Source: Escherichia phage ECML-134
Length of the DNA stretch: 64,000 bases
Sequence record: JX128259
Direction: 5' to 3' (one strand)
Shown here: positions 1-64,000 of the stretch, piece after piece
How positions within the stretch are numbered: the first letter of the stretch is position 1
Layout of the letters: each line of letters opens with the position of its first letter
Notes under the pieces: model-generated
What the model saw: the letters and a program-made list of their open reading frames with translations, nothing else
What the model was told of the DNA's origin: nothing
Databases searched by the model: none
Translations under genes and position numbers: made by a program

Positions 1-379
1 TTCCGATAAGCTGTTCAAATTCTGCTTGGAAATCTTTACTGCTGGCAGATTCATTAAGACGTGTACCGTTAACGGTGATTTCAAAAACGTTCGGTTTTTG
101 TCCTCTTTTGATATAGTACTTTTTCTCATCATATTCCATCCACAGTTCAACTAAAAGTTCTTTCTTATTTGTGCTGTTTATTAATTGGCCTTTCTTTACA
201 TCACGAAATGGCTTGCCAAAAAGCCCAAATGTGATGGCTTCTAACATAGTAGACTTACCACCGCCATTTCGTCCAGTAATAAGAGTTTTTTGAACCTTAT
301 CTAATTGAATGTCAACTCCATTTTGACCAACTGACATTATATTTTTATATTTTACTCTATTAAGTTTAAATGATTTCAT
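1..379 (-). CDS. 46: Recombination endonuclease subunit gp46 (Rad50/SbcC-like ATPase), N-terminal part; gene continues past window start
   Basis: Reverse-strand translation from ATG at 377-379 reads MKSFKLNRVKYKNIMSVGQNGVDIQLDKVQKTLITGRNGGGKST (Walker A); matches recalled T4 gp46 N-terminus; adjacent to gene 47. Confidence 0.85.
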   Translation of the reverse strand, partial: MKSFKLNRVKYKNIMSVGQNGVDIQLDKVQKTLITGRNGGGKSTMLEAITFGLFGKPFRDVKKGQLINSTNKKELLVELWMEYDEKKYYIKRGQKPNVFEITVNGTRLNESASSKDFQAEFEQLIG

Positions 380-394
380 TTTGTATCCAATTGT

Positions 395-1249
395 TCACAA
401 TGAAGAAAATTCTTTAACTAAAGCCTGTAATGAAGCCTCTATTGGATATCCATTCTTAACTAACATTTTCCTAAACATCACATGTTTAGGACGATTATAT
501 GATATCCACAATTCATACAATTTATCTTTATTATCCCAATGATAGCCTTTTCGTCTAGATGCTATATGAGCTTTTCTAATCTCCGGATTTTTCCAACTAG
601 CAGCTACTGAATTTGATATAGCTATTTTATATTCAGGTTTTGATAAAGCAGCACGAACAGCCTTTTGGTGTTTAATTTTATTTTCTTCGTTATTAAACCA
701 TTCCCTTGAAGCCATTGAAATTTTTTGTTTTGTTTTAAAATTATTTAATCTTTCTTTGTTATCTTTCCTATTTTTTGCTACTGAAAAATATTTTAATGCC
801 CTTTCTCTAGCAGCATTTCTATTTTGCGGATTTGAATAATACTGTTGAAGCCTTTTTGATATTGTGTCACTTACATCTCGTTTTATAAAACTATATTCAG
901 CAGCTATTAAATCAACTTCGGCTAAAGATAAATTTTTATATGTTTTTCCTGACATCATTCTATTTAAAGCATTTAGCATTTTTCCATTTTTACCTTTTGC
1001 TAATAAGAAGTGTGCTTTAAAATGATTAAAATGACTTAAATTAACTAAATTCCATGTAGATTTTAAATATTCAGGAAATATTGATTTAGGAAGCACGTGG
1101 TGTGCTTCCGTTTTACCTGGAGTTTTAACAGTTGAATTCATAGAAATAAAATTAATGTAAGACTTGGCGTCTTCTTCACTCAACGCTAATTTTTCAACTA
1201 ATTCCTTTATTAAAAATTCATCATTAATGTCAAGTTTAAAATTCTTCAC
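395..1249 (-). CDS. Free-standing HNH homing endonuclease (Mob-like) with C-terminal basic DNA-binding region
   Basis: 284 aa ORF; HNH core EAHHVLPKS...NLVNLSHFNHFKAH as in T4 Mob-type endonucleases; lysine/arginine-rich C-terminal half; lies between genes 46 and 47. Confidence 0.7.
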   Translation of the reverse strand: MKNFKLDINDEFLIKELVEKLALSEEDAKSYINFISMNSTVKTPGKTEAHHVLPKSIFPEYLKSTWNLVNLSHFNHFKAHFLLAKGKNGKMLNALNRMMSGKTYKNLSLAEVDLIAAEYSFIKRDVSDTISKRLQQYYSNPQNRNAARERALKYFSVAKNRKDNKERLNNFKTKQKISMASREWFNNEENKIKHQKAVRAALSKPEYKIAISNSVAASWKNPEIRKAHIASRRKGYHWDNKDKLYELWISYNRPKHVMFRKMLVKNGYPIEASLQALVKEFSSL

Positions 1250-1461
1250 AAAAGATTCCTTTTAATGTATCTTTTAGACCATTCTATCATATCATCATAA
1301 TCTAAAAAGTATTCATCAAATTCAGCCATGCAAACAACACCTTGTGCTGTTTTTGATGTAATATAAATTATTCCAACATATCTAGAATCTTCTTCGGTAT
1401 AATCAATGTTTGCTATGAATTCATCATTAATGTCAAATGTCGAAAACTTCACAGTATGCAT
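1246..1461 (-). CDS. Hypothetical small protein (46.1-like position); likely start at internal Met of the 1246..1509 ORF
   Basis: ORF track 1246..1509; N-terminal motif FDINDEF shared with the HNH ORF; 4-nt overlap with HNH start. Confidence 0.4.
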   Translation of the reverse strand: MHTVKFSTFDINDEFIANIDYTEEDSRYVGIIYITSKTAQGVVCMAEFDEYFLDYDDMIEWSKRYIKRNLL

Positions 1462-1696
1462 CCTTAATACAAGATACAGCCATATCTCGTAATGATTTAG
1501 GTGTGTCATTATCTAAAATGTTGAAGTTAAAAGATATAGCCCAGTCAGTGCAAACTGTAACCTTTTTAATATAATTATCTTCAACTTCTAGTGGTTCAAA
1601 CCAGTATTCAATAATTTCTTTATGACCAATATCATCTTTTACTTCGCATTCAAAATGCTGACTCATCATAACATTTTTAAATTCATCAAAAGTCAT
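1433..1696 (-). CDS. Hypothetical protein (46.2-like position)
   Basis: 87 aa ORF immediately downstream of gene 47 with 4-nt overlap at its start; acidic, Cys-containing. Confidence 0.45.
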   Translation of the reverse strand: MTFDEFKNVMMSQHFECEVKDDIGHKEIIEYWFEPLEVEDNYIKKVTVCTDWAISFNFNILDNDTPKSLRDMAVSCIKDAYCEVFDI

Positions 1697-2712
1697 TGTG
1701 TTGCCTCTACATATAGCTGATTTGCATATTGAATAAGTGCTTCACGGTCAGAATCAGTGATGTCTGGAATTGCATTAATGTATTCTTCCATCAATGTCTG
1801 AAGCGATTGAACTTCAACCTCTTCGCTGTCATCTGACTCGACAGAGTTATCAATCTTTGACACAACTCGTAATGAATGCACAACTTTCTCTAGTTCAGAT
1901 TCGAACTTCGTCAGATTTTTGTCTACTTCAGTTACTATAACACGTACTGATAGATTTGTAAAATCTTTATAGTCAATTTTTCCTTTAAATGGATAATGAA
2001 TTCTACGATGCCAGGTAGTGTTGTTTGGAATAAATTCCATTCGTTCTGTTTCTGTATCAAACATCCAGAACCCACGAGGGTCATTCTCGTCACCTGCAGT
2101 TAGTGTCCATGGTGTCCCAATATATCTGACGTTAGCAGCCTCAGAGATAGTATGGAAGTGACCAGACCACACCTCTTTATAAGTCTTAAGGAAATCAGGT
2201 TCAAGACCGTGAGATTTCATTCCTTTATAAAAATAAAATCCATTCAGTTCCCAGTGACCAACACAAAAAGAAGCAGATGAAGTTTTGATGTGCTCAAGAA
2301 TTTCACCAGTATTTTCTTCACACATCCAAGGAATTAAATCAATCAAACATCCGTCAAAATCTACTGTAGTAGGCTTATCATATACTTTAACATTAGGATA
2401 TTTAGCCAAAAGCTCAGTAGAAGCATTTGGAGTTAAAGTATTTTTAAAGTGCATATCATGGTTTCCTACAACAGTATGCAGGGTAATACCAGCATCATCA
2501 AGCATTTGAACTATTTCACGAGCAAACTCCATAGTTTTATGCGTGATTGCTTTTCGCACATCAAAAATATCGCCGTATTGAATCCAGGTAGTAATTCCAT
2601 TTTTCTTAGAATATTCTATCGCTTGCTTAATTCCATCCAACTGAATGGATTGAACCCACTCATCATCGGCTTTAACGCCTAGATGCCAATCACCTAAATT
2701 TAAAATTTTCAT
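1693..2712 (-). CDS. 47: Recombination endonuclease subunit gp47 (Mre11/SbcD-like phosphoesterase)
   Basis: 339 aa; calcineurin-like phosphoesterase motifs (GDWHLG, GDIFD, GNHD, GHFH); length and sequence match recalled T4 gp47. Confidence 0.9.
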   Translation of the reverse strand: MKILNLGDWHLGVKADDEWVQSIQLDGIKQAIEYSKKNGITTWIQYGDIFDVRKAITHKTMEFAREIVQMLDDAGITLHTVVGNHDMHFKNTLTPNASTELLAKYPNVKVYDKPTTVDFDGCLIDLIPWMCEENTGEILEHIKTSSASFCVGHWELNGFYFYKGMKSHGLEPDFLKTYKEVWSGHFHTISEAANVRYIGTPWTLTAGDENDPRGFWMFDTETERMEFIPNNTTWHRRIHYPFKGKIDYKDFTNLSVRVIVTEVDKNLTKFESELEKVVHSLRVVSKIDNSVESDDSEEVEVQSLQTLMEEYINAIPDITDSDREALIQYANQLYVEATQ

Positions 2713-2849
2713 ATATCAAGAACCGTCATTGAAATGCAAAATAAAATTATTGAAATAAATCCATCTGGAGTGCTAAAGAACCCAATCCAACATGCTCTAG
2801 TGAATAGATAAAATGCAAGAAAAAGTATCACATATCCAAGAAATATCAT
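2709..2849 (-). CDS. Small hydrophobic peptide (46 aa), translationally coupled to gene 47 (ATGA overlap)
   Basis: Own reverse-strand reading: MIFLGYVILFLAFYLFTRACWIGFFSTPDGFISIILFCISMTVLDI; below the ORF-track size cutoff; stop overlaps the gene 47 ATG. Confidence 0.3.
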   Translation of the reverse strand: MIFLGYVILFLAFYLFTRACWIGFFSTPDGFISIILFCISMTVLDI

Positions 2850-2888
2850 TATATCAAACTCCGTATAAAGCTAAAGGGCCGAAGCCCT

Positions 2889-4091
2889 TTATTTTGTAAT
2901 AATGTCAAACTGTTCTTTAAAGCAGAAGCTTGAATCTTGATGCTGATACAAAAATTCATATGCTTTTTCTCGCTCACGGTCATAAAGAGCTCGGTCAGAT
3001 GACAGTTCTTTAATACGCTCGAATGTTGATTCCATGTCATTTTCATCAAACCAAATGATACCGCTATCATGCGAGGTCAAAGGAGTATTATCAACACGGA
3101 ATTTTAAATTTTCGCCAGTAGATTTCCAAAATACCGGAATTGTTCCACAAGCACCAAGCTCGAGATGAGTATATTCTAAAGAACGTTGTAGATATTTTTT
3201 GTCCAACTTACTCAACTGATAACCAAATCCGGATTTACTCATGCGTTCAAGCATTTCGCTATTTACATAACGGTCAAGAATTTGCGTTGGCAAATTAGGA
3301 GCAATTTTAATTTGGTCTACTTGATGAAGACGATAATACTCATATGGAATTCCTTTTTCTTTAATAGGAATGAACGCTGGAGAACGTTCCAGACCTTCCA
3401 TAATAGTACTTAGTCCTGCAGGTTTAAGATGTTTTTCGTGAAAATCAAACATCTGATAAAAGCCTTTCCATGTAGTAGTACGACCAATCCAACGGTTGAT
3501 ATTCATGTTAATTTCAGAAACATCTTTCCAGTAGGTTGATCTAACCTTCGCAATATCCATAGGAGGCTGAAAGTTATATACTGTCGGCGCTTCTTCAATA
3601 TCATCAAACAAAGAAACTGTTTCAGGATACCATTCTTTCATCAGAACTTTATTAAAATCGCCATTATCAGAATGACTAAAAATAACATCAGCTCGACGAA
3701 CAGTTTCTTCTAATCCCAAATTTCGACGCAAAGAAAGAGAAGAATGGTCATGTTGATAAACTACAACACGAACCGAAGGTTTAATGTTATCAATAATTTT
3801 TTTATAGTTATTAATAGTGTCTTCTTCAACTGAAGTAGCAGGAACTGAATTGATAATTAGAATATCACAATCATTTACCAGCTTAAGTGTTTTATCGTAT
3901 TCTTTTGCCAATAAAACCGGAATTGAAAATGATTTATAATCATGCGCACAGTTACGAGTAAATGATTTATCTTTAGCATAAACCAAAGTTACTTCATGAC
4001 CATTTTTAATAAACCAATCACGCTGCTCAAGAGAAAATTTAGTTACACCGCAACCTTCAAGACCTCGAGCCATAAAAATACATACTTTCAT
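2889..4091 (-). CDS. a-gt: DNA alpha-glucosyltransferase
   Basis: 400 aa; sequence (CIFMARGLEGCGVTKFSLEQRDWFIKNGHEVTLVYAKDKSF...) matches recalled T4 a-gt; correct position relative to 47 and 55. Confidence 0.9.
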   Translation of the reverse strand: MKVCIFMARGLEGCGVTKFSLEQRDWFIKNGHEVTLVYAKDKSFTRNCAHDYKSFSIPVLLAKEYDKTLKLVNDCDILIINSVPATSVEEDTINNYKKIIDNIKPSVRVVVYQHDHSSLSLRRNLGLEETVRRADVIFSHSDNGDFNKVLMKEWYPETVSLFDDIEEAPTVYNFQPPMDIAKVRSTYWKDVSEINMNINRWIGRTTTWKGFYQMFDFHEKHLKPAGLSTIMEGLERSPAFIPIKEKGIPYEYYRLHQVDQIKIAPNLPTQILDRYVNSEMLERMSKSGFGYQLSKLDKKYLQRSLEYTHLELGACGTIPVFWKSTGENLKFRVDNTPLTSHDSGIIWFDENDMESTFERIKELSSDRALYDREREKAYEFLYQHQDSSFCFKEQFDIITK

Positions 4092-4334
4092 TTAATATCC
4101 TCATTGTTTTGGTTTATTTTACCAAAAATTTATAAAGCAATATAGGAGCCGAAGCTCCTATCCGCATAATACGCCATACAAAGGCTCGTTAGAGCTTCTA
4201 AATTTTATACACTTATATGTTATAGTTCCTTCTGCTTTAGCTTTATCATGAGACTCTTTAAAGCGTCTCATCATTTCCTCTTTAGAGGAACGAATTTTAT
4301 TATAATCTATTTCAGAAGTCTGGGTGTTCATCTT

Positions 4335-4541
4335 TCACAGTTGCCACCATTTTTTGACTTGGTAAGAATCAACCCACACTTTCATATTAGGGTCTGCTCT
4401 TACAATAGGAGGATTAACTTCTTTAATTGAACTATCGTGGTATTCTTTTTCAGAAATTTTCACACAAAGATGACCATTCAAAGATTCAGTAAATCCTGCA
4501 TTAATTTTAAGACGCTTGAATTTTACGTGTGTAAGCATCAA
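4335..4541 (-). CDS. Hypothetical small protein
   Basis: 68 aa ORF between a-gt and 55; start overlaps the stop region of the upstream ORF. Confidence 0.35.
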   Translation of the reverse strand: MMLTHVKFKRLKINAGFTESLNGHLCVKISEKEYHDSSIKEVNPPIVRADPNMKVWVDSYQVKKWWQL

Positions 4542-4824
4542 TCATATCCTCAATCTGCGATCTAGTAGTCTTCCAAAGAATACTGATGAGTTCATCGTTA
4601 TATGGCTGTTTTAGAATATCCCGACTTTTCTTGATAGCATATTCGTATTGAGCAAAATTATTGTTTTCAGCTGCAATCTGAGCGTGCTTATAAAGACGAT
4701 TCAGTTCGCGTTTGTTTTTAGACAATAACTTATTTGCTTTTCTTTCTGCTTCAAGACGGTTCTTTTCTTCAATAGAAGAAATAAGCTTTTCCACTTCATC
4801 ATTAATTTCGGGTTTATCAGTCAT
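4507..4824 (-). CDS. Hypothetical protein, predicted helical/coiled-coil
   Basis: 105 aa ORF, charged and helical-looking; tight packing with flanking ORFs. Confidence 0.5.
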   Translation of the reverse strand: MTDKPEINDEVEKLISSIEEKNRLEAERKANKLLSKNKRELNRLYKHAQIAAENNNFAQYEYAIKKSRDILKQPYNDELISILWKTTRSQIEDMIDAYTRKIQAS

Positions 4825-4825
4825 A

Positions 4826-5044
4826 TTATTTCTCTAATATAAAATAAAAATCATCATCTGTTAAATGATACCGATAGTTTAATTCTACACCATTAGATTT
4901 AAAAGCGGTATCATACGGATTTTCTGGATCAATATCAATGTCAAGAGCTAAAACTTCCCTGAGATACATTTTAAGTAAATAGGGAATAGCTTCAACTTCA
5001 GGTATTTCTTCCAAGAATCCGGAGAGGTTAATCGTTAGCCTCAT
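4826..5044 (-). CDS. Hypothetical protein
   Basis: 72 aa ORF directly downstream of gene 55, overlapping its stop. Confidence 0.5.
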
Positions 5045-5585
5045 ATAAAAAATCCAAACTAGGAGAATCGTCTACAACACTTTTCTTTTCAGCCCCCGGT
5101 GTTCTATAGGTTGATTCTTCGTAATGCGTCATTTTATCGTAGATGTCTTGAATAAAAGTTTCATCTACTAACGCAACCATATCGTCGTCACGGCTGTCAT
5201 AGACATTGTGAACGAAGTAACTATATTTCTTTGCAACTTCCTTACGTTCTTTTTTAATACGTTGGACGAATGCATTAAAACAAGCTTGAGTTATATACGC
5301 ATGTGGGTTTTTATATTTCGTTTCATCAAAATTGTGAAGCCCCTTAATAGAAGCTTCTATACCATCTGCAATCATTTCTTGTTTCCAAGACTGGGTGTAT
5401 CCTGAAAAGTTGAAACGTTTAGATAAGCCTTCTGCAATAAGCATAATGGCTAATCCGATAGTATCATTCTGACGAACTACTTTATTTGGGTCTTTATTAT
5501 TTGCTAATTCTGTTTTCCAATCAATAATAGCTTGTAAAAGCTCTTTATTGTTTACGTAATTATATTTAGGCTTAGTTTCTGACAT
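5028..5585 (-). CDS. 55: Late-transcription sigma factor gp55
   Basis: Start at third codon of the 187 aa ORF gives 185 aa [53 protein letters not shown]..., matching recalled T4 gp55. Confidence 0.9.
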
Positions 5586-5663
5586 TTTCACCTCTTAGCT
5601 CAATTCATAGATCTATTATATCATAATATTTGAAGATCTATCTTAAAGCATAGAGGATATCAG

Positions 5664-5933
5664 TTATCTAAGTAAGCAGTATGCTTGGAATACTTTCTCC
5701 ATCATCTTTTTAAATTCATGAATATCTATATAATGACTAGTTAGATCAGCATGATATAAAAAGTCTAAAAACTTTTCATGTGTGCTAACATATTCGCTTT
5801 CATTTAATTCAGAAACATGACTTTCCCAATATCCAACACCAGTCTTATTTGGGAAAAATGAAATTTTCATGCATTGATCAACATAGAAAATGCCATAATT
5901 TTCAATAGTAATAGAAATATTAATAAATTTCAT
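5664..5933 (-). CDS. Hypothetical protein
   Basis: 89 aa ORF in a minus-strand small-gene run. Confidence 0.45.
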   Translation of the reverse strand: MKFINISITIENYGIFYVDQCMKISFFPNKTGVGYWESHVSELNESEYVSTHEKFLDFLYHADLTSHYIDIHEFKKMMEKVFQAYCLLR

Positions 5934-6145
5934 ACATTCATCAACTTAGCCGCTTCAAGAGCTGCATCTAGTGAATCAAATTGGTCAACATATTCAATCA
6001 ATTCGCCGTAATTGGCATATAACCACCATTGGCTAAATTCATACTCAAGGATGAATCCATTTCCTTCAATTTGAGTTAAACCAATGCCATTTGTATTTAC
6101 TTCATATCCAGCAAGACGCAAATCGTTAATAAGAGCTTCGTTCAT
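5930..6145 (-). CDS. Hypothetical protein
   Basis: 71 aa ORF, 4-nt overlap with downstream ORF. Confidence 0.45.
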   Translation of the reverse strand: MNEALINDLRLAGYEVNTNGIGLTQIEGNGFILEYEFSQWWLYANYGELIEYVDQFDSLDAALEAAKLMNV

Positions 6146-6147
6146 AA

Positions 6148-6474
6148 TTATACCTTAGCAATTTTCAGGTCTGCAAATTTTTTCTTGCGTTGATTTTTCA
6201 TGCGACGAATAGTCTTATCGGAAATTTCATGCTTTTGATAAGCTTTAGATTCTACACCAAAAGCTTTAACATCAAATTCTGACAAGATATATTGAACCAG
6301 CAATTCACGGACAGTATTGCGTCCAATCTTCTGATCATTCTGTTTCATCGTCTGATGAAGCTCTTTTTCCCATTTATCCAAAATTTGAGGAGTTACAATA
6401 TCGCCTTTTTCTAGCAAAGAAACTACTTTATCATATGCGTAAGAATTAATGACGTTTTTAATTTGAATAGTCAT
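6148..6474 (-). CDS. Hypothetical protein
   Basis: 108 aa ORF; basic C-terminus. Confidence 0.45.
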   Translation of the reverse strand: MTIQIKNVINSYAYDKVVSLLEKGDIVTPQILDKWEKELHQTMKQNDQKIGRNTVRELLVQYILSEFDVKAFGVESKAYQKHEISDKTIRRMKNQRKKKFADLKIAKV

Positions 6475-6526
6475 ACATTATCCTCAATTACGTTAAAATT
6501 TTATTATCCAAAAAGGGCCGAAGCCC

Positions 6527-6727
6527 TTAGCTAAACTTTTTGGCACCCTTCCAGCCTTCGTACATCATTGCGACTGACAATGACAAAGCTCCTTCACATG
6601 CTGCATACTTATTATTCCAGAACCAATTTAGAAAAACTTCATCCTCAATACCATTGTGTTTCATGTTCTGGAAAAATTTGGCGCGTTCTTCAGCAATTCG
6701 CTGCGATAATTTAGATTCAGGATTCAT
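6527..6727 (-). CDS. Hypothetical protein
   Basis: 66 aa ORF preceded downstream by a GC hairpin (6511-6527). Confidence 0.4.
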   Translation of the reverse strand: MNPESKLSQRIAEERAKFFQNMKHNGIEDEVFLNWFWNNKYAACEGALSLSVAMMYEGWKGAKKFS

Positions 6728-6943
6728 TTAAATTTCCCAATTACCATTTTCATCAATAAATTTAATCCAGTCATTTACTGACCACTTGGTCGTATCACCT
6801 TTTGGAGTAACATTTAAAGTGTATAGCCCTTGCTTAAAAAGCATTCGTTTGATATTCATATTTTCCTCAGCTGTAACGATAACACTCGTTTGATTTACGT
6901 TTAGCAACTCGTTGAGAAGTATTATAATCAAAATCATCATCAA
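6728..6943 (-). CDS. Hypothetical small protein; true start probably the internal Met near 6859
   Basis: ORF track; N-terminal 28 codons overlap the upstream ORF and look like non-coding leader. Confidence 0.35.
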   Translation of the reverse strand: MMMILIIILLNELLNVNQTSVIVTAEENMNIKRMLFKQGLYTLNVTPKGDTTKWSVNDWIKFIDENGNWEI

Positions 6944-7205
6944 TGTAAACTGATTTTTTCAACTTTCTTACTTCACTGCGTAATTGGCGATTTAGCTCAT
7001 CTTTAACTTCTGAATCAATGCCTTTCATTCTACGCCATTTATCTGAGCGAAAAATGTTTTCAACCATATCTTTATGACTTACACCATCAGGAGCTTTACG
7101 CTTTCCGAAATAGTCATAATCACGCACTTTCAAGTCTTTACGACGATACGTTTTACCCATGGAGTTTAATTTCCTTAGCAACTGAACTAAATACAGCACG
7201 GTCAC
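6867..7205 (-). CDS. Hypothetical basic protein
   Basis: 112 aa ORF, Lys/Arg-rich. Confidence 0.4.
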   Translation of the reverse strand: MTVLYLVQLLRKLNSMGKTYRRKDLKVRDYDYFGKRKAPDGVSHKDMVENIFRSDKWRRMKGIDSEVKDELNRQLRSEVRKLKKSVYIDDDFDYNTSQRVAKRKSNECYRYS

Positions 7206-7335
7206 AAATCATGTGTTTATGTAACTTAAGTATAAGATAATAAACATCATAACCATTTACGTAAGTAACGCGAACAGCATTACCATTAATAAGATAATAC
7301 TGTCCCTTTTTAATTTCTTTATCAATCATAACCAT
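7153..7335 (-). CDS. Hypothetical protein; first gene after an early promoter
   Basis: 60 aa ORF; early-promoter-like motif at 7361-7400 upstream. Confidence 0.4.
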   Translation of the reverse strand: MVMIDKEIKKGQYYLINGNAVRVTYVNGYDVYYLILKLHKHMICDRAVFSSVAKEIKLHG

Positions 7336-7360
7336 ATCAATTCCTCAAAGGCAATTCATG

Positions 7361-7400
7361 TGTTAATAATACCACAGTTTGAGCTCGCTGTAAACAACTT
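7361..7400 (-). promoter_or_regulatory. Early (sigma70-like) promoter
   Basis: Reverse strand carries GTTTACA -35-like box with A/T-rich upstream element and -10-like hexamer; precedes gene start at 7335. Confidence 0.4.
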
Positions 7401-7493
7401 TGTGAAAATTATTTTAGGGAATGATAAGAAGGGAACGATAGCTTAGAATGGTAATATACAGAATGTAAGAAAGAAAGGCCCAGAGGGCCCGTC

Positions 7494-7802
7494 TTAGTCT
7501 TCTATGATATCCCTATCATATCCAAGTGAAATGAGAGTTTCTTTGAAGTGTTTAATGTTCTTTTGTCTAGAATCATTAATGAAAATGACTGGATAACGAA
7601 TGTTAAGAGATGTGAATCCAGCGCGTTTAGCAAGAGATACAATCAGTGGACGATCATACTCAATCTTACCGTTATTTGTAAGAACTTTATAGAAAGTAAA
7701 AGGAGCATTAAGCTCCTTTAGAAGTTTTGTAACTGATTGACATCCAGGACAACGACCTACTTCATCTGGAATTCCATAGACTTCAATCTTATTTTGTTTC
7801 AC
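7494..7802 (-). CDS. nrdH: Glutaredoxin-like protein NrdH
   Basis: 102 aa; CPGC redox motif near N-terminus; position upstream of nrdG/nrdD as in T4. Confidence 0.75.
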   Translation of the reverse strand: MKQNKIEVYGIPDEVGRCPGCQSVTKLLKELNAPFTFYKVLTNNGKIEYDRPLIVSLAKRAGFTSLNIRYPVIFINDSRQKNIKHFKETLISLGYDRDIIED

Positions 7803-7804
7803 AA

Positions 7805-8017
7805 CTATTCCTTACTAAGAGCAGCATTCAGCTTGTTAGTAATTTTATCCAGACGCTCATTAAACTCACTAGAAGATAAGCCCTTTTCTGGAGAAATCAA
7901 ACTAATCACGAAAAATATAGCAATAAAAGGAATAAGGAAAATAGCTCCAACTGCCATAAACAGAAAGAATGTTACAGTTGTAAGAAAATCAGCTAAACCT
8001 TTACGAAATTTATACAT
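7805..8017 (-). CDS. Hypothetical membrane protein
   Basis: 70 aa ORF with a long hydrophobic segment (VTFFLFMAVGAIFLIPFIAIFFVISLI). Confidence 0.45.
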   Translation of the reverse strand: MYKFRKGLADFLTTVTFFLFMAVGAIFLIPFIAIFFVISLISPEKGLSSSEFNERLDKITNKLNAALSKE

Positions 8018-8135
8018 TTACATTTACCTTTAATTGATTAACCAAGCATTGATAAGCACTAAACTATATTGGGAATAAAATTCTGGACCAAAATGAAAAA
8101 TCATATCATTTATAGTATCCATAATGTAATTCAAT

Positions 8136-8606
8136 TTAATCATGTTTCCACACCCCATCGGTATTTGACCAAAGCCGCTGATTATCTGATCCTCGCCACA
8201 GCTTTTTGGTCGGAAGATTTTTCTCATACTTCCCATCAATAATAACATCAACATATTTAAGCATTTCTAGTTGTTTAATATCTTCAAACTTATATCCTGT
8301 CCACAACCAAATGCTTTTATTGGGATAAAGATTTTTTACTGTTTGAACAATGCAATGAATAACATCTCGGTTATCAGGATAGAGAGGGTCACCTCCAGTT
8401 ATAGTCAATCCTTCTATATAATCATTATTCAAACATTCAATTAATTGTTCTAGTGTTTCACCAGTGAATGGAATACCATTTCTAGCATTCCATGTTGATT
8501 TATTATAACACCCTTCACATTTATGCAAACAACCTGTAACGAAAAGAACGGTCCTGCAGCCAGGACCATTAATAAAATCGCAAGGATAAAATCTATCATA
8601 ATTCAT
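8136..8606 (-). CDS. nrdG: Anaerobic ribonucleotide reductase activating protein (radical SAM)
   Basis: 156 aa; CxxxCxxC cluster motif (GCLHKCEGCYN); 4-nt overlap with nrdD. Confidence 0.9.
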   Translation of the reverse strand: MNYDRFYPCDFINGPGCRTVLFVTGCLHKCEGCYNKSTWNARNGIPFTGETLEQLIECLNNDYIEGLTITGGDPLYPDNRDVIHCIVQTVKNLYPNKSIWLWTGYKFEDIKQLEMLKYVDVIIDGKYEKNLPTKKLWRGSDNQRLWSNTDGVWKHD

Positions 8607-10420
8607 TGGTGTTTAACCCTATGCATGATTTCTTTATTTTTGCCGAGATTAAATCCGCGTTCGTTCGGATTTCCCAAATAACCACACGTTCTTCTTATTG
8701 TGTTCATCTTTTTAGGATCAGTTTCTCCACAGATAGAACAAACAAATCCGTTTTCAGTAGGAGTCATTTCATGGGTGCTTCCGCATGTAAAACATTTATC
8801 TACTGGCATATTAACACCAAAATAATCTAAATGTTGTGCAGCATAATCCCATACAGCCTCAAGGCCTTTTAGGTTATTTTTCATATCAGGAAGTTCAACA
8901 TAAGAAATGTGACCACCTGTCGCAATGAAATGATATGGCGCTTCACGAGAAATCTTTTCAAACGGAGTAACATTTTCTTCTACTGAAACGTGGAAACTGT
9001 TAGTGTACCAGCCTTTATCGGTAACATCTTTTACGCTTCCATATTTTTCTGTATCAAGTTTACAGAAGCGATAACAAAGGTTTTCAGCAGGAGTCGAATA
9101 TAAACTAAAAGCAAATCCAGTTCTTTCAGTCCACTGTTTAAGATGAGCATTCATTTTAGTTAAAATTTCTCGTCCAATATCACGACCGACAAGAATATTC
9201 AATTCGTGAATACCAATGTATCCTAGGGACACTGAACTTCTACCGTTTTTAAATAACTCAATTATGTCGTCATCAGGTTTAAGACGAACCCCGAATGCAC
9301 CTTCTTGGTAAAGAATAGGAGCAACAGTAGCTTTAACTCCTTTTAAGGAACTAATTCTACACATCAAAGCTTCAAAACACAAATCCATACGTTCATTGAA
9401 TAATTCAACAAATTTCTGTTCGTTAAATTGTGTTCCAATATAAGAATCTAATGCAATGCGAGGAAGATTCAGTGTTACAACACCAAGATTATTACGTCCA
9501 TCAAGAATTTCATTACCAGTCGAATCTTTCCATACGCTCAAGAAACTACGGCAACCCATTGGAGAAACAGGAATAGATGAACCGGTGATAGCTTTATTAT
9601 TCTTAACTGAAATAATATCAGGATACATCCTTTTGCTTGCACACTCTAGAGCAAGCTGCTTAATATCATAGTTCGGATCGTCTTTATAAAGATTAACGCC
9701 TTCTTCAACGAACATAACAAGTTTAGGAAAAATAGGAGTTATCCCATCACGACCAAGACCTTTAATACGATTTTTCAGAATTGCTTTCTGAATCATTCGT
9801 TCAGTCCAGTCAGTTCCCGTACCAAATGTAATTGTTACAAAAGGAGTCTGTCCGTTTGAACTAAAGAGAGTATTTACTTCATATTCATAAGCTTGGAATG
9901 CATCGTATACGTCTTTTTCTGTTTTAGATTGAGCATAATTCAACGCATCAGCGATTTGCCATTTTTCTGCATCCTCAATATGTTTTGCATAGGTGCGTTT
10001 AACATAAGGAGAAAGTACTTTATCTACATTCGCAAAAGTCGTTCCGCCATATTGATGGGAAGCAACCTGTGCAGTAATTTGTGCCATAATTGCAGTAGCA
10101 ACACCGATTGATTTAGGAGTTTCAATCTGTGCATTACCGAGCTTAAATCCGTTCTCAAGCATTCCTTTTAAATCTACTAAACAGCAATTAGTAAATGGAA
10201 GAGCAGGGGAATAATCAATATCGTGCACGTGAATAATTCCGCTTTCATGCGCTTTCATAATAAAAGACGGGACCATATTTTTGGCAATGTGTTTAGACAC
10301 AATACCAGCCATAAGGTCCCGTTGAGTTGGAAAAACACGAGAATCTTTATTAGCATTCTCGTTTAAAAGGTCTTTATTAGTTTTATGAATCAATCCTTCA
10401 ATTTCTTTTTCAATTGTCAT
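8603..10420 (-). CDS. nrdD: Anaerobic ribonucleoside-triphosphate reductase (class III), uninterrupted
   Basis: 605 aa continuous ORF; C-terminal glycyl-radical motif RRTCGYLG and zinc-ribbon cysteines; no intron interruption visible. Confidence 0.9.
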   Translation of the reverse strand: MTIEKEIEGLIHKTNKDLLNENANKDSRVFPTQRDLMAGIVSKHIAKNMVPSFIMKAHESGIIHVHDIDYSPALPFTNCCLVDLKGMLENGFKLGNAQIETPKSIGVATAIMAQITAQVASHQYGGTTFANVDKVLSPYVKRTYAKHIEDAEKWQIADALNYAQSKTEKDVYDAFQAYEYEVNTLFSSNGQTPFVTITFGTGTDWTERMIQKAILKNRIKGLGRDGITPIFPKLVMFVEEGVNLYKDDPNYDIKQLALECASKRMYPDIISVKNNKAITGSSIPVSPMGCRSFLSVWKDSTGNEILDGRNNLGVVTLNLPRIALDSYIGTQFNEQKFVELFNERMDLCFEALMCRISSLKGVKATVAPILYQEGAFGVRLKPDDDIIELFKNGRSSVSLGYIGIHELNILVGRDIGREILTKMNAHLKQWTERTGFAFSLYSTPAENLCYRFCKLDTEKYGSVKDVTDKGWYTNSFHVSVEENVTPFEKISREAPYHFIATGGHISYVELPDMKNNLKGLEAVWDYAAQHLDYFGVNMPVDKCFTCGSTHEMTPTENGFVCSICGETDPKKMNTIRRTCGYLGNPNERGFNLGKNKEIMHRVKHQ

Positions 10421-10890
10421 TTTAAACTCTTTCTAAGCTGCTTCTTAAATGAAGCTATTAATTGTGTTTTGGTGTCAGATTCATTATATTCAAATCCTCT
10501 TTGAAGCATCTCGGCCATCATTTCCTCTTTTCCTAAACGAGAAAATTCCTTTGATTTATCTCCAACAAAGTTAGGGTGAATATTATTTTGGGTGTAATCG
10601 GATTTTAAATAAGTAAGTAAATTTTCTAACCATTCAAGATAATCAACCCCTTGTCCCTTTAAGCCAGAACGATTAAATTTGTGCTTCATTTGACCTTCTG
10701 CGGCATTGCAAAGATTACAAAGCAATCCACGCACCTTTCCTGCTTTTGGTCCATTTAATTCATGGTCATGGTCGAGGTGATTAGCTTGAACATCAGGATT
10801 TAGTTCTCGTTGGCAAATTAAGCATTTACCATTTTGTGCATCATAAAATTTCTGTTTTTCTTCTTTATATAATTTGCCAGTCAATAACAT
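10417..10890 (-). CDS. 49: Endonuclease VII (Holliday junction resolvase)
   Basis: 157 aa; sequence MLLTGKLYKEEKQKFYDAQNGKCLICQREL... matches recalled T4 gp49. Confidence 0.9.
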   Translation of the reverse strand: MLLTGKLYKEEKQKFYDAQNGKCLICQRELNPDVQANHLDHDHELNGPKAGKVRGLLCNLCNAAEGQMKHKFNRSGLKGQGVDYLEWLENLLTYLKSDYTQNNIHPNFVGDKSKEFSRLGKEEMMAEMLQRGFEYNESDTKTQLIASFKKQLRKSLK

Positions 10891-10931
10891 AATAAACCCT
10901 TACCTTAAATAGATAAGGGTATTTATTATTT

Positions 10932-11417
10932 TCAAGTATTATAAAACATTTGATGCAATCGCTTATATTGCCGAATCATTTGGTCAGAAAAAGAAATTTG
11001 AGTTTCAAGCCATTCAATGTATTCTGCGGCAGCTTGCATCAGGTTACCTTCATAGCCATCGTTATTTTCTTGTGCAGCTAATTTAGCTAATGCGTATGAA
11101 ATACGTTCACCTTGAAAAGCGGCTTTAGGCTTCTGAACAACTTGATTAGTTCTCTCTACAACTTCTTCAATTTCGCCGTTTTCGACTGATTCAGTATTCC
11201 ACAAACACCAATACGTAATTGGCTTATCATAGATATTAATAATCTTTCCGTCGGAAAGTTCAATTTCAATAATTCCAGTATCAGGTTCTATATCATCTTC
11301 ACATTCTTTTGCAAGTTCACGAACTTTAAAGACAGTACCTGCACTAAGTTCCGGCCAGTAATTACATAGCCCTGTATCAACACGATTAATTCTAAACCAC
11401 TTATCTACTGTAATCAT
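10932..11417 (-). CDS. pin: Protease inhibitor Pin-like protein
   Basis: 161 aa from the internal Met of the 167 aa ORF; position after gene 49 and size agree with T4 pin. Confidence 0.55.
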   Translation of the reverse strand: MITVDKWFRINRVDTGLCNYWPELSAGTVFKVRELAKECEDDIEPDTGIIEIELSDGKIINIYDKPITYWCLWNTESVENGEIEEVVERTNQVVQKPKAAFQGERISYALAKLAAQENNDGYEGNLMQAAAEYIEWLETQISFSDQMIRQYKRLHQMFYNT

Positions 11418-11539
11418 GTCCCATCTCCATATCAATTAAGTCATTTATTGTAGGTTCATTATATACTGTTTCTTCATCAGTGTAAACCGGTTCTTCCGGC
11501 TCTGGCTCTACAGTTTCCCATCTAACCGCCCACCAGGGT

Positions 11540-11710
11540 TTAACCCCGAAGCTTATTAAGTTCTTCATAATCAATCCAGGATTCTAATCCTGATGGCAAA
11601 TCAGATTCAATTTCCCAAAGAAGTTCTTCAATTTTATGAAGACGATCTAGTTCTTTAGCAGGAATAGTAACCATTGACGGAGCTCTTGCTACATTAATAT
11701 CGTAAATCAT
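11540..11710 (-). CDS. Hypothetical small protein
   Basis: ORF 11540..11749 with probable internal start; abuts upstream ORF. Confidence 0.35.
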   Translation of the reverse strand: MIYDINVARAPSMVTIPAKELDRLHKIEELLWEIESDLPSGLESWIDYEELNKLRG

Positions 11711-11712
11711 AT

Positions 11713-11928
11713 TTACCCCAGTTTGACCATACAATCGCCGTATTTCCACTTAGAAATAGACTTTTCACCATTAGAATAATAAACTTCAAGTTTAGCACGA
11801 TTATTTTTAATTTGAATAACCTTTGCTGTCATCAAAGTTCCATACCCATAGTAAACTGCAACTTCATCACCTACATATACCGCGCTTCCACGATAATCAT
11901 GGATATAATCAGTTCCTTCGAGCGTCAT
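11713..11928 (-). CDS. Hypothetical protein
   Basis: 71 aa ORF; 4-nt overlap with nrdC stop. Confidence 0.45.
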   Translation of the reverse strand: MTLEGTDYIHDYRGSAVYVGDEVAVYYGYGTLMTAKVIQIKNNRAKLEVYYSNGEKSISKWKYGDCMVKLG

Positions 11929-12188
11929 TTAAAGTATTCCCGCAATTGGTCAAATCCACCAATATGACTTCCATCAGGAGCAAATACCTGAGGCATTGTT
12001 AAGCCGATTTGAGTATCACGACCTAGTTTCGTCAGAAGCTCAGCAATTTTCTCATCATCAAAAACACCTTTTTCCGGCATAATGTTGATAAATTCAAACG
12101 GCTGTTTCTTCACGGTCAAAAGACGTTTTGCATTATCGCAGTACACACATTTGTGGATGTTGCTATCATAACCATATACTTTAAACAT
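11925..12188 (-). CDS. nrdC: Thioredoxin/glutaredoxin NrdC
   Basis: 87 aa; CVYC active-site motif; length matches T4 nrdC. Confidence 0.8.
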   Translation of the reverse strand: MFKVYGYDSNIHKCVYCDNAKRLLTVKKQPFEFINIMPEKGVFDDEKIAELLTKLGRDTQIGLTMPQVFAPDGSHIGGFDQLREYFK

Positions 12189-12189
12189 A

Positions 12190-12432
12190 TTATTCCTTAA
12201 TTCCTAGTACTTGTTTAAAAGTCTCGTCGTAATCAAGACTTTGGCCCGTTTGTTCTTTATGTTTGTACATAATATCACTTACTTCTGATAGCATATTTTT
12301 ATATGAACGAGTTAAAGCAGATTTAAGCACGCTGTATCTATCAGGAAATTTACCATGTTCATTATAATAAGCTATTACTAATTCACGGACTGCCTTTTCA
12401 GCAGTCTCCATATATTCTTTACGCTTGGTCAT
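12190..12432 (-). CDS. Hypothetical protein (nrdC.1-like position)
   Basis: Start moved to internal Met ([13 protein letters not shown]...) of the 133 aa ORF; upstream part overlaps the preceding gene. Confidence 0.4.
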
Positions 12433-12736
12433 TTTCTTCTCGGTCAAATCGGTGTTTACAATGACGACATTTATAACGAAGATTACTAGTCTGCCAATGG
12501 ACCAATTGCACCTGTTCAGTTCCACATTCAGGGCAATTAGGAACGTTTTTAGAAGCCCTTTCACGACGTTCAACCATAACCATAATGGCATCCCAAGCAG
12601 GAGGTTTAAAGTCTAAATCGTCACAACCATGAATCTTTCCACGCATTTCCAAATCGTCTTCTTCACCAGCCATAATAATTTTAATTAGACTAGAATTACT
12701 TGAAGCTGCAATGTCTTCTAATAGACGCTTTTTCAT
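12419..12736 (-). CDS. Hypothetical zinc-ribbon protein
   Basis: 105 aa; C-terminal CPECG...CRHCKH four-cysteine motif. Confidence 0.5.
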
Positions 12737-13662
12737 TTCAATACCTCAATAGCATTACGTAAACCATTTGCTTTTGCATTAAGAGCTTTTAACAATTTGG
12801 TGTGTTCTGCAATTTGGGCTTCAACTTCAATCAAACGAGCATTGAGATATTCGCGTTCTTCACTCAGATTATCAACCTTTTCTACTTTAGGCTCTTTTAC
12901 AACTGTCTTATATGTATTAGGGTTCTTCAGTTTAATTAGAATGCGTGAACTGTATAACATTGAACCATTATTTTCGGTTTCGTCATACATTTCTACTACA
13001 TCCATAATTTTTAACATCATGCGGAGTTTATAAGACAACGAACGAATAGTTTTGTTGTGCTTATTAATTTCTTTAGCTGTCATGGTGCCGAGATTACGTG
13101 AGTAATAATAAGGAACCTGGATATTAATTAATACTGATGAACCACCTGGCTTGTGTGTTACTTCATCAGCAATAACCCAGTCCTTAACATGAACTGTATT
13201 TGTACGGTCATCACCCGCGGTAAACAGTTTGCGAGCATGCTTAAAAAGCATATTCACTTGGTCATTGAATTGACAAGCAAATTTATCAGCAAATTTAGTT
13301 TCAGGAATGGTAGATAACCAATCAGCCAAATGAGTCTTTTTAACATCGTTAACAATAGTAAATTCAACCAAATCGGTTATAGATGTCTCAGATTTAATAA
13401 AGCTCGGCTTCATAAAGTTTTTAATGTTATCGTGAGCTACAGTAGAAGATAACATACGAGAACGTTTAAACCATTCAAGCAAATTACCTAACGAATGAGA
13501 ATAAGCGTTTTGAGTATCTTTACAGATATGATTTTCCTGGCCAACATATTGAAGGAAATCACGAAGAATATTATTGATTACTGCTCTGTGTCCGATCTGA
13601 TAATTACGGTGTTTAGTAATAAGACTGTCAAAATAATCAATATAATGTTTACGAGTTTTCAT
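12733..13662 (-). CDS. Hypothetical protein with C-terminal coiled coil (array member 1 of 4)
   Basis: 309 aa; last ~45 aa have heptad-like charged/Leu pattern ([42 protein letters not shown]). Confidence 0.6.
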   Translation of the reverse strand: MKTRKHYIDYFDSLITKHRNYQIGHRAVINNILRDFLQYVGQENHICKDTQNAYSHSLGNLLEWFKRSRMLSSTVAHDNIKNFMKPSFIKSETSITDLVEFTIVNDVKKTHLADWLSTIPETKFADKFACQFNDQVNMLFKHARKLFTAGDDRTNTVHVKDWVIADEVTHKPGGSSVLINIQVPYYYSRNLGTMTAKEINKHNKTIRSLSYKLRMMLKIMDVVEMYDETENNGSMLYSSRILIKLKNPNTYKTVVKEPKVEKVDNLSEEREYLNARLIEVEAQIAEHTKLLKALNAKANGLRNAIEVLK

Positions 13663-13716
13663 GTTCTTCTCACTTGGTTAATGATTTATACTCCGAGCCA
13701 TCCTTGGCTTTAAATT

Positions 13717-14718
13717 TTACTTAATTAACTGTAAAGCTTGTTCAAGACGATCAAGACGATTAACAGATTCTTCCCAAATCTTTTTAGCCTGCTCATATTC
13801 TTTCTGCGCTTTATTAGAAATTTCTAGAACTTCCTTATAAGCTTTTTCTAATGCAATAACTTCTGGACGAATTTCTACCGGTTCAGGTGAATCATCAAGA
13901 TTATCCATTAGTTCCTCAAGGGTAGTTTCTTCTTTAGGAGTATTCACAATTTCATCACATTTTTGTTGGTAAATTTCTTTATCAGTAGGTGAATAAGCAC
14001 ATTTCACTTCACGAAGGCTAATTACGAGTTTATATCCTTCCCAACCGCATATATTCTTAAAAGGATATGTATGAATATTTTCTACTGTTTCCATACAAAG
14101 TAATGCGGTCTCTAATTGACGAGTTATAGTGCTAGCAATTGAGAAAAATTTATTAATATTCTTTTGGTTAGTTTCTGGTGTAAAAAATCCATAATTCACA
14201 AAAATAGATACTTTATTTTTATCAAGTTCATATTCTTTTATGATAATCATATCAGAAGCCAAAGGATGAATTTGACGATAATCGCCATAACATAATTTAG
14301 AAGCTGATTTTAGAATCTGTCCTTTGAAAAGTCTGAAATTACTAATCCAACGACGAGTAAAAATATTCTCAGGGTCTTCTTTGACATTAAGATGATAAGA
14401 ATTAACATCACCGAACCAATTATATCCTACTACATCTTTGGTTCGTTTAATTTCTTTCCCAAAATTACCAAGAATATCCCGATTAACCAAATATGAAAGA
14501 AGACGAGACTCTTTAAAGGTTTTCTTGATAACATCTTTATCTACACGGCTAGAAATTTTACGAATTTCATGAATAAATTTAGTAGAAGAAACAATACTTG
14601 CATCAACACTATTGAGCCATTGATTGATAATAGAAAGAACTATATTTTGGCCAAACATCGGTATAGCTTTATCATCAATAACGCTATTGAATGATTTGAT
14701 ATATTCGTTACGAGTCAT
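13717..14718 (-). CDS. Hypothetical protein with C-terminal coiled coil (array member 2 of 4)
   Basis: Start at MTRNEY after RBS gaggag; the first 10 codons of the track ORF overlap the promoter; C-terminal coiled coil. Confidence 0.6.
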   Translation of the reverse strand: MTRNEYIKSFNSVIDDKAIPMFGQNIVLSIINQWLNSVDASIVSSTKFIHEIRKISSRVDKDVIKKTFKESRLLSYLVNRDILGNFGKEIKRTKDVVGYNWFGDVNSYHLNVKEDPENIFTRRWISNFRLFKGQILKSASKLCYGDYRQIHPLASDMIIIKEYELDKNKVSIFVNYGFFTPETNQKNINKFFSIASTITRQLETALLCMETVENIHTYPFKNICGWEGYKLVISLREVKCAYSPTDKEIYQQKCDEIVNTPKEETTLEELMDNLDDSPEPVEIRPEVIALEKAYKEVLEISNKAQKEYEQAKKIWEESVNRLDRLEQALQLIK

Positions 14719-14749
14719 ATTAATCTCCTCAGTAGAAAGTAAGAACATT

Positions 14750-14782
14750 ATACCACATCCTTGTGGAAAAGTAAACTAGTTC
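14750..14782 (-). promoter_or_regulatory. Early promoter with spacer stem-loop
   Basis: Reverse strand GTTTAC-ttttccacaaggatgtgg-TATAAT; hairpin ccaca-tcct-tgtgg in the spacer. Confidence 0.55.
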
Positions 14783-15798
14783 AGTGCATTTAGTGCATTG
14801 TTCAGTTTAGAACGTTGCTTCGTAAGATTTTTGACTTTTTCTTGAGCTTTTTCCAGCATCTTTTCAGCTTCTAACACTTCATTAGTTGCTTTAACAAGTT
14901 CATCATCTACTGCCTTGATAGACTTCTCAATCGCATCCGCGTGCCATTTTTCAACAGGTTTAAGACTCGGATTTTCAATAGGAAGAAAATTCACTTTATT
15001 GAATTTCCATGCATCTTTATTACCTGAGCTATACATCCAAAATTTAGGATCGTTTGATGAGCAATTAGATAAATTTAAGTTATCTTGCACTTCCTGCTTT
15101 TTCTCTTGCGGGACTTCATCCTTTCTCAAAAAATCATATTTAAATGAAACGATCATATCAAGTTCATACGTTGTTGTATGTTCCCAATTTCGCTCAAAAT
15201 GAGGTAAAATCTTAGACTGAACTGCAGCAACAACATCCATATACTTAAATGCTTCTGTCAACTGCGATTTAAGGCATTCGCAAATTGAAAGAGAATTTTT
15301 TGTATTAGGTTTAAAGCTAATTCGTGCAGTTCTATTATTTTCTTTTAACGGTCTTACTTCCATCTGAAGAGTATAACCATCAAATTTCAGGTTCTTTAAG
15401 TTAATGTCAGAACCTTTTAATCGACTAGCCGTCGACAAAATTTGCTTTAATTGTTTACGGAATAGAGCAATAAATCTCCATTCAATACGATAATGATTTG
15501 GATTGAAAAATCCAGATGATAAATCGACCTTACTCTGACCAACACCTTGAACAAATAGAGGATTTTTATAATCAATAGTTTTACAGAAATCGGTGAGCTG
15601 CTCACGAGCAGTCATTTGTGTAATATATCCTGCTTCGCTAAAATTACGCACCCATTCGCTGCTGTTCAAATGTTTAAAGGCATGAATTGAACAATTAACT
15701 TTACCAAGGTCTAAATTATTTTCACACAAAAATGTCATAGCATCACGAGTATAGCTGGCATTACGAACCATATCTTCAATTTGAGAACGAGTTTTCAT
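14776..15798 (-). CDS. Hypothetical protein with C-terminal coiled coil (array member 3 of 4)
   Basis: 340 aa; N-terminus MKTR like member 1; C-terminal coiled coil. Confidence 0.6.
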   Translation of the reverse strand: MKTRSQIEDMVRNASYTRDAMTFLCENNLDLGKVNCSIHAFKHLNSSEWVRNFSEAGYITQMTAREQLTDFCKTIDYKNPLFVQGVGQSKVDLSSGFFNPNHYRIEWRFIALFRKQLKQILSTASRLKGSDINLKNLKFDGYTLQMEVRPLKENNRTARISFKPNTKNSLSICECLKSQLTEAFKYMDVVAAVQSKILPHFERNWEHTTTYELDMIVSFKYDFLRKDEVPQEKKQEVQDNLNLSNCSSNDPKFWMYSSGNKDAWKFNKVNFLPIENPSLKPVEKWHADAIEKSIKAVDDELVKATNEVLEAEKMLEKAQEKVKNLTKQRSKLNNALNALN

Positions 15799-15806
15799 GG
15801 TGTTCC

Positions 15807-16694
15807 TTAAGATTTAAGTAAATCAACAATTTTAATTAACTTTTCACGCTCAGATTTAGCTTTACTACTCAGTCCAGATAGTCTGAAAATTTCATCGTCA
15901 TATTGTTGAATAGAAATATTCAGCTCTTCAATCTGTTTATTAAAATAATCAATTTGTTCAGAATGTTTTTCGTTACTACGAACTGGTGCAGGTTTTGTAG
16001 GCAATTTAGTTGAACTGGATTTATCCGGGCGATAAATTAAAATGCAATTTGAACCAATCGGGCATTTAGCACCAGATGAATATTCTAACGTTCCAGCTTC
16101 TTTTAAAACTTCAAAAGCTAAACAGAGATGATGCCCCATATTAACATAATCCGTAGAGCGAGCTCTGACGTAATAATCATCTCCACGAGTACTAAATTTA
16201 AAGCATTTAAGGTCTTCTGTATTATTAGTTTTAAAAATCATTTGTTTATCTAGACCTTTAGCTAATCGAGCGCCTAATGCTAATAATCGTCGTTGATTTT
16301 CCCACAAATCCGCAATCATTTGGTCGAATGATAATTTTGGCATTAGTCGGCCATAAAGGTCATATCCTTTATTATAATTACGAAGGATTTCACTCGCGTT
16401 AATACGAGACAACGCTCCAATTTTATTAAGGGCTTTCATGATGCGATTAGATAAACCCATTCCAGACCCGTTTGTTCGTTGTAAATGTTTTTCTAATCCA
16501 AACCCAATATCAACTTTAAACTTATCTAAAATTTCTGCATGAACATCTCTGTCAATAACATTCAAATCCAAAGTTGGGTTAAATCTATGAAAAAATTTAT
16601 CCGGCTCTCCACGACGAAGTACAGTCCATTCATTCAATTTTTTATTAACTAAAGATTTAATTACTGCATTGACATTATTAATTACTACTGACAT
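15807..16694 (-). CDS. Hypothetical protein with C-terminal coiled coil (array member 4 of 4)
   Basis: Start at MSVVINN after gagtgagg RBS; C-terminal coiled coil. Confidence 0.55.
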   Translation of the reverse strand: MSVVINNVNAVIKSLVNKKLNEWTVLRRGEPDKFFHRFNPTLDLNVIDRDVHAEILDKFKVDIGFGLEKHLQRTNGSGMGLSNRIMKALNKIGALSRINASEILRNYNKGYDLYGRLMPKLSFDQMIADLWENQRRLLALGARLAKGLDKQMIFKTNNTEDLKCFKFSTRGDDYYVRARSTDYVNMGHHLCLAFEVLKEAGTLEYSSGAKCPIGSNCILIYRPDKSSSTKLPTKPAPVRSNEKHSEQIDYFNKQIEELNISIQQYDDEIFRLSGLSSKAKSEREKLIKIVDLLKS

Positions 16695-16701
16695 ATTTTC
16701 C

Positions 16702-17103
16702 TCACTCAATTTTACCAATTACGCGGAATAAGATTGAACAAACTATATAAGTACCACATATAGATTGAACTAATGCCATTCCAAAGAACCAAACAATATT
16801 ATCAAACCATGTCTGTTTTACGTCGAAAGGACGTAAACTTACAGTAATATTATCACCTTTTTCTATTGAAGAATACATCTCTGGTGAAATATATTCGCTA
16901 AATCTATAACCGTCTTTGAGTTCATATACGGCAATAAACGATAAACTAGATCCCTTTCCTTGAGTTCCTGTAAAGGTATTAACTACAGTAACATCATAAT
17001 CTTTATAATGCATATAATCATTAATTGCGTAATAACCATATGCAATTACTATACATAAACAACATATCAATAAATTCAATCTTTTAATTATCAACTGTTT
17101 CAT
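16702..17103 (-). CDS. Hypothetical membrane protein
   Basis: 133 aa; two hydrophobic segments at N- and C-termini. Confidence 0.5.
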   Translation of the reverse strand: MKQLIIKRLNLLICCLCIVIAYGYYAINDYMHYKDYDVTVVNTFTGTQGKGSSLSFIAVYELKDGYRFSEYISPEMYSSIEKGDNITVSLRPFDVKQTWFDNIVWFFGMALVQSICGTYIVCSILFRVIGKIE

Positions 17104-17158
17104 AATAATCTCAATTAAAAGGGCTTAGAACCATTATACCATCCTTGGTATAAAGCGG

Positions 17159-17686
17159 TTATGCGAGTACCGTCTTTAACCGTTCTTCAAATTTCCGAAG
17201 AGTATTCTGGCGTTCAGCTCTTTGCTTTTTGTAAGTTTCAATACGCTCTGAAATGAGAGTGTATCGTTCATTTACTGATTCTTTCATAAAATCAGGAATT
17301 TCACGAGAAGCTTTAATCTCATCAAATTTATCAATAACAGCTTGCTCTTCAGCAATTAAGTTATCATACATCAAAATATCTTTCTTGATGAACTCAATAT
17401 CTTCTTGAGTTACACGAGATAACTTAGATGCTTTATCCTTTTTGTACTGTTCGTTAGTATCACGAGACCAGTGTAATGTACGATTTTTATTCGTATTTTT
17501 GTAAATTTCTACAATACCAATCTCATCGATAATAACGATCCAATTCCAACGAGATTTGTAAATTTGCCCTCCGTCAACCGTGATTTCACCTCCGATTGAG
17601 ATGTCATTAAAGAACTTGCTTTGTGCTTCAGATTTAAATTTACCATCGTTGTAATTTACCAGGTTGAAAATATCTTTAGCGTTCAT
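17159..17686 (-). CDS. Hypothetical protein with coiled-coil C-terminus
   Basis: Start at MNAKDIF; the first 20 codons of the track ORF are the reverse read of the promoter. Confidence 0.5.
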   Translation of the reverse strand: MNAKDIFNLVNYNDGKFKSEAQSKFFNDISIGGEITVDGGQIYKSRWNWIVIIDEIGIVEIYKNTNKNRTLHWSRDTNEQYKKDKASKLSRVTQEDIEFIKKDILMYDNLIAEEQAVIDKFDEIKASREIPDFMKESVNERYTLISERIETYKKQRAERQNTLRKFEERLKTVLA

Positions 17687-17704
17687 TTTGTGTTCCTCCG
17701 TAGT

Positions 17705-17750
17705 TGATAGTTGTATAGTACCACAGAGGAACGGTCTTGTAAACAACTAA
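17705..17750 (-). promoter_or_regulatory. Early promoter
   Basis: tgtaaaca at 17738-17745 on plus strand (rc GTTTACA) with gatagttgtatagtaccac -10 region. Confidence 0.5.
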
Positions 17751-18061
17751 AAGAAACTTCTTTCACAATTTTTTCCACTGAACCAAGCGCTCACTGCTTT
17801 CTTAGTCTCAGGAGCGGTGTTATCCATAAACCATTCAAAGGCAGCCTTTTTATGATTCTGGAGGGCTTCTCGGGCTTTAATCTGCTCACGGTCTATTAAC
17901 ACTAACATATGAGCCTTTCTTGTCACCATGGGCTTCTTATGATTTTTTGAATATTCCCAATCATTTGTCCAGCGCATCGTTGTTGCGAATTGAAGTACAG
18001 CTTCTTTAATCTTAGTTTCGTAAATTTCACGAGCCTTTGAGTATAACATCATTACCTCCAT
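17747..18061 (-). CDS. Hypothetical protein
   Basis: 104 aa ORF. Confidence 0.45.
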   Translation of the reverse strand: MEVMMLYSKAREIYETKIKEAVLQFATTMRWTNDWEYSKNHKKPMVTRKAHMLVLIDREQIKAREALQNHKKAAFEWFMDNTAPETKKAVSAWFSGKNCERSFF

Positions 18062-18150
18062 TTACCAGTTTAATTCTAGTCATCTTTTTAATGGCAGTCC
18101 ATATAATCTATTTCTGAACTGCCTTTTGTCTTAGAAGTCCTCTTATGAAT

Positions 18151-19119
18151 TTATTTCAGAAGAGTAACCGTAGCAATTTCTTCCCAATGATTTTTGTCGG
18201 TCATAATAAAGTCAGCAAGATAAAGAGCAGTACGCAGTGAAACATTGCGTAAACGGTTAACATTGACTTTCATCCATGATAATGCTTTATAAGTTTCTTC
18301 ATCAGAAAGACCGCGCTTTTGCATCATGTCGGTTGAAAGAATAACATCTTCAACCCTGACCATAATTTCTTCATTAGTGTGAACACCCAAATCCAAATAA
18401 ACTGAGCGGGACACTAATGCTTGTAAATGTGGAGCAAGTTTAGTACCACGGTCTAATTCGCGGTCAATATCAACGTTTGTGATAAAAACAATCGTTCCTT
18501 TAAATTCAAACTCACGCTCAATGCCTTTTTCTTCTAAGTAAGAAGATGCGGTGCTCCAGCAGACTTTACGGGTCTCTCCAGTGTCCAGAGCAGCTTTCAG
18601 AAGATTAAGAATGTCCATATCAGAGAAAACATCCACATCATCAATCAAAAGGACAGAATTCTCTTCACGATTATTCCAAAGCTGTTCATAAAGACCGATA
18701 CCAGAGATTTTACCATTAATGCTTTTATACTCAATGTATCCAATATCATTTGCTTTATTTAAAGCTTTATCTAAAGAATACGTTTTACCAATACCCGCCG
18801 CACCAGAGATAATTAATGAACGAATGTTTCCGTTAATAATACCATTCGTCATCATTCCCATAACATTAAATCTTTTATTAATGCGGGTTTTCATATCTTC
18901 ATATGATTCTTTAACTTCTTCAACTTTTACACCATCATATGAAATGTCTGATTTGTAAACCCAAACACCGCGACGCTTACCGTCAATTTCAACAAAAACT
19001 TTACCATCTCCTTGTGCATCTACCGGAGCATTATCTGGGAACCATTCACCTAAGAGCTCAAAAGTTCCAGAGATTTCTTTACCGAAGTAGATACCCTTAT
19101 TGATAGTTACAGTTTTCAT
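18151..19119 (-). CDS. P-loop NTPase (AAA-like ATPase)
   Basis: Walker A SGAAGIGKTYS and Walker B VLLIDDVD; start at MKTVTIN after ggagaataaa RBS. Confidence 0.65.
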   Translation of the reverse strand: MKTVTINKGIYFGKEISGTFELLGEWFPDNAPVDAQGDGKVFVEIDGKRRGVWVYKSDISYDGVKVEEVKESYEDMKTRINKRFNVMGMMTNGIINGNIRSLIISGAAGIGKTYSLDKALNKANDIGYIEYKSINGKISGIGLYEQLWNNREENSVLLIDDVDVFSDMDILNLLKAALDTGETRKVCWSTASSYLEEKGIEREFEFKGTIVFITNVDIDRELDRGTKLAPHLQALVSRSVYLDLGVHTNEEIMVRVEDVILSTDMMQKRGLSDEETYKALSWMKVNVNRLRNVSLRTALYLADFIMTDKNHWEEIATVTLLK

Positions 19120-19166
19120 TTTATTCTCCAATCTCACATTTGTTTTGATAGGGTAATAGTATCACA
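19111..19166 (-). repeat. Promoter-leader cassette, copy A (about 55 nt, near-identical to 39065-39119)
   Basis: ttttcattttattctccaatctcacatttgttttgatagggtaatagtatcac versus the same string with one mismatch at 39065-39119. Confidence 0.7.
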
Positions 19167-19195
19167 CTACTACCCTTCTGTAAACAATTTATTTT
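19145..19195 (-). promoter_or_regulatory. Early promoter with stem-loop, upstream of the ATPase gene
   Basis: tgtaaaca at 19179-19186; -10 region inside hairpin gggtaatagt...actactaccc. Confidence 0.5.
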
Positions 19196-19452
19196 AACGT
19201 TCGCCAAATTTTTACTGCTTCACGGCGAGATACTTCTACAGCTCCAAGTTCTACAGCTTTTTGGCGTCGGCGAGCGTGTAAGTCATAATGTTTAATGCGT
19301 TTATCTTGAAACCAAGAACGTTTCATTCCTATTGCTTCTGCCATTTCATGAAGCTCTTCAATATCTCCATCAGTGAACATATGACAATTTTTAGTTGGAT
19401 GACCGCGAAGTTTCCATCCATGATTCATTAAAACATCTACGTAAACTGTCAT
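19189..19452 (-). CDS. Hypothetical conserved small protein
   Basis: 87 aa ORF with His/Cys residues (HGW...CHMF); 4-nt overlap with upstream ORF. Confidence 0.45.
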   Translation of the reverse strand: MTVYVDVLMNHGWKLRGHPTKNCHMFTDGDIEELHEMAEAIGMKRSWFQDKRIKHYDLHARRRQKAVELGAVEVSRREAVKIWRTLK

Positions 19453-19598
19453 TGATTCTTCTCCAAATAAGTTTCGATAATTTTCTGAGCGAGATAAACT
19501 GCATTATCTTCAGTTGCATCTTCTAAGAAACTTTCAAAACACTCTGAAATTTCTTCTGTGTCAATCAACTTTTTTACTTCAATTGGTGTAATTTTCAT
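19449..19598 (-). CDS. Hypothetical small acidic protein
   Basis: Start at MKITPIEVKK after an early promoter at 19625-19672. Confidence 0.35.
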   Translation of the reverse strand: MKITPIEVKKLIDTEEISECFESFLEDATEDNAVYLAQKIIETYLEKNQ

Positions 19599-19624
19599 TT
19601 TGTTTTTCCGTTTAAGTGTTTGTT

Positions 19625-19672
19625 TTGATAGTTGTATAGTACCATAAAGCTTTATGCTTGTAAACAATTTTG
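19625..19672 (-). promoter_or_regulatory. Early promoter
   Basis: tgtaaaca at 19659-19666 plus gatagttgtatagtacca. Confidence 0.5.
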
Positions 19673-19689
19673 TGAAAAATTTTTGAAAT

Positions 19690-19713
19690 AAAAAAGGGAG
19701 CCCGAAGGCTCCC
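19690..19713 (-). terminator. Intrinsic terminator after the nucleotidyltransferase gene
   Basis: Reverse strand GGGAGCC-ttcg-GGCTCCC followed by TTTTTT. Confidence 0.6.
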
Positions 19714-19715
19714 TA

Positions 19716-20729
19716 TCATTTATAATAACTTCGGTGGTTTTCAAGATAAACCCTCTCAAGGAAGTCATCCCAGAAACCCATGTCTACTTTTTGCTGCATA
19801 CCGTTCTTAGAAGCTTCAGTAGATGCTGCTTCTACTTGATCGACCACATCTTCCAAAAACTCTTGAACTGTTTTAAATGGATGTTTACCCAACTTCACGT
19901 CGAGAATAAATGGAGCATCTTGAAGTGGATAAACCAAGTCACCAGTTTTGTAAATTTCCAATAGTTGGAGTCCACCACGGCAAGCATGACTCAAAGCTTT
20001 CCAGTCAATACCTTCATTGGCTTCGGCCTTACGAGCGCGTTCACCATATTCAGCATCTAATTTGTTCAGTGACTGCTTAAGCTCAATAAGAGAAAGAGTT
20101 GTCTGATATTTACGACCCAACACAGTGTAGAACGTTTGTGGGCCTGTTTTCTCATGATTATGGAACACCCATTCACAGAATTCGTTTTCTGGAAGACGAT
20201 GCTTAATATCTTCAACTTTAGTACGACGCTGCTTAATGGAACCGTCTTCTTGGTAATCAACCCATTGCTCAGGGATTTGATTAACTACTTTCAATACATC
20301 ACGTAATGCAGCCAAACGAGAACCCTTGACGCCGTATTTAGAAGCTTGCTTGCGGACATATCCTAAATATGATTTCATGTTAGTCGTATAAAAACGAGAA
20401 CGGTTGTCTTGAATAAACTTCCACACATCAGGCAAATCAGATTTAACCACCAGTTCAGGTGGAGTGTGAAGCATATCCAATGCTACAGTTTCACCATCTG
20501 CTGCTAATTTAAAGAAATACTTAAGACTATACAATTCGTGGTCAATATCATCTTTAGTGTTTTTAGATGATGTGTTGTTGGTGTTTTTACTCATGTGCTC
20601 TTTGACATTTCCGATAAGAATATCGCGAGCAGGAGGAACAAAAATTTCTTTAAAATCTACATCAGATTCTGGAGTAGAAGTTCCATAAAGATGACTACCA
20701 AAATAGCTTTTCATTACTGTTTTCATCAT
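19716..20729 (-). CDS. Pol-beta superfamily nucleotidyltransferase, function unknown
   Basis: 337 aa; N-terminal GS-x11-DVD motif (YFGSHLYGTSTPESDVDF) and downstream acidic strand (VALDMLH); helical C-terminal region; ATGA overlap with upstream gene. Confidence 0.6.
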   Translation of the reverse strand: MMKTVMKSYFGSHLYGTSTPESDVDFKEIFVPPARDILIGNVKEHMSKNTNNTSSKNTKDDIDHELYSLKYFFKLAADGETVALDMLHTPPELVVKSDLPDVWKFIQDNRSRFYTTNMKSYLGYVRKQASKYGVKGSRLAALRDVLKVVNQIPEQWVDYQEDGSIKQRRTKVEDIKHRLPENEFCEWVFHNHEKTGPQTFYTVLGRKYQTTLSLIELKQSLNKLDAEYGERARKAEANEGIDWKALSHACRGGLQLLEIYKTGDLVYPLQDAPFILDVKLGKHPFKTVQEFLEDVVDQVEAASTEASKNGMQQKVDMGFWDDFLERVYLENHRSYYK

Positions 20730-21187
20730 TCAGCCTTATATTCAATAACAGGACATACTTTAGCTTTACGGGCTTTTAAAAATTCGACGATAATAGATTT
20801 CTTGGGTTGAATAGGAGGTAAACCTTTATACGCCCTATCAATATTTTCTACATGTAAAGCATAATCCTTTTTCCATTTATAATCTTTATATTTTTCATGC
20901 AGTTGTGCAGGAATAACAAATGAACCAATAATAAGTAAAACAAGCAAAATGGCAAATATAAATGCTGATGGAATAAGAGTCCATAAACTACCAAAAATAA
21001 TCCATTTCTGTATGATTTCTGCGCAGATGATAGTTAGACCTGTGAGTATAGTACATCCGAAAAAAGAAACGAAAAATGTAGGGATAACAATAGACCAAAA
21101 GTATGCACACAGTGTCTTAGGTCGTTTCCATTCATCATTAAACAGTTTGAATAATTTATAGTGCCAAGAGTTTTCATTAATAATCAT
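20726..21187 (-). CDS. Hypothetical integral membrane protein
   Basis: 153 aa; about three hydrophobic helices; coupled to the nucleotidyltransferase gene. Confidence 0.55.
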   Translation of the reverse strand: MIINENSWHYKLFKLFNDEWKRPKTLCAYFWSIVIPTFFVSFFGCTILTGLTIICAEIIQKWIIFGSLWTLIPSAFIFAILLVLLIIGSFVIPAQLHEKYKDYKWKKDYALHVENIDRAYKGLPPIQPKKSIIVEFLKARKAKVCPVIEYKAE

Positions 21188-21189
21188 AA

Positions 21190-21711
21190 TTATCCTTTCA
21201 TTGAAGGTGTAACAGTTGTTAAATACTTAATCATAGCTTCAGCTTCTGATTTTGATAATGAAATTTCTCCATTGTTTTGACGAATAGAAATAAAATCCGG
21301 ATGACGGTCACCACCAGCTTTTAAAACACACATATAAGTATCAGTTTCATCTTCAATATCTGAAATGATTGAAGCAGTTCCACATGAATGTGGTTTTTGA
21401 TAAATCAATACAGCTTTTCTTCCACCGTTTGACTGTTCATAAACTTTTAACACATCAAACAAATCGCTTCTTTTATCAATAGCTAAGATGTTGTTTTCAT
21501 CTTCAATATTAAATCCTTCGGATACTTCATAAAGTGTCACCCATAAATCACCTATATCGATAGTAGCATTTCCTTTTCCACGACTTTCAAGAATATGACA
21601 AATTTTCTTGATTTCGTCATAACTCATTTTAATAATATCATCTCCTTGAATAAGGAAGATGTCATTTTTAAATTCAACATGAATTAAACCACTTCCACTT
21701 GAAATAAACAT
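21190..21711 (-). CDS. Hypothetical protein, paralog of 21718..22275
   Basis: 173 aa; C-terminal ISIRQNNGEISLSKSEAEAMIKYLTTVTPSM resembles the neighbour's C-terminus. Confidence 0.55.
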   Translation of the reverse strand: MFISSGSGLIHVEFKNDIFLIQGDDIIKMSYDEIKKICHILESRGKGNATIDIGDLWVTLYEVSEGFNIEDENNILAIDKRSDLFDVLKVYEQSNGGRKAVLIYQKPHSCGTASIISDIEDETDTYMCVLKAGGDRHPDFISIRQNNGEISLSKSEAEAMIKYLTTVTPSMKG

Positions 21712-21717
21712 ATTTCC

Positions 21718-22275
21718 TCACTTTGAAATCATAGTTGGAATGACAGAATCAAGATAAGTCTTTAGCGCAATAGCTTCGTCTTTGGTAAATGTGACAATAT
21801 GCGATCGAAAATCATCAATTTGACGAATAGTTAAGACATCACCATCTTCATAGCATTTTGATACGTTTAAAACAGTTTCATCATTTTGATTGCAAGCGTT
21901 AGTAATAATAGCATTGCAATTTTTGAGCCATTTTAAACTATGTTTTCTTTCATTAGAATAATAAAAATATTTAATCTTATCTATAAAACTATCCCAATGG
22001 ATAACTGATAAACACATTGACTCACTTTTAATATTAAATCCTGGGCATGAAGAATAAAAATGAATTTTGTGCTCATCATTGATGCTTACTATTTTATCAG
22101 TATAAGGATATTCAATTTGGGTTAAATGAATGATTTCGCTAGGAGTAAAATATAGCATATCGTCTTCTTGTGTCAAACGATACATATTATTTACTTTTTC
22201 TATAGCTAATTCACCAAAAAGCGGACTAACTTCTAATACTAATCGTTTCATATTGATTCTCTTCGACTCACTCAC
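21718..22275 (-). CDS. Hypothetical protein, paralog of 21190..21711
   Basis: 185 aa; C-terminal LTIRQIDDFRSHIVTFTKDEAIALKTYLDSVIPTM; first gene after promoter region 22276-22440; track start codon may be GTG. Confidence 0.5.
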   Translation of the reverse strand: MSESKRINMKRLVLEVSPLFGELAIEKVNNMYRLTQEDDMLYFTPSEIIHLTQIEYPYTDKIVSINDEHKIHFYSSCPGFNIKSESMCLSVIHWDSFIDKIKYFYYSNERKHSLKWLKNCNAIITNACNQNDETVLNVSKCYEDGDVLTIRQIDDFRSHIVTFTKDEAIALKTYLDSVIPTMISK

Positions 22276-22404
22276 AATTACATACTCCTTTGAATAATAT
22301 CAATAATGTTGTTCACCAGATTATAAGTAAACATTGGATAATTATATTGAATCATCACATACACAACAAACAAAACTTTCATTCTCTTCTCCTTGGCAGT
22401 TGAC

Positions 22405-22445
22405 AAGATTACTATATCATAACCTTGCCAACTTGTAAACCATTA
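22405..22445 (-). promoter_or_regulatory. Early promoter upstream of the four-gene operon
   Basis: Reverse strand GTTTACA -17 nt- TATAGT (plus coordinates 22434-22440 and 22411-22416). Confidence 0.5.
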
Positions 22446-22616
22446 AATGACGTTTTCAATAAAATTCTGAAGCTTTGGGTGAGCATCAACCATGATTTTC
22501 ATTTCTTCCTTTGCGAAAGCTGTACCTCTTTCCCTAGCAGAATACTCATAGTCAGAAACTGCATTAGCATATTCTTCAATTAGCTTCATTAAAAACATCT
22601 GCTTTTCAGTTTTCAT
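22443..22616 (-). CDS. Small hypothetical protein (57 aa)
   Basis: Own reading: MKTEKQMFLMKLIEEYANAVSDYEYSARERGTAFAKEEMKIMVDAHPKLQNFIENVI; below ORF-track cutoff. Confidence 0.3.
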   Translation of the reverse strand: MKTEKQMFLMKLIEEYANAVSDYEYSARERGTAFAKEEMKIMVDAHPKLQNFIENVI

Positions 22617-22800
22617 TATTCCACCTAATCATTTCAAGATATTGAACTAACTTAGCTTTGGATTTATCCAAATCCTTTTTAGCTGCTTCTATACCATCGT
22701 ATGAGTATCCTTCACAATGCTCAACTGCTAATTGGTATGAATCTATTTCAATATCACGTGCTAATTTAATGATTTTTTCAAACTGTTCACTTGTCAGCAT
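22606..22800 (-). CDS. Hypothetical small protein
   Basis: 64 aa acidic ORF. Confidence 0.4.
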   Translation of the reverse strand: MLTSEQFEKIIKLARDIEIDSYQLAVEHCEGYSYDGIEAAKKDLDKSKAKLVQYLEMIRWNNEN

Positions 22801-22802
22801 AC

Positions 22803-23006
22803 TTAAACTCTCGTATTATGATCGATAATTTCATCAAGAAACATATCTAAAGCTTCTACAGCATTATCAACTTTAGCTTCAAGTTCTTCAGCGCCTTTAT
22901 TTGCAATGCCTGCCGAAAACCAAGCAAAGTCACTAAGTTCCTCATCTGCTTTGCGAATTAAAGCTACCAATTCTTTAATTTTATCTGCTTGTTCAATGCT
23001 AGTCAT
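22803..23006 (-). CDS. Hypothetical small acidic protein
   Basis: Internal start MTSIEQ gives a TAATG junction with the upstream ORF. Confidence 0.4.
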   Translation of the reverse strand: MTSIEQADKIKELVALIRKADEELSDFAWFSAGIANKGAEELEAKVDNAVEALDMFLDEIIDHNTRV

Positions 23007-23194
23007 TATTCCACCACATATGAAAGAGAGAATATTGCACACGCCATATGAGTTGCAGCTTCATCACACATATCATAACTTTCCTTAAGAAGTTCTACAA
23101 GTTCTTCACTAGTAACTTCATCCATGTCGACGAAAAAATCACCATTAATGATGACGTAGATATTTCCTTCTTGATTAAGTGCTTCAATTTTCAT
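23006..23194 (-). CDS. Hypothetical small acidic protein
   Basis: Start MKIEALNQ after aagaggag RBS; early promoter at 23215-23255. Confidence 0.4.
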
Positions 23195-23214
23195 GATGTT
23201 CTCCTCTTTATCCG

Positions 23215-23255
23215 ATAGTTGTATAGTATCACAGCTCAAATGGAAAGTAAACCGG
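23215..23255 (-). promoter_or_regulatory. Early promoter
   Basis: gtaaac at 23247-23252 and atagtatcac -10 region. Confidence 0.5.
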
Positions 23256-23261
23256 TAAAAT

Positions 23262-23284
23262 GAAAAAAGTCTCCCGAAGGAGAC
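23262..23284 (-). terminator. Intrinsic terminator
   Basis: Reverse strand hairpin GTCTCC-ttcg-GGAGAC followed by TTTTTT. Confidence 0.55.
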
Positions 23285-23289
23285 TAATG

Positions 23290-23676
23290 TTATTCGAGGG
23301 AAAGAAGATATTTACTCTGGTAAAACATCCCAGTAATATCATCTATCGTGCTTTGAATGGCTGGAGGCATTTCTTTATAAATGCTGTTAGATTGGTCTAG
23401 TATGCGATCAATCATTTTAATTGTGTCGGTAGGAAGTTTACTGGCATCTGGAATAGAAGGCGTGTATTTTCTACCAGAATACCCCAAATATTGCTCACCA
23501 AATTTATCAATCAAATCTGGCAACTCAGAGAAAATAAAATCGTATGCTTTGTGTCTAGCATAACTTTTAGTTTCAAAATGCGCAGAATGAAAATAAGCTT
23601 GTGCAGCCATTAATAAACCTAAGTATTCATCTGCCTTTGAAGGTTTTCCACTTTGTGAAAAGTCGCTGAATTTCAT
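23290..23676 (-). CDS. Hypothetical protein (rI.-1-like position)
   Basis: 128 aa; 4-nt overlap with rI; terminator hairpin downstream. Confidence 0.5.
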
Positions 23677-23966
23677 TCAGTCTCCAATTTAATGTTCATA
23701 ATTCTAGCGTATGATTGTGCCATCTCCGCGCCTCGCTCTATACATTCAAAATCGGAAGAGCACGGGTCATTTTTATAAGTCGTTCGCATAAAACTATAGA
23801 ACTGTTCAGATGATTCTACGCTTTTATTTTCAAAAAGCATATAAACGTGTCTAATACCAGATTCCATAAATTTATCAAAATGAGGATCGACATTCGCTTC
23901 AATTGGTGGAGATAAAGCAAACGCTAATCCTAGCATGGCAAATAGTGCCGTTGCTTTTAAGGCCAT
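23673..23966 (-). CDS. rI: Lysis-inhibition regulator rI
   Basis: 97 aa; N-terminal signal-anchor MALKATALFAMLGLAFALS; matches recalled T4 rI in sequence and length. Confidence 0.75.
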   Translation of the reverse strand: MALKATALFAMLGLAFALSPPIEANVDPHFDKFMESGIRHVYMLFENKSVESSEQFYSFMRTTYKNDPCSSDFECIERGAEMAQSYARIMNIKLETE

Positions 23967-23978
23967 AAAGGCCTCCTA

Positions 23979-24191
23979 TCATTTTTGTCCTGTATTTACT
24001 TTATGCCGATGCACGGCCTTAACTTTATCAAGGTATTTTTCAAAATTTCGCAATCTAGTATAGTCTGCCGGAGATTGGTTGAGTGATACTTCTCGACGCA
24101 AAGCTGAAATGATATTTCCAACTTCCCTACGAATTTCATCTAATTGAAGAACAGTAAGATTGCGAAGTTGCTTTTCAGTTAATTGTAGCAT
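23979..24191 (-). CDS. Hypothetical protein (rI.1-like position)
   Basis: 70 aa basic ORF between tk and rI. Confidence 0.45.
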
Positions 24192-24233
24192 ATATACCCC
24201 TTTAGTTAGATAAACCTATTTATAACTTTTGCA

Positions 24234-24815
24234 CTAACCGAGCTTTTTAGTTAATTCATTCCAATGTTTTCTACACAAAGAAACATAAATTTCATCACCA
24301 ATACAGATTTGATTACCTTCTTTAACTGGTGTTCCATCTTCCATTAATCGAGCTGTCATAATCGCTTTTTTGCCACAATGACAAACTGCTTTTAGTTCAA
24401 TAAGTTTATCTGCAATCGCCAAAAGTTCTTTAGAACCTTCAAATAATTTTCCAGCGAAATCAGTCCTTAGTCCATAAGCCATAACAGGAACATTATATGT
24501 ATCAACAATTCGGCTTAATTGATGCACCTGTTTAGTTTTTAAAAACTGGGCTTCATCTACAAATACACAATGAATATCTTTTTGTGCTTCAGCCCATTTA
24601 TAGAACTCAAAAATATCCATATCATCCGTAATAATATTCGCTTCCTGCTTAATTCCAATGCGAGAAACGACTTCACAGACAGAATCACGAGTATCAATAG
24701 CAGGCTTAAGAACTAATACACCCATTCCGCGTTCTTTATAATTATGTGCAGCAGTCAAAAGAGAAGCAGATTTTCCAGCATTCATTGCTGCGTAAGTAAA
24801 AATTAAACTCGCCAT
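24234..24815 (-). CDS. tk: Thymidine kinase
   Basis: 193 aa; P-loop MNAGKS and C-terminal zinc motif CHCGKKA...C; matches T4 tk length. Confidence 0.9.
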   Translation of the reverse strand: MASLIFTYAAMNAGKSASLLTAAHNYKERGMGVLVLKPAIDTRDSVCEVVSRIGIKQEANIITDDMDIFEFYKWAEAQKDIHCVFVDEAQFLKTKQVHQLSRIVDTYNVPVMAYGLRTDFAGKLFEGSKELLAIADKLIELKAVCHCGKKAIMTARLMEDGTPVKEGNQICIGDEIYVSLCRKHWNELTKKLG

Positions 24816-24824
24816 ATCACCTTC

Positions 24825-25010
24825 TTAAAGCGTATTCACATAAGCTATTAATTCGTTTTCTTTCTTATCAAACCGATCAGCAAATTCTTCTTGCTGATCG
24901 GGAGATAGCGGGCCATATTCATCATAAAAGGTGTTTGCTTCTGTATGCTCATCTAGAAGTTCATGGATAAGCTCAAACAATTTATCTTTTTGTTCTTTAC
25001 TCAGACTCAT
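24825..25010 (-). CDS. Hypothetical small acidic protein
   Basis: 61 aa ORF. Confidence 0.4.
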   Translation of the reverse strand: MSLSKEQKDKLFELIHELLDEHTEANTFYDEYGPLSPDQQEEFADRFDKKENELIAYVNTL

Positions 25011-25180
25011 ATATTAATTTCCAGGAGTTTTAAAATAATTCTCTTTTGCTTAAATATTTCCATAGTTAAATGATCAGTATCTTTTTGACCAATTCCAATA
25101 GCAAAACCTTTATTAGCAGCGAGTTCAATTAAATTATCAAGTTCACGTGACACTTCATATTGTAACTCAGAACTATTCAT
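25007..25180 (-). CDS. Small hypothetical protein (57 aa)
   Basis: Own reading: MNSSELQYEVSRELDNLIELAANKGFAIGIGQKDTDHLTMEIFKQKRIILKLLEINI; ATGA-type overlaps at both ends. Confidence 0.35.
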   Translation of the reverse strand: MNSSELQYEVSRELDNLIELAANKGFAIGIGQKDTDHLTMEIFKQKRIILKLLEINI

Positions 25181-25404
25181 TTCGGTTTACCTTCTTTAAC
25201 GAAATCTGGATAAGGATAAAATCCCGAATAAAATCCTTCACCTTTATGATTGATGCATCCTTTATTAGAACAATAGCACCAATAATCGAAATCACAAGCC
25301 ATTTCATCATTACATAAAGCAAAAACAACCGGCCATTTACACTTTTCACAATGGGCATTTTTAAGAATACTAGTTTGGCTCATAACCATGTAACCTTTAA
25401 ACAA
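25177..25404 (-). CDS. Cys-rich small protein (putative zinc-binding)
   Basis: 75 aa with 9 Cys/His in CxxC-like spacing; preferred over the overlapping 25173..25358 frame. Confidence 0.4.
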   Translation of the reverse strand: MFKGYMVMSQTSILKNAHCEKCKWPVVFALCNDEMACDFDYWCYCSNKGCINHKGEGFYSGFYPYPDFVKEGKPK

Positions 25405-25607
25405 TATTCTTCTACATGTTGTTTACGACCTTTCTTATCAATAAAGGTATATTCAACGAATGTTCCAATATAGTCTTTATCTACATCATGTGGACTATTA
25501 ATTGGACATTTAGTACGGCAAATGCGTTCCCATTGACGAATAATTTCCACTTTGTTTTTAGGATCAAACGGATGCGGGTAATGTATATTCATAATAACGG
25601 TTCCCAA
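25380..25607 (-). CDS. Hypothetical protein
   Basis: 75 aa ORF. Confidence 0.4.
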   Translation of the reverse strand: MGTVIMNIHYPHPFDPKNKVEIIRQWERICRTKCPINSPHDVDKDYIGTFVEYTFIDKKGRKQHVEEYCLKVTWL

Positions 25608-26056
25608 TCAACAATCACAATTTCTAATTTAGAGGAATATGTATCTAAAATATCTTTAATAATATCCCAGTTCCCTTTACCTATGCCTGCACCAATCCTA
25701 GGCATATAGATTGTAGGTTTAATCAGTTTATTTTCGCCAAACTCATTTAATTCTAACATACAATTCATTAAAGCGGAATACTCAAAATTTGGCCCTGGTT
25801 GAAATTGAGTATAAAGATTAAAGCAGTAAGCTTTATGAGTCCTAAAGTACTTTTCATAGACTGAGTAAGAACCGAGTTTAGTTACATCACCCCATTCAGT
25901 CTGTAATTTATCAACTTCTAGAATTTTAGGGAAAGCTTTAGTTAATTGACCTGCGACTCCAGCTTTCATCGCGTGAAAACAATTGCATCCATGCGCAATA
26001 TTTTTACCTTCAGCGAAAAGGGCGACAATATCGCCCTTGATATATTTTACAATCAT
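25589..26056 (-). CDS. Macro-domain (ADP-ribose-binding/processing) protein
   Basis: 155 aa; IKGDI...AHGCNCF...AGVAGQL...IGAGIGKG resembles macro-domain signature blocks. Confidence 0.55.
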   Translation of the reverse strand: MIVKYIKGDIVALFAEGKNIAHGCNCFHAMKAGVAGQLTKAFPKILEVDKLQTEWGDVTKLGSYSVYEKYFRTHKAYCFNLYTQFQPGPNFEYSALMNCMLELNEFGENKLIKPTIYMPRIGAGIGKGNWDIIKDILDTYSSKLEIVIVDWEPLL

Positions 26057-26400
26057 CTAGTACTCAATCCTCGATTATAAGAATCTACCAAACGGTCAAC
26101 CATTGAATGACAAGCGGCTTTATCTTTCTCCTCCGCAACTGAACATTCTAAGGTATTCCACTTTTTAGCATATCGTTTTAATAATGTATCGTTTTTGTAT
26201 CTGCTTGATTTATCTCTTTCTCCGTCTTTATATGCATATATTAATTTCTGTGCAAATTCAGCTTGGCATGCTTTATTTTTCCCACAATAATCTGCCGCAG
26301 TGCGGTTTACATATTCTCTAATTTCAGTATATGATGTATCTGCTGACGCAGAAGCAGAAAATGAAATTAATCCTATACATAAAACCAAAATTTTAGTCAT
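26053..26400 (-). CDS. vs: Secreted small protein; position and 115 aa length match T4 vs
   Basis: N-terminal signal peptide MTKILVLCIGLISFSASASA; symbol assigned from synteny and length only. Confidence 0.4.
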   Translation of the reverse strand: MTKILVLCIGLISFSASASADTSYTEIREYVNRTAADYCGKNKACQAEFAQKLIYAYKDGERDKSSRYKNDTLLKRYAKKWNTLECSVAEEKDKAACHSMVDRLVDSYNRGLSTR

Positions 26401-26938
26401 TTACTATTTCCAAAAGTTTATTATTTTTAAGGTAATTAGCCTTTTCTAGGACTTCAGAAGCATATTTAGAACCAGCTTTAACATTCCATCCCGAATTATA
26501 AGAGGATATTGCTTTTCTTATATCGCCCTTATGTATATTTAACCAATAAGAAAGTTCAATGTACGCCCAGGAAGCTGAATTGGATCGTTTATTCAACATT
26601 CTTTTTATTTCAGCATCGGTCATATTATAACCAAGTTCCTTAACTCTTGCTCGCATAGTAGGCAAATAATTTTGGAACATTCCGTAGGCGTGATGCTTTG
26701 GTTTAGATTTTAAATTAACTCCGCCAGAGCTTTCTTGCCATAAAATAGCAGCCATTATATGACCTAATCCGCTCTTGTGGATATTTTTGTGTGTTTTATA
26801 TTTTCCATCCTTAGAAAATTGTTCCCCGAATTGATACGCGTAACGCATGTTATCGAGTTGGACATTACTGAAAGTATGCTCGGAGCTATGTGCCATCATT
26901 GAAATGGCCAATAGACCAGCGAGTAGTGCTTTTCTCAT
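26393..26938 (-). CDS. Periplasmic lytic-transglycosylase-like protein (SLT domain)
   Basis: Signal peptide MRKALLAGLLAISMMAHS; ILWQESSGG...YGMFQ resembles the SLT catalytic E-S / GLMQ block. Confidence 0.55.
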   Translation of the reverse strand: MRKALLAGLLAISMMAHSSEHTFSNVQLDNMRYAYQFGEQFSKDGKYKTHKNIHKSGLGHIMAAILWQESSGGVNLKSKPKHHAYGMFQNYLPTMRARVKELGYNMTDAEIKRMLNKRSNSASWAYIELSYWLNIHKGDIRKAISSYNSGWNVKAGSKYASEVLEKANYLKNNKLLEIVND

Positions 26939-26945
26939 GCTTACC

Positions 26946-27407
26946 TCATTGAGTTTTAATTACTGCTTTAGAAGCCTTTCCTGGTAAACGACGACTGTTA
27001 ATAATTGCCATCCTACATTGGAGTGACGGGTCTTTGAACTTCTCATTAGGTTTACAAACTGTAAATCCAAGCCAAAGATTTCCATCTGTGATTTCTAAAC
27101 GTCCAGGACGATATTCAATCCCATCAATAAAATCCTCATCGATATCAGGACGCGGAGGCATACTCAGGAATTCATTAACTTCTAAAACATGGTCTTTTAT
27201 TTTATGGAATAATTCAAAAACATATGTCTCATCAATCTCCCGTTGAATTGCGCGATCAAGAAGATGCTGAGAATATTTTAGATGAAACGATGAGACTCCT
27301 GCTGCTTTTGATGCCTCACGAATCTCATTGTTAATTTGACGAAACTCCGACTCAAAGTGACGACGAAGCTTATTTCGACGGATAAAAACTTCTGTATTGA
27401 TAGTCAT
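26946..27407 (-). CDS. regB: Endoribonuclease RegB
   Basis: 153 aa; matches recalled T4 RegB sequence and length; early promoter at 27423-27470. Confidence 0.75.
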   Translation of the reverse strand: MTINTEVFIRRNKLRRHFESEFRQINNEIREASKAAGVSSFHLKYSQHLLDRAIQREIDETYVFELFHKIKDHVLEVNEFLSMPPRPDIDEDFIDGIEYRPGRLEITDGNLWLGFTVCKPNEKFKDPSLQCRMAIINSRRLPGKASKAVIKTQ

Positions 27408-27422
27408 GTTATTCTCCTCTTA

Positions 27423-27470
27423 ACTGATAGAAAAATTATACCACAGTTAAGAGGAAAAGTAAACAGTTAT
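27423..27470 (-). promoter_or_regulatory. Early promoter with stem-loop upstream of regB
   Basis: gtaaac at 27459-27464; inverted repeat taactg/cagtta flanks the -10. Confidence 0.5.
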
Positions 27471-27745
27471 TCTTTAAATCTAATCAATTTATTCATAGAC
27501 TTTGAAACTTCTGCACGAACCTCATGTAGATTTTTGAGCTGTTCAAGACGCTGCGTATAGTAAGCAATTTCATCTTCTTCGAGACAGTCCTGTGAATCTT
27601 CTTTAAGATAACGTGCATAGTCCTGGAAAGCGTTACGGACTACTTCCTGGAAGTCATCAAGACTTTGAATTTTCTTAGGAGCAACAGATACACGACGAGG
27701 GGCAGTATAATACTCATAACCAAACCCTGCGCTTAATTGAGCCAT
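27467..27745 (-). CDS. Hypothetical protein (vs.3-like position)
   Basis: Internal start MAQLSAGF gives a TAATG junction. Confidence 0.4.
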
Positions 27746-28011
27746 TAGTATTTTTCCTCTGGTTGGAACACTGCACGACAAGCCCACATACTGGCTTCTT
27801 TGAGTTTCGTTTTAGCAATAGTTAACTGATCGAGGCTTTCAGCATAATTCTTCGCGAATTCACAGTCTTCACAATTATCTAGTGCTTCCCAGAATTCATC
27901 GTATAAAGCGTCAAAGATAAGTCCTAAACGAATTTCAGCGTCTTTGATAGCATTCACTTTACCGATTTTCTCTTCAGTATGCGGCTTATAACCTTTAATG
28001 TCTTCAATCAT
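27745..28011 (-). CDS. Hypothetical small protein at the vs.4 position (Acb2 candidate by synteny only)
   Basis: About 88 aa from start MIEDIKGY; T4 vs.4 is the described anti-CBASS sponge Acb2; no sequence comparison possible here. Confidence 0.35.
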
Positions 28012-28225
28012 ATTTGACTTCCTCACCAGTACATAAATCATATTCAACTAAACGAATAGGTTCATGAATGCCATATCCCTGAACAGAAATTTCTGTCGTA
28101 GGATAAATTCCATCAATATCGCCCATATTCCACGCTTCATTAAATTGCTGTTCGCCTGAATTACTAAACCACTCGGCGAAAGCATTTAGCACATCTTCAG
28201 AACCTTCAATAATTATCTTTGCCAT
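28004..28225 (-). CDS. Hypothetical acidic protein
   Basis: 73 aa ORF. Confidence 0.4.
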   Translation of the reverse strand: MAKIIIEGSEDVLNAFAEWFSNSGEQQFNEAWNMGDIDGIYPTTEISVQGYGIHEPIRLVEYDLCTGEEVKYD

Positions 28226-28587
28226 TACAAACTCTCGGTAAAGGTACGAGCGATAACGTCGCGCTGCTGTTCCGGAGTCAGAGAGTTAAAGCGAACTGCA
28301 TAACCGGATACACGGATGGTCAGCTGCGGATATTTTTCCGGATGCTTAACTGCATCTTCCAGAGTTTCACGACGCAGAACGTTAACGTTCAGGTGTTGAC
28401 CACCTTCAATTTTAACTGTAGGCTGTGGCTCAATTTCAATTTCACGGGCATGCAAACCATAGAAAATTTCTGGGTCTACAAAAGAGTCCTCTTTAAAGGT
28501 TTTAGAGACAATAATTCGTGCTTGAATACCATCTTCAAAATAAATAGTACCTTTATGTGTGCCTTCAAGAATTTGATATGCTTTCAT
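28225..28587 (-). CDS. Autonomous glycyl-radical cofactor (GrcA/YfiD-like; T4 Y06I-like)
   Basis: 120 aa; C-terminal [60 protein letters not shown] carries the RVSGY glycyl-radical motif and matches my recollection of E. coli GrcA. Confidence 0.85.
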
Positions 28588-28594
28588 ATAAACC

Positions 28595-28924
28595 TCAATT
28601 AGAAAATAAATTTATCCAAGATTGTTCTTTAATTAAAAACGGCTCAGAATCATATGCCATTAAACTTTGCGTAATTAATCCTTTAAAAGGTCCATCAATA
28701 AATTCCATGGTAAAATATGGAATTTTATTCATTAGCCGTGCATTAGGAGCAGTGCACAAAACTCTGCATCCTTTGAATACGCCTTTTTGTAATTTGTATT
28801 GCTTAGGATAAAATTCGCTCAAAATGTTATTGTTTGCTAAAATTTCAAAATGATTCACCAATTTATTTTTAATAGTTTTTGGCGAAAAATAAAGATATTC
28901 GAAAAGCTGAGTGTCTGTCATCAT
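28595..28924 (-). CDS. Hypothetical protein
   Basis: Start at [10 protein letters not shown]; overlaps stop of upstream P-loop gene. Confidence 0.4.
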
Positions 28925-29460
28925 TGCATTCCGATTACGAAAAACTGCGGACGAGTAATACCACCAATGCAACAGTTAATATTACAGCAGTGGTGTACAG
29001 TGTCAATATGGACACTATAAATCTTATCCATATCAGGAGATTTGACAGGCTCATCAATTATATACAAAATTCGCGAAAGCGATAAACCTCTGAACTTGCT
29101 TCCTTTATTACCAATAAAACTGCGTACAGAATCAGTAAATAAACGAAAACGTATATCATCATTAGAATAACGCGAAAATTCCTTTTTAATGTTATTTGCA
29201 GAAATTTTAGCGTAAGCTGAAGTATTAGAAAGAACAATAACTGTTCCACCGTCATACAACCAATTAGCGGCAAAATTAGTTACTGCAGTTGATTTACCGG
29301 ATTGACGTCCACCATCTAGTCGAAGTGTGCAATACTGCTTAAGTAAGTCTTCAAATGGCGGGATATATTCGTTTTTACAAATTTCTTCTACTCTAGCGTC
29401 AGAATGGTGTGTAAAAGCATTCATCAGGGATAGATAAGGACCAGTTAAAAATGTTCTCAT
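28921..29460 (-). CDS. Small P-loop NTPase with Cys/His-rich C-terminus
   Basis: Walker A GGRQSGKST, Walker B ILYIIDEP, C-terminal HHCCNINCC; start MRTFLTG after agagagaataaa RBS; sits where denV is in T4. Confidence 0.5.
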   Translation of the reverse strand: MRTFLTGPYLSLMNAFTHHSDARVEEICKNEYIPPFEDLLKQYCTLRLDGGRQSGKSTAVTNFAANWLYDGGTVIVLSNTSAYAKISANNIKKEFSRYSNDDIRFRLFTDSVRSFIGNKGSKFRGLSLSRILYIIDEPVKSPDMDKIYSVHIDTVHHCCNINCCIGGITRPQFFVIGMQ

Positions 29461-29494
29461 TTTATTCTCTCTAAATTTGGGCCATTCCATGGCG

Positions 29495-29530
29495 CATGAA
29501 TTGTCCATTTCTGTATTTACCCATTACCGC
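29495..29530 (-). repeat. About 34-nt repeat, copy 1
   Basis: catgaattgtccatttctgtatttacccattacc versus catgaattgtccatttctatatttacccattacc at 30144-30178. Confidence 0.6.
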
Positions 29531-29613
29531 ACTTGGGCTCGACCTTATTACAGGTTGGCGGGAATCCCTCACAGAATCATGAGGTCCAGCTTGTTCCCAT
29601 ATTTCTTATTTGC

Positions 29614-30087
29614 TTATTTGAATGATTTAACGTACTGAATAGAGCCTTTACTATTCACGAAAGCGATTTTACCATTTTTATTATACATGGTAGCAGTACG
29701 CTGATAGCCATAAGTTTGCTTACCAGATTGATAACCAACTAATGCAAAATTATCTTCACCCATTTTATTCTGTTTAGCACGAATACGTTCATGACCATGT
29801 GCCATAAGAACTTTAGCATCACCAGTTGCAATGGATCTACGAGTTTTTTCATCTTCAACTGTATTAACAAAATCGTCAAATGAATCAAATTTAGCATGTG
29901 ATTTATTATACAGTTTTCCATCTACTGCATAATTATATCCTTGTACATCCATCTCAACTTCTGTACCATCATCTAATACAGCAGTAATTTTCTGTCCTTT
30001 TTTAAATTTCAAAAGATCAGTAAAAGATTCAGCAATAATTTGAGAATTAATAGCTGCTTCAGTAATAAATTCTTGATATGTTTTCAT
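29614..30087 (-). CDS. Internal-protein-like capsid-targeted protein
   Basis: N-terminal MKTYQEFITEA matches the T4 internal-protein capsid targeting sequence; 157 aa. Confidence 0.6.
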   Translation of the reverse strand: MKTYQEFITEAAINSQIIAESFTDLLKFKKGQKITAVLDDGTEVEMDVQGYNYAVDGKLYNKSHAKFDSFDDFVNTVEDEKTRRSIATGDAKVLMAHGHERIRAKQNKMGEDNFALVGYQSGKQTYGYQRTATMYNKNGKIAFVNSKGSIQYVKSFK

Positions 30088-30143
30088 GTATATCCTTTAA
30101 ATGTAAATAGTGTTATTATTTAAGTTTTGGACAATTCACACAC

Positions 30144-30178
30144 ATGAATTGTCCATTTCTATATTTACCCATTACCAG
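30144..30178 (-). repeat. About 34-nt repeat, copy 2, adjacent to perfect hairpin tgaattgtcca/tggacaattca
   Basis: See copy 1; the hairpin at about 30128-30160 has an 11-bp stem. Confidence 0.6.
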
Positions 30179-30195
30179 GTTCGAACTCGGCTTTA

Positions 30196-30777
30196 TTAAG
30201 AATTACCGCGGGCTGCATTAGCAACAGCGTAAGCGTACTGAACATTAGCGTCTTTAAACGTACCTTTAGAGGTATCTAGTTCTGCCTTAAAGCCGCCTTT
30301 AGTCATAACCTCGGCGAATTCTTTACGGAAAGCCATTGCATCAAGGCTTCTCCATGACGATTTGTGCTTGGCGAATTCAAGACCAGCGTAGTTGACAGCC
30401 TTAGCTAATTTATTATCAATAACCCATTTACCAGCTTTAGGCACAAACACCGGGCCTTTCTGTTTAGAGAATAGTTTTAAATTCCAGCGACGAAGGTCAC
30501 CGTCAGCTTTAACAAAAGCTGCGTCCAAGTTACTAGCAACAACATCTTGAATATGGCCAAATTTAAGCCCATCAACTTCAATATTTAAATCTGTACGCCA
30601 GCGAAGTCCTTCCCAAGCGAAAGCTTTAAAGTCAGAAGCTTTTGTAGCTAAGTATCGTTCAATAGGGGCTGTTTTAGGGTCAAAGCCGTTTCCCGATCGG
30701 TAGGTCCACTCATCTTTATTAATGCCTTTGGCCTTTTCCACAGAAGCTTCAGCGATAAATTCTTTATACGTTTTCAT
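30196..30777 (-). CDS. ipIII: Internal protein III-like
   Basis: 193 aa; N-terminal MKTYKEFIAEA targeting sequence; position just before e as in T4; size close to T4 IPIII. Confidence 0.65.
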   Translation of the reverse strand: MKTYKEFIAEASVEKAKGINKDEWTYRSGNGFDPKTAPIERYLATKASDFKAFAWEGLRWRTDLNIEVDGLKFGHIQDVVASNLDAAFVKADGDLRRWNLKLFSKQKGPVFVPKAGKWVIDNKLAKAVNYAGLEFAKHKSSWRSLDAMAFRKEFAEVMTKGGFKAELDTSKGTFKDANVQYAYAVANAARGNS

Positions 30778-30807
30778 GTGTTTCCTTTAAATATTTTAAT
30801 TAGTAAC

Positions 30808-30848
30808 TGTGAATATACTATCACAGTTTTAGGAGAAAGTAAACAACT

Positions 30849-30850
<2 letters not shown>
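30808..30850 (-). promoter_or_regulatory. Early promoter with stem-loop upstream of ipIII
   Basis: gtaaaca at 30839-30845; inverted repeat actgtga/tcacagt flanks the -10. Confidence 0.5.
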
Positions 30851-31379
<529 letters not shown>

Positions 31380-31380
<1 letters not shown>

Positions 31381-31835
31381 TAAAAGAGGCTGTTCATTAT
31401 TCGGTAAAGTGAAGGACCCATCACATATTGCCACTGAGTACGAGGAATAAGAGCAAAAGCGTCCATCTCTGGAATCATAACGCCATCTTTATTTTCAAAA
31501 TAAGACTTGCAGCGGCAATTTCTAAACATCTCATGCTCTACTGGAATCGTATAATAAAATAACTGTAGGTCTTTATTACTAGAATATTTAAATACACCTA
31601 GGTCTTCTAGAAGGTCTGGATTATAATTGCTAAAACCAGTCTCTTCTAAACATTCTCTTCGTGCTGCATCTAATGCGCTTAAATCAGAATTTTCTACACG
31701 ACCTTTTGGAATATCCCAACGATGTGCCATCGTTCCAGGCTTACGAGAACCAGTAACCCGACCCATAAATAAATCTTTATCTTCTGTCATAAAGATAATA
31801 CCAGCTGATAGTGTTTTCATTTTAATTTCCTGCAT
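31380..31835 (-). CDS. nudE: Nudix hydrolase NudE
   Basis: Nudix box GRVENSDLSALDAARRECLEETG; 151 aa; start may instead be the ATGA-coupled Met at 31820. Confidence 0.8.
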
Positions 31836-32305
31836 TCAGTGATAAAGTTATTTAAATTTTGAGCATATTTCTTTTCATCAAAAATCTTTTGCTGTCTGCG
31901 TAAACGCCATGGCATTTCAATGAACATGCGCCATATTCCTGATAATACTGCTGCTGTAAAAATATTAACAAGTATAGTTAAAAGAACCCAATCTCCTATT
32001 CTGTCCATTGGATTTTTTATAAAAAAGTAAAATACGAACGATGATATAGGAAGACTAATGATATACCACAGAAGAACCTTCTTATCTGTGAACCAATCAG
32101 CATTCGTTAACTTAGCGCGACCATTTTGAATACACACGAATTTATCATCTGTTACAGTAAATGGCTTAGTTACTTGATATCCCATTCTAAACTCCCTAAT
32201 TAATCGTTTCTTTGTATCTTCGGAACAACCATTCCAGTCAACTCTATCAACTGAAATGCCATCATCCCCATCATCTAAATCATACCAGCGAGTTTTTAAA
32301 ATCAT
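31817..32305 (-). CDS. Hypothetical membrane protein
   Basis: 162 aa; two hydrophobic helices; C-terminal FITECRKLK. Confidence 0.5.
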   Translation of the reverse strand: MILKTRWYDLDDGDDGISVDRVDWNGCSEDTKKRLIREFRMGYQVTKPFTVTDDKFVCIQNGRAKLTNADWFTDKKVLLWYIISLPISSFVFYFFIKNPMDRIGDWVLLTILVNIFTAAVLSGIWRMFIEMPWRLRRQQKIFDEKKYAQNLNNFITECRKLK

Positions 32306-32664
32306 TTAATTTTCCTGCAATCACTCACAAACTCTTTCATTGCTTCATTTTCAATATAAGAAATGTAGCTATTATATTCTTTTAATTGTATTTTGTAATC
32401 CTTTTTTCTTTGCCAATTTATTTTAAAATTATCATAATGAAAATATAAAATGATACCAAAGAATGAAAACAATGAAATAATTTTAGTATAACAAAGCTCA
32501 CTCCAAACTTCTATTATATCTACTGTACCACTGATTTTTAAAATAAAACAGTCAATTAATAGTCCAATAAGACTACCTGTAAGAGCTGCAGCCAACGCCA
32601 CAGCAAAAATTAAAAATGACTCAGGAAGCGAATATTTGACTTTATTTAGTTTTGGCTTTTGCAT
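32302..32664 (-). CDS. Hypothetical membrane protein
   Basis: 120 aa; hydrophobic helices; C-terminal FVSDCRKIK. Confidence 0.5.
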   Translation of the reverse strand: MQKPKLNKVKYSLPESFLIFAVALAAALTGSLIGLLIDCFILKISGTVDIIEVWSELCYTKIISLFSFFGIILYFHYDNFKINWQRKKDYKIQLKEYNSYISYIENEAMKEFVSDCRKIK

Positions 32665-33059
32665 CGTGATTCCTTAACAAATTTCATAATTTCATTAAAT
32701 TCATACTCAGCAAGTTTAATCTGGTGTTCCTTTTTAATGTTTTTGCACTGTGCTTTCCAATCACGTACGCGTTTACGATAATGTCTTCCTTGATACCAGT
32801 ATCCTACCCAATTTACGGGTACTAATAAAAGTGGAACTATTAATGGAAGAATTAGCATTAACACAAGTATTTCGCCAGAATCAATATCAGTCATAACATC
32901 TAAAACACCTCCAATAATCAATAGAATTACAAATGATATGAGTATAACAGGACCTATTAACACATCAGTAGAAATTATCTGACGCTTTAATTCATACTTC
33001 AACGGTTTACTTGGAAGGTATAGTGATGGTTTTGACATATTCTCTACATTCCTTAACAA
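32646..33059 (-). CDS. Hypothetical membrane protein
   Basis: 137 aa; hydrophobic helices; C-terminal KFVKESRCKSQN. Confidence 0.5.
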   Translation of the reverse strand: MLRNVENMSKPSLYLPSKPLKYELKRQIISTDVLIGPVILISFVILLIIGGVLDVMTDIDSGEILVLMLILPLIVPLLLVPVNWVGYWYQGRHYRKRVRDWKAQCKNIKKEHQIKLAEYEFNEIMKFVKESRCKSQN

Positions 33060-33615
33060 ATTTTTCTAGTAATAAATCACTTTCAAAATTAGGATTTTCC
33101 ACTAATTTATCAAAAAGATCATCAACAATAGTTAAGATATTCTTTTTACTAAGAATACGTTTATTTTCATGCTTCGTTTCAGAATCAACTATAAGAGTAA
33201 AGAAATATTTCTTTCCCTGAAATTTTACAGTAGTATCAATATAAAATAAATTTGACTTTTGTAAATTACGTTTAAACCATGCGTCACTTAAACTATAAAC
33301 ACCGAGATAATCAAAATCGTCGTTTAAATAACAAACTGTCCATTCAGGAGAAATGAAATCAGTAAATTCAACATCAAAATCGCATGTCAATGAATAAATT
33401 GATTCAATACTGTTAATAAGTATTCCAGGACGTATTAAAGACTTTTTACCTCTGGAAAATCTTCCAGAAAGACTTTCATCAGTTTCATATGAAGAACCCC
33501 AATAATAATTACGTCCTTCTGCCATACGTTTAAGAGCATTTAGCAATTGGTCTGGAACATCAACCTGTCTTTGGAACTCTTCAAACATTGAATTGAAATC
33601 ACTTTGCATTTTCAT
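33007..33615 (-). CDS. Hypothetical protein
   Basis: 202 aa; C-terminal KFVKECREYVKT. Confidence 0.5.
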   Translation of the reverse strand: MKMQSDFNSMFEEFQRQVDVPDQLLNALKRMAEGRNYYWGSSYETDESLSGRFSRGKKSLIRPGILINSIESIYSLTCDFDVEFTDFISPEWTVCYLNDDFDYLGVYSLSDAWFKRNLQKSNLFYIDTTVKFQGKKYFFTLIVDSETKHENKRILSKKNILTIVDDLFDKLVENPNFESDLLLEKFVKECREYVKTITIPSK

Positions 33616-33656
33616 TCCTATTTACTCCAAGTAATAGGGGCCGAAGCCCCTTATCA

Positions 33657-34250
33657 TTATTTCAGAGAATTAATGTATTCCTGAACATCGGCAGAGGTAG
33701 TTTCAACCCCAGAAATATTACCATTAAAGGTTTCAACTCGAGCAAGAGTATCTTCAATATCAACCTTAGTCAGCGCTGCAATTTCAACTACATCATCGGC
33801 AGTACTAATTCCAAGGGCATTCGCTGCACGAGTTTCACGGATATATTCCAATTTAACTGCAAGTTCTTGGCGAGCATCATCTAACTCAACTACTTTCTTA
33901 GCGATTTCAATTCGCATTTCAGCATAACCATCAGCTTTAGTAGTCAGCTGTTCAGCTGTTCGACGATATAGCAAACCGAGTTTAGCATGCATTGTTACAT
34001 CTTGACCTTCGGAAAGAAGCTTGCGAATTTCACGCTCTTTTGATTCAGCCTGTTTATTCTTTTCAACAATAAGTTCACGAATACGTTTTTCTTCATTAAT
34101 AGATTTAACAGAAGCAGTTTTTAGGTCTTTAATTTTATCAAGCAGTTTTGCTGCTGCGACAGTATACTGTTCTTCAACAGATAGATTTTTAGCCATAGCA
34201 GAACCAAGTTTAGTGCGAATAAACTCAACAATTTTCTTCAGTGTGTTCAT
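33657..34250 (-). CDS. PspA/IM30-like coiled-coil protein (tentative)
   Basis: 197 aa, all-helical composition; local matches to E. coli PspA as recalled (R-x-AAN block, LARVETF vs MARFESF). Confidence 0.45.
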
Positions 34251-34357
34251 AGTATTTCCTTAGGTTGATTAAGATTTAAAATCCGTGAGAGTATTAGTAT
34301 TATACTCTATCTTCAAGTTATGGGCTCATAATATCTCAATCATGAGCCCGTGTAAAC

Positions 34358-34621
34358 TTATTTCATATTATTGAAATATTCTTCTACGATTTCATCGTTA
34401 TCATGGTAAACTTTAGAAGACAGTTTAACATAACCTTCAGCAGTGAACATGTTAATCACAACCTTTACAGTATACCACTGACCGTCTTCATTACCCATTA
34501 CTGCATAGGTTTCAAACATCGGATGGTCAGGACCGATAACTTTAATATCATTCACTGTACGACCAAAATCTTCTGAAACACATTTCATAAAGAAGTTGAA
34601 CAGTTCGCCGTAATTATCCAT
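34358..34621 (-). CDS. Hypothetical small protein
   Basis: Start at MDNYGELFNFF after an early promoter at 34660-34705. Confidence 0.45.
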   Translation of the reverse strand: MDNYGELFNFFMKCVSEDFGRTVNDIKVIGPDHPMFETYAVMGNEDGQWYTVKVVINMFTAEGYVKLSSKVYHDNDEIVEEYFNNMK

Positions 34622-34659
34622 TTCGTTCTCCAAGTTGTTTTTCTGTATCAGTAGTTGAT

Positions 34660-34705
34660 AGTTGTATAGTACCATGGAAGAACAGGGATGTAAACAGTTT
34701 TGTGA
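34660..34705 (-). promoter_or_regulatory. Early promoter
   Basis: tgtaaaca at 34689-34696 with gatagttgtatagtacca. Confidence 0.5.
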
Positions 34706-34825
34706 AAAAATTTTTAAAAAGTTTTGGGGAATTCTAGGGCGGGGAGGGGCAATTAAAGGATAGGATAATATATTATAAAGGGTATAAACTAAATGATGCC
34801 TAGAGAGGTCCAGAAAGGCCTAGAT

Positions 34826-34852
34826 ACCAAAAAGCCCTATCATTTAGATAGG
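34826..34852 (-). terminator. Intrinsic terminator after internal-protein-like gene
   Basis: Reverse strand hairpin CCCTATC-taaat-GATAGGG followed by CTTTTT. Confidence 0.5.
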
Positions 34853-34861
34853 GATTTAAAA

Positions 34862-35425
34862 TTATTTACCTAGTTTAGTTATTATAGCTTCTGCAGCAGC
34901 TTTTAGCTTAGATGCAGTGTTAATACGATTTTTAATTTCAGTATACGCATCGCCAAGAACATCAAGGCTATCAGAATAAACACTTACACTATTGCGTTCG
35001 CTATTTGAAATAGAACCTTTAGTTTTACGATCAAAATCGGTGTACACGTCTTGAAGATCGCGGGCTGCCTTCTTTGCATCATCCAATGCATCAAGAGCTT
35101 TATTCAAAGCATTGACATATTTTTTAGTGTCAAACATATTCTTAGAAATTTTAACAGGTACACGTTCAGGAGTAGCTAATGCAGATTTAGGAACCTGAGC
35201 GCCAGATGCCAATTTCTTAGAAATTTTGAAAAATGCTTTATTAAAACTATTTTCTTGGCTCATCGTAAAAGAACTGTTATCGATGTTATACATTTCAATA
35301 GCTTTAGCTTTCCACTTAAGAAAATCGCCGCGGTCTTTTGGGTCCAAGTGGAAGAATACTTTAGTAAGATCTGCTTCAGATGGTAATTTTGCTGCTTCGG
35401 TTAAAAATTCTGCATAGGTTTTCAT
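34862..35425 (-). CDS. Internal-protein-like capsid-targeted protein
   Basis: N-terminal MKTYAEFLTEA; 187 aa; terminator hairpin downstream. Confidence 0.55.
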   Translation of the reverse strand: MKTYAEFLTEAAKLPSEADLTKVFFHLDPKDRGDFLKWKAKAIEMYNIDNSSFTMSQENSFNKAFFKISKKLASGAQVPKSALATPERVPVKISKNMFDTKKYVNALNKALDALDDAKKAARDLQDVYTDFDRKTKGSISNSERNSVSVYSDSLDVLGDAYTEIKNRINTASKLKAAAEAIITKLGK

Positions 35426-35518
35426 TTAAAATCCTTGAAATAATCTATCGGTTGGTTATTAATTATTTATTACTTTGTTATTATCCGTAACAGCGTTATC
35501 CGAGTGATTCAAACTAAA

Positions 35519-35541
35519 AAGCCCCAACCTTTCGGCTGGGG
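35519..35541 (-). terminator. Intrinsic terminator
   Basis: Reverse strand hairpin GCCCCAGCC-gaaa-GGTTGGGGC followed by TTTTT. Confidence 0.55.
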
Positions 35542-35550
35542 CTAAGAATG

Positions 35551-36024
35551 TTATTTGATTTGTTTAGCAGACCAAATGCGGTCTTTAATAATTTTTTGGA
35601 TGTCTTCAACATACTCAAGAGAGTGAGCATGTGGGTTATCTTTGAAACTATAAGCACGAGCTAGCTTTTGACCTTCGGTTTTGATTACTAAAAGCTCTTT
35701 AAGGATAGCTTCATATTTAGCGATAATTCCTTTAACGATATTTTTTTCTTGTGCAGCTTTAGGATCTGCTTTAGGAGCAGGTTTACCCGAAGCCTTTGCA
35801 AAAGCAGCGCCAGTAGCAACTAGACTTTTCCAGGCCATACTAACCGCATTTCCTGTAAATCCTTCTGCTTTCATGTCACGAGCAAATTGGAATCGCGATT
35901 CGTCAGAAGCATCTTTATAAGAATATTTACCCGCTGCAATGGCTGCTTTTGCGACAGCTTGAATTTCGGTGCTAGATGCTTCATTTAACACCGCTTCATT
36001 TAAAAATTGAGTATATGATTTCAT
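35551..36024 (-). CDS. Internal-protein-like capsid-targeted protein
   Basis: N-terminal MKSYTQFLNEA; 157 aa; late-promoter motif and terminator upstream. Confidence 0.55.
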   Translation of the reverse strand: MKSYTQFLNEAVLNEASSTEIQAVAKAAIAAGKYSYKDASDESRFQFARDMKAEGFTGNAVSMAWKSLVATGAAFAKASGKPAPKADPKAAQEKNIVKGIIAKYEAILKELLVIKTEGQKLARAYSFKDNPHAHSLEYVEDIQKIIKDRIWSAKQIK

Positions 36025-36064
36025 CTTATTTCCTGTTTTAATTCGTGGATTTAATATACTACTA

Positions 36065-36072
36065 TATTTATA
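36065..36072 (-). promoter_or_regulatory. Late promoter motif upstream of internal-protein-like gene
   Basis: Reverse-strand TATAAATA about 40 nt upstream of start at 36024. Confidence 0.5.
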
Positions 36073-36079
36073 CCAAAAA

Positions 36080-36102
36080 GCCCCAACCTTTCGGTCGGGG
36101 CT
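36080..36102 (-). terminator. Intrinsic terminator closing the tRNA/stable-RNA unit
   Basis: Reverse strand hairpin GCCCCGACC-gaaa-GGTTGGGGC followed by TTTTT; near-duplicate of 35519-35541. Confidence 0.55.
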
Positions 36103-36150
36103 AAGCCTTGCGGCAACCTTGTCGGGGTTCCACCTGCTAAGGCAAGTGTT

Positions 36151-36245
36151 TGTACGAAACGCCGGGATTCGAACCCGGTTATTAAGTAGTTGACGCTACT
36201 CAATATTTTTAAAAGGCCATATCTCGACCATATCCGAACGTTCCG
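36151..36245 (-). ncRNA. tRNA-like stable RNA candidate (non-canonical; possibly a T4 RNA C/D analogue)
   Basis: Reverse strand has a canonical T-arm CCGGGTTCGAATCCCGG and a 7-bp acceptor-like helix CGGAACG/CGTTTCG, but no standard D or anticodon arm. Confidence 0.3.
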
Positions 36246-36249
36246 TCAA

Positions 36250-36418
36250 AAACGCTACTCGGCTTATGGCAAAGATATTTCCTCGAATCGATAATTCGGT
36301 GCGCCGTTTCTGCTGTGATATAAGGGGGCATTAACAAAACATAAAGATTTATTAATGCCAGTCCTTAAACAGGGAACATCAGTCCGACGACTTGCCGGTA
36401 GCGACCCGGCTTCTTGTC
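36250..36418 (-). ncRNA. Possible second structured stable RNA between tRNA-Arg and the terminator
   Basis: No ORF; hairpins cgaatcgataattcg and gccggtagcgacccggc; co-transcribed position. Confidence 0.15.
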
Positions 36419-36494
36419 TGGTCGAGGCAGTAGGGATCGAACCTACGACCCAGGACTTAGAAGGTCCTTGCTCTTCCTTCTGAGCTATGCCTCG
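36419..36494 (-). tRNA. tRNA-Arg (anticodon UCU)
   Basis: Manual fold of reverse strand: acceptor CGAGGCA/TGCCTCG, D-stem GCTC/GAGC, anticodon stem AGGAC/GTCCT with loop CTTCTAA, T-arm GTAGG-TTCGATC-CCTAC, encoded CCA. Confidence 0.8.
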
Positions 36495-36498
36495 TATT

Positions 36499-36573
36499 TG
36501 GCGGACGTGATAGGATTCGAACCTATAACCAATCGCTTAACAGGCGATCGCTCTGCCATTGAGCTACACATCC
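36499..36573 (-). tRNA. tRNA-Asn (anticodon GUU)
   Basis: Manual fold: acceptor GGATGTG/CACGTCC, anticodon stem ATCGC/GCGAT with loop CTGTTAA, T-loop GGTTCGAATCC, encoded CCA. Confidence 0.75.
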
Positions 36574-36577
36574 AAAT

Positions 36578-36664
36578 TGGTGGGGAGTGGTGGAGTCGAA
36601 CCACCCGAGTCGCAATGACAATGGATTTACAGTCCACACCGCTACCTCTACGGGATAACTCCCC
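36578..36664 (-). tRNA. tRNA-Tyr (anticodon GUA), class II with long variable arm
   Basis: Manual fold: acceptor GGGGAGT/ACTCCCC, anticodon stem GTGGA/TCCAT with loop CTGTAAA, T-arm GGTGG-TTCGACT-CCACC, 87 nt, encoded CCA. Confidence 0.7.
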
Positions 36665-36673
36665 AAATTAATT

Positions 36674-36748
36674 TGGTGGCCCTGGGTGGAATTGAACCAC
36701 CATCTGGCGATTATGAGTCGCTTGCTTGAACCTTCCAGCTACAGGGCC
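36674..36748 (-). tRNA. tRNA-Ile/Met (anticodon CAU)
   Basis: Manual fold: acceptor GGCCCTG/CAGGGCC, anticodon loop CTCATAA, T-loop GGTTCAATTCC; one nt from tRNA-Thr (Thr-Ile dimer as in T4). Confidence 0.75.
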
Positions 36749-36749
36749 T

Positions 36750-36825
36750 TGGTGCTGATTGACGGAATCGAACCGCCGACCTTCTCATTACAAGTGAGTT
36801 GCTCTACCTACTGAGCTAAATCAGC
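36750..36825 (-). tRNA. tRNA-Thr (anticodon UGU)
   Basis: Manual fold: acceptor GCTGATT/AATCAGC, D-arm AGCTCAGTAGGTAGAGC, anticodon loop CTTGTAA, T-loop GGTTCGATTCC, encoded CCA. Confidence 0.8.
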
Positions 36826-36830
36826 AAAAC

Positions 36831-36920
36831 TGGCGGAGGCGATAGGATTTGAACCTATGAGTCGCCGGAGCGACTTCCGGTTTTCAAGACCGGTGCATTA
36901 AACCACTCTGCCACGCCTCC
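36831..36920 (-). tRNA. tRNA-Ser (anticodon UGA), class II
   Basis: Manual fold: acceptor GGAGGCG/CGCCTCC, anticodon stem CCGGT/ACCGG with loop CTTGAAA, long variable arm, 90 nt, encoded CCA. Confidence 0.8.
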
Positions 36921-36926
36921 AAATAT

Positions 36927-37535
36927 TTATATATTGTTAATTTGATTTAGAATTCTTTTTGCTTGAGTATGACTTACGCCAATATGCTTAGCATATTTAG
37001 ATAATTCACCACGTTTAGAAAAATCATATAATTTAGAAATTTCTATTCTTCTTTTTCTTTCATCCGCAGAAACTTTTGCTTCGTTTGCTTTTGCTATTTT
37101 ACGTTTAGCTTCTTGAGAATGAGTTTTACCAGCAAAGCCATTCTTCATTAATCCATTTGAAGACCATCCTTTTAATTTTCCGTTAGAATGTGCCTTTTTA
37201 ACACCCAATGAAATTAATTCGCGTTGCTGGTCTGTCATAGGATAATTATTTATATGATCCCATCCACCTTCACCGCCAAGTTTTAAATTATACACATCTG
37301 GTCTATTTAAAAACTCTTCTGTAACAATATTTTTCTCGGCTTTAAGCATAGATTCTTTATCATCAAAATACTCTAATATTTCTTTAGAAAAATTTTCTAT
37401 GCCATACTTATCTTGGGCTCTTTTTAATAATTTACCAGAACCCATATATCCATCATCTAAATTTTCGGTAGAATGCACACCAATATAAATTTTATTATTA
37501 ATTTTATTTGTTATTTTATAAAGATAAAAATGCAT
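36927..37535 (-). CDS. segB: GIY-YIG homing endonuclease SegB-like, embedded in the tRNA cluster
   Basis: GIY-YIG motifs FYLYKITNKINNKIYIGVH...YMGSG near the N-terminus; start MHFYLYK after aggga RBS; between tRNA-Gly and tRNA-Ser. Confidence 0.8.
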   Translation of the reverse strand: MHFYLYKITNKINNKIYIGVHSTENLDDGYMGSGKLLKRAQDKYGIENFSKEILEYFDDKESMLKAEKNIVTEEFLNRPDVYNLKLGGEGGWDHINNYPMTDQQRELISLGVKKAHSNGKLKGWSSNGLMKNGFAGKTHSQEAKRKIAKANEAKVSADERKRRIEISKLYDFSKRGELSKYAKHIGVSHTQAKRILNQINNI

Positions 37536-37581
37536 ATCAGTCCCTAATAAAGAACTGAGCGTCTCACGACGAGTCATAAAT

Positions 37582-37655
<74 letters not shown>

Positions 37656-37660
37656 AAATT

Positions 37661-37747
37661 TGGTGCGAGAAGTGGGACTCGAACCCACAAGGAAATCATT
37701 CCGCAGCATTTTAAGTGCTGTGCCTTTACCAATTTGACCATTCTCGC
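37661..37747 (-). tRNA. tRNA-Leu (anticodon UAA), class II
   Basis: Manual fold: acceptor GCGAGAA/TTCTCGC, anticodon stem CAGCA/TGCTG with loop CTTAAAA, long variable arm, 87 nt, encoded CCA. Confidence 0.8.
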
Positions 37748-37748
37748 G

Positions 37749-37821
37749 CTGGGAATAAAGGACTCGAACCTTTGCATCCTGGAATCAAAATCCAGTGCCT
37801 TACCAACTTGGCTAATTCCCA
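37749..37821 (-). tRNA. tRNA-Gln (anticodon UUG), CCA not encoded; two nt from tRNA-Leu (Gln-Leu dimer)
   Basis: Manual fold: acceptor TGGGAAT/ATTCCCA, anticodon stem CTGGA/TCCAG with loop TTTTGAT, T-loop GGTTCGAGTCC. Confidence 0.75.
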
Positions 37822-37918
37822 ATTATTAACAAAGGCTCTCTAACAAGAACCCTTGATGATAGAGGGTATTAATCAGTGCGGTATGAGTTAATAATAACAA
37901 ATAATTCTTAAAGCATAT

Positions 37919-38206
37919 TTACCATTTATGATAATACGTATTTACGATACATTCAAGACTTAAAGGATTCTTGAAAATATCATATTCAAGAGGACCTTTT
38001 TCTGTTTCAATAAAGAAATCAAAATTTACTGTATTAAATTTACGGTCTTCCTTCACTAATTTAACCTGAGAAGATGAACGGTCAATGTAAACCTTTTCAA
38101 CTTCAAAACATGTTAAAATGCCATAATCATCAATCAAGGCTTTAGCTGCTTCTTGATCATATTTATATCCATTTTCAACGGATGATACTTTCGCATAAAG
38201 AATCAT
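37919..38206 (-). CDS. Hypothetical protein
   Basis: 95 aa ORF downstream of the tRNA cluster. Confidence 0.45.
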   Translation of the reverse strand: MILYAKVSSVENGYKYDQEAAKALIDDYGILTCFEVEKVYIDRSSSQVKLVKEDRKFNTVNFDFFIETEKGPLEYDIFKNPLSLECIVNTYYHKW

Positions 38207-38208
38207 TA

Positions 38209-38592
38209 TCAGCCTTCATCAACAATAGTATGAGTATGGGCATTTACGATTTGCCACCAATCAAAGCGATTAGAACCATACATCGGTTTGTTTTCATTTT
38301 CTTTGATAATATCACGGAGTTCATCTTCGGTAGCGGCTTTCGCGATTAAATCAGCATATCCACCACGAGGATAATAATTATCACCTGCAAAAAGTAAAAA
38401 ATTTGGTGTAATATTATTGAACTCTTCAAGAGTAATAACTGTTCCTGATGGTAGTTGAACAATCTCTACATAGTTATATCCTAATTTTTGAGCAGCATCT
38501 ACTGCTTCAAGCAGAGTATCATGAGCCCGTCCTATTTGGCAATTTGGCTTTTTAGATGGATTAGCCTGATAATCCGCGTACACTTTATACAT
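38209..38592 (-). CDS. Hypothetical protein
   Basis: Start at MYKVYADYQ; about 127 aa. Confidence 0.45.
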   Translation of the reverse strand: MYKVYADYQANPSKKPNCQIGRAHDTLLEAVDAAQKLGYNYVEIVQLPSGTVITLEEFNNITPNFLLFAGDNYYPRGGYADLIAKAATEDELRDIIKENENKPMYGSNRFDWWQIVNAHTHTIVDEG

Positions 38593-38593
38593 T

Positions 38594-38779
38594 CTATTCA
38601 CCTTTAGAAATTTTATCCATAGCAATAGCAATTAAACCAATTAAAAATGCTACTACAAGTGAAAACACATTTTCTGCTGTAGTTAATAATCCGCATATAA
38701 ATCCAACAAACATTGAAAAACTAAAAGCGGAAGCAGAAATTGCAATAGCAACATTTCGAATTAATTCACAGCGTTTCAT
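38594..38779 (-). CDS. Small hydrophobic membrane peptide
   Basis: 61 aa; two hydrophobic helices; early promoter with stem-loop at 38800-38842. Confidence 0.45.
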   Translation of the reverse strand: MKRCELIRNVAIAISASAFSFSMFVGFICGLLTTAENVFSLVVAFLIGLIAIAMDKISKGE

Positions 38780-38799
38780 TTTATTCTCCTCAGTAGTTG

Positions 38800-38842
38800 A
38801 TAGGGTAATAGTATCACTACCCTATCTAAAAGTAAACTTATT
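38800..38842 (-). promoter_or_regulatory. Early promoter with perfect stem-loop
   Basis: gatagggta-atagtatcac-taccctatc hairpin around the -10; gtaaac at 38832-38837. Confidence 0.5.
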
Positions 38843-39071
38843 TTTTACGAAAAATTGATTTATTTTCTGCTGCCCATTTTTCAATAACTGCAGCAGGACC
38901 AGTAACAACAATTTTATCACCGTAATCTTCTGCAGCGAGTTGACCGAAATTATCTAATGCATCACGAAGAACTCCATGAGGCATTTCGCCCATTTTATCT
39001 TTCTTGCCAATGTAAATAAACTCAACTTTTACATCAGCAGCTTCAGCAATAAATTCTTGATACGTTTTCAT
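38838..39071 (-). CDS. Internal-protein-like capsid-targeted protein (ipI position)
   Basis: Start MKTYQEFIAEA (exact T4 targeting sequence) after ggagaataaa RBS; about 77 aa. Confidence 0.6.
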   Translation of the reverse strand: MKTYQEFIAEAADVKVEFIYIGKKDKMGEMPHGVLRDALDNFGQLAAEDYGDKIVVTGPAAVIEKWAAENKSIFRKK

Positions 39072-39119
39072 TTTATTCTCCAATTTCACATTTGTTTTGA
39101 TAGGGTAATAGTATCACTA
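39065..39119 (-). repeat. Promoter-leader cassette, copy B
   Basis: See copy A; includes RBS, start codon and -10 region of the downstream gene. Confidence 0.7.
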
Positions 39120-39150
39120 CTAAAACCCCGTGTAAACAACTTTGTGAAAT
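39100..39150 (-). promoter_or_regulatory. Early promoter upstream of the ipI-position gene
   Basis: tgtaaaca at 39131-39138; gatagggtaatagtatcactac -10 region; A/T-rich upstream element. Confidence 0.5.
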
Positions 39151-39156
39151 TGTTTA

Positions 39157-39447
39157 TTACAAAAGATTTTTAGCAATAATCTTGAGATGTGCTGCAGAAA
39201 TGTGTTTAGCTTTAAACAACGCAGTTTCTTCGGCAGGAGAGATAACGATTGTAGCACCATCCTTTTTAGCAGACCACCCATCACCTAGGTAAACAGTACC
39301 TTTGATTTCTTCGCCATCAACCAGACTAATCATTGGTTTACCTTCTCGTCCTTTATTTGCTTTAATAACTTCAGAAGTAAGAGTAGCTTCGGTAATGGTA
39401 GAAACCGGGGTAGTTGTAGTAGAAGTAAATTCTTTAAATGTTTTCAT
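39157..39447 (-). CDS. Hypothetical protein with degenerate internal-protein-like N-terminus
   Basis: 96 aa; MKTFKEFTSTTTTP...; early promoter with perfect stem-loop at 39470-39520. Confidence 0.5.
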   Translation of the reverse strand: MKTFKEFTSTTTTPVSTITEATLTSEVIKANKGREGKPMISLVDGEEIKGTVYLGDGWSAKKDGATIVISPAEETALFKAKHISAAHLKIIAKNLL

Positions 39448-39469
39448 TTTTATTTTCCTAATTAATTTT

Positions 39470-39520
39470 GATGAGGTAATAGTATCACTACCTCATCAGT
39501 ATGTAAACAACTTTGTGAAA
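39470..39520 (-). promoter_or_regulatory. Early promoter with perfect stem-loop
   Basis: gatgaggta-atagtatcac-tacctcatc hairpin; tgtaaaca at 39502-39509. Confidence 0.5.
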
Positions 39521-40217
<697 letters not shown>

Positions 40218-40218
<1 letters not shown>

Positions 40219-40943
40219 TATAGTACCTTTAGTGTATTTTTAATTTTAGAAAAAAGTTCTTCAAGAGAACCATCGTTTGTAATTACTAAATCGCCATCAC
40301 GAATTGGCAATCCAGCTTCTGTAATATGTGTATCATTGGATTTTTGACCAGGACGAACTACATGAATTACTGTAGCACCCATCGCCCTAGCCGCATCCAT
40401 TTCATGATCTTGACGGGTATCAGGAACGATATAATAATCATAACCTGAGTTAAATTTATCAAGATAATCTAAAGCAAATAATTTTACCCAGTACATGCGG
40501 TCGAAGTTATTAACAATCAAATCCGTACCTAGGGCTTGCATCAGACGACGGACTGACCATTGATCTTCAATATTATTTATAACGTCAGTAATTTTGTTAA
40601 ATGCTACGAAATTAACTGATTCTTTTCCTTCGTCATCAAAAACAAACACACCTTTAATTGGGCTTTTACCATTAAGATAGCAAAATGCTTGTTCCATAAT
40701 CGTGATTACTTCTAATTTAGTCAGATTTAAATTAGTCTCACGATCATAGTCAATTCCTTCAAACTCTTTACGAGTTAAGCAAGGATAGTCAGTGTTTGCT
40801 GCAAATACTCCCCATGCATAAGCCAATGCATCCTTAATAGGACCAGCAAGTTGGTATTTAACTGCAGAATAATTGCTCATGATAAAATCGGCAGTAGTAT
40901 CTTTTCCACTACGCTTTACACCGCTTAAAAAGATTAGTTTCAT
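40218..40943 (-). CDS. 1: Deoxynucleoside monophosphate kinase gp1
   Basis: Start MKLIFLSGVKRSGKDTTADF (P-loop) gives 241 aa, matching T4 gp1. Confidence 0.85.
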
Positions 40944-40992
40944 GTGTTTCTCCTCAAATTTAATTAAGATTATAACACACAAAACTGAAGCA

Positions 40993-41523
40993 TTAAACTT
41001 CTGCTATAATTTTTCCATCTTTTTCTACTTGAAAATAGGTGTAAGGAATCGTAGCTGTACATACTAAAGCCGGGTCTGAATCTTCCGTATAGCTAAATTC
41101 TACTTCAGATAGGTCAGAAACCCAAGGCTTATAAAAATTTATTGACATCACGATTTCAGTTTTGCTATTATCTAAGATGTAAAGCGTAATGTACTCAGGA
41201 CCTGTTTTTTGGGCAGTATTTTCACCTGTAAGATAGTTGCTAGTTCCTAGCATCCATTCATACATTCCTATCCATGACTTAAGTTCTTCATCAACTATAA
41301 ATCTCACAATGAGTGGATCGTACTCAAATGTAGCACCCGGTCGTTGTGCTCGACCTAGTCCAAACGGCCCAGTCACGGTATCAGTAACAGGTATTCTAAT
41401 TCCCGGAATAGGAACTGACTGAGCATTTAAAGTAAAAGCAGATGTAGTATTACTATGTGGTATTGATACTACAAAGTTAGTTGTATTTGCTTGGTTAAAA
41501 ATTTGTTGCAGAGCTTGCGACAT
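40993..41523 (-). CDS. 3: Tail completion / sheath stabiliser gp3
   Basis: Start MSQALQQIF gives 176 aa, matching T4 gp3. Confidence 0.8.
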   Translation of the reverse strand: MSQALQQIFNQANTTNFVVSIPHSNTTSAFTLNAQSVPIPGIRIPVTDTVTGPFGLGRAQRPGATFEYDPLIVRFIVDEELKSWIGMYEWMLGTSNYLTGENTAQKTGPEYITLYILDNSKTEIVMSINFYKPWVSDLSEVEFSYTEDSDPALVCTATIPYTYFQVEKDGKIIAEV

Positions 41524-41629
41524 ATATTCCTCATAATGCTTTATAATTGTTGGTGGTATAATGGGTCTAAGTCCCTTCCATTCAATTCCATTTAGAACAA
41601 ACAACAGAAAAGAATGGAAGATAATAGAA

Positions 41630-42454
41630 TTAGATATTTGACCAGACTTTGTTTGCAGAGAAACGTTTTCCTTTTGAAACGAACTGCTGAAGTGGCATCA
41701 ACACAACGTTCGCCCAGTCTTTCGGGGCGATTTCAACAAGGCTACCCATAATATTACCAGGTATATATGCCTTAATCATTTGGTCTGCACCCCTAAATCC
41801 TTTCACTTGACTCCAATCAATTTTTAATTTCGTTTTATTAGTAATAGTAGGTGTATTTGCATATTGCTTTAAAAGCTCTTCTAGAAACTGTTGACGAGCT
41901 TTAGGTGGAATATAGTGCAAGTTTAATCCGTACATTAAATTATGCTTACCTAAACCAAGGTAAATTATCAAAGGAAATTTATCCCAGTAAGGAAGAGTTT
42001 CCTTGCGTTTAGCATCATAAGCAAAAGCATATATTCGTCCCGGCTGCGGGCGAACAACTTTATGTCCTTTTACTTGCTTAATAGTTTCAGCAAACCATTT
42101 TCTGGTTTTATTATTAATTGCTGCACCTTCATTACGAATTTTATCGCGCAATGTTTGTCTGAATGAATTTATCATAAGCAGTTGTCTTTCTTGCTTATTG
42201 AGTTTATTCATTGGTTTTGATTCAAGCTTTTGAATCTTTTCAGCTGTTTTAATTCCTGAAGCATATTTTGACATTGCCGAAGTAAACGTAGAATATTTAA
42301 TTCCTCTTTCTTCAGCAAATTGCTTTCCTGTCATTCCTTTTGCTTTGGCCTTTTTGTATTCAAGACCTATCTGAATCCATTTCTTTTCGTTTAATGATTG
42401 CTTAACCTTTGGAACTTGGGGAGTGCTTTCATTAATTATTTGAAAAATAGCCAT
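41630..42454 (-). CDS. 2: DNA end protector gp2
   Basis: 274 aa, basic; position between genes 3 and 4; matches T4 gp2 length. Confidence 0.85.
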
Positions 42455-42906
42455 TATGCCCCCTTAAAGCCAAGAGCTCGTAATCCATCTTCTGTTAGAA
42501 TTCTAAATTTTATTCCACGCTTTTCAGCTAAAGATTGCGCTGCTTTCCATTTGTCAGTATTAACTGAATATGTATAAATTTCATTCATAAATCTTTTCTT
42601 CGCTGCGGTTGTTAGATGTGCTGGTTTAACCGGTGGTTGTGTTTCTTTTTTAGGTTTTATTTCAATAAAAAATTCTTGTCCAGAAGAATCTTTCATCCAA
42701 ATATCCATGAAGTATCTACGTTTTTTCCCTTCTGCATTACAAAAATAAGGAATTACTGCTGTTTCACTACCCCATGCAATAATTTCTGGATTTTTATCTA
42801 ACCATTCAAAAAAGAATTTTTCCCAATTTGATCTATACGTAATTTTTTTAGGGTCACCTCTATACTTTGATATATTTTTAGGAACCCATTTTCCAGAATA
42901 TGCCAT
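42454..42906 (-). CDS. 4: Head completion protein gp4
   Basis: 150 aa; 1-nt overlap with gene 2; late promoter motif upstream. Confidence 0.85.
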
Positions 42907-42917
42907 TGGATTCTCCT

Positions 42918-42925
42918 TATAAATA
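42918..42925 (+). promoter_or_regulatory. Late promoter for gene 53
   Basis: Exact TATAAATA 29 nt upstream of the gene 53 ATG. Confidence 0.6.
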
Positions 42926-42932
42926 GATAATA

Positions 42933-42940
42933 TATTTATA
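42933..42940 (-). promoter_or_regulatory. Late promoter for gene 4 (divergent)
   Basis: Reverse-strand TATAAATA about 27 nt upstream of the gene 4 start at 42906. Confidence 0.55.
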
Positions 42941-42953
42941 AACAGGAGGGCCC

Positions 42954-43544
42954 ATGCTCTTTACATTTTTTGATCCGATTGAATATGCGGCCAAAACGGT
43001 GAATAAAAACGCGCCGACTATTCCTATGACAGATATTTTTAGAAACTATAAAGACTATTTTAAACGCGCTCTTGCGGGATACCGCTTACGTACTTATTAT
43101 ATTAAAGGTTCACCACGCCCGGAAGAATTAGCAAATACTATATATGGAAATCCACAGTTGTATTGGGTTTTATTGATGTGTAATGATAATTATGATCCAT
43201 ATTATGGATGGATTACTTCGCAAGAAGCTGCTTATCAAGCATCTATACAAAAATACAAAAATGTAGGTGGAGACCAAATAGTATATCATGTGAATGAGAA
43301 CGGTGAAAAATTTTATAATTTAATATCATACGATGACAATCCATATGTTTGGTATGACAAAGGTGATAAAGCTAGAAAATATCCTCAATATGAAGGAGCA
43401 CTTGCTGCGGTCGATACGTATGAAGCTGCTGTTCTTGAAAATGAAAAACTTCGTCAAATAAAAATAATAGCAAAATCAGACATCAATTCATTTATGAACG
43501 ACCTTATACGTATAATGGAGAAATCTTATGGAAATGATAAGTAA
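42954..43544 (+). CDS. 53: Baseplate wedge protein gp53
   Basis: 196 aa; first plus-strand late gene; late promoter TATAAATA at 42918-42925. Confidence 0.85.
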   Translation: MLFTFFDPIEYAAKTVNKNAPTIPMTDIFRNYKDYFKRALAGYRLRTYYIKGSPRPEELANTIYGNPQLYWVLLMCNDNYDPYYGWITSQEAAYQASIQKYKNVGGDQIVYHVNENGEKFYNLISYDDNPYVWYDKGDKARKYPQYEGALAAVDTYEAAVLENEKLRQIKIIAKSDINSFMNDLIRIMEKSYGNDK

Positions 43545-45255
43545 TAACCTTAATTGGTTTGTTGGTGTTGTTGAAGATAGAATGGACCCATTAAAATTAG
43601 GTCGTGTTCGTGTTCGTGTGGTTGGTTTGCATCCACCTCAAAGAGCACAAGGTGATGTAATGGGTATTCCAACTGAAAAATTACCATGGATGTCAGTTAT
43701 TCAACCTATAACTTCTGCAGCAATGTCAGGAATTGGAGGTTCTGTTACAGGACCAGTAGAAGGAACTAGAGTTTATGGTCATTTTTTAGACAAATGGAAA
43801 ACTAACGGAATTGTCCTTGGCACGTATGGTGGAATAGTTCGCGAAAAGCCTAATAGACTTGAAGGATTTTCTGACCCAACTGGGCAGTATCCTAGACGTC
43901 TAGGAAATGATACTAACGTATTAAACCAAGGCGGAGAAGTAGGATATGATTCGTCTTCTAATATTATCCAAGATAGTAATCTAGACACTGCAATAAATCC
44001 CGATGATAGACCACTATCAGAAATTCCAACTGATGATAATCCAAATATGTCAATGGCTGAAATGCTTCGCCGCGATGAAGGATTAAGACTAAAAGTTTAT
44101 TGGGATACCGAAGGATATCCGACAATTGGTATTGGTCATCTTATCATGAAGCAGCCAGTTCGTGATATGGCTCAAATTAATAAAGTTTTATCAAAACAAG
44201 TTGGTCGTGAAATTACAGGAAATCCGGGTTCTATTACAATGGAAGAAGCGACGACTTTATTTGAGCGTGATTTGGCTGATATGCAACGGGACATTAAATC
44301 ACATTCTAAAGTAGGACCAGTCTGGCAAGCTGTTAACCGTTCTCGTCAAATGGCGTTAGAAAATATGGCATTTCAGATGGGTGTTGGTGGTGTAGCTAAA
44401 TTTAACACAATGTTAACTGCTATGTTAGCAGGAGATTGGGAAAAAGCATATAAAGCCGGTCGTGATTCATTGTGGTATCAACAAACAAAAGGCCGTGCAT
44501 CCCGTGTTACCATGATTATTCTTACGGGGAATTTGGAATCATATGGTGTTGAAGTGAAAACCCCAGCTAGGTCTCTATCAGCAATGGCTGCTACTGTAGC
44601 TAAATCTTCTGACCCTGCTGACCCTCCTATTCCAAATGACTCGAGAATTTTATTCAAAGAACCAGTTTCTTCATATAAAGGTGAATATCCTTATGTGCAT
44701 ACAATGGAAACTGAAAGCGGACATATTCAGGAATTTGATGATACCCCTGGGCAAGAACGATACAGATTAGTTCATCCAACTGGAACTTATGAAGAAGTAT
44801 CACCGTCAGGAAGAAGAACAAGAAAAACTGTTGATAATTTGTATGATATAACCAACGCTGATGGTAATTTTTTGGTAGCCGGTGATAAAAAGACTAACGT
44901 CGGTGGATCAGAAATTTATTACAACATGGATAATCGTCTTCACCAGATAGATGGAAGCAATACAATATTTGTGCGTGGCGATGAAACTAAGACGGTTGAA
45001 GGTAATGGAACTATCCTAGTTAAAGGTAATGTTACTATTATAGTTGAAGGCAATGCTGACATTACAGTTAAAGGAGATGCTACCACTTTAGTTGAAGGTA
45101 ATCAGACTAATACAGTAAATGGAAATCTTTCTTGGAAAGTTGCTGGGACAGTTGATTGGGACGTTGGTGGTGATTGGACAGAAAAAATGGCATCTATGAG
45201 TTCTATTTCATCCGGTCAATACACAATTGATGGATCGAGGATTGACATTGGCTAA
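43528..45255 (+). CDS. 5: Baseplate hub / tail lysozyme gp5
   Basis: 575 aa; lysozyme domain (MAEMLRRDEGLRLKVYWDTEGYPTIGIGHL) and C-terminal beta-helix VxGxxxxxV repeats. Confidence 0.95.
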   Translation: MEMISNNLNWFVGVVEDRMDPLKLGRVRVRVVGLHPPQRAQGDVMGIPTEKLPWMSVIQPITSAAMSGIGGSVTGPVEGTRVYGHFLDKWKTNGIVLGTYGGIVREKPNRLEGFSDPTGQYPRRLGNDTNVLNQGGEVGYDSSSNIIQDSNLDTAINPDDRPLSEIPTDDNPNMSMAEMLRRDEGLRLKVYWDTEGYPTIGIGHLIMKQPVRDMAQINKVLSKQVGREITGNPGSITMEEATTLFERDLADMQRDIKSHSKVGPVWQAVNRSRQMALENMAFQMGVGGVAKFNTMLTAMLAGDWEKAYKAGRDSLWYQQTKGRASRVTMIILTGNLESYGVEVKTPARSLSAMAATVAKSSDPADPPIPNDSRILFKEPVSSYKGEYPYVHTMETESGHIQEFDDTPGQERYRLVHPTGTYEEVSPSGRRTRKTVDNLYDITNADGNFLVAGDKKTNVGGSEIYYNMDNRLHQIDGSNTIFVRGDETKTVEGNGTILVKGNVTIIVEGNADITVKGDATTLVEGNQTNTVNGNLSWKVAGTVDWDVGGDWTEKMASMSSISSGQYTIDGSRIDIG

Positions 45256-45289
45256 TATACTTCCAATGAGCGCTGATTTAGGAGAATCC

Positions 45290-45784
45290 ATGGAAGGTTC
45301 TTCTATCGACGTCACCTTTACCGCTCAATTAGAAACAGGTGAAACGTTAGTATCTATAAATATAACTAGTTATGAAGAAACTCCTGGGGTTTTAGTAGAA
45401 GAAAATCGCTTATATGGAACATATGAATCTGTATTTGGTTTCGGAAATGACGCGTTGAAATATCGTTTAGGCGATGAATTTAAAACTGCTGCTTCATGGG
45501 AAGAACTTCCTACTGATTCTGATACTCAGTTGTATTTGTGGAAAGCTCCTCAGAATCTCCAGAAGACATTCACTTACGAAGTAACATTAATATATGACTA
45601 TCAAGAACAAAGTGAATCTGGAGGTTCTGGTAGTAATTCTAGGTCATCTTCTGATACTACTGAACCGACGGATCCTCCTGCTCCAGTGAGAAAAACTCTC
45701 GTTAAAAATTATACTAAAACTATAGTTGGAAATTGGAGTCGTTGGGCTAATAAATTAAGAAGCTATGTGTATGAGAGGCCATAA
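45290..45784 (+). CDS. Baseplate-associated protein 5.1-like
   Basis: Start [10 protein letters not shown] after aggag RBS; Ser/Gly-rich linker. Confidence 0.5.
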
Positions 45785-46078
45785 ATGTCAGGATTAAGTT
45801 ATGATAAGTGTGTTACTGCTGGCCATGAAGCGTGGCCTCCAACAGTTGTGAATGCTACGCAAAGTAAAGTATTCACTGGAGGAATTGCTGTTCTCGTAGC
45901 AGGCGATCCAATTACAGAACATACAGAAATTAAAAAGCCGTATGAAACACATGGCGGAGTGACACAACCTCGAACTTCTAAGGTATATGTCACTGGAAAG
46001 AAAGCTGTTCAAATGGCTGATCCAATATCATGCGGTGATACTGTGGCTCAGGCATCATCTAAAGTATTCATTAAATAG
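45785..46078 (+). CDS. 5.4: PAAR-repeat spike-tip protein gp5.4
   Basis: 97 aa; position after gene 5 and size match T4 gp5.4. Confidence 0.75.
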
Positions 46079-46086
46079 GATTTAAA

Positions 46087-48069
46087 ATGGCAAATACCCC
46101 TGTAAATTATCAATTAACAAGAACAGCAAATGCTATTCCCGAGATATTCGTCGGGGGTACGTTTGCTGAAATAAAACAAAACCTCATTGAATGGCTTAAT
46201 GGCCAAAATGAATTTTTGGATTATGATTTTGAAGGCTCAAGATTAAACGTTCTGTGTGACCTTTTAGCTTATAATACATTATACATTCAGCAGTTTGGTA
46301 ATGCTGCTGTGTATGAAAGCTTTATGCGTACTGCTAACTTACGAAGTTCAGTTGTTCAAGCTGCGCAAGATAACGGATATTTACCTACTTCAAAATCCGC
46401 TGCGCAGACCGAAATTATGTTAACATGCACCGACGCATTGAATAGGAATTACATTACTATTCCTCGCGGAACTCGCTTTTTAGCATATGCAAAAGATACT
46501 TCTGTTAATCCATATAACTTCGTTTCTACCGAAGACGTTATTGCTATTCGTGATAAAAATAACCAATATTTTCCGCGTTTAAAATTGGCCCAGGGACGTA
46601 TAGTAAGAACTGAAATCATTTATGATAAATTAACACCTATTATCATTTATGATAAAAATATTGATAGAAACCAGGTTAAATTATATGTTGATGGAGCGGA
46701 ATGGATTAACTGGACGAGAAAGTCAATGGTTCATGCTGGTTCAACATCAACGATTTACTATATGCGTGAAACTATTGATGGAAACACTGAATTCTATTTT
46801 GGTGAAGGTGAAATTTCTGTTAATGCTTCTGAAGGAGCTTTGACCGCTAATTATATCGGAGGTCTTAAACCTACTCAGAACTCTACGATTGTCATTGAGT
46901 ACATCAGTACTAATGGTGCTGACGCGAACGGAGCAGTCGGATTTTCATACGCAGATACATTAACAAATATAACTGTCATCAATATTAATGAAAATCCAAA
47001 CGATGACCCAGATTTTGTTGGGGCAGATGGCGGCGGTGATCCAGAAGATATTGAGCGTATTCGCGAATTGGGTACTATTAAACGCGAAACCCAGCAACGC
47101 TGCGTAACTGCAACTGACTATGATACATTCGTTTCAGAGAGATTTGGTTCTATTATTCAAGCTGTTCAAACTTTCACTGATTCTACTAAACCTGGGTATG
47201 CATTCATTGCTGCTAAACCTAAATCAGGTCTGTATTTAACTACCGTACAGCGTGAAGATATTAAAAATTATCTCAAAGACTATAATTTAGCTCCTATTAC
47301 GCCATCAATTATTTCTCCTAATTATCTTTTTATTAAGACTAATTTAAAAGTCACATATGCTTTAAATAAACTGCAAGAATCCGAACAGTGGCTTGAAGGT
47401 CAAATAATTGATAAAATTGATCGCTATTATACCGAAGATGTAGAAATTTTTAACTCGTCTTTCGCTAAATCTAAGATGTTGACATATGTAGATGATGCAG
47501 ATCATTCTGTCATTGGTTCATCAGCGACTATTCAAATGGTTCGTGAAGTACAAAACTTCTATAAAACGCCTGAAGCGGGTATTAAATACAATAATCAAAT
47601 AAAAGACCGTTCTATGGAATCTAATACGTTTTCATTTAATTCTGGACGAAAGGTTGTAAATCCTGATACTGGTTTAGAAGAAGATGTATTATATGACGTT
47701 CGTATAGTATCAACAGACCGAGATTCTAAAGGAATTGGTAAAGTTATTATTGGTCCATTTGCTTCTGGCGATGTTACAGAAAATGAAAACATTCAGCCGT
47801 ATACAGGCAACGATTTTAACAAATTAGCAAATTCTGATGGACGCGACAAATACTATGTTATCGGTGAAATAAATTATCCAGCTGATGTGATTTATTGGAA
47901 TATCGCTAAAATTAATTTAACATCTGAAAAATTTGAAGTTCAGACCATTGAATTATATTCTGACCCAACTGATGATGTTATCTTTACTCGCGATGGTTCA
48001 CTGATTGTATTTGAAAATGACTTACGTCCACAATACTTAACTATCGATTTGGAGCCTATATCACAATGA
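46087..48069 (+). CDS. 6: Baseplate wedge protein gp6
   Basis: 660 aa, same as T4 gp6; synteny. Confidence 0.9.
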   Translation: MANTPVNYQLTRTANAIPEIFVGGTFAEIKQNLIEWLNGQNEFLDYDFEGSRLNVLCDLLAYNTLYIQQFGNAAVYESFMRTANLRSSVVQAAQDNGYLPTSKSAAQTEIMLTCTDALNRNYITIPRGTRFLAYAKDTSVNPYNFVSTEDVIAIRDKNNQYFPRLKLAQGRIVRTEIIYDKLTPIIIYDKNIDRNQVKLYVDGAEWINWTRKSMVHAGSTSTIYYMRETIDGNTEFYFGEGEISVNASEGALTANYIGGLKPTQNSTIVIEYISTNGADANGAVGFSYADTLTNITVININENPNDDPDFVGADGGGDPEDIERIRELGTIKRETQQRCVTATDYDTFVSERFGSIIQAVQTFTDSTKPGYAFIAAKPKSGLYLTTVQREDIKNYLKDYNLAPITPSIISPNYLFIKTNLKVTYALNKLQESEQWLEGQIIDKIDRYYTEDVEIFNSSFAKSKMLTYVDDADHSVIGSSATIQMVREVQNFYKTPEAGIKYNNQIKDRSMESNTFSFNSGRKVVNPDTGLEEDVLYDVRIVSTDRDSKGIGKVIIGPFASGDVTENENIQPYTGNDFNKLANSDGRDKYYVIGEINYPADVIYWNIAKINLTSEKFEVQTIELYSDPTDDVIFTRDGSLIVFENDLRPQYLTIDLEPISQ

Positions 48070-51000
48070 CAGTAAAAGCACCTTCAGTCACTAGTCTCAG
48101 AATTTCCAAGTTATCCGCAAATCAGGTGCAAGTACGCTGGGATGACGTTGGTGCTAATTTCTACTATTTTGTAGAAATCGCTGAGACAAAAACAAACTCG
48201 GGGGAAAAACTCCCGAGTAATCAATATCGTTGGATTAATTTAGGATATACAGCAAATAATAGTTTCTTTTTTGATGATGCTGATCCATTAACAACATACA
48301 TTATTAGAGTAGCCACAGCTGCGCAAGATTTTGAGCAGTCTGATTGGATTTATACCGAAGAGTTTGAAACTTTTGCTACAAATGCTTATACATTTCAAAA
48401 CATGATTGAAATGCAATTAGCCAATAAATTCATTCAGGAAAAATTTACTCTTAATAATTCTGATTATGTTAATTTTAATAATGATACTATAATGGCTGCA
48501 TTGATGAATGAATCATTCCAATTCAGCCCATCGTATGTTGATGTTTCATCAATAAGTAATTTTATTATTGGTGAAAATGAGTATCATGAAATACAAGGTT
48601 CTATTCAGCAAGTATGTAAGGATATTAATCGAGTTTATTTGATGGAATCAGAAGGAATTCTATATCTTTTTGAGCGCTATCAACCTGTAGTTAAAGTATC
48701 CAATGATAAAGGACAAACCTGGAAAGCTGTAAAGCTCTTCAATGACCGTGTAGGATATCCTTTATCTAAGACAGTATATTACCAATCTGCGAACACAACA
48801 TACGTTCTAGGATACGACAAGATTTTCTATGGCCGCAAATCTACTGATGTTAGATGGTCAGCCGATGATGTCAGATTTAGTTCTCAGGATATAACATTTG
48901 CTAAACTTGGCGACCAATTACATCTAGGATTTGATGTAGAAATTTTTGCCACTTACGCGACTTTACCAGCGAATGTATACCGCATTGCAGAAGCTATTAC
49001 TTGCACCGATGATTACATTTACGTTGTCGCCAGAGACAAAGTTAGATACATAAAAACGAGTAATGCACCTATAGATTCTGATCCATTATCTCCAACATAT
49101 TCGGAAAGACTTTTTGAACCTGATACCATGACTATAACCGGAAATCCTAAAGCAGTATGCTATAAAATGGATTCTATCGGTGATAAAGTTTTTGCTCTTA
49201 TTATTGGTGAAGTTGAAACATTAAATGCTAATCCTAGAACATCAAAAATAATTGATTCCGCTGATAAAGGAATATATGTTTTAAATCATGACGAAAAAAC
49301 ATGGAAAAGAGTTTTTGGTAATACCGAAGAAGAAAGAAGACGTATTCAACCCGGATATGCGAATATGTCAACTGACGGTAAATTAGTTTCTCTGTCTTCG
49401 AGCAATTTTAAATTTTTAAGTGATAATGTTGTTAATGACCCTGAAACTGCAGCAAAATATCAGTTAATTGGTGCTGTCAAATATGAATTTCCTCGTGAAT
49501 GGTTAGCTGATAAGCATTATCATATGATGGCATTTATAGCGGATGAAAAATCTGATTGGGAAACTTTTACGCCTCAGCCAATGAAATACTACGCAGAACC
49601 GTTCTTTAACTGGTCTAAAAAATCTAACACACGTTGTTGGATAAACAACTCTGATAGAGCTGTAGTAGTTTATGCTGATTTAAAATACACTAAAGTTATA
49701 GAAAATATTCCGGAAACATCACCAGATAGATTAGTTCATGAATACTGGGATGATGGTGATTGCACTATAGTAATGCCAAATGTCAAATTCACTGGATTTA
49801 AAAAATATGCATCTGGGATGCTTTTCTATAAAGCCTCCGGTGAAATAATTTCTTACTATGATTTTAACTATCGTGTGAGAGATACAGTAGAAATTATTTG
49901 GAAGCCAACTGAAGTATTTTTAAAAGCATTTTTACAAAACCAAGAGCATGAGACTCCTTGGTCACCAGAAGAAGAGCGTGGATTAGCTGACCCCGATTTA
50001 AGGCCATTAATTGGCACAATGATGCCTGATTCTTATTTGTTACAGGATTCGAATTTTGAGGCATTTTGCGAAGCATATATTCAATATCTTTCTGATGGAT
50101 ATGGAACTCAGTATAACAATTTACGAAATTTAATTCGTAATCAGTATCCTAGAGAAGAGCATGCATGGGAATATTTGTGGTCAGAGATATATAAAAGAAA
50201 CATTTATTTAAATGCTGATAAACGCGATGCTGTTGCGAGATTCTTTGAATCACGTAGCTATGATTTTTATTCTACTAAAGGAATTGAAGCATCATACAAG
50301 TTTCTTTTTAAAGTTCTTTATAATGAAGAAGTTGAAATTGAAATTGAATCTGGGGCTGGTACTGAATATGATATAATCGTTCAATCTGATTCTTTGACTG
50401 AAGACTTAGTAGGACAAACGATTTATACGGCAACAGGAAGATGTAATGTTACTTATATAGAAAGAAGCTATTCTAATGGTAAATTGCAATGGACCGTAAC
50501 TATTCATAATCTTTTGGGACGATTAATTGCTGGTCAAGAAGTTAAAGCAGAAAGACTTCCTAGTTTTGAAGGCGAAATTATTCGTGGGGTTAAAGGAAAG
50601 GATTTGCTTCAAAACAATATAGACTATATTAATAGAAGTAGATCATACTATGTAATGAAAATTAAATCCAATTTACCTTCTTCCCGCTGGAAATCTGACG
50701 TTATTCGTTTTGTTCATCCAGTAGGATTTGGATTTATAGCAATTACTCTTTTAACAATGTTTATTAATGTTGGTTTAACTCTTAAACATACAGAGACTAT
50801 AATTAATAAATACAAAAACTATAAATGGGATTCTGGATTGCCTACTGAATATGCCGACAGAATAGCTAAATTAACTCCAACCGGTGAAATTGAGCATGAT
50901 TCAGTAACAGGCGAAGCAATTTATGAGCCTGGCCCAATGGCTGGTGTAAAATATCCTCTTCCTGATGACTATAATGCTGAAAATAATAATTCAATATTTC

Positions 51001-51164
51001 AAGGTCAATTGCCGTCTGAACGACGTAAATTAATGAGTCCTTTATTTGATGCATCTGGAACAACATTTGCGCAATTTAGAGATTTAGTTGATAAACGTCT
51101 AAAAGATAATATAGGAAATCCAAGAGACCCTGAAAATCCAACACAGGTTAAAATAGATGAATGA
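48066..51164 (+). CDS. 7: Baseplate wedge protein gp7
   Basis: 1032 aa, same as T4 gp7; synteny. Confidence 0.9.
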   Translation: MTVKAPSVTSLRISKLSANQVQVRWDDVGANFYYFVEIAETKTNSGEKLPSNQYRWINLGYTANNSFFFDDADPLTTYIIRVATAAQDFEQSDWIYTEEFETFATNAYTFQNMIEMQLANKFIQEKFTLNNSDYVNFNNDTIMAALMNESFQFSPSYVDVSSISNFIIGENEYHEIQGSIQQVCKDINRVYLMESEGILYLFERYQPVVKVSNDKGQTWKAVKLFNDRVGYPLSKTVYYQSANTTYVLGYDKIFYGRKSTDVRWSADDVRFSSQDITFAKLGDQLHLGFDVEIFATYATLPANVYRIAEAITCTDDYIYVVARDKVRYIKTSNAPIDSDPLSPTYSERLFEPDTMTITGNPKAVCYKMDSIGDKVFALIIGEVETLNANPRTSKIIDSADKGIYVLNHDEKTWKRVFGNTEEERRRIQPGYANMSTDGKLVSLSSSNFKFLSDNVVNDPETAAKYQLIGAVKYEFPREWLADKHYHMMAFIADEKSDWETFTPQPMKYYAEPFFNWSKKSNTRCWINNSDRAVVVYADLKYTKVIENIPETSPDRLVHEYWDDGDCTIVMPNVKFTGFKKYASGMLFYKASGEIISYYDFNYRVRDTVEIIWKPTEVFLKAFLQNQEHETPWSPEEERGLADPDLRPLIGTMMPDSYLLQDSNFEAFCEAYIQYLSDGYGTQYNNLRNLIRNQYPREEHAWEYLWSEIYKRNIYLNADKRDAVARFFESRSYDFYSTKGIEASYKFLFKVLYNEEVEIEIESGAGTEYDIIVQSDSLTEDLVGQTIYTATGRCNVTYIERSYSNGKLQWTVTIHNLLGRLIAGQEVKAERLPSFEGEIIRGVKGKDLLQNNIDYINRSRSYYVMKIKSNLPSSRWKSDVIRFVHPVGFGFIAITLLTMFINVGLTLKHTETIINKYKNYKWDSGLPTEYADRIAKLTPTGEIEHDSVTGEAIYEPGPMAGVKYPLPDDYNAENNNSIFQGQLPSERRKLMSPLFDASGTTFAQFRDLVDKRLKDNIGNPRDPENPTQVKIDE

Positions 51165-52161
51165 TTCAAGTGTTATCTATCGTGCGATAGTTACTTCAAA
51201 ATTTAGAACAGAAAAAATGTTGAATTTTTATAATTCAATTGGAAGTGGTCCGGATAAAAACACTATCTTTATCACATTTGGAAGATCAGAACCATGGTCA
51301 TCAAATGAAAATGAGGTGGGCTTTGCCCCACCTTATCCAACCGATTCTGTATTAGGCGTAACTGACATGTGGACGCATATGATGGGAACCGTAAAGGTTC
51401 TTCCATCAATGCTTGATGCAGTTATTCCTCGTCGAGATTGGGGAGATACTAGATATCCGGATCCGTATACATTTAGAATTAACGATATTGTAGTGTGTAA
51501 CTCAGCTCCTTACAACGCTACTGAATCAGGCGCAGGCTGGTTAGTATATCGTTGTTTAGATGTTCCTGATACCGGAATGTGCTCAATAGCATCTTTAACT
51601 GATAAGGATGAATGCCTTAAATTAGGCGGAAAATGGACACCTTCTGTTAGGTCAATGACTCCTCCTGAAGGTCGAGGAGATGCTGAAGGAACAATTGAAC
51701 CTGGGGACGGGTATGTATGGGAATATCTATTTGAGATTCCACCCGATGTATCTATAAATAGATGCACGAATGAATATATCGTGGTTCCTTGGCCTGAGGA
51801 ATTAAAAGAAGACCCGACTAGATGGGGATATGAAGATAATCTCACTTGGCAACAAGATGATTTTGGATTAATTTACCGTGTTAAGGCAAATACTATCCGT
51901 TTTAAAGCATATTTAGATTCAGTTTATTTTCCTGAGGCTGCATTGCCGGGAAATAAAGGATTTAGACAAATATCAATAATCACGAATCCTCTTGAAGCTA
52001 AAGCTCATCCAAATGACCCAAACGTTAAAGCTGAAAAGGATTATTATGACCCAGAAGATTTAATGAGGCATTCGGGTGAAATGATTTATATGGAAAATAG
52101 GCCACCTATTATTATGGCAATGGATCAAACAGAAGAAATCAATATTCTGTTTACATTTTAA
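51157..52161 (+). CDS. 8: Baseplate wedge protein gp8
   Basis: 334 aa, same as T4 gp8; followed by terminator and late promoter. Confidence 0.9.
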   Translation: MNDSSVIYRAIVTSKFRTEKMLNFYNSIGSGPDKNTIFITFGRSEPWSSNENEVGFAPPYPTDSVLGVTDMWTHMMGTVKVLPSMLDAVIPRRDWGDTRYPDPYTFRINDIVVCNSAPYNATESGAGWLVYRCLDVPDTGMCSIASLTDKDECLKLGGKWTPSVRSMTPPEGRGDAEGTIEPGDGYVWEYLFEIPPDVSINRCTNEYIVVPWPEELKEDPTRWGYEDNLTWQQDDFGLIYRVKANTIRFKAYLDSVYFPEAALPGNKGFRQISIITNPLEAKAHPNDPNVKAEKDYYDPEDLMRHSGEMIYMENRPPIIMAMDQTEEINILFTF

Positions 52162-52165
52162 ATTA

Positions 52166-52183
52166 AGGGAGCCCATGGGCTCC
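52166..52183 (+). terminator. Intrinsic terminator after gene 8
   Basis: Hairpin gggagccc-atg-ggctccc followed by tttttc. Confidence 0.6.
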
Positions 52184-52191
52184 CTTTTTCT
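52184..52191 (+). promoter_or_regulatory. Late promoter for gene 9
   Basis: Exact TATAAATA right after the gene 8 terminator, 34 nt upstream of gene 9. Confidence 0.6.
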
Positions 52192-52224
52192 TTATAAATA
52201 CTATAAACTCATAAGGAAACCGCT

Positions 52225-53091
52225 ATGTTCATTCAAGAACCAAAGAAATTGATTGATACCGGCGAAATTGGTAACGCTTCTACTGGTGATATCTTATTCG
52301 ACGGTGGTAATAAAATTAATAGTGATTTTAACGCAATTTATAATGCGTTTGGCGATCAGCGTAAAATGGCAGTAGCAAATGGCACTGGAGCAGATGGTCA
52401 AATTATCCATGCTACTGGATATTATCAAAAACACTCTATTGCGGAGTACGCAACTCCAGTAAAAGTTGGCACTAGACATGATATTGATACCTCTACTGTA
52501 GGTGTTAAAGTTATCATTGAAAGAGGCGAACTTGGCGACTGCGTTGAATTTATTAATTCAAATGGATCTATATCAGTTACTAATCCTTTAACAATTCAAG
52601 CTATTGATTCAATTAAAGGTGTTTCGGGTAATTTAGTAGTAACTAGTCCATATAGTAAAGTAACTTTACGCTGTATTTCATCTGATAATTCTACATCGGT
52701 TTGGAATTATTCTATTGAAAGTATGTTTGGGCAAAAGGAATCACCAGCTGAAGGTACATGGAATATTTCTACGTCCGGATCAGTTGATATTCCACTATTT
52801 CATCGCACTGAATATAATATGGCTAAATTGCTAGTTACGTGCCAATCGGTAGATGGAAGAAAAATTAAAACGGCAGAAATAAATATTCTTGTAGATACTG
52901 TTAATTCAGAAGTCATTTCTTCTGAATATGCTGTCATGCGAGTTGGAAATGAAACAGAAGAAGACGAAATCGCTAATATTGCATTTAGTATTAAAGAAAA
53001 TTATGTAACGGCAACTATAAGTTCTTCAACTGTCGGTATGAGAGCAGCAGTTAAAGTTATCGCTACGCAGAAAATCGGGGTGGCTCAATAA
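52225..53091 (+). CDS. 9: Baseplate long-tail-fibre connector gp9
   Basis: 288 aa, same as T4 gp9. Confidence 0.9.
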   Translation: MFIQEPKKLIDTGEIGNASTGDILFDGGNKINSDFNAIYNAFGDQRKMAVANGTGADGQIIHATGYYQKHSIAEYATPVKVGTRHDIDTSTVGVKVIIERGELGDCVEFINSNGSISVTNPLTIQAIDSIKGVSGNLVVTSPYSKVTLRCISSDNSTSVWNYSIESMFGQKESPAEGTWNISTSGSVDIPLFHRTEYNMAKLLVTCQSVDGRKIKTAEINILVDTVNSEVISSEYAVMRVGNETEEDEIANIAFSIKENYVTATISSSTVGMRAAVKVIATQKIGVAQ

Positions 53092-54896
53092 TGAAACAAA
53101 ATATTAATATCGGTAATGTTGTAGATGATGGTACCGGTGACTACCTGCGTAAAGGTGGTATAAAAATAAATGAAAACTTTGATGAGCTTTATTACGAGCT
53201 TGGTGATGGAGATGTTCCATATTCAGCCGGTGCCTGGAAAACTTATAATGCTTCATCAGGACAAACATTAACAGCAGAATGGGGAAAATCATATGCCATT
53301 AATACTTCGTCTGGAAGAGTAACTCTACAACTTCCTAAAGGAACTGTTAATGATTACAACAAGGTAATTAGAGCTAGAGACGTATTCGCTACATGGAACA
53401 TCAATCCAGTTACACTAGTAGCTGCTTCCGGAGATACAATTAAAGGGTCGTCATCGTCAGTTGAAATTAATATTCAATTTAGTGATTTAGAGCTCGTTTA
53501 TTGCGCTCCAGGACGCTGGGAGTATGTCAAAAATAAGCAAATTGATAAAATTATTAGTTCAGACATTAGTAATGTAGCTCGTAAAGAATTTTTAGTCGAA
53601 GTTCAAGGGCAAACAGACTTTTTAGATGTTTTTAATGGAACTAGTTATAATGCCAATAACATCAGAGTAAAACATCGTGGTAACGAATTGTATTACGGTG
53701 ATGTATTTAGCGAAAACAGTGACTTTGGCTCTCCGGGCGAAAATGAAGGCGAATTAGTTCCTCTTGATGGATTTAATATTCGATTAAGACAGCCTTGTAA
53801 TATTGGTGACACCGTTCAAATTGAAACATTTATGGATGGTGTATCACAATGGAGAAGTTCATATACAAGACGCCAAATAAAAGTACTGGATTCAAAACTA
53901 ACGTCAAAAACTTCTTTAGAAGGAAGTATTTACGTTACTGATTTATCAACAATGAAATCAATTCCATTCTCTGCATTTGGATTAATTCCTGGAGAACCCA
54001 TTAATCCTAACTCTCTTGAGGTTCGTTTTAATGGAATTTTACAGCAGCAGGCTGGAACAGCTGGATATCCTCTGTTTTTGTGTGAAGGCGCTAATTCAGA
54101 TACGCAAGAAGGATGTATATCTCTTGGTGGCGAATGGAAAGAATCAAACACCGATTATTCTATAGAATATGAAGACGGAAAACCTATCAGTCTTTTATTT
54201 GATAGAAAATTTGAATCCGGTGACATTATCGTTATAACATGGTTCAATAATGATTTAGGAACTCTTTTAGAAAAAGATGACATCATTGAATTGACTGATG
54301 ATCGTTATGTTAGTAAAGGATCATCTACTGAAGTTACTGGTGATGTGGCCTTAACAGATTTTGATAAAATCGGTTGGCCAAATGTTGAAAAAGTTGATTC
54401 TTATACTAGAACGTATAATTCAATATCATCTATTTTCGACAGCATTTATCCTGTTGGTTCAATTTATGAAAATGCTATAAACCCAAATAATCCGGTGACT
54501 TATATGGGATTTGGTTCATGGAAATTATTTGGTAAAGGACAAGTTTTAGTAGGATGGAATGATGATGTTACGGATCCAAACTTTGCTTTAAACAATAATG
54601 ATTTAGATTCTAGCGGAAATCCTTCACATACTGCCGGTGGAACGGTTGGAACAACATCAGTAACGCTTGAAAACGCAAATCTTCCTGCAACTAAAACCGA
54701 CGAAAGAGTTTTAATTGAAGACGAAAATGGATCGGTTATTATTGGAGGTTGCCAATATGACCCAGATGAAACTGGTCCTATATATACAAAATATCGTGAA
54801 GACTACGCAACAACAAACTCTTCACATACTCCTCCTGCTAATATTAGTAATATTCAACCGTCTATTACTGTATACCGTTGGATAAGGATTGCATAA
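53091..54896 (+). CDS. 10: Baseplate wedge / short-fibre attachment protein gp10
   Basis: 601 aa; synteny. Confidence 0.9.
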
Positions 54897-55555
54897 TGAG
54901 TTTACTTAATAATAAAGCGGGAGTTATTTCCCGCTTAGCAGATTTTCTTGGTTTTAGAACTAAGAAAAATGATATTTCGGTTATGAATAATCAGCCAGTA
55001 GGCGCTGTGACAATTTCACAAATAGCAAAAGGTTTTTATGACCCAAATGTAGAATCTGCTATTAATGATGTTAGAAATATGGCAGAGCAACAGGTTGGAG
55101 CTGTATTAGTTAATATAAGCGGCGTATCTCCTACTGGCGTGCAGCAGACAGACTATTGGTCATTTGAAGGAACTGTTACTGATACTTCAGCCAAACCAGG
55201 TGACCCAGTTATTGTTAACATGTTTGGTATTCCAGTTAAAGCTACTAATGGAATGACTTCAATCGAATTCACAAGTGCCGTTAGAACAGCTCTACAGGAA
55301 ATGGTTGCAAAATTTATTGCAATTGATTCATTTGAAGACCATCCTACCATAGGAAATAAAATACAAGTTAAGTATTTAGATAACCAAGAACATATCTTAG
55401 AACAATACTCCGATAAAGGAATTACTTTCAAACAAGAAATAATTTCTCCTTCTAAACCTGGATATGGAACTTGGCAATTATTGGGTGCGCAAACTGTTAC
55501 GCTAGATAGTCACACACAACCTACAGTATTTTATTATTTTGAGAGAATAGCATGA
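54896..55555 (+). CDS. 11: Baseplate wedge protein gp11
   Basis: Start MSLLNNKAG gives 219 aa, matching T4 gp11. Confidence 0.85.
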
Positions 55556-57102
55556 GTAATAATACATATCAGCACGTATCAAATGAATCAAAATATGTTA
55601 AATTCGATCCAGTAGGATCGAATTTTCCTGACACTGTTACGACAGTGCAGTCTGCATTATCAAAAATAAGTAATATTGGCGTAAATGGTATTCCTGATGC
55701 AACTATGGAAGTTAAAGGAATAGCAATGATTGCGTCAGAGCAAGAGGTTTTAGATGGAACTAATAATTCTAAAATCGTTACACCCGCTACATTAGCAACA
55801 AGATTATTGTATCCAAATGCTACTGAAACTAAATATGGTTTAACACGCTATTCAACAAATGAAGAAACGTTAGAAGGCTCAGATAATAATTCATCAATAA
55901 CACCACAAAAACTGAAATACCACACTGACGATGTGTTCCAAAATAGATATTCGTCTGAGTCGTCAAACGGGGTTATTAAAATATCATCTACACCTGCAGC
56001 TTTGGCTGGAGTTGATGATACTACGGCAATGACTCCATTAAAAACCCAAAAACTTGCAATAAAATTAATTTCACAAATAGCTCCTTCCGAAGATACTGCA
56101 TCAGAATCTGTGAGAGGTGTAGTTCAATTATCTACTGTTGCGCAAACTCGTCAAGGAACTCTCCGCGAAGGATATGCAATTTCTCCGTATACCTTTATGA
56201 ATTCTGTTGCAACACAAGAATATAAGGGTGTTATACGTTTAGGAACACAATCGGAAATTAACAGTAATTTAGGAGATGTTGCAGTAACAGGTGAAACATT
56301 AAATGGTCGAGGAGCTACTGGTTCTATGCGTGGAGTAGTTAAATTAACGACGCAAGCCGGTATTGCCCCCGAAGGTGATGGCTCTGGAGCATTAGCATGG
56401 AACGCAGATGTAATTAATACTCGCGGTGGACAAACTATTAACGGTTCTTTAAATTTAGACCATCTTACAGCAAATGGAATTTGGTCACGCGGCGGTATGT
56501 GGAAAAATGGCGATCAACCTGTTGCCACTGAAAGATATGCGTCCGAAAGGGTTCCAGTTGGAACTATTATGATGTTTGCGGGTGATTCTGCACCTCCAGG
56601 TTGGATTATGTGTCATGGTGGAACTGTGTCAGGAGACCAATATCCTGATTATAGAAACACAGTTGGAGCAAGATTTGGTGGTGATTGGAATAACCCCGGC
56701 ATTCCTGATATGAGAGGTCTTTTCGTTAGAGGAGCTGGAACAGGCGGTCATATTTTAAATCAACGAGGACAAGATGGTTACGGGAAGGATAGACTTGGCG
56801 TAGGATGTGACGGAATGCATGTTGGTGGTGTCCAGGCACAACAAATGTCATACCATAAACACGCTGGTGGATGGGGAGAATACCAAAGACATGAAGCTCC
56901 ATTTGGCGCGTCCGTTTATCAAGGATATCTTGGAACTAGAAAATATTCCGACTGGGATAATGCTTCATACTTCACTAATGATGGATTTGAATTAGGTGGA
57001 CCGAGAGATGCCCTTGGTACACTTAATCGTGAAGGATTAATTGGTTATGAAACTAGACCATGGAATATATCATTAAACTATATTATTAAAATTCATTACT
57101 AA
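55552..57102 (+). CDS. 12: Short tail fibre gp12
   Basis: 516 aa; repetitive N-terminal fibre region and C-terminal receptor-binding domain. Confidence 0.9.
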
Positions 57103-57111
57103 GGATTACAA

Positions 57112-58569
57112 ATGATTGAATTAAAAGATTTACCTTTTGTTGATAGCGTTCCTGGCGAAGGTCAGGAACGTATTTCATGGATTAAAAATGGTGAAGAAAT
57201 ACTAGGAGCTAGTACTAAGTATGGAAACGATGGATCAATGAATAGACCAACTGTTTCTGTGTTTAAAAACGTCGAGGTTCTTGATGAAAATGTGGGAATT
57301 CTTAAAACTGCCATTGAAACATCGCAGAAAGATATTAAAACAATTCAAGGAGTTTTAGATGTATCAGGAGATATAGAAGCACTATCGCAGATCAGTGTTA
57401 ATAAAAATGACATATCAAATTTAAAGACACTTACTAATGAACACACTGATATATTAACTGGAACTAATAATACAGTTGACAAAATTATTGCTGATATAGG
57501 TCCATTTAATGATGAAGAAAATTCTGTTTATAGAACAATTAGAAATGATTTATTGTGGATTAAACAGGAATTAGGACAATATTCTGGCCAAGATATTAAC
57601 GGTCTTCCTGTTGTTGGTAATGCTAGCACAGGAATGAAACACAGAATAATAACAAATAGTACATTATTATCTTCACAAGGCATTCGTTTAAGCGAATTAG
57701 AAAATAAATTTACTGAATCTGACGTAGGATCATTAACTGTTGAAGTTGGTAAATTACGTGATGAACTTGGTAATAAACCGGTAGATTTTGGACCAAATAT
57801 TTATAATAGATTAAACACTATAGATGATAAACAAACTTTAATAAATTCTGATATAGCAGAAATTAAATCTTCTATTGGATACCCAGAAAATGTTTCTATA
57901 ATAACAGAAATTAATAATAACAAAAGTAGCATTGAATCTATTAATAATGAATTAAATCAGAGTGAAGGTGTTAAACAGCGCTTAACGGCTATTGAAACTT
58001 CTATAGGTTCAGATGATATTCCTTCTAGTATTAAAGGAAAAATTAAAAATCACACAACTTCTATTGAGTCTTTAAACGGAATTGTTGGTGAAAACACTTC
58101 GTCTGGTTTAAGAGCGAATGTTTCGTGGTTAAATCAAATTGTTGGAACTGACTCCAGCGGAGGACAACCGTCTCCTTCTGGATCTCTATTAAATAAAGTT
58201 TCAGTGCTTGAAGGAGAAGTTTCAGTTTTAAACAATAATGTTCAAAATATACAAGTTGAAATAGGAAATAATAGAACAGGAATTAAAGGTCAAGTTATTG
58301 AACTTACTTCACTTATAAATGGAAATAATCCTGACGGATCAACTGTTGAAGAACGAGGATTAACTAATTCTGTAAAAACGAATGAAACCAACATTGCGGC
58401 AGTCACACATGAAGTAAATACAGCTAAAGACAATATATCCTCTTTACAGAGCAGCGTTCAAGCTCTACAAGAAGCAGGTTATATTCCTGAAGCTCCAAAA
58501 GATGGCCAAGCTTACGTTCGTAAAGACGGCGAATGGGTACTACTTTCTACCTTTTTATCACCAGCATAA
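57112..58569 (+). CDS. wac: Fibritin (whisker) Wac
   Basis: 485 aa coiled coil ending in the foldon [27 protein letters not shown]. Confidence 0.95.
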
Positions 58570-58570
58570 C

Positions 58571-58590
58571 ATGGGGCCGCAAGGCCCCAA
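58571..58590 (+). terminator. Stem-loop after wac (terminator or RNA stability element)
   Basis: Hairpin ggggcc-gcaa-ggcccc immediately after the wac stop; no clear T-tract. Confidence 0.4.
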
Positions 58591-58600
58591 AGGATTTTAA

Positions 58601-60302
<1,702 letters not shown>

Positions 60303-60343
60303 TAAATATTATAAACTAATTAAAGCCCAGATTAGGAGAAATC

Positions 60344-63481
<3,138 letters not shown>

Positions 63482-63512
63482 ATATATTAAAGCATATTAA
63501 AGAGGATTAAAA

Positions 63513-64000
63513 ATGACTTTATTATCTCCGGGCATTGAGCTCAAAGAAACTACGGTTCAAAGCACCGTGGTTAATAACTCTACTGGTACAGCAGCTTTGG
63601 CCGGTAAATTCCAGTGGGGTCCTGCTTTTCAGATTAAACAGGTTACAAATGAAGTAGATTTAGTTAATACTTTTGGTCAACCAACCGCTGAAACTGCTGA
63701 CTATTTTATGTCTGCGATGAATTTCTTGCAGTACGGAAATGACTTACGAGTAGTTCGTGCTGTTGATAGAGATACCGCTAAAAACTCATCACCAATTGCT
63801 GGTAATATTGAATACACAATTTCTACCCCAGGTAGTAACTACGCGGTTGGAGATAAAATCACGGTCAAATATGTTTCAGACGATATTGAAACTGAAGGTA
63901 AAATTACTGAAGTAGACGCAGATGGAAAAATTAAGAAAATTAATATTCCTACTGCAAAAATTATCGCTAAAGCGAAAGAAGTAGGTGAATACCCGGAATT
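63513..64000 (+). CDS. 18: Tail sheath protein gp18, N-terminal part; continues past window end
   Basis: In-frame reading MTLLSPGIELKETTVQSTVVNNSTGTAALAGKFQWGPAFQIKQVTNEVDLVNTFGQP... matches recalled T4 gp18 N-terminus. Confidence 0.9.
   Translation, partial: MTLLSPGIELKETTVQSTVVNNSTGTAALAGKFQWGPAFQIKQVTNEVDLVNTFGQPTAETADYFMSAMNFLQYGNDLRVVRAVDRDTAKNSSPIAGNIEYTISTPGSNYAVGDKITVKYVSDDIETEGKITEVDADGKIKKINIPTAKIIAKAKEVGEYPE

Follow-up and report, generated by a model that had tools for sequence, protein, structure and literature searches.

The closest described relatives of the locus analysed here are two small proteins that repair pyruvate formate-lyase (PFL). The PFL-activating enzyme puts a radical on a glycine of T4 Y06I and of E. 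coli YfiD, and the activated protein binds PFL that has been cleaved by O2 at G734, with activity being regained (Wagner et al. 2001, as cited in PMC8683613). The radical-bearing role of the glycine in the RVSGY motif is likewise described in literature cited in PMC8683613. The T4 gene vs.6 has been recorded as a conserved Gly_radical ORF in T4-like genomes (PMC1524935). A second related system is found in cyanophages, where psbA and psbD show patchy GC content and segments of these metabolic genes have been exchanged with the host copies (Zeidner et al. 2005; Sullivan et al. 2006, PMC1484495).

The window, by which the whole analysed stretch of 64,000 nucleotides (JX128259) is meant, was derived from a T4-type phage and shows the gene order vs.7-vs.6-vs.5-vs.4-vs.3-regB...tk as in T4. 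The T4 counterpart of the ORF under study is vs.6 (T4p117, NP_049730.1), which carries the RefSeq name 'autonomous glycyl radical cofactor GrcA'. The window protein and T4 Y06I are identical at 119/120 residues, the sole difference being residue 73, which is R here (the E. coli residue) and H in T4. FT_0010 of Escherichia phage vB_EcoM_FT (Tequatrovirus) is 100% identical to vs.6 of the window. The following features of the gene and its surroundings were used:

28225..28587, minus strand: vs.6, Y06I orthologue, coding sequence (120 aa) of a GrcA-like autonomous glycyl-radical cofactor, assigned by ORF, synteny, Pfam and PDB match
28303..28305, minus strand: Gly95 codon (GGT, gene nt 283-285) of the RVSGY motif in the translation, predicted glycyl-radical site
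28593..28596, minus strand: putative Shine-Dalgarno-like GAGG, 5 nt upstream of the vs.6 ATG and overlapping the vs.7 stop codon, as read from the sequence
28004..28225, minus strand: vs.5, downstream gene, 73 aa, with no family match; its ATG overlaps the vs.6 stop codon (TAATG)
8136-8606, minus strand: nrdG, anaerobic ribonucleotide reductase activase (Fer4_12/Radical_SAM), context only
8603-10420, minus strand: nrdD, anaerobic ribonucleotide reductase (Pfam NRDD 570 bits plus Gly_radical), context only

The Pfam domain Gly_radical was detected at residues 61-101 of the vs.6 protein with 66.8 bits (cutoff 22.2), and no second domain was found. Gly95, located in RVSGY at residues 92-96, is the equivalent of G102 in GrcA and of G734 in PFL. 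Residues 58-120 align with the C-terminus of PFL (697-759; E 5e-26), and the YfiD NMR structure PDB 6owr matches the protein with E 8.6e-42, residues 22-120 being aligned with YfiD 28-127. The window vs.6 product is a small stand-alone glycyl-radical domain protein with the radical glycine in RVSGY and a C-terminus resembling the last ~60 residues of PFL, the piece lost when O2 cleaves at G734, as is characteristic of the YfiD/Y06I spare-part proteins of about 14 kDa. With the NCBIfam model TIGR04365 ('spare_glycyl') it scored 153.3 bits (E 3.7e-45; residues 20-120 versus positions 25-126 of 126 in the profile), which is below the 170-bit cutoff, an annotation threshold and not a functional criterion, due to the fact that the N-terminus of vs.6 is diverged and shorter. 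The window protein was therefore classed with the functionally defined YfiD/Y06I spare-part proteins and not with the bacterial GrcA equivalog; RefSeq still calls T4 vs.6 'GrcA'.

Based on its 119/120 identity with the biochemically validated T4 Y06I, the window protein probably repairs oxygen-cleaved host PFL in the same manner. This had been proposed in the preliminary description of the locus, and the proposal agrees with the published biochemistry of T4 Y06I (Wagner et al. 2001, cited in PMC8683613), a protein differing by one residue. The C-terminal domain probably has to fit both host PFL and the host activase, so a host-identical sequence would be at least tolerated there and probably favoured. 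The same description had joined vs.6 with nrdD and nrdG into an anaerobic support set; both nrd genes are indeed present in the window, but the link is one of co-occurrence only, at a distance of about 18 kb from vs.6.

At the nucleotide level, vs.6 was divided into the following parts:

28410..28587, minus strand: gene nt 1-178 (codons 1-59 and the first base of codon 60), putative ancestral phage-type 5' part, an AT-rich, diverged homologue of the GrcA N-terminus
28238..28409, minus strand: gene nt 179-350, putative host-derived conversion tract, 172/172 identical to E. coli grcA
28225..28237, minus strand: gene nt 351-363 (TESL-stop), phage-type 3' end and right-hand limit of the tract, overlapping the start of vs.5 (TAATG)

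Residues 61-120 (EGGQHLNV...TFTESL) were identical to E. coli GrcA 68-127 at 60/60 positions (L001:402-785; protein alignment), in agreement with what had been noticed from the translation, and at the nucleotide level the perfect match covers 172 of the 185 bases in the 3' half of vs.6. Upstream of gene nt 179 the similarity between vs.6 and grcA drops abruptly to background, and in the last 13 nt of vs.6 there are 4 synonymous differences from E. coli grcA, at nt 351, 354, 357 and 358. The alignment with E. coli grcA and T4 Y06I that had been suggested for finding a recombination tract thus delimited one at gene nt 179-350. The tract has a GC content of 0.49 and a GC3 of 0.43; the values for the 5' half of vs.6 are 0.34 and 0.20, and the GC content of the window is 0.35. 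Of 5426 complete E. coli genomes, roughly 36-45% contain the tract with 100% identity and 5156 with at least 99% identity. When the 64-kb window was searched against this 5426-genome collection with megablast, the tract was the sole E. coli chromosomal match. One further match of the window in the E. coli collection is tRNA-like and was to plasmids.

The left edge of the tract coincides with the start of the conserved domain block and the right edge lies a few bases before the stop codon. The tract would thereby span almost the whole region in which the phage and host copies are similar enough to pair. A sharp-edged, near-identical tract of this kind inside an otherwise diverged homologue is characteristic of a gene-conversion mosaic. 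Retention of the invariant G at nt 354 (GAG) as part of the vs.5 Shine-Dalgarno sequence was also considered; this idea is weakened by T4, which has the E. coli base A at that position.

The 5' part of vs.6 gave no match to E. coli in blastn searches. Its N-terminal 60 residues are about 30% identical to E. coli GrcA, a protein of 127 aa, and the phage N-terminal half is 7 residues shorter. Because the GrcA model and 6owr align from residues 20 and 22 on, respectively, this half is regarded as a diverged GrcA N-terminus; the earlier view of a phage-specific N-terminal half stands with respect to the low identity and not with respect to novelty. In the group of phages L009-L013, the N-terminal half of vs.6 is 72-80% identical to that of the window at the nucleotide level and a phage-type 3' half is kept, which agrees with host grcA at about 78% of positions, the longest exact runs reaching 26 nt. 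This degree of identity was presumably enough for homeologous pairing. The 3' half of such unconverted relatives is AT-richer and encodes another peptide (LTKETLEDAVQHPEK...TKEM), and Mosigvirus vs.6 shares its terminal codons with the unconverted phage L016. Judged by these sequences, the event appears to have been the patching, by conversion, of a grcA homologue that the phage already had, and not a fusion or a de novo capture. Of the two possibilities named in the preliminary description, recent capture or ongoing conversion, the recent exchange is thus supported by the 172/172 identity, the sharp edges and the low dS, and capture de novo is not.

For the assessment of protein constraint, a 189-nt core was compared with 80 phage homologues (IMG/VR) and 80 enterobacterial grcA genes. 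Values of 179-183/189 relative to E. coli grcA were reached in Tequatrovirus and Mosigvirus only, and all other phage homologues had 119-158/189, among them the L009-L013 group with 140-148/189 and MIZ2 (Krischvirus, grown on E. coli B) with 140/189. Enterobacter phage EC-F2 (Pseudotevenvirus) encodes the same 61 residues as E. coli GrcA with a DNA sequence that is identical at only 155/189 positions (82%). Protein constraint as the source of the tract identity was ruled out, as the same peptide is encoded by EC-F2 at 82% nucleotide identity; at this per-site identity, the probability of a perfect run of 172 nt is 0.82^172, or ~1e-15 according to our own arithmetic. In the preliminary description, nucleotide divergence typical of long-separated homologues had been named as the observation that would speak against recent exchange. 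The opposite was found, namely 172/172 identity with sharp limits in an E. coli-specific tract.

Compared with grcA of other hosts, the tract differs at 2 of 172 positions from Escherichia sp. MOD1, at 14 from Citrobacter amalonaticus, at 24 from Klebsiella and at 29 from Salmonella, and pflB is only 80% identical to it. These comparisons identify E. coli specifically as the apparent donor of the window tract. E. coli grcA is located in the syntenic arrangement ung-grcA-eamB, and it shows the graded divergence from Citrobacter, Salmonella and Klebsiella that orthologues should have. The transfer appears to have run from host to phage because the tract has a host-like composition, the host gene is syntenic with graded divergence, and the unconverted phage relatives are AT-richer. 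The existence of unconverted relatives (L009-L013, Pseudotevenvirus, Krischvirus) and of an identifiable donor species is in line with a gene-conversion mosaic. L031, with 173/189 to Yersinia grcA, was considered as a second host-matching phage gene and was rejected; it is bacterial ung-grcA DNA beside the end of a P2-like prophage in an IMG/VR contig.

For an estimate of the age of the tract, Tequatrovirus (the window, T4, PST and others) was compared by segment with Mosigvirus, the RB69 group (SA35RD, Shf125875, F27, MM02 and Av-05). The nucleotide identity between the genera was as follows:

flanking genes vs.7, vs.5 and vs.4: about 71-73% (vs.5: 71%)
vs.6 5' half: 87-90%
tract (nt 179-350): 96.5-100%
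last 13 nt of vs.6: 77%

The tract had a between-genera dS (Nei-Gojobori) of 0.075-0.088, compared with 0.41-0.45 in the 5' half of vs.6, 1.75 in vs.4 and ~2.2 in vs.5; it lies about 5-fold below the 5' half and more than 20-fold below the flanking genes. Between-genera dN was 0.049 in the 5' half of vs.6 and close to 0 over the tract. The two genera are separated by seven fixed differences in the 5' half; the tract contains no such site. In the comparison of the window with the Mosigvirus L008, 19/178 sites of the 5' part and 0/172 sites of the tract differ (Fisher P 3e-5). Among about 645 phage records, 152 have a 5' half that is 80-90% identical, and in all of these the 3' half is at least 90% identical, in nearly all of them at least 95%. 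Taken as a whole, with the 5' half included, vs.6 has diverged much less between the genera than the genes around it. The tract would accordingly be much younger than the split between Tequatrovirus and Mosigvirus. Identity beyond constraint, a low tract dS and host-like composition are again properties of a gene-conversion mosaic, and all were observed for vs.6.

A parallel case was found in phages of Klebsiella. In Jiaodavirus vs.6 (KPV15 = L028, KY000080.1; phiA85), the 3' half is GC-rich and has the same left and right limits. This Klebsiella-type allele is common to about 143 Klebsiella phage records. K. pneumoniae was missing from the panel of 80 host species, in which phiA85 was therefore only 88% host-like, and grcA of the K. 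pneumoniae complex was found via a protein route. Relative to this gene, KPV15 has a perfect run of 140 nt and 161/164 identical positions, and phiA85 has 155/164; the figure for KPV15 against E. coli, taken over the longer 189-nt core, is 158/189. LLDAVEH, a residue stretch specific to Klebsiella, is encoded in the Jiaodavirus tract; at this place E. coli phages have LEDAVKH. The vs.6 genes of Jiaodavirus and of the window are alike in being the same gene with the same chimeric architecture and tract boundaries; they differ in the donor, which is the K. pneumoniae complex in Jiaodavirus, and in the 5' half, which is about 72-75% identical to that of the window. Because an independent K. pneumoniae-type tract exists in Jiaodavirus besides the E. 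coli-type tract, host-to-phage conversion at vs.6 appears to have happened at least twice, each time from the genus which the phage infects.

Within the phages carrying the E. coli-type tract, the right-hand limit of E. coli identity varies among close relatives: it lies at nt 350 in the window, at about nt 356 in T4 (through nt 354-356) and at about nt 353 in L005 and L008, and others are mosaic. The states at nt 351/354/357/358/360 are C-G-T-T-G in the window, T-A-T-T-G in T4, T-G-T-C-G in L005, T-G-C-T-G in L006 and T-G-T-C-A in Mosigvirus. Private changes in the tract number from 0 to 6 per phage lineage, and both genera still contain lineages, several in all, with a tract that matches the major E. 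coli allele at 172/172 sites. Four E. coli genomes with minor alleles were sampled, and the 3 variable tract sites seen in them (192G, 219C, 282A) all recur in phage tracts (P ~0.003 for such sharing under a uniform synonymous model); 192G is found in O157:H7, and 282A is probably the allele of 485 E. coli genomes. These shared SNPs could be parallel mutations at hot sites. The remaining phage-private changes mostly raise the AT content by our own count, which is the pattern expected of decay in a genome of 35% GC. Taken together, the variation of the right limit, the shared SNPs and the unequal numbers of private changes suggest that more than one conversion event contributed to the E. coli-type tract.

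The variant tracts of L003, L006 and SA35RD were examined as possible exact E. coli alleles and rejected as such, with only single SNPs being shared. No multi-variant phage tract haplotype exactly equals an E. coli haplotype (best 170/172 for L003 and 171/172 for L006), and none of the 5426 E. coli genomes contains the variants of the SA35RD tract. The E. coli-type tract is kept by Tequatroviruses whose isolation host was Yersinia, Salmonella or Citrobacter (PST, pSe_SNUABM_01, PhiZZ6); conversion is therefore too infrequent to track every isolation host.

The explanation that we consider likely is that an old phage grcA homologue was patched by host-to-phage gene conversion, and that this took place more than once at this locus. 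According to this explanation, vs.6 would be an old phage homologue of bacterial grcA, the domain of which, once activated by the host PFL-activating enzyme, would dock onto oxygen-cleaved host PFL, whereby activity would be regained. In Tequatrovirus and Mosigvirus, gene nt 179-350 would have been overwritten by E. coli grcA through host-to-phage gene conversion, an exchange that would be recent on the scale of E. coli species diversity. T4-type recombination acts on short homologies, and fragments of host DNA may serve as its donors. Once installed, the tract would offer perfect homology and may thereby ease further 'updating' conversions, by which the phage domain would be kept identical to GrcA of the current host, and AT-biased phage mutations would erode it between events.

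Extending this explanation, we propose tentatively, with somewhat less than even confidence, that the 3' half of vs.6 is a self-updating module which is re-converted by grcA of the recent Escherichia or Klebsiella host faster than AT-biased decay proceeds, which stays matched to host PFL and PFL-activase, and which records the host history of the phage. As a further part of this tentative proposal, the tract may also be a recombination hotspot between diverged T-even genera, which would explain why vs.6 is far less diverged than its neighbours.

Among the competing explanations, the one that survives best, and that we nevertheless regard as unlikely, is that E. coli sequence was captured or converted once, recently, in one T-even lineage and then spread only by phage-phage recombination during co-infection. 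It would account for much of what is seen in Tequatrovirus and Mosigvirus with no repeated part for the host, and would be compatible with the lack of fixed differences between the genera, with the star-like appearance of the variation and with multi-variant phage haplotypes that are not found in E. coli, and the low divergence of the whole vs.6 relative to its flanks points to phage-phage exchange at this place. A single event is difficult to reconcile, however, with lineages of both genera that are 172/172 identical next to others with up to 6 private changes, with a right-hand limit that varies among close relatives and with the coincidence of phage variants with segregating E. coli variants; moreover, the independent Klebsiella-type tract in Jiaodavirus shows that conversion here is repeatable.

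An ancient single acquisition, made by the common ancestor of Tequatrovirus and Mosigvirus and then inherited strictly vertically with the identity kept by selection, is very improbable. Under such descent a dS of ~2 (flanks) or 0.41 (5' half) would be expected, while the tract shows 0.075-0.088 and no fixed differences, and a tract younger than the split of the genera excludes this history in practice. All lineages share one left boundary and the protein is very strongly constrained (tract dN about 0), as an ancient origin would have it, but the same protein is encoded elsewhere at 82% nucleotide identity, and the tract is nearer to E. coli than E. coli is to Citrobacter.

We give equally little credence to an artefact in which contaminating host reads overwrote the phage consensus in the homologous region. 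About 645 phage genomes, sequenced independently of one another and including the T4 reference, show the same sharp-edged tract; the last 13 nt remain phage-type, individual phages carry private tract variants, and Klebsiella phages carry a Klebsiella-type tract instead. Errors of this general kind do occur around the tract, since the metagenomic contig L174 runs from it into the E. coli chromosome and another contig ends inside it; assemblers are therefore confused by the repeat shared between phage and host. L174 (OCHD01000040.1), a genome-sized Mosigvirus-like metagenome contig in which the tract is followed by 1.84 kb of E. coli eamB-yfiE DNA and a REP element, was also considered as a larger host capture; there is no return to phage sequence in the DNA examined, and an assembly chimera formed at the repeat common to phage and host is the simpler reading.

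The reversed direction, in which E. coli took the 3' half of grcA from a phage, is of negligible probability: identity alone gives no direction and two-way exchange has been proposed for cyanophage psbA (PMC1484495), but the tract has host-like GC3, E. coli grcA is full-length and syntenic with graded enterobacterial divergence, and unconverted phage relatives carry an AT-richer, different sequence.

Host-to-phage gene conversion at vs.6, as preferred here, would have several implications. T-even phages are usually held to share essentially no DNA with their host. A strictly lytic phage that degrades host DNA would still be able to gain host sequence by homologous recombination where a homologue is present, and E. 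coli and Klebsiella phages would have independently replaced exactly the domain that fits host PFL and host activase. The pair of vs.6 and grcA may serve as a simple, experimentally tractable system for measuring gene conversion from a host to a virulent phage. The tract may mark the recent host genus of a phage, and in practical terms it is a repeat shared by phage and host that breaks or chimerises assemblies. As the protein and its biochemical function are known, the interest of the locus is evolutionary and not mechanistic. No earlier description of a nucleotide-level vs.6/grcA mosaic was found among the papers searched, and an earlier mention elsewhere may exist.

In comparison with the known systems, vs.6 of T4 has the same position and the same length as vs.6 of the window, and at the nucleotide level the two agree at 177/178 positions of the 5' half and at 171/172 of the tract; it differs by the private change R73H inside the tract and by an E. 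coli-identical stretch that is a few bases longer. E. coli GrcA (YfiD, PDB 6owr) shares with the window protein the C-terminal 60 residues and 172 nt without a difference, the RVSGY motif and the homology to PFL 697-759, whereas its N-terminal half is about 30% identical and 7 residues longer. The genes also differ in their surroundings, vs.6 of the window being part of an AT-rich phage operon and E. coli grcA being located between ung and eamB. With cyanophage psbA and psbD, vs.6 has in common the same kind of host-phage intragenic recombination process. In contrast to these genes, it belongs to enterobacterial T-even phages, it carries one sharp tract of 172 nt with 100% identity over one functional domain, and phages of two host genera carry such a tract between the same limits. 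The vs.6 gene, its biochemical role and host-phage intragenic recombination as a process are already known; apparently new here are the sharp, 100% host-identical tract in the best-studied group of lytic phages, its presence in two genera and the Klebsiella parallel.

The phage-type 5' half of vs.6 (window 28410-28587) was compared between Tequatrovirus and Mosigvirus, and even this half was found to be much closer in the two groups than the neighbouring genes, with a dS of about 0.45 and 87-90% identity, whereas the adjacent vs.5, vs.4 and vs.7 (window 28004-28225 and about 28595-28924 compared) showed a dS of about 2 and 71% identity. This suggests that the entire vs.6 gene was exchanged from phage to phage more recently, possibly seeded by the perfect tract which both groups share. 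Alternatively, the low divergence of the 5' half could result from an unusual synonymous constraint.

Among otherwise near-identical phages, codon 54 of vs.6 (window 28426-28428) is hypervariable and encodes P, Q, T, H or S; this residue belongs to the linker and precedes the tract by a few codons. Within the tract, the T4 reference sequence (L163, NC_000866) carries a private non-synonymous change in codon 73 (G218A, R73H), while R is present at this position in E. coli and in every other phage examined; apart from R73H, the T4 tract is identical to E. coli. In the following Klebsiella phage record, vs.6 lacks one base relative to its relatives, with 359 nt matched and the open reading frame split to 80 aa; either the gene is a pseudogene disrupted by a frameshift, or the database entry contains a sequencing error:

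L028, 1501-1859: vs.6 of Klebsiella phage KPV15, KY000080.1

The tract may furthermore act as an assembly breakpoint where a sample also contains host DNA. In three contigs, the examined sequence ends, begins or changes over within vs.6:

L174, 7755-9670: switch region from phage to E. coli in OCHD01000040.1, a genome-sized, Mosigvirus-like contig of 170,927 bp
L175: OBRH01000009.1, a genome-sized T4-like contig of 168,455 bp, the examined sequence of which ends within the tract at gene nt 331
L178: Ga0079226_10031505, a short contig beginning within vs.6 at about gene nt 136

Inside the tract, L174 changes over to E. coli chromosomal DNA comprising the 3' end of grcA, the terminator, eamB, yfiE and a REP element, with 96.6% identity to strain SK1144 across 1,840 nt, and no return to phage sequence was found beyond this part in the stretch examined. 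L174 is probably a chimeric assembly joined at a repeat common to phage and host; a genuine larger capture of host DNA is the other conceivable origin. Besides the tract, megablast against the E. coli collection matched the window at one place alone, 36575-36667 in the tRNA region, which shares about 89.5% identity with a tRNA-Tyr found in 219 records of E. coli plasmids.

The IMG/VR 'viral' contig L031 (IMGVR_UViG_2706794630_000006) was rejected as a case of phage-borne grcA and assigned to bacterial DNA flanking a prophage: its full-length, host-type grcA adjoins ung and grpE-like genes as well as a fragment of a P2-like baseplate (GPD) gene. GrcA-like genes are common across other enterobacterial and Aeromonas phage groups:

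L044-L070 and L082: T5-like contigs, 104-122 kb
L027, L029 and L030: jumbo phages of about 350 kb (345-357 kb)
L035 and L050: putative Aeromonas phages, T4-like

Over the 189-nt core, the genes of these T5-like, jumbo and Aeromonas-type phages share an ordinary 63-76% nucleotide identity with grcA of E. coli, and a conversion tract is absent from all of them.

Follow-up and report, generated by a model that had tools for sequence, protein, structure and literature searches.

Which gene stands beside the internal-protein genes of this phage at the place where T4 carries denV, and what has become of denV itself? In T4, the gene order is vs.7–vs.8–denV–ipII–ipIII–e. In the 64-kb stretch of DNA analyzed here (hereafter, the window), the genes around vs.8 all lie on the minus strand; their arrangement is given in Table 1, together with the other features discussed below. 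We propose, with considerable confidence, that the P-loop open reading frame (ORF) next to the internal-protein genes is an ortholog of T4 vs.8 encoding a predicted ASCE ATPase, that the Cys/His-rich loop of its product is not a conserved metal site, and that denV is missing because an Ip4 cassette stands in the place of T4's ipII and denV. The source region is that of a Tequatrovirus (T4-like phage). A 1.7-kb query around vs.8 retrieved 878 phage records, the best being Escherichia phage vB_EcoM_SCS4 at 99.3% identity, and the entire 64-kb window aligns without gaps to positions 32001–96000 of SCS4 at 98.4%, the differences being clustered and transition-biased. SCS4, whose complete genome comprises 166,783 bp, was taken as the closest relative throughout.

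Table 1. Features of the vs.8/internal-protein locus and related elements, with positions in the window
Feature	Position	Strand	Basis or remark
nudE	31380-31835	-	first in transcription order
e (lysozyme)	30849-31343	-	between nudE and ipIII
ipIII, internal protein gene	30196-30777	-	92% identical to T4 IPIII
Ip4, internal virion protein gene, 157 aa	29614-30087	-	DUF7412, PHROG 3155, annotation in Shfl2/RB32
Ip4 body, segment without T4 counterpart, 453 nt	29603-30055	-	blastn breakpoints and junction alignment
56-nt direct repeat, copy 2, just downstream of ipIII	30143-30198	-	repeat search, 82% identity
56-nt direct repeat, copy 1, inside vs.8 leader	29495-29550	-	repeat search, 82% identity
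Non-coding leader upstream of vs.8 (probable), conserved, relatively GC-rich, 142 nt	29461-29602	-	94.7% identity to T4
vs.8 ortholog, 179 aa, single-domain ASCE P-loop ATPase (predicted)	28921-29460	-	91% identical to T4 Vs.8
Walker A/P-loop GGRQSGKS, residues 50-57, including P-loop arginine R52	29290-29313	-	sequence reading
Walker B ILYIIDEP, residues 131-138, catalytic-type glutamate E137	29047-29070	-	sequence reading
HHCCNINCC, residues 156-164	28969-28995	-	loop between last helix and last strand
vs.7, 109 aa	28595-28924	-	99% identical to T4 Vs.7
vs.6	28225-28587	-	99% identical to T4 Vs.6
187-aa MKT[YF]xEF protein	35425-34862	-	targeting sequence
96-aa IPI-like protein	39447-39157	-	targeting sequence MKT[YF]xEF
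77-aa MKT[YF]xEF protein	39071-38838	-	targeting sequence

Direct reading of the sequence bears out the ORF of the initial annotation, including its GGRQSGKS, ILYIIDEP and HHCCNINCC motifs. The longest reading, of 195 aa, starts from an ATG at 29508, but the ATG at 29460 is the most plausible start, given that 15 of the 19 homologs begin at the same methionine and that the PHROG 1488 profile aligns from there over its full length (E 1e-79; residues 3–179 against profile positions 2–177 of 177). The encoded protein is 100% identical to that of SCS4 and 91% identical to T4 Vs.8 (NP_049732) over T4 residues 26–219, and the orthologous ORF carries the name vs.8 in RB32 and Shfl2. Gene order agrees, the ORF having the ip/denV locus on its upstream side and vs.7/vs.6 immediately downstream. 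T4 Vs.8 shares its motifs, its position between the ip/denV locus and vs.7, and a conserved leader with the gene described here, and differs in its Cys loop, which reads HYCCNSKCC. Based on sequence and position, we conclude that the P-loop ORF is the ortholog of T4 vs.8, denV's usual neighbor. The initial annotation had placed this ORF in the slot of denV, an assignment that does not hold, since vs.8 adjoins denV in T4 itself; being the ortholog of vs.8, the ORF is therefore not what replaced denV.

The vs.8 family is small and phage-restricted, with 50 clusters (50% identity level) in a set of 1.84 billion representatives, every one about 150–190 aa long, and vs.8 itself was found in 1,008 phage records, every one of them enterobacterial and T4-like. 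It would be a conserved, non-essential accessory gene that forms a fixed border of the variable internal-protein/denV locus in these phages. Its stop codon, a TGA at 28921–28923, overlaps the start codon of vs.7 (ATGA). JD18 and IME523 show this 4-nt overlap too; STML-198 has no vs.7. The pattern suggests coupled expression of the two genes but not an obligatory partnership. A search for Vs.7 homologs yielded few proteins, fragments for the most part. NCBIfam holds no family for Vs.8, Vs.7 or IPIII. As an observation on its own, the product of vs.6, two genes downstream of vs.8, resembles the autonomous glycyl-radical cofactor GrcA/YfiD (Pfam Gly_radical, E 2.8e-18).

What is the nature of the sequence upstream of vs.8? 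T4 annotates it (T4 sequence L004, 5794–5943) as 40 extra N-terminal residues of a 219-aa Vs.8. An 8-nt insertion that T4 carries beside the start codon is missing from the window, RB32 and ECO78, and there the sequence does not share the reading frame of vs.8. The reference annotation of T4 is thus probably 40 residues too long, and the segment is probably a non-coding regulatory leader; the area has served as the source of a 'promoter of vs.8' in a study of Thoeris defense (PMC13243611). An Rfam scan of 27000–32000 at E up to 1 returned no match, folding of the 153-nt leader gave no sign of RNA structure (z-score 0.05), and a scan of 28100–31000 for sigma-70 promoters and terminators yielded no more than the shuffled expectation. 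Among the 20 differences between the window and SCS4 within 28200–30900, 10 fall in an 82-nt, GC-rich part of the leader (29510–29591). We set this cluster aside, since the SCS4 record has Ns there and a sequence-quality problem in that record is likely.

The sequence motifs and predicted fold of Vs.8 have the hallmarks of an ASCE ATPase: a Walker A motif of the form GxxxxGK[ST], a Walker B motif of the form hhhhD followed by glutamate, and a predicted RecA-like alpha/beta fold. An AlphaFold2 model consists of a single alpha/beta domain (pLDDT 82, pTM 0.83), and the strand following Walker B is immediately succeeded by the C terminus, at residue 179. In an alignment of 19 homologs, both Walker motifs are invariant or nearly so. 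The invariant and near-invariant positions comprise D49-G-G-R-Q-S-G-K56, R113, R124-G125, I134-I135-(D136)-E137-P138, K146, Y148 and the C-terminal strand FFVIGMQ, with D49–K56, E137 and P138 strictly invariant and D136 kept in at least 90%. Even when the alignment is extended to 39 family members, down to about 20% identity, R52 is among the best-kept residues (at least 90% of members). A distant, metagenomic, Vs.8-like subfamily (P0056, P0058, P0060 and P0065) has GH[ST] in place of GK[ST] in its P-loop and no Walker B DE; these proteins are possibly catalytically inactive relatives.

Sequence profiles and the structural model place the nearest annotated relatives of Vs.8 among the ATPase domains of terminase large subunits and domain 1 of SF1/SF2 helicases. 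Of the 39 family members, 20 matched PHROG 2 (terminase large subunit), with a best E of 3.9e-8, and one matched phrog_7579, likewise a terminase large subunit; these were the only functionally annotated PHROGs at E ≤0.001. Vs.8 itself stays below the curated Pfam cut-offs (Terminase_6N, 14.1 bits against 22; AAA_14, 18 against 27), and the sub-threshold Pfam votes across the family go to AAA_14 (26/39), Terminase_6N (16/39) and AAA_30 (9/39). A profile–sequence alignment of Vs.8 with gp17 from the window, at E 0.0026 but a probability of only 11.7%, pairs GGRQSGKS with SRQLGKT. At that same low probability (11.7%), it pairs FRGLSLSRILYIIDE of Vs.8 with a 13-residue gp17 stretch, matching RGLS..YIIDE with RGNS..IYIDE. 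R52 aligns with the arginine of gp17 SRQLGKT, and Vs.8 thus carries the P-loop arginine of terminases. Terminase ATPases have been described as having a cis-acting arginine in the P-loop and a trans-acting one immediately ahead of the Walker B strand (PMC5727402). A Foldseek search with the Vs.8 model had the phi29 and P74-26 packaging ATPases among its matches, although the matches are generic for ASCE domains, with TM-scores of at most 0.5 to solved structures. PDB sequence searches with the single protein and with the profile gave noise (E ≥0.03), and PADLOC found no meaningful match to Vs.8. Neither two distant family members nor the family alignment gave anything usable when run against viral contigs, and tblastn of the two distant members against phage genomes recovered only T4-like vs.8.

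Vs.8 is nonetheless distinct from either class of relative. Unlike the terminase large subunit (T4 gp17), it has only about 180 aa and lacks both the lid subdomain II and the RNase H-like nuclease domain, and the phage encodes a full gp17 separately, at 61649–63481 of the window. Unlike SF1/SF2 helicases such as DEAD-box proteins, Mfd and RecD, to which its identity is 7–17%, it is a single domain without a second RecA-like domain, and none of the helicase signature motifs (Q, Ia or others) was seen in it. We therefore read Vs.8 as a putative minimal ASCE ATPase of the terminase/helicase type. Such a protein would bind and hydrolyze ATP through K56 and D136/E137 and would act as a homo-oligomer, with R52 as the cis P-loop arginine and, probably, R124 of the conserved FRG or R113 as the trans-acting arginine. 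It probably acts on nucleic acid, or serves as a nucleotide-driven accessory or counter-defense factor, possibly with Vs.7.

Stand-alone proteins of about 145–175 aa with a similar predicted fold are found in BFVD for many large phages, among them Proteus phiP4-3, Vibrio JSF10, Aeromonas Aes012, Pseudomonas 201phi2-1 and Dickeya JA29; nearly all are uncharacterized. One may speculate, as a long shot, that Vs.8 and the stand-alone phage ATPases of about 150–180 aa are terminase-derived mini-ATPases with a dedicated role in virus–host conflict. If so, they could be decoys or competitors for host sensors of the terminase ATPase, or small ring-forming motors that work on nucleic acid, and a fast-evolving interaction surface would then be provided by the hypervariable Cys-rich loop, with Vs.7 as a partner. 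Irrespective of this idea, a widespread, motif-perfect, terminase-like mini-ATPase is a reasonable candidate for accessory-gene or counter-defense screens.

What is the relevance of the Cys/His stretch near the C terminus? The initial annotation had singled it out as an unusual cluster; the residues are indeed there, but they form part of a non-conserved, variable loop. In the AlphaFold2 model, pLDDT falls below 50 for residues 161–168, and residues 161–170 are the most variable 10-residue block of the protein, among close relatives and overall. One could nevertheless picture Vs.8 as a metallo-NTPase whose Cys/His cluster binds a Zn or Fe-S center essential to function, in keeping with the presence of four cysteines plus histidine within nine residues in T4, T2 and this phage and with the retention of the CC dyad in relatives of at least 64% identity. 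We consider this unlikely: the dyad is kept only at that level of identity, the second Cys pair is already lost in close relatives, and cysteines are absent from the loop at about 55% identity (e.g., Yersinia phage MHG19) and in all more distant relatives, quite apart from the variability and low predicted confidence of the loop. The sole Pfam match to the stretch, to a conotoxin family, was rejected as sub-threshold and compositional. Family-wide metal ligands of the Cys4 or Cys-His type were not found, and because the ligand residues are not conserved, the stretch is, as judged from the alignment and the model, a hypervariable surface loop; it is not a metal site that defines the family. For the T4/T2 group, a lineage-specific site of metal binding is conceivable.

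Is Vs.8 a functional protein at all? In T2 (AP018813; L013, 5757–6289), where the locus reads vs.7–vs.8(broken)–Ip4–e and contains no denV, ipII or ipIII, two separate 2-nt deletions spread vs.8 over three frames, and only a 57-aa piece is annotated; the frameshifts represent either a natural knockout or a sequencing error. Several database entries for Vs.8 are truncated as well. Because it is broken in T2 and truncated in these entries, vs.8 appears to be dispensable in the laboratory. Such cases, along with the lack of a known phenotype, would be expected if Vs.8 were what is left of a duplicated ATPase domain, from a terminase or a helicase, that has no function today and is decaying. We regard decay as improbable, since the catalytic motifs do not vary between genera even where identity drops to 40%, vs.8 keeps a fixed position in about 1,000 phage records, and its coupling to vs.7 is conserved. 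A role in nucleotide metabolism, with Vs.8 as a P-loop enzyme of the kinase type acting on small molecules (nucleosides or nucleotides), has in its favor a length of about 180 aa, typical of such kinases, and the presence of tk and nudE in the region; it seems quite unlikely. A literature search for vs.8 brought up a single relevant paper, the Thoeris study, in which Vs.3 to Vs.8 were expressed singly against type IV Thoeris; only Vs.3 (TadIV-1) inhibits the defense, and Vs.8 does not (PMC13243611).

If vs.8 did not take the place of denV, what did? That denV is missing was claimed from the outset, and tblastn confirms it: searches of the 64-kb window with endonuclease V (EndoV) from T4 and with a divergent one from phage ECO78 (the two being 78% identical) returned best E values of 12 and 2.6, both noise. 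Nor was a homolog found elsewhere, the same two queries giving nothing in the complete SCS4 genome (best E 2.6). Judged from this 98.4%-identical relative, denV is absent from the whole genome, the phage's own DNA being covered over 64 kb. DenV thus has no similarity to anything in the window or SCS4 and is merely the gene neighboring vs.8 in T4.

The blastn alignment with T4 delimits what was exchanged. A first block of homology (window 28900–29602) runs through vs.8 and its 142-nt leader, and a second (30056–30900) covers e, ipIII and 32 nt at the start of the following ip gene. The edge of the first block abuts the stop codon of denV in T4 but is separated from that of Ip4 by 12 nt in the window. 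The junction alignment places the resumption of homology at GGGAACAA, directly after the TAA in T4 and 12 nt after the TAA in the window. The T4 counterpart of the intervening Ip4 body is 744 nt long (T4 sequence L004, 5944–6687) and consists of the ipII body, the intergenic spacer and denV. Because the homology blocks end and resume there, the breakpoints lie in the shared coding region for the targeting sequence and at the vs.8 leader. We propose that the exchange was bounded by these two shared sequences, the capsid-targeting 5' end of the ip genes and the vs.8 leader, and that denV would be missing for a reason unrelated to vs.8, namely, that the lineage carries an Ip4 cassette where T4 has ipII and denV. 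Of the initial idea of a module replacement at a hypervariable junction, the exchange stands and the partners do not, the Ip4 body facing the ipII body, spacer and denV. The view of the P-loop gene as a foreign module that displaced denV before ipII fits with the absence of denV and with an ORF directly following an internal-protein gene, but it deserves next to no credence, since T4 has the same gene beside denV and the orthology refutes it, T4 homology continues without a gap across vs.8 and its leader as far as the edge of the denV stop codon, and the neighbor is Ip4, not ipII.

The neighboring ORF had been taken for ipII and is instead Ip4, matching Pfam DUF7412 with an E of 5.7e-96 as well as PHROG 3155, which is labeled 'internal virion protein'; Ip4 is also its annotation in RB32 and Shfl2. 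Its similarity to T4 IpII (33% over 79 aa, E 1.7e-4) is confined to the N-terminal capsid-targeting sequence MKTYQEFI. The order vs.8–Ip4–ipIII–e is common to at least six sequenced phages (SCS4, VEc74, G4498, Shfl2, ECO07P2 and ESh24), and among the 878 records retrieved, 308 (query coverage of 80% or more) have Ip4 as the neighbor of vs.8. RB32 and T2 have vs.8–Ip4–e with no denV in the locus, ECO78 has vs.8–Ip4–denV–ip–e, and IME523 has vs.8–ip–denV–ORF–e. An ip gene also lies directly upstream of vs.8 in STML-198 and JD18; in all, three genera besides Tequatrovirus show this placement. By gene order, the locus is a mosaic across phages. T4 injects its internal proteins, which inhibit GmrSD-type restriction enzymes, and the loci encoding them are polymorphic (PMC12373910; PMC9391042), the ip-locus polymorphism of T-even phages being credited to Repoila et al. 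(1994) as cited in PMC12373910. In those phages, ip genes with a shared capsid-targeting 5' end are swapped as cassettes; the same is seen in the window and is nothing new.

Ip4 is flanked on both sides by copies of a 56-nt direct repeat. The 34-nt core of the repeat is present twice, where chance would give zero occurrences, and T4 has the element only upstream of vs.8; the repeat may be a homology arm for cassette insertion or loss. Three further genes in the window begin with the capsid-targeting signature MKT[YF]xEF (Table 1), bringing its internal-protein genes to five. Separate repeats upstream of ip genes (30815–30858, 39108–39151 and 39479–39522) read GTTTAC(17 nt)TAGTAT on the coding strand and resemble T4 early promoters. 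They recall the mobile promoter/stem-loop cassettes of T4-type hyperplastic regions.

Classically, phages T2 and T6 show about twice the UV sensitivity of T4, since they lack v (denV) function. The phage described here is expected to be T2-like, not T4-like, in UV sensitivity, a point of practical relevance wherever it is inactivated or titrated with UV. The gene vs.8, the layout of the locus and the lack of denV are all already known from deposited T4-like genomes, and cassette exchange at the ip locus has been described for T-even phages. Apart from e, the window contains a second lysozyme-like segment on the plus strand (44047–44544), 43% identical to T4 e, which sits within an ORF matching the SCS4 'baseplate hub' gene (gp5-type lysozyme domain).

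Follow-up and report, generated by a model that had tools for sequence, protein, structure and literature searches.

T4 is the reference lytic phage, yet roles have been assigned to only about half of its genes. Here, we ask what the product of one T-even gene, e.6, does in the infected cell, and whether it is a phage relative of the bacterial membrane protein PspA, as a preliminary description of the locus had proposed. The window, i.e., the whole stretch of DNA analyzed, spans 64 kb of Escherichia phage ECML-134 (JX128259) and is a T-even segment that contains the T4-type lysozyme gene e, nudE, e.2 to e.7, nine tRNA genes, and an ORF for a GIY-YIG endonuclease. All features located below lie on the (−) strand.

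Identity, distribution, and expression of e.6

The ORF list contains an exact ATG-to-stop ORF of 197 aa at positions 33657–34250 (stop codon included), in agreement with the preliminary description, and this ORF is gene e.6, with a DNA identity of 100% to Escherichia phage vB_EcoM_SCS4, 99% to T2, and 98% to T4. The gene is annotated in T2 and T4 as "e.6, conserved hypothetical protein," the identical protein is already recorded for ECML-134 as "hypothetical protein," and its UniRef name is "host specificity protein." A full-length profile match (E = 1.8e-87; residues 1–197 on profile positions 1–199 of 200) places it in phrog_1203, a family labeled "unknown function," and we describe it below as a diverged PspA/IM30-like protein. 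Among 50,697 phage records, 1105 carry e.6, most of them Straboviridae by organism name. A word-index search returned 49 relatives, every one a phage protein of ~200 aa with at least 48% identity.

Direct reading of the sequence revealed a Shine-Dalgarno element, AAGGA, 6 nt before the ATG (34257–34261). Just upstream of the gene, a consensus scan picked out a candidate promoter of the sigma70-type, T4-early-like class (TTTACA-17-TATTAT; 34328–34356), which is a consensus match only, at 10 of 12 positions. A hairpin, GGGGC-UUCG-GCCCC (33637–33650), lies between e.6 and e.5, 6 nt past the e.6 stop codon, and was flagged by a terminator-like scan on the opposite strand. A multi-omics data set for T4 assigns e.6 an early transcript and a middle-period protein (PMC9697503 supplement), so the protein is made, and the candidate promoter agrees with the early RNA class. 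The earlier label of "early region" is thus borne out by both the sigma70-like site and the T4 data. T4 e.6 is non-essential in E. coli K-12, with insertions at 43 of 43 TA sites (HIDEN-SEQ preprint 10.1101/2025.11.20.689424, supplement). Our literature searches found no paper discussing T4 e.6 itself.

The UniRef name, which also appears in some GenBank records, would make e.6 a component of the virion or of adsorption. Nothing other than the name speaks for such a role: e.6 shows no similarity to any tail or fiber family, its RNA is early and its protein middle rather than late (PMC9697503 supplement), the gene is dispensable, and the predicted fold is PspA-like (see below). This reading is almost certainly wrong, and we reject the name "host specificity protein," which appears to be an annotation propagated without evidence.

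Relationship of e.6 to PspA, Vipp1, and ESCRT-III proteins

Searched alone, e.6 gave no PspA_IM30 match in Pfam (hmmscan, E ≤ 10) and hence falls below the PF04012 gathering threshold of 33.9 bits, and nothing useful matched it in Pfam, NCBIfam, or PDB sequences. For direct comparison, we used an E. coli PspA sequence that scored 278 bits against 4WHE and was 100% identical to E. coli PspA clusters. BLASTP aligned e.6 residues 38–183 with PspA residues 38–179, colinearly and at 24% identity (E = 0.036, single comparison), with LARVETF of e.6 paired with MARFESF of PspA. This match by itself would be weak and is not significant.

We therefore turn to profiles, for which four alignments were used: 30 close (T-even-type) e.6 homologues (A1), a mixed alignment of the e.6 family (A2), seven enterobacterial PspAs plus a Vipp1 fragment (A3), and distant e.6 family members only (A4). 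A3 is shallow (Neff 1.6) because the PspA word-index search gave just PspAs that were at least 86% identical. Against the PDB, A1 yielded six sub-threshold matches, of which the best was LptE (E = 0.2) and three were Vipp1 (E of about 1–2, with residues 4–142 aligned to 4–144). When A1 was run exhaustively with HMMER against 1.84 billion representatives, only 45 proteins were recovered at E ≤ 1e-3, all from phages and about 200 aa long, with no bacterial PspA at this cutoff. Among them were distant full-length members of the family, P0066 (E = 1.5e-21) and P0068 (E = 7.5e-20). Pfam PspA_IM30 was matched by 5 of 43 family members, two of which exceeded the gathering threshold of 33.9 bits, namely P0066 (35.1 bits) and P0068 (39.0 bits), with protein residues 6–146 on profile positions 2–143. 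PF04012 is likewise assigned to P0068 in a precomputed Pfam table.

Proteins like P0068 (77–85% identity) are encoded by Ackermannviridae, among them Kuttervirus SJ3 and FEC14. A tblastn search with P0068 reached annotated e.6 genes in RB43 (1e-18) and 44RR2.8t (2e-9) as well as the ~166-kb, e.6-carrying Shigella phage vB_SdyM_006 (2e-13), and BLASTP against a small database aligned 194 residues of e.6 with SJ3 ORF51 (24% identity, E = 2.6e-12). The product Gp_125 of Salmonella phage SeF3a, assigned to phrog_1203, has been called a PspA homologue on HHpred evidence (PMC9409062), the one paper on a phage PspA that our literature searches found. Since its PHROG is that of e.6, homology at the family level is already published. 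The Ackermannviridae members, including SeF3a Gp_125 and SJ3 ORF51, belong to the same family as e.6 over the full length (hhalign 100%), but they are nearer to the PspA consensus and pass the Pfam threshold, which e.6 does not.

Profile-profile comparison points in the same direction. hhalign joined A1 to A4 with 100% probability (E = 1.8e-48, 200 columns), A4 to A3 with 92% (145 columns), and A2 to A3 with 91% (168 columns), the last aligning e.6 residues 1–176 with PspA residues 1–171 and pairing LARVETFN with MARFESFE. Because coiled coils invite spurious matches, we ran 42 controls, consisting of reversed alignments and of PspA alignments whose columns had been shuffled in blocks of seven. 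The real A2–A3 score was 44–47 (44.1 in the control run), compared with 18.0 and 19.5 for the reversed alignments and 23.4 for the best of 40 shuffles. A1 against A3 reached a probability of just 12% and 8% in two runs, with a score (25.5) barely above the controls, and the close T-even subfamily alone thus gives no more than a marginal match to PspA, which does not decide the matter. Against the PDB, eight of the top nine matches of the A2 and A4 profiles were Vipp1 or PspA (E = 1.3e-5 to 1.6e-3, aligned over 1–147), with a prefoldin subunit in fifth place. The best matches among solved structures were Vipp1 (E = 1.3e-5 to 6e-5), aligned from residue 1. As judged by these comparisons, the link between e.6 and PspA holds only via distant relatives, and homology of the family emerges through intermediates and profile-profile comparison. 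The local matches to PspA reported earlier, including LARVETF/MARFESF, do exist; they are not significant in BLASTP by themselves, but the match lies far above chance at the level of the family profile.

We next considered the predicted structure. The preliminary description had called the product entirely helical, and the AlphaFold2 model is indeed almost wholly so, with helices at residues 2–22, 25–80, 86–145, 157–160, 165–175, and 186–196. The overall pLDDT is 76, rising above 90 in the hairpin and dropping below 50 at residues 1–19 and 151–162. The first helix (residues 2–22; 34185–34247) is predicted to be amphipathic and cationic and aligns with residues 1–22 of PspA/Vipp1, which would make it the counterpart of alpha0. 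Its segment 2–19 has a net charge of +3 and a muH of 0.45 (PspA, 0.42; Vipp1, 0.57), as an earlier claim of an N-terminal amphipathic segment had anticipated. This muH was reached by 6% of shuffles, and the pLDDT of the helix is below 50.

A long hairpin follows. Its first arm, alpha1 (residues 25–80; 34011–34178; pLDDT 83–95), aligns with Vipp1 in HMMER and carries I51-NEEKR-56 at positions matching IAEEKR of Vipp1. The turn, EGQDV (residues 81–85; 33996–34010), is aligned with the PspA/Vipp1 turn at about residues 80–84. The second arm (residues 86–145; 33816–33995) is modeled as a single long helix corresponding to alpha2/alpha3. It opens with an invariant 10-residue block that hhalign aligns with the LAR(A/E)AL block of PspA/Vipp1, and K90, L91, L94, and R96 are invariant columns within the arm. 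The model thus has the alpha1–alpha2/3 hairpin of PspA/IM30 and ESCRT-III proteins, with arms of 56 and 60 residues and a turn near residues 80–85.

The remaining C-terminal part (residues 146–197; 33660–33815) is short and may represent a reduced alpha4/alpha5 region. It includes helices 165–175, which contains LARVETF with T174 and F175 invariant, and 186–196, near which Y192, S195, L196, and K197 are conserved; the last 20 residues have a pLDDT of 82–88. No Pfam or PDB profile match covers residues 146–197, as all of these end at about residue 147, while the hhalign alignment runs on to PspA residue 171 across the low-confidence stretch at 151–162.

A Foldseek search of the PDB with the model placed Vipp1/PspA structures in all of the top eight positions (probability 1.00), followed by the archaeal ESCRT-III protein CdvB2. 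E-values were just 1e-3 to 1e-2. TM-scores against Vipp1 reached only about 0.45–0.54, because the experimental structures show open conformers from polymers. In BFVD, the next matches after the family members and one 222-aa protein were a phage protein annotated as "PspA/IM30 family protein" and a Snf7 from a giant virus (Megaviridae). The structure prediction suggested as a check on the preliminary description therefore returned an alpha0 and a helical hairpin, with Vipp1/PspA as the best Foldseek matches and CdvB2 next.

Could e.6 instead be an unrelated coiled-coil or BAR-like protein whose likeness to PspA is compositional or convergent? We consider this very improbable. The alignments begin at residue 1 on both sides and stay colinear through the turn, HMMER, hhalign, BLASTP, and Foldseek concur, the real score far exceeds those of the reversed and shuffled controls, and family members pass the curated Pfam threshold. 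No BAR, F-BAR, or I-BAR profile matched e.6 in any sequence search, and no BAR family rose above threshold; the BAR-type likeness of e.6 reflects generic long-helix geometry. We conclude with high confidence that e.6 is a homologue of PspA, i.e., a compact, strongly diverged phage protein that falls, within the ESCRT-III superfamily, in the PspA/IM30 branch (with Vipp1 and LiaH). The identity first proposed for the product stands, with Vipp1 profile matches at E = 1e-5 to 6e-5, a passed Pfam threshold, and hhalign probabilities of 91–92% in place of a lack of profile matches and an unrelated fold.

Comparison with individual members of this superfamily clarifies how far e.6 has diverged. E. 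coli PspA is of similar length (222 aa, compared with 197 aa for e.6) and its elements follow one another as in e.6 (an amphipathic alpha0, then alpha1, a turn around residue 82, and a long alpha2/3), with the two proteins colinear from residue 1 to about 171. They also have in common a block at the start of alpha2 (AKLGL in e.6 and ARAAL in PspA) and the LARVETF/MARFESF block. However, identity is about 24%, and the C-terminal alpha4/alpha5 region of e.6 is about half as long. Unlike pspA, e.6 is an early-expressed gene of a lytic phage with no pspF, pspB, or pspC nearby. The best matches in both profile and Foldseek searches were the Vipp1 proteins of Synechocystis (sll0617; 7O3W, 8QFV, and 9EOM) and Nostoc (6ZVR), which form thylakoid-associated rings and have an extra C-terminal helix, an extension that e.6 does not have. 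ESCRT-III proper (Snf7/CHMP and CdvB/CdvB2) was the next-best structural match and has the same hairpin-based fold; no sequence-level signal linked it to e.6, and neither a Vps4-type ATPase nor a MIM motif was identified.

Neighboring genes and a shared C-terminal motif

The preliminary description had placed e.6 just downstream of four small membrane proteins. In the direction of transcription, e.6 is in fact upstream of the four genes, and hydropathy revealed two hydrophobic segments in each of e.4, e.3, and e.2, and none in e.5, so three of the four remain as membrane proteins. Specifically, e.5 (33007–33615) encodes a soluble protein of 202 aa with the C-terminal motif FVKECR. e.4 (32646–33038; 130 aa from its ATG; phrog_2604), annotated in T2 as "predicted membrane protein," has two transmembrane segments and a cytoplasmic tail that ends in FVKESRCKSQN. 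Two transmembrane segments are likewise predicted for e.3 (32302–32664; 120 aa), with a tail ending in FVSDCRKIK, and for e.2 (31817–32305; 162 aa), which has in addition a soluble N-terminal domain and a tail ending in FITECRKLK. The four proteins thus have a C-terminal motif in common, with e.4 carrying a variant form of it. F[IV]xxC[RK] occurs five times in the six frames of the window, and three of these occurrences are the C-termini of e.5, e.3, and e.2. No Pfam match was found for e.2 to e.5 or for the soluble e.5-like neighbors that were checked in other phages.

Next, we compared this arrangement across the Straboviridae. In seven of the eight genera examined (Tequatrovirus, Dhakavirus, Jiaodavirus, Winklervirus, Pseudotevenvirus [Taquito], Biquartavirus, and Ishigurovirus), e.6 is directly followed by an e.5-like gene for a soluble protein of 178–316 aa with the motif near its C-terminus. 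In RB43, another Pseudotevenvirus record, the e.5-like gene is the second after e.6. The soluble neighbors checked (in KP179 and CHI14 and, weakly, in Aeromonas phage 65.2) are diverged e.5 relatives belonging to phrog_2607 or phrog_13418. In Dhakavirus, Winklervirus, and Jiaodavirus, the e.5-like gene is followed by one for a two-transmembrane protein that ends in the motif (in Jiaodavirus, the variant FVKEVRRK). The other flanks of e.6 vary: the gene neighbors lysozyme in the T-evens, DNA ligase in Kuttervirus, and nrdD/nrdH in both RB43 and 44RR. Since these flanking genes differ between lineages, the e.6–e.5 pair is the conserved unit, and the conserved e.6/e.5/two-transmembrane arrangement with its common C-terminal peptide is new as far as our literature searches show. 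A link between e.6 and the lysis genes was also considered and rejected; e.6 adjoins lysozyme e in the T-evens only and elsewhere lies beside nrdD/nrdH or DNA ligase.

The arrangement does not extend to Ackermannviridae, because neither e.7 nor e.5 had a BLASTP match among the genes that flank the Kuttervirus homologue. The F[IV]xxC[RK] motif was absent from the two Ackermannviridae loci examined. In SJ3, the product of the gene after the e.6 homologue has a single transmembrane segment, located at its N-terminus, and is neither e.5-like nor a two-transmembrane protein with the F[IV]xxC[RK] tail.

PspA-type genes lie beside small membrane-protein genes in several known systems, including PspB/PspC in E. 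coli and LiaH-LiaI and PspA-YdjG/H/I in Bacillus, as at the e.6 locus. In these systems, small integral membrane proteins with cytoplasmic tails anchor and control the PspA-type polymer. By analogy, we propose e.5 as a putative partner of e.6 and e.4 as a candidate membrane partner. No homology to PspB/C, LiaI, or YdjG/H was detected in any of e.2 to e.5, and the partnership with e.6 is suggested by synteny only. Neither pspF, pspB, nor pspC was found among the e.6 neighbors (e.7, e.5, e.4, e.3, e.2, nudE, and e), for which no Pfam match was recorded. The Psp operon context (pspF and pspB/pspC) does not define the wider IM30 family.

Possible functions of e.6 in the infected cell

The best overall explanation of these results, which we hold to be somewhat favored, is that e.6 is a PspA/IM30 member acting on the host inner membrane. 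How it would do so is a more evenly balanced matter, for which analogy to its relatives suggests the following mechanism. Via its cationic amphipathic N-terminal helix, e.6 would attach to the inner membrane of the host from the cytoplasmic side, as PspA and Vipp1 do, and it would polymerize through its long helical hairpin. The polymer may then seal or stabilize stressed membrane, so that the proton-motive force would be kept from the middle period until lysis at the time set by the phage. Likely sources of stress would be genome injection, superinfecting phages, the insertion of phage membrane proteins, and holin accumulation. In this work e.6 would probably be joined by the downstream products e.5, e.4, e.3, and e.2, which, more speculatively, might recruit or regulate it in the manner in which PspB/PspC, LiaI, and YdjG/YdjH serve their PspA-type partners. 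A strong or unique role for e.6 is disfavored because the gene is dispensable in the laboratory and gave no phenotype with RexAB, a system that depolarizes the membrane.

The RexAB result bears most directly on another possibility, namely that e.6 is a counter-defense protein against abortive-infection systems that depolarize the membrane. Such a role was proposed for SeF3a Gp_125, the Kuttervirus member of phrog_1203 (PMC9409062), and would fit the accessory pattern of e.6, which is dispensable in the laboratory yet present in >1000 phage genomes, as is typical of anti-defense genes. However, when RexAB was compared with the control, insertions in T4 e.6 had no fitness effect (log2FC +0.18, adjusted p 1.0), whereas insertions in rIIA (log2FC −8.57) and rIIB (−6.75) were lost (10.1101/2025.11.20.689424). 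The e.6 insertions were assayed in an rII+ background, in which redundancy is possible. We regard the counter-defense role as unlikely.

Alternatively, e.6 might mimic PspA and act against host PspA systems, by binding PspF or PspB/C, by poisoning PspA polymers, or as an immune decoy; interference with stress signaling had also been raised in the preliminary description. Its best-conserved part is the hairpin region, where the surfaces for regulation and assembly of E. coli PspA are located, and PspA can be part of immunity, given that in Bacillus a type II CBASS cyclase is stored as a conjugate with PspA of the host (10.1101/2023.09.29.560134). Against mimicry, identity to E. coli PspA is just about 24%, with few shared surface residues, and e.6 is not among the hits of the CBASS challenge that the main text of the HIDEN-SEQ preprint names (10.1101/2025.11.20.689424).

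A further consideration concerns timing. T4 shuts off host transcription early in infection, and little would be gained by blocking the sigma54/PspF response under these circumstances. Taken with the points above, this makes mimicry quite unlikely.

Returning to action on the inner membrane, the conserved neighborhood allows a broader proposal, in which e.6 would be the core of a phage Psp-like membrane module across the Straboviridae, with its polymer docked or regulated via the F[IV]xxC[RK] peptide of e.5, e.4, e.3, and e.2. The arrangement would be comparable to PspB/C with PspA, LiaI with LiaH, and ESCRT-III with its adaptors. We put this forward tentatively and consider it rather doubtful. 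If it were true, the phage itself would set the time at which the inner membrane is remodeled or protected, e.g., to maintain the proton-motive force during lysis inhibition and superinfection.

The homology itself is not a first, as a 2022 paper noted it for the same PHROG in Kuttervirus (PMC9409062) and other phages carry annotated PspA/IM30 genes. With the homology already noted, the advance is incremental unless the module proposal holds. Placing e.6 with PspA/Vipp1/ESCRT-III nevertheless provides a concrete function, open to experimental testing, for a gene retained by >1000 sequenced phages, and the neighbors with their common C-terminal tail offer an entry point to the partners of a minimal ESCRT-III-like system. 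The finding also bears on long-standing questions, namely how the membrane of T-even-infected cells stays energized while lysis inhibition lasts for hours and superinfection recurs, and how holin triggering keeps to its schedule. It suggests that large lytic phages may bring their own membrane maintenance instead of depending on the Psp response of the host, a response that they shut off.

Tail motif of the genes downstream of e.6

The four genes downstream of e.6 in the direction of transcription, e.5, e.4, e.3 and e.2 (31817-33615, minus strand), were found to share a C-terminal F[IV]xxC[RK] motif, which is present as a variant in e.4. A six-frame scan revealed that this motif is rare in the window, with three of its five matches being C-termini in the e.5-e.2 group. 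A motif-bearing gene lies 3′ of e.6 in all 8 Straboviridae genera sampled (as the second gene down in the RB43 record) and the gene after it often encodes a protein that has two transmembrane segments and ends in the same way. Specifically, among the loci with e.6 homologues in other phages, the tail-motif regions are located at 4630-5418 (L005), 4780-5397 (L006, RB43), 3132-4078 (L007), 3144-4332 (L008), 3124-4074 (L009), 3146-4433 (L010) and 1307-2186 (L012). The DNA encoding the motif runs into the following gene's ribosome-binding site or its start. The preliminary description had counted e.5 (33007-33615) among the membrane proteins, but its product lacks any hydrophobic segment, the highest Kyte-Doolittle mean over 19 residues being 0.97; no Pfam or PDB relatives of e.5 were found.

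Annotation of e.6 orthologues

The e.6 gene of RB43 (L006 4001-4447, NC_007023.1) is annotated as encoding only 97 aa. Since the tblastn match to e.6 (query residues 52-197) begins upstream of the annotated start and the match in a second RB43 record spans residues 6-200, these sequences suggest that the start of the gene is misplaced, or its reading frame shifted, in NC_007023.1. Orthologues are named "host specificity protein" in UniRef and several GenBank records and, in one BFVD entry, "tail completion protein"; neither name is supported by sequence, expression class or fold.

Region between e.6 and the tRNA genes

Nine tRNA genes (36419-37821, minus strand) form two blocks (Arg, Asn, Tyr, Met, Thr, Ser and Gly, Leu, Gln) separated by a 216-aa ORF (36927-37577), whose N-terminus (YLYKITNKINNKIYIGVHS...) resembles that of a GIY-YIG SegB-type homing endonuclease. 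The ~350 nt at 36051-36418, the position of rnaC and rnaD in T4, contain no convincing ORF. Between the tRNA cluster and e.7, where e.8 lies in T4, are two minus-strand ORFs of 187 aa (34862-35425; N-terminus MKTYAEFLTEA) and 157 aa (35551-36024; N-terminus MKSYTQFLNEA). Both N-termini resemble those that direct the internal head proteins of T4 to the capsid.

Immediately 3′ of the e.7 stop codon, an 8-bp inverted repeat, GGGCTCAT...ATGAGCCC (34322-34349, minus strand), shares sequence with the −10 element of the candidate promoter upstream of e.6. Through this repeat, use of the e.6 promoter could be coupled to termination or processing of upstream transcripts.
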